Positions 1 through 9,584 of a stretch of 9,584 nt of DNA are shown in pieces. Each line of letters begins with the position of its first letter. The stretch's first letter is position 1. A model generated the notes under the pieces. The model did no database searches and was not told the DNA's origin. It saw only the letters and a list, made by a program, of their open reading frames with translations. The translations under genes were made by a program, and so were the position numbers. The stretch lies in the IMG/VR virus record IMGVR_UViG_2671180755_000015. One strand, given 5' to 3'. The stretch is from a virus. Taxonomy: Duplodnaviria > Heunggongvirae > Uroviricota > Caudoviricetes.

Positions 1-6441: not shown

Positions 6442-6621
6442 ATGGAAAGAGACCATATCAATAACAAATCACAGAAATTACAGGCTCGCGCCCCGCATGA
6501 AGTTGTTGAGGCTATGGAGCAAGTAAAAGAAACAGGCGAGAGCACTGCGCAATTTATCGTTACAGCCATGCGAGGCGAGATCAAACGCCGCCAGCGCCGT
6601 AAGGCCAAAGAATCAGAATAA
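6442..6621 (+). CDS. Small ribbon-helix-helix-like protein (59 aa), candidate transcriptional regulator
   Basis: Not in the ORF track (below 60 aa). ATG at 6442 preceded by AGGGAA. Translation: MERDHINNKSQKLQARAPHEVVEAMEQVKETGESTAQFIVTAMRGEIKRRQRRKAKESE. The pattern (short strand, helix, turn, helix, basic tail) resembles RHH regulators. Divergent from the replication operon. Confidence 0.5.
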   Translation: MERDHINNKSQKLQARAPHEVVEAMEQVKETGESTAQFIVTAMRGEIKRRQRRKAKESE

Positions 6622-6678
6622 TCACTATCAGCGCCGTGGTGTGAGGTACTACGGCGCATTGCTTTACAGGGCAGTATC

Positions 6679-6906
6679 ATGACCAACAACACACTATCAC
6701 CAATACAAGACACGCAAACGCAAGATGATGAAATCATCCGGCAAAGGCAGTCAGAAGCCTGCGCCAGAGTTGAGGAAGAACTAACCAGAACAAAAATACC
6801 ACCACCAGCGCCGCGCTTAGTGCCACCAGAAAAATTTGCCCTTGAAGATTTTGTCGATAAATACCCACGGCGGTTAAAAGCCACTAAAAACCGACCGCCT
6901 GGCTGA
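6679..6906 (+). CDS. Hypothetical proline-rich protein (75 aa)
   Basis: ATG at 6679 with upstream AGGG. Followed by a plus-strand terminator at 6985-7013. No family recognised. Confidence 0.4.
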   Translation: MTNNTLSPIQDTQTQDDEIIRQRQSEACARVEEELTRTKIPPPAPRLVPPEKFALEDFVDKYPRRLKATKNRPPG

Positions 6907-6984
6907 TAGCCTTGTCCACCAGCCGTAAATGTGGCATTGTCGGCGATGCTCATGCGTTGGGGATAACGCGAAATTTGTGTCGAA

Positions 6985-7013
6985 GGGCCACCGTGACAGG
7001 TGGCCTTTTCTTT
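6985..7013 (+). terminator. Intrinsic terminator (plus strand)
   Basis: Stem GGCCACC / GGTGGCC with loop GTGACA, followed by TTTTCTTT. No U-run on the minus strand. Confidence 0.7.
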
Positions 7014-7030
7014 GCCTGTTATCCGGCAAT

Positions 7031-7060
7031 TGTGGCGCTTCTTCACACAGTTGATATAAT
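7031..7060 (+). promoter_or_regulatory. Candidate extended -10 promoter (TGaTATAAT)
   Basis: TG at 7052-7053 and TATAAT at 7055-7060. The -35 region is weak (GTGGCG). Confidence 0.4.
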
Positions 7061-7066
7061 TCCCCT

Positions 7067-7140
7067 GCACTGATCCAATTTTTTCGCAGCAGGTTAATTG
7101 TTCGCAAGGGCGCTCCGGCAACGGGGCGCTTTTTGTTTTT
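7067..7140 (+). ncRNA. Candidate small RNA (~70 nt) from the extended -10 promoter to the terminator
   Basis: Defined only by the promoter at 7052-7060 and the terminator at 7110-7140. Contains an internal CCTGC...GCAGG stem. No coding potential. Hypothetical. Confidence 0.3.
7110..7140 (+). terminator. Intrinsic terminator with GNRA tetraloop (plus strand)
   Basis: Stem GCGCTCCG / CGGGGCGC (one G-U pair), loop GCAA, followed by TTTTTGTTTTT. Confidence 0.75.
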
Positions 7141-7252
7141 ACCCACCAGCACAATAAAAATCTTCATTTTCCATTTTTGTAAAATTTCATGCTTTCCGGA
7201 CGACGGGCCATATGTCATTTTTTAGCAGAAGATTTTGCCTTGCTGGTGGGTA
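7140..7252. repeat. Perfect 12-bp inverted repeat (TACCCACCAGCA / TGCTGGTGGGTA) flanking an 89-bp AT-rich spacer
   Basis: Arms at 7140-7151 and 7241-7252 are exact reverse complements. Confidence 0.6.
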
Positions 7253-7298
7253 GCTTCTCGGTTAACACGATGTACCGTATAATCAGCACCGCGTGTGG

Positions 7299-7877
7299 TT
7301 ACTGAATACGCTCACCAAAGTAAAACTCAGGCTGATATTCACGTATCAGCCTTTTTTCTTCTTCCTCCAGTTCACGTTTTTTGCGCTTACATGCCTGTAG
7401 CGCCCTCCCCTTCTCGCTGGCACTTATCTGATATTGCTCTTTACGGCGGGAAAAATCCTGTAATGCACCCCACGGGATACCATAAGCCCCCGTTTTTCTG
7501 ATACCCGGTATCACATTTCTGAATACCCAGTTACTGAAACGATGGGCGAATGTGCCTTGCGTCGTTGCTTTGCGGCTACGGGCTATTAGTTTGTAGAAAC
7601 CTGACTCAGAGATAATGCTCATATTCTGATTTCCTCCTGGGGTGTAAGTTAAATTTACTCCCTTTTCATCATCATCAAGCATCTGCAACGCCGTACGCGA
7701 ATTGGTCAGTTCCAGCGCAGCGCAGACATCCTTTGCAACAAACCACGGATCGCCGTTCAGATACACCACGCGAACGTTCACACTATCAAAGCGCAGAACG
7801 ACCAGATCACGAAAATCACAGAATTTTTTTACATGACGTGCGTCACCCTTGCCCGTCACGGCAATATTTTTATTCAT
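7299..7877 (-). CDS. Bro-N domain protein (antirepressor-like), 192 aa
   Basis: N-terminal region matches the Bro-N signature (VRVVYLNGDPWFVAKDVCAALEL ... ISESGFYKLIARSRKATTQGTFAHRFSNWVFRNVIPGIRKTGAYG). C-terminal ~60 aa is highly charged. ATG at 7875-7877 with SD GAGGT. Confidence 0.8.
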   Translation of the reverse strand: MNKNIAVTGKGDARHVKKFCDFRDLVVLRFDSVNVRVVYLNGDPWFVAKDVCAALELTNSRTALQMLDDDEKGVNLTYTPGGNQNMSIISESGFYKLIARSRKATTQGTFAHRFSNWVFRNVIPGIRKTGAYGIPWGALQDFSRRKEQYQISASEKGRALQACKRKKRELEEEEKRLIREYQPEFYFGERIQ

Positions 7878-7897
7878 TTCTTTTTTACCTCACATAC

Positions 7898-7922
7898 AAA
7901 AAACCCCGCATTGCACGCGGGG
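7898..7922 (-). terminator. Intrinsic terminator between the alpA-like gene and the Bro-N gene
   Basis: Stem CCCCGC / GCGGGG (7904-7909 / 7917-7922) with a 7-nt loop. On the minus strand it is followed by U6 (A 7898-7903). Confidence 0.7.
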
Positions 7923-7936
7923 TATGAAAGATATTA

Positions 7937-8140
7937 TTAGTGGGGATTGGCTTGTTCTCGTTGTTTATCTAACCATGCTTCTACATCTCTACGGTGCCAG
8001 GTATGTCGTCGTCCAATTCTGAACGGCTGAGGAAAACCATTATTCTCATCTTTCCAGAAATTGATGAATGCACTCATTGCTCCATATCGCAAGATTTTCA
8101 TTACGTCTTTAGTAAATAAAATATCTTCATTGGTATTCAT
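7937..8140 (-). CDS. AlpA-family (excisionase-like HTH) DNA-binding regulator
   Basis: Matches the AlpA pattern (ILFTKDVMKILRYGAMSAFINFWKDENNGFPQPFRIGRRHTWHRRDVEAWL). The ORF track starts at 8161, but the in-frame ATG at 8138-8140 has a strong SD (GAGGAGG at 8 nt), giving 67 aa. Lies 13 nt after the integrase stop. Confidence 0.75.
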   Translation of the reverse strand: MNTNEDILFTKDVMKILRYGAMSAFINFWKDENNGFPQPFRIGRRHTWHRRDVEAWLDKQREQANPH

Positions 8141-8153
8141 TTGCTGAACCTCC

Positions 8154-9392
8154 TCAACCATTTACTACTCTTAAACCTTTCATACCACCGGATCTATTAA
8201 TTACCCCTTTTCTCGCATCATCAAAAAAATCACCGACCCATTGCATCATGATCTTACGCTGTTCTAGATAAGTAGTTCTATTATAAACATCTCTTATTTT
8301 ATCACCACTTTTATGCGCCAATGCAGCCTCGATTACATCGGGGTTAAATCCCTCCTCATTTAAAAGCGTACTCCACATTGAACGAAAACCATGTAACGTT
8401 ACAATCCCTTTGAACTTGCTGGCAGCAATTGGGGTCTTGATAGTATTCCTCCCCATAGGCGCATCTTTTGTTCTGGAGGAAAAAAACACATAACGCCCTC
8501 TTTTTATTTCCTGCATTGTTCTGAGGATACTAATAGCCTGTGATGACAAGGGAACAACATGTTCACGATGGCATTTCATTTTATGCGCGGGGATAATCCA
8601 CAAGCCAGAATCAAAATCAATCTCTGACCACTCTGCTTTAATCGCCTCACCTGGCCTGACCATTGTCAATATCTGGAATAAAAGTGCATTATGAGCTATT
8701 TGATAGGTATGAGGCACACTATCCCACCAGCTCAGAAATTCAGGCAATCTTTCAACAGGTAGTGCTGCTAATGATTTATTTTTCTTTCCTGTGAATGCAG
8801 TCTTTATCTTAAGTAATGGATTTGTTTTCAATGTTCCACAATTTACAGCATAATTCATAATTTCATTTAATCTTGATATTAATTTTTTTTGCAACGCATT
8901 CTTATCGGATACGGCATCCAGAGCATTAATAGCTACTGGTGCTGTAATTTTTTCTATACTGTACTTACCAAAGAAAGGAACAAGATATTTGTATACTTCA
9001 TATTCGATATTATACAGCGTAGGTTTCCGCAATTCAGATCCCTTTTTAAAAGCGAACCATGCATTAGCAACAGCTTCAAATGTCTGTAGATTTTTTAGTG
9101 ACATCTCAATTTTACGATTTTTCTTCTCCGTCACTGGATCAACTCCACGTGCAATCATTCGCCGAAGTTCATCACGTACTTCCCGTGCTTCCGCGAGTGA
9201 GAATTCAGGAAAACGTCCTATCGTGTATGTCTGCCGTTTCTTCGTTATCGGATGGCTATAACGGAAACGCCACACTTTCCCACCGGCTTTACTCACATTC
9301 AGCAATAAACCGAACCCATCATAAACGGCATAGTCCTTTTCACGTGGTTTCATCCCCTTAACTTCAGTCACGGTTAATGGCTTTACCGACAT
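8154..9392 (-). CDS. int: Tyrosine site-specific integrase (P4-type)
   Basis: 412 aa. C-terminal catalytic-domain signatures are present (TMVRPGEA, HREHVVPL, TLHGFRSMWST, and a tyrosine in DVYNRTTY). The N-terminal domain is consistent with the arm-binding region of P4-family integrases. ATG at 9390-9392 with SD GAGGG. Confidence 0.9.
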   Translation of the reverse strand: MSVKPLTVTEVKGMKPREKDYAVYDGFGLLLNVSKAGGKVWRFRYSHPITKKRQTYTIGRFPEFSLAEAREVRDELRRMIARGVDPVTEKKNRKIEMSLKNLQTFEAVANAWFAFKKGSELRKPTLYNIEYEVYKYLVPFFGKYSIEKITAPVAINALDAVSDKNALQKKLISRLNEIMNYAVNCGTLKTNPLLKIKTAFTGKKNKSLAALPVERLPEFLSWWDSVPHTYQIAHNALLFQILTMVRPGEAIKAEWSEIDFDSGLWIIPAHKMKCHREHVVPLSSQAISILRTMQEIKRGRYVFFSSRTKDAPMGRNTIKTPIAASKFKGIVTLHGFRSMWSTLLNEEGFNPDVIEAALAHKSGDKIRDVYNRTTYLEQRKIMMQWVGDFFDDARKGVINRSGGMKGLRVVNG

Positions 9393-9584
9393 CTATCGCC
9401 CTCATTTTTTAGTCCGTCATGTAGTCCATTCAAGCCAATAACAAGCGATAAACTAACTCATTATCAAGCAAAGAGAGGAAACTCATAAAATCACAACTCA
9501 TTGAAAAGACTATGAAACGACACCAGAACATACAAACAGGTAAGAAATGTACCCTACATCCAAAATGACGCAATCCGGGAGTTT

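Follow-up and report, generated by a model that had tools for sequence, protein, structure and literature searches.

A conserved promoter-terminator unit, probably an unannotated small regulatory RNA gene, in the Gram-negative PICIs of Escherichia

Introduction

Does the non-coding gap between two converging sets of genes in a phage satellite of E. coli harbour a gene for a small regulatory RNA? The question was raised by an earlier note on a 9,584-nt stretch of DNA (IMG/VR record IMGVR_UViG_2671180755_000015; the whole stretch is referred to as the window, and coordinates given without an accession are positions in it), which singled out a candidate RNA at 7031-7140 on the plus strand. The sequence of the window is identical to part of the chromosome of E. 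coli 2013C-3342 and corresponds to a helper-embedded PICI satellite of about 10 kb, whose insertion splits the large terminase gene of a lambdoid prophage. Since the interrupted gene is a terminase gene, the element belongs to the class known as 'helper-embedded PICIs' (PMC10111431). Transcription of Gram-negative PICIs has been described as one-directional, with no known repressor; in EcCICFT073 the activator is AlpA, and a reporter placed in the ORF that follows alpA is AlpA-dependent (PMC6092414).

The analysis reported here suggests that the gap contains a conserved promoter-terminator unit that is probably an unannotated small regulatory RNA gene of Escherichia Gram-negative PICIs. No RNA feature is annotated at this module in the RefSeq records examined, and no published description of the RNA was found in the literature on PICI sRNAs and antisense RNAs, in the CFT073 sRNA catalogues, or in the literature on the Esr41 and Pas sRNAs.

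Gene context of the candidate unit

Most genes of the satellite lie on the minus strand. From the integrase gene (8154-9392) leftward, they include genes for a small HTH/AlpA-like protein (7937-8140, from annotation), a Bro-N protein (7299-7877, identified by profile search), an Icd-like protein (6042-6245, whose Icd-like domain was found by profile search), and a primase (3609-5441), as well as a DUF4222 gene, an SSB gene, and a ClpP/major-capsid fusion gene (129-2018). The split terminase gene is also on the minus strand, and the late transcripts of the helper therefore run leftward across the element. Only two proteins of the window are encoded on the plus strand: a YlcI/YnfO-family protein (6442-6621), recognized by its N-terminal domain in a profile search (72 bits), and the product of a 75-aa ORF (6679-6906). 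The former looks like a ribbon-helix-helix DNA-binding protein or repressor, and the divergent promoter region that precedes its gene contains three TGGATTCCA/TGGAATCCA palindromes together with overlapping, back-to-back promoter-like sites. The setting outlined by the earlier note, with a plus-strand terminator upstream of the candidate (6986-7005) and the Bro-N gene converging on it from the other side, was found as described.

This arrangement is not peculiar to the window. Islands recur with the order int, alpA, an optional bro or ant gene, the module, the plus-strand small genes, the Icd-like gene, DUF4222, and a primase or helicase gene, and the same architecture is seen in islands that differ in chromosomal site, integrase, and replication proteins.

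A predicted promoter-terminator unit

The perfect extended -10 reported earlier, TGaTATAAT (TGATATAAT; hereafter P2), is indeed present at 7052-7060 on the plus strand. It is not accompanied by a usable -35, the best candidate being TTGTGG at 7030-7035 with a spacer of 19 nt, so that the site could be active only as an extended -10 promoter; promoters of this kind function without a -35. The motif by itself is at chance level: TGNTATAAT occurs once in the 9.6 kb, for a chance expectation of 0.42, and at least once in 67 of 200 shuffled sequences. The weight given to this -10 thus rests on its context and its conservation.

From the promoter geometry and the position of the terminator, a non-coding transcript of about 72-74 nt (7067-7140, plus strand) is predicted, which would start at G7067, 7 nt past the -10, and end in a U-run. 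The terminator, T2 (7106-7140, plus strand), consists of an 8-bp GC stem in which G7110-G7117 pair with C7122-C7129, a GCAA loop (7118-7121), outer A/G-U pairs, and the tail TTTTTGTTTTT (7130-7140); stem, loop, and U-rich tail had been correctly located by the earlier note. Its statement that there is no plausible ORF between promoter and terminator likewise holds, as no ATG is present in 7061-7140 and the sole TTG frame continues beyond the terminator. In the window, T2 has a U-run on the plus strand and none on the minus strand, and the predicted fold of 7066-7141 is more stable for the plus strand (-23.9 kcal/mol, z -1.8) than for the minus strand (-13.9 kcal/mol, z +0.2). Just upstream of T2 lies a core, CGCAGYAGGTTAATTGTTCRC (7085-7105, plus strand), which is unpaired in most predicted folds and is a candidate seed or Hfq/ProQ contact region. 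The A/U-rich unpaired stretch UUAAUUGUUC directly before the hairpin and the U tail UUUUUGUUUUU correspond to the layout of Hfq-type sRNAs.

The candidate RNA is the second of two tandem small units predicted in the same block. Unit 1 (6912-7013, plus strand) has a promoter-like TTGTCC (6912-6917) and CATTGT (6935-6940) separated by a 17-nt spacer, followed after about 40 nt by the terminator T1, whose stem pairs 6986-6992 with 6999-7005 on the plus strand ahead of a U-run. In other loci, the -35 of unit 1 reads TTGCCC and its -10 TATGAT, TATCAT, or TAAGAT, and the T1 stem displays a compensatory change (GGCCACC/GGTGGCC versus GGCGACC/GGTCGCC). The predicted RNA of unit 1 folds well, with an energy of -29.6 kcal/mol (z -4.15).

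Conservation and distribution

The two units are contained in a conserved non-coding block of 236 nt (6905-7140, plus strand). Among 60 distinct loci with the same 5' variant as the window (type A, see below), column entropy is 0.1-0.7 within the block versus 1.1-1.6 in both flanks. Its edges are sharp, and coincide with the stop codon of the 75-aa ORF on one side and with the last T of the T2 tail on the other. The check proposed in the earlier note, i.e., whether the region is conserved relative to its flanking genes, thus came out in favour of the unit, with a block better conserved than its surroundings and, as detailed in the next section, a -10 present in 76 of 78 distinct modules and covariation in the terminator. 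This strong conservation could, in part, stem from recombination between mosaic elements and not from selection.

Of 5426 complete E. coli genomes, 437 (about 8%) were hit by a blastn search with 6980-7300 as query, each at most six times; most of these matches span only 6980-7141, stopping at the end of the U-run. Retrieval from IMG/VR with a pattern derived from the core yielded 114 stretches, and the invariance of the core among loci collected in this way is partly imposed by the pattern, which was taken from that same stretch. When 185,579 GTDB species representatives were searched with a 28-nt core pattern, it was found in Escherichia ruysiae only. Phage genomes gave no match to the unit, and a plasmid search returned one full-length match (87% identity), to part of an E. 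coli plasmid record that bears the annotation of an Icd-like protein gene, as well as one short partial match. As far as the exact 28-nt pattern can tell, the unit is therefore confined to Escherichia. The block is present at 87% identity in EcCICFT073, where the predicted RNA would correspond to NC_004431.1 complement(1,380,008..1,380,081).

The two units are not equally widespread. Many satellites with a YnfO-like gene have unit 1 only, and about 45% of them also have unit 2; since around half of the carriers of this gene do without it, unit 2 is not an essential part of the satellite family. At distant YnfO loci in other taxa, terminators are found downstream of the gene, with no clear common promoter unit.

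Promoter and terminator variants

The strongest argument for a transcript start comes from the comparison of promoters. In a survey of 78 distinct 252-nt modules drawn from 152 loci, the -10 is TG-n-TATAAT in 50 cases, TATAAT in 16, TATCAT in 10, and a weakened TATAAC in the remaining two, so that a near-consensus -10 stands at the equivalent distance in 76 of the 78. Four unrelated 5' variants occur, each of which places a near-consensus -10 box 25-55 nt upstream of a common 3' core and terminator. Type A is that of the window; type B has TTCACT-17-TATAAT, which is the only promoter-like site found upon scanning 1.3 kb of one such locus (L005); type C has TTGCCC-17-TATCAT; and type D, represented by locus L183, has TGgTAGAAT. 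The core CGCAGYAGGTTAATTGTTCRC is common to variants A, B, and C, and is partly shared by D. By a rough estimate, the chance of one such box in a 40-nt window is about 0.12, and that of its recurrence in three independent classes about 0.002. The reappearance of a -10 in front of unrelated 5' parts thereby points to a promoter that starts transcription toward the core.

Type C can also be described as the promoter and 5' part of unit 1 fused to the core and terminator of unit 2. Separately, many homologues have the palindrome TGTGGCG-CTT-CGCCACA in the space separating the -35 from the -10. It was considered as an operator and rejected, since no part of the block varies more than its right half.

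With regard to RNA structure, the RNAalifold consensus of 18 distinct type-A sequences contains the terminator helix only. In these sequences the T2 helix is 99.2% paired, with one compensatory change from C-G to A-U, and L183 adds a second, from G-C to A-U at the loop-closing pair. Several single C-to-U changes keep G·U pairs on the plus strand where the minus strand would have A·C mismatches; two G-to-A changes point the opposite way, with C·A mismatches on the plus strand and G·U wobbles on the minus strand. Some loci have an alternative stem, GCGGCUCC/GGGGCCGC, with UUAUC, AUAUC, or AUUUC as a loop. A special role for the GNRA tetraloop noticed in the earlier note is not borne out, as the GCAA loop is swapped for TTATC, ATATC, ATTTC, or GTAA among the homologous sequences and is thus not conserved. 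Directly 5' of the hairpin and U tail, the stretch CGCAGYAGGUUAAUUGUUCRC is conserved and unpaired.

An internal stem between CCTGC (7064-7068) and GCAGG (7089-7093) had also been pointed out. It can be formed in the window; however, it is broken in 10 of 90 cells (88.9% paired), no covariation backs it, and the RNAalifold consensus does not include it. Most of its CCTGC arm lies upstream of the predicted start, G7067. Two registers of this stem were tested and neither was supported.

Relation to the convergent genes

In nearly all of about 100 distinct loci, the unit is convergent with minus-strand genes. In most of them, the distance from the convergent stop codon to the U tail is either 15-24 nt, when the gene is alpA-like or Ant, or 138-158 nt, when it is Bro-N or another alpA allele; in the remaining loci, the nearest convergent ORF is several hundred nt from the U tail. 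The predicted RNA would thus lie outside the convergent coding part, and any antisense action would require 3' read-through of the leftward transcript. In the window, a strong minus-strand terminator (7923-7903) stands between the alpA-like gene and Bro-N; leftward RNA that reaches the module would hence have to come from Bro-N or from antiterminated late transcription of the helper. Given that the U-run is restricted to the plus strand, such leftward transcripts are not expected to stop efficiently at the T2 hairpin and would be complementary to the RNA. Some T2 variants (CACAAAGG...) would yield a short minus-strand UUUGUG tract, and leftward RNAs may stop at the hairpin in those loci.

What the comparison of loci establishes, at the level of sequence, is a conserved, non-coding, strand-specific promoter-terminator unit that faces the activator-side genes. 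That a discrete RNA is made from it seems reasonably likely. Of the regulatory sRNA put forward in the earlier note, the independent, non-coding plus-strand unit is backed by conservation; its regulatory nature is what we infer, with no target having come out of the searches described below.

Our preferred explanation, in which the RNA would be made and act chiefly as a countertranscript, is tentative, and we place it somewhat below even confidence. According to this model, the -35-independent extended -10 (7052-7060) would start the RNA near G7067 in a constitutive manner and T2 (7106-7140) would end it at about 73 nt; its 3' half would then consist of the unpaired, A/U-rich GCAGYAGGUUAAUUGUUC followed by the hairpin and U tail. 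Both units come at the end of the only rightward transcription unit of the satellite, after the YlcI/YnfO-type gene and the 75-aa ORF, and the RNA would run head-on to the int-alpA-(bro/ant) genes. With any leftward RNA that continues beyond the stop codon of the convergent gene, be it alpA, ant, or bro, its complementarity would be perfect. Duplex pairing, RNase III-type cleavage, and head-on promoter activity could then decrease the amount of activator-side transcript, as well as read-through into the operon of Icd-like, primase, and capsid genes, and would contribute to keeping the island quiet until induction of the helper phage. Unit 1 and the stacked terminators would work in the same direction.

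Alternative explanations

Chief among the alternatives is that the unit encodes a trans-acting, Hfq- or ProQ-dependent sRNA, whose unpaired core would be a seed for host or helper mRNAs and whose proximity to alpA would be incidental. An A/U-rich unpaired stretch ahead of a GC-rich terminator with a long U tail is the typical Hfq layout, and this stretch is the most conserved part across the 5' variants while the 5' parts are swapped, which would fit a seed; however, the conservation of the core is inflated by the search pattern drawn from it. The presence of up to six copies per genome would also suit such a function, and satellite or prophage sRNAs with trans targets are known, for instance SviR of PLE (bioRxiv 10.1101/2022.04.08.487710). 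Against this, the search for targets that the earlier note had called for was negative: duplex energies with the translation start regions of the element itself were no better than those of shuffled sequences (all z > -0.5), no recurrent complement of at least 10 nt other than A-runs was present in about 150 satellite loci, and no extended complementarity was seen in 50,697 phage genomes. On balance, a trans-acting sRNA of this type appears unlikely.

A second possibility, which serves as the null hypothesis, is that the region is a pure insulator and not an RNA gene. Stacked plus-strand terminators, which the convergent gene would share as a 3' structure, would separate the repressor-side unit from int-alpA, and the -10 would be incidental or inconsequential. 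Three terminator-like hairpins do follow each other on the plus strand (6986-7005, 7110-7129, and 7329-7352); T2 lies only 15-24 nt past the convergent stop codon in many loci, as would the terminator of that gene; a single TGNTATAAT per window is obtained in a third of the shuffles; and many related satellites make do with T1 alone. However, the U-runs are on the plus strand only, so that T2 would be a poor terminator for the convergent gene, and the upstream operon is already terminated by T1. An insulator also leaves unexplained why the 45 nt ahead of the hairpin are near-invariant and why four unrelated 5' variants each have a near-consensus -10 at a suitable distance, the rough chance for the three additional variants being about 0.002. 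We regard this explanation as rather unlikely.

Alternatively, what matters could be the translation or the product of a long minus-strand frame that prolongs the Icd-like gene in the 'eta-like' manner of P4, and the plus-strand signals would be by-products. This frame, 6042-7154 on the minus strand, runs through 370 codons without a stop, PGAP annotates versions of 470-595 aa starting just after alpA in other genomes, and translation of P4 eta across the immunity region prevents termination (PMC10111431). The frame was nonetheless rejected as coding: within the module, variation at the three codon positions is 0.43/0.43/0.40, with no periodicity and hence no third-position excess, and only the C-terminal 44 residues of the translation match a family, that of the Icd-like model. 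The translation is, moreover, Cys/Ser-rich and unlike a protein, with about 15 amino-acid changes between the window and CFT073 over about 54 codons, and a well-supported plus-strand gene, that of the protein with the YlcI/YnfO N-terminal domain (72 bits), is antisense within it. The plus strand is A-rich in this region, hence the scarcity of minus-strand stop codons, and the frame of the window closes immediately upstream of 7154. A protein-coding origin of the signals is therefore very unlikely.

Two inverted repeats connect the module with the beginning of the Icd-like gene, one between 7103-7112 and 6214-6223 and the other between 7082-7090 and 6284-6292; they were likewise examined and attributed to chance or homology. 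Their pairing would require leftward transcription of the module, most homologues lack them or show no covariation in them, and one of them falls in conserved Icd-like coding sequence.

Known RNA families were searched with Rfam models at E<=1 in the whole window and at E<=10 in 6890-7160, and no family reached its threshold. The sub-threshold look-alikes isrD, ctRNA_p42d, and RNAI reflect terminators; the isrD model, for instance, matches the T1 hairpin of unit 1 only, with 21 bits for a threshold of 37 and 25 model positions skipped. The int-alpA RNA motif (RF02996) is found in three related loci (L005, L142, and L145) and is absent from the window. A relationship to the P4 CI, P1 C4, and IsrK immunity RNAs is extremely unlikely: the element does have Icd-like and Bro/Ant genes, as do P1 immI and the P4 left operon, and the helper-embedded PICI study reports such matches in several PICIs, some of them in Bro zones (PMC10111431), but the C4 (RF01695) and isrK (RF01394) models find no match in the window (E<=1) or in 6890-7160 (E<=10) and so contradict it. 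The matches of these models in the related locus L141 are located elsewhere, on the minus strand and upstream of the Icd-like gene. A C4/CI RNA is processed out of the leader of its own target operon and shares the strand of that operon, whereas the unit, with its own predicted promoter and terminator, and the Icd-like/primase operon are on opposite strands.

Significance

Were the RNA made and active on leftward transcripts, it would provide some of the negative control so far missing from the picture of these satellites. A conserved cassette that faces the activator genes in the opposite orientation, made of a ribbon-helix-helix-like gene and one or two small units, contrasts with the unidirectional, repressor-less picture of Gram-negative PICIs (PMC6092414). 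About 8% of complete E. coli genomes have this cassette, as does the model island EcCICFT073, and an existing genetic system is at hand. If, on the other hand, the RNA is not made, the region would merely consist of stacked terminators and be of little interest.

A broader version of the same idea is that the RNA, unit 1, and the YnfO gene together make up an overlooked rightward 'quiescence' cassette of Gram-negative PICIs, which is speculative and, in our estimation, rather improbable. The two countertranscripts would in that case prevent read-through, whether driven by AlpA or stemming from helper late transcription, from entering the replication and packaging operon, and induction of the helper would have to override both of them.

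Comparison with known systems

As an unannotated small RNA of a mobile element, the candidate is of a familiar sort, and its interest, which we consider moderate, comes from its location in a model satellite without a known negative regulator. The closest parallels in size and layout are two countertranscripts, lambda OOP and P22 Sar. OOP, an RNA of about 77 nt, is expressed constitutively from a promoter of its own and ends at a strong intrinsic terminator. It is convergent to cII, and the end of the cII mRNA can pair with the complementary 3' region of OOP. The predicted satellite RNA would be of similar size, with its own promoter and terminator, and convergent to a regulatory gene. However, OOP overlaps the end of the cII coding sequence, whereas the satellite RNA would lie 15-158 nt past the convergent stop codon; the two have no sequence similarity, and the host element here is a satellite and not a phage.

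Sar is a countertranscript encoded in immI of P22 together with the ribbon-helix-helix repressors Arc and Mnt and with the antirepressor, a neighbourhood reminiscent of the YnfO-like and Ant/Bro genes of the satellites. In contrast to Sar, which covers the ribosome-binding site of ant, the predicted RNA would be at the 3' side of the convergent gene, and there is no similarity between them at the level of sequence or covariance models.

Other known RNAs share the genetic neighbourhood. P4 CI/P1 C4 (RF01695) and IsrK (RF01394) are immunity RNAs located beside Icd-like or Bro-network genes, some of them in related PICIs, but they are processed, same-strand leader RNAs with a tRNA-like fold, while the satellite unit is on the opposite strand and is predicted to give a primary transcript. 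The int-alpA motif (RF02996) is a structured RNA that belongs to this class of elements; it is found between int and alpA, on the alpA strand, and is unrelated to the satellite RNA in position and structure. Lastly, SviR, from the PLE of Vibrio cholerae, belongs to another satellite family in another host and has no sequence relation to the candidate. Its targets were established by experiment, and the likeness is that it too is a small RNA encoded by a satellite, which regulates genes of both the satellite and its helper (bioRxiv 10.1101/2022.04.08.487710).

A second candidate small RNA unit upstream of the module

Directly upstream of unit 2, the candidate small RNA module, lies a second candidate small RNA unit on the plus strand (unit 1, 6912-7013), in which a spacer of 17 nt separates TTGTCC from CATTGT and the terminator T1 follows. 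The predicted unit 1 RNA is about 65 nt long, with a fold of -29.6 kcal/mol (z -4.15). The corresponding -10 is TATGAT or TATCAT in other satellites, where unit 1 is frequently present without unit 2. In the window, the 3' end of the Bro-N coding sequence contains a hairpin of 10 bp that has a T-run on the plus strand (7329-7352); satellites without unit 2 have this sequence immediately after T1.

Possible signs of exchange around Bro-N

A perfect 12-bp inverted repeat, TACCCACCAGCA / TGCTGGTGGGTA, is situated between the unit 2 terminator and the stop codon of Bro-N (7140-7151 and 7241-7252, enclosing 89 nt), and may be a scar left by exchange of the Bro-N cassette. On the other side of this gene, the minus strand bears a strong intrinsic terminator (7903-7923) that separates Bro-N from the alpA-like gene; Bro-N therefore needs either its own promoter or antitermination. 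In the model satellite EcCICFT073 (CFT073, locus L124), the ORF following alpA (9793-10010, plus strand of the record) starts with a Bro-N-like segment (…ISESGFYKLI) whose end, in the translation as read here, coincides exactly with the edge of the conserved module, which suggests that the module is a recombination junction within the "Bro zone". On the plus strand of another related locus (L183, 4130-4227), unit 2 has a divergent homologue, which possesses an extended -10 of its own, TGgTAGAAT, and whose terminator shows a compensatory change; a membrane-protein gene stands between this homologue and the YnfO-like gene, and alpA and int still adjoin it.

Rfam scanning of the window returned neither C4 or isrK matches nor the int-alpA RNA motif, all of which occur on the minus strand of related satellites: C4 and isrK upstream of the Icd-like gene (L141, 2512-2696), and the int-alpA motif between the two genes for which it is named (L005, 6190-6257; L142, 5354-5423; L145, 5491-5561).

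A possible switch region and the satellite as a whole

The YlcI/YnfO-family protein (6442-6621, plus strand) reads like a ribbon-helix-helix DNA binder. In front of its gene, at 6331-6441, three TGGATTCCA/TGGAATCCA palindromes (6343-6351, 6366-6374 and 6411-6419) are interspersed with overlapping, back-to-back promoter-like sites; together with the protein, this region could constitute a switch between the rightward unit and the Icd-like/primase operon.

The entire window (1-9584, corresponding to 2402-11985 of its containing locus, L001) is a satellite of about 10 kb. In the stretch immediately downstream of the primase gene (3373-3601), GGTGAACAGT is repeated about ten times, with copies in both orientations; this array looks like an iteron-type replication origin and was also the source of spurious microRNA-precursor matches in the Rfam scan. 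The satellite interrupts a lambdoid prophage within its large terminase gene and is co-oriented with it. A gene of the satellite's own on the minus strand (129-2018) encodes a fusion of a ClpP-like protease with the major capsid protein, and the element matches the published "helper-embedded PICI" type (PMC10111431).

A long minus-strand frame

On the minus strand, a frame open over 370 codons (6042-7154) takes in the promoter region and the plus-strand genes as well as the module. Its Icd-like part is limited to the last 44 residues, and no coding signature of the frame was found within the module. Versions of 470-595 aa are annotated by PGAP in other genomes, and this open frame is reminiscent of eta of P4.

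Follow-up and report, generated by a model that had tools for sequence, protein, structure and literature searches.

The Bro-N gene of the satellite island analysed here begins exactly 20 nt behind an intrinsic terminator, and no recognisable promoter lies in between. The explanation that we favour, and to which its sequence context leads us to give about an even chance, is that the gene has no promoter and would be made by transcriptional read-through, most likely by Q-modified RNA polymerase coming from the late promoter of the helper prophage in which the island is embedded. The window, by which we mean the whole stretch of DNA analysed, is 9,584 nt long. The junction was read directly on its minus strand, and all coordinates are window positions unless another locus is named. 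The features that the argument needs are as follows.

9584-9562, minus strand: last 23 nt of the truncated 5' half of the helper prophage gene gpA (ATPase domain), co-oriented with the island.
9392-8154, minus strand: tyrosine integrase gene of the satellite (int), annotated in RefSeq, with Arm-DNA-bind_3, Phage_int_M and Phage_integrase domains.
8140-7937, minus strand: excisionase-like HTH gene at the alpA position, 67 aa (PHROG 66, sub-threshold HTH_17).
7923-7898, minus strand: predicted Rho-independent terminator, on the basis of its stem and T6, fold energy and conservation.
7897-7878, minus strand: Bro-N leader of 20 nt with the Shine-Dalgarno sequence (SD) GAGG at 7891-7888, nearly invariant in relatives.
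7877-7299, minus strand: antirepressor-like gene with a Bro-N domain, 192 aa (PF02498, PHROG 2593).
2661-2643, minus strand: second strong in-line terminator, directly after the SSB gene (-12.4 kcal/mol, T6).

The HTH and Bro-N genes are separated by 59 nt, and these contain a classical intrinsic terminator. The hairpin starts 13 nt on from the HTH stop codon (TAA, 7939-7937) and consists, on the minus strand, of a 5' arm at 7923-7915 (ACCCCGCGT), a loop at 7914-7912 and a 3' arm at 7911-7903. A consensus terminator scan scored it as 9 pairs, 6 of them GC, with a loop of 3 and the tail TTTTTGTATG, and placed it in the top two of the minus-strand terminator-like sites of the window. The T6 run (7903-7898) is continuous with the 3' arm. 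The fold energy of the hairpin by itself is -14.8 kcal/mol; the 76-nt stretch around it folds at -19.6 kcal/mol (z = -2.67), a value that no shuffle out of 200 reached. When the plus strand is read, TATGAAAG comes after this hairpin and there is no T-run, so that it is predicted to be unidirectional. With its GC-rich stem-loop and immediate T run, the element is, as judged from sequence, a genuine Rho-independent terminator that closes the int/excisionase-like-HTH unit, and presumably an efficient one. The preliminary description of this DNA had placed an intrinsic terminator at the end of an int/alpA unit, and the scan, the fold energy, the shuffles and the conservation described below all agree with that prediction. 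It had also put the Bro-N ATG (7877-7875) with its SD some 20 nt past the hairpin and U6; the distance from the last T of the T6 run is exactly 20 nt (7897-7878).

Bro-N is well supported as a gene. The ORF matches Pfam PF02498 with E = 4.9e-20 and 72.4 bits, well above the cut-off of 25.6, over residues 34-124, and RefSeq uses the same ATG as start codon. It also matches PHROG 2593, annotated 'anti-repressor', with E = 1.5e-85. Its dN/dS values of 0.06-0.38 indicate purifying selection, and the gene must therefore be expressed somehow. The HTH gene upstream begins 13 nt past the int stop codon, with the SD GGAGG in between, and the int-to-HTH gap is 12-13 nt in 32 of 33 loci. Since int adjoins it, the HTH gene has no space for a promoter of its own. 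This gene had been labelled alpA, a name that the profile searches do not bear out: the 67-aa protein gives no significant match to Phage_AlpA (PF05930) in a Pfam profile search and stays below threshold for HTH_17 (E = 0.004-0.005; 17.7 bits against a cut-off of 27). It does match PHROG 66, 'excisionase and transcriptional regulator' (E = 9e-7), and bears a faint likeness to lambda Xis (E = 0.8). In two other junction types, B and C, the genes at the alpA position match PF05930, with E-values from 7.5e-14 to 1.7e-9.

The terminator is conserved behind unrelated upstream sequence. We compared 17 distinct junction sequences from about 100 related loci, and in all 17 a hairpin of -9.3 to -16.5 kcal/mol and a run of T5-6 are retained, with an ATG 19-21 nt further on. 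The upstream gene occurs as four alleles, namely the HTH gene of the window, a variant ~75% identical to it in nucleotide sequence and two true PF05930 AlpA types. Homology between these junction contexts starts within the hairpin; the 5' arm is supplied each time by non-homologous sequence, with loops of 3, 5 or 8 nt, and when column-wise covariation was attempted the 5' arms did not align across alleles. In type B, a change in the 3' arm from GCGGGG to GAGGGG is matched in the 5' arm by CCCCGC to CCCCTC, a compensatory pair from G-C to T-A. This pair aside, nothing varies in the 3' arm, the T-run or the first part of the leader, even though Bro-N dS reaches 0.58. The structure is thus kept despite sequence change across the 17 variants and four upstream alleles. 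The stop codon of the upstream HTH/AlpA gene lies 8-13 nt before the hairpin across the junction types. The type C islands (L003 3416-4037) carry two AlpA paralogues in tandem, each with its own hairpin and T-run followed 15-20 nt on by the SD and ATG of the next gene, and so have two terminators in series ahead of Bro-N.

An additional pairing is available to a read-through RNA, in which UAUCUU (7933-7928) can pair with the Bro-N SD GAGGUA (7891-7886) and lengthen the terminator helix, giving a minimum free energy of -19.6 kcal/mol versus -14.8 kcal/mol for the hairpin alone. This helix extension (7933-7886) could dampen Bro-N translation; it is not clearly conserved in junction types B and C.

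By sequence comparison, the terminator travels with the Bro-N module and not with embedding as such. It is not a feature of Bro-N genes in general, since homologues of 51-65% identity lack it, both those in Providencia, Erwinia, Serratia, Klebsiella and other genera and those in IMG/VR loci L172-L176. Nor do embedded satellites as a class carry a terminator after alpA: where the AlpA of an embedded island shares 62-68% identity with that of type B, other cargo follows alpA, and a canonical terminator is mostly missing there. In deposited phage genomes the Bro-N core had no more than distant matches, and the leader and the terminator had none.

A strict consensus scan found no minus-strand sigma-70 site anywhere from int to Bro-N. 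A permissive scan was scored out of 12, and its background was taken as the best score per 38-nt bin over the whole window. Here the best candidate starting after the 5' arm reached 6.5/12, under the window median best-per-bin of 7.0. This candidate uses TGCAAT in the hairpin loop and would start transcription 26 nt ahead of the Bro-N ATG; it is absent in type B, scores 5.0/12 in type C, and no candidate after the 5' arm in the permissive scan is common to junction types A, B and C. The four HTH alleles carry unrelated sequence 5' of the hairpin 3' arm, and a shared -35 box or operator is therefore not possible there. Weak promoter-like sequences are present upstream of int. A real terminator, no promoter found and a Bro-N gene under selection are most simply reconciled by read-through, and, as part of the whole explanation given above, we hold it to be an evenly balanced proposition that Bro-N has no promoter of its own and would be made solely in this way. 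The dependence of Bro-N on read-through had been put forward in the preliminary description, and this is where it gains partial support: its logic is sound, no promoter rises above background, the terminator is conserved and Bro-N is selected. The other route offered there, a promoter embedded in the alpA 3' end, finds no candidate above background in either scan, and neither does a sigma-70 promoter in the gap.

The setting of the island, which the preliminary description missed, is the Q-dependent late operon of a lambdoid prophage. The neighbourhood was taken from the chromosome of E. coli 2013C-3342, which is 100% identical to the window (locus L001, in which position equals 20201 minus window position). 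The window is a ~10-kb island (L001 10640-20980) that splits the gene for the terminase large subunit, gpA, of this prophage into halves at L001 9641-10639 (GpA_ATPase, E = 6e-82) and 20980-22110 (GpA_nuclease, E = 7.8e-82). The ATPase half is directly upstream of int, with attL between the two, and the nuclease half is downstream of the island. Between them the gene order is int, HTH, Bro-N, two small convergent genes (one of them YlcI/YnfO), Icd-like, DUF4222, primase, SSB and a ClpP-protease/capsid fusion. With the exception of the two convergent small genes, these named genes are co-oriented with the late genes of the prophage. The window is thus a helper-embedded PICI (HE-PICI), a class described in 2023 (PMC10111431): it lies inside, and co-oriented with, a prophage late gene, and has the zone order of int plus AlpA/HTH_17, Bro, primase/SSB and late genes.

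The same placement recurs in relatives. Of two sister islands that have this Bro-N gene, one interrupts a lambda-type portal gene and the other a P27-type terminase gene. Among the 72 IMG/VR loci that have this Bro-N gene and enough upstream sequence to be assessed, 71 have a co-oriented truncated late gene immediately upstream (gpA in 32, TerL in 17 and portal in 22). The remaining locus adjoins a LysR gene and is an off-target copy in which the arrangement is kept. The island itself is found at 99.7-100% identity in many O121:H19 and O157:H7 STEC genomes.

The helper has the parts of a Q-type lambdoid late operon. A Q antiterminator gene (PF03589, E = 1.5e-51; PHROG 127) lies upstream of the island and is oriented like it; behind this gene come a promoter-like stretch and a tR'-like hairpin at about L001 3316-3340, both read by eye. 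Four more in-line terminators lie between the tR'-like hairpin and the terminase gene, and the five late-operon terminators from Q to terminase have energies of -11 to -19 kcal/mol. The two strong in-line terminators of the island (-14.8 and -12.4 kcal/mol) are of the same class and in series with those of the helper. All three helpers examined, those of the window and of the two sister islands, carry Q upstream and in the same orientation.

Several other features of the island were observed. The ClpP-protease/capsid fusion gene of the island (129-2018) has a counterpart of the same name in the helper, from L001 23811. Directly downstream of the primase gene, at 3372-3601, GGTGAACAGT occurs at least nine times, in both orientations; this array is probably the satellite replication origin and gives rise to spurious Rfam microRNA matches. 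Back-to-back promoter-like sites at 6331-6380 (plus strand TAAACA-16-TATAAT, 10/12; minus strand TTGAAG-18-TATACT) separate the YlcI/YnfO gene (6442-6621, plus strand) from the Icd-like/primase operon (minus strand), and probably form the satellite's own control region. The Icd-like protein matches a PHROG annotated as a transcriptional repressor. A 370-aa minus-strand ORF (7154-6042) runs across the convergent-gene region; it has no RefSeq annotation, overlaps annotated genes of the opposite strand and is probably spurious. Two terminators on the plus strand face Bro-N and should halt convergent transcripts from the YlcI/YnfO side; the second of them is also present in EcCICFT073.

7329-7352, plus strand: terminator-like hairpin with T7, inside the 3' end of the Bro-N ORF.
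7106-7133, plus strand: strong terminator of 12 pairs, 7 of them GC, ending the convergent YlcI/YnfO-hypothetical unit downstream of Bro-N.

Because the island lies inside the Q-antiterminated late operon and is co-oriented with it, the likeliest antiterminator is the helper's Q acting in cis. In lambdoid phages, Q-modified polymerase ignores terminators of this kind over tens of kilobases. Stray transcripts of int and the HTH gene would end at the terminator while the lysogen is quiet, and Bro-N would be off. On helper induction, terminator-resistant Q-modified polymerase, having started at the helper late promoter, would run through attL, int and the HTH gene, pass the terminator and continue into Bro-N. 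The products, namely Int, the excisionase-like protein and Bro-N, would then arise together at helper late time, as a pulse only, because excision cuts Bro-N off from the helper promoter; any action of Bro-N as an antirepressor would come later. That helper late transcription reads into these satellites has been hypothesized already (PMC10111431). More tentatively, at somewhat less than an even chance, the terminator may be a dedicated sensor that separates the Q-modified polymerase of the helper from ordinary polymerase; on the fuller statement of the same claim, this lineage would have dropped the trans-induced alpA promoter and would detect helper induction in cis, firing a pulse of integrase, excisionase-like protein and antirepressor. 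Counting against a Q gate are the limit to a pulse that excision imposes and the degraded state reported for many helpers of these satellites (PMC10111431).

The first of the alternatives to a Q gate is a passive attenuator, in which a leaky terminator would let through a fixed share of int-HTH transcription and so hold Bro-N low relative to Int, with no antiterminator at all. Intrinsic terminators within operons are commonly partial, the weak promoter-like sites upstream of int could feed transcripts that leak past this one, and the arrangement has been retained in the off-target copy beside the LysR gene, all of which would suit such an attenuator. However, the -14.8 kcal/mol hairpin and its unbroken T6 resemble the helper's own late-operon terminators, and efficient termination is predicted for this reason. 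Two such terminators in a row stand ahead of Bro-N in the type C islands, an arrangement that simple leakiness does not readily explain, and the gene sits in an operon whose polymerase is known to become terminator-resistant. We therefore regard leakage by itself as unlikely, while counting it a serious competitor.

A promoter of Bro-N's own, overlapping the hairpin or the HTH 3' end, dependent on an activator or an alternative sigma factor and with a start in or after the hairpin, would be a quite improbable source of the transcript. It could have escaped our consensus scans, which miss activator-dependent promoters; AlpA activates transcription in free PICIs (PMC6092414), and the loop TGCAAT does provide the 6.5/12 candidate with its start 26 nt before the ATG. 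That candidate nevertheless falls under the window median and is lost or weakened in types B (absent) and C (5.0/12), the unrelated sequence upstream in the four HTH alleles has no shared -35 box or operator, and the ATG is just 20 nt from the T-run. Lower still, and to our minds very improbable, is suppression of the terminator by a satellite factor, whether the HTH/AlpA-like protein or translation of its ORF, as auto-regulated antitermination or attenuation. A protein named AlpA is a processive antiterminator in Pseudomonas aeruginosa (PMC7969949), and the stop codon here is just 8-13 nt before the hairpin; but the proteins concerned are winged-helix or HTH proteins of 67-92 aa, and four different HTH alleles are found with one leader. 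Attenuation by a terminating ribosome or by alternative pairing is itself unlikely, since a ribosome stalled at that stop codon would scarcely reach the 5' arm and no alternative antiterminator helix was seen. AlpA as a possible read-through factor, which had been raised in the preliminary description, accordingly does poorly: the upstream gene is not an alpA, and the same leader serves all four alleles. Reading through by Q-modified polymerase thus remains the explanation that we prefer.

The matter bears on how Gram-negative PICIs sense their helper; the phage-encoded inducer of alpA in free islands had not been identified as of 2018 (PMC6092414). If read-through is Q-dependent, embedded satellites would need no inducer protein and would read the late commitment of the helper from the state of its polymerase. 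This would be a testable variation on ordinary phage antitermination, and would give a simple wiring diagram for a satellite class that is present in many O157:H7 and O121:H19 STEC strains and, by one estimate, in roughly 5% of E. coli genomes (PMC10111431). It would also mean that terminators within a satellite are tolerated in the middle of a helper late operon. If leakage is all that there is, the element would be an ordinary intra-operon attenuator.

Among known systems, satellite P4 (as summarized in PMC10111431) is alike in having vis, an alpA homologue, followed by eta, a Bro-network gene under transcription-termination control. P4 differs in that it uses CI RNA/seqA pairing and translational coupling, whereas an intrinsic terminator in a 59-nt gap is found here. 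Immunity of the P4 type was rejected for this island, as the whole window gave no Rfam match to C4 or isrK at E up to 1. The P. aeruginosa AlpA antiterminator shares with our case its name and a terminator immediately upstream of the regulated gene, but it is much larger, has a Q21-like fold (PMC9371919) and loads at a promoter element. We rejected it as a model of antitermination here, given its unrelated fold and the absence of sequence similarity: a PDB search with a true PF05930 AlpA returned no P. aeruginosa AlpA at E up to 1, and the 67-aa protein of the window is too small for a Q21-like antiterminator, with its N-terminal ring in the RNA exit channel and C-terminal HTH. The nearest solved AlpA is PDB 8C3T, for which no citing paper was found in the literature.

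The free Gram-negative PICIs (Fillol-Salom 2018, PMC6092414) are much closer. EcCICFT073 (L178) was read directly, and 69 related IMG/VR loci (L179-L247) were compared. Like the embedded islands, these PICIs have, in this order, int, alpA, a Bro-derived ORF, a divergent YlcI/YnfO gene, Icd-like, DUF4222, primase, SSB and capsid. ORF3 of EcCICFT073 is a truncated remnant of the present Bro-N gene, whereas the embedded islands keep Bro-N intact. The free PICIs have an int-alpA spacer of 350-442 nt with a promoter-like TTGCCA-17-CACAAT carrying an extended TG; in contrast, in embedded islands with this Bro-N gene, int abuts or overlaps the HTH/AlpA gene. The promoter-like site is consistent with the AlpA-autoactivated promoter that was shown experimentally in free PICIs (PMC6092414). 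None of the 69 free EcCICFT073-type loci has a terminator after alpA. The free PICIs (L178 4715-5010, L179-L247) do have a conserved GC hairpin, GGCGGC-ACACA-GCCGCC, right after alpA, without a T-run. The contrast between free and embedded islands fits a switch from trans induction to cis read-in, but it could also be mere lineage, because the terminator tracks the Bro-N module and not embedding.

The HE-PICIs of Tommasini, Mageeney and Williams (2023, PMC10111431) are alike in being integrase-bearing satellites inside, and co-oriented with, a prophage late gene, with the zones in the order integration, Bro, replication and late; their model element lies in a capsid gene, whereas the island here splits the terminase gene gpA. 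The text of that paper has no word in 'antitermin-' and is silent on intrinsic terminators inside these satellites, and in the literature on helper-embedded satellites we found no follow-up with transcript data. As far as the literature searched extends, the hypothesis of a Q-gated antirepressor is new. Lambdoid Q antitermination itself (pR'/tR') differs in that the terminators are the phage's own; here the terminator belongs to an inserted satellite, and it is by inference that we extend Q dependence to it. In both cases GC-rich hairpins with T6-8 stand in line with promoterless genes, and the terminator of the window lies in the same transcription unit as those of the helper and matches them in strength. 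The element is therefore of an ordinary kind, an intrinsic terminator before a promoterless phage-type gene, in an unusual and recently recognized setting.
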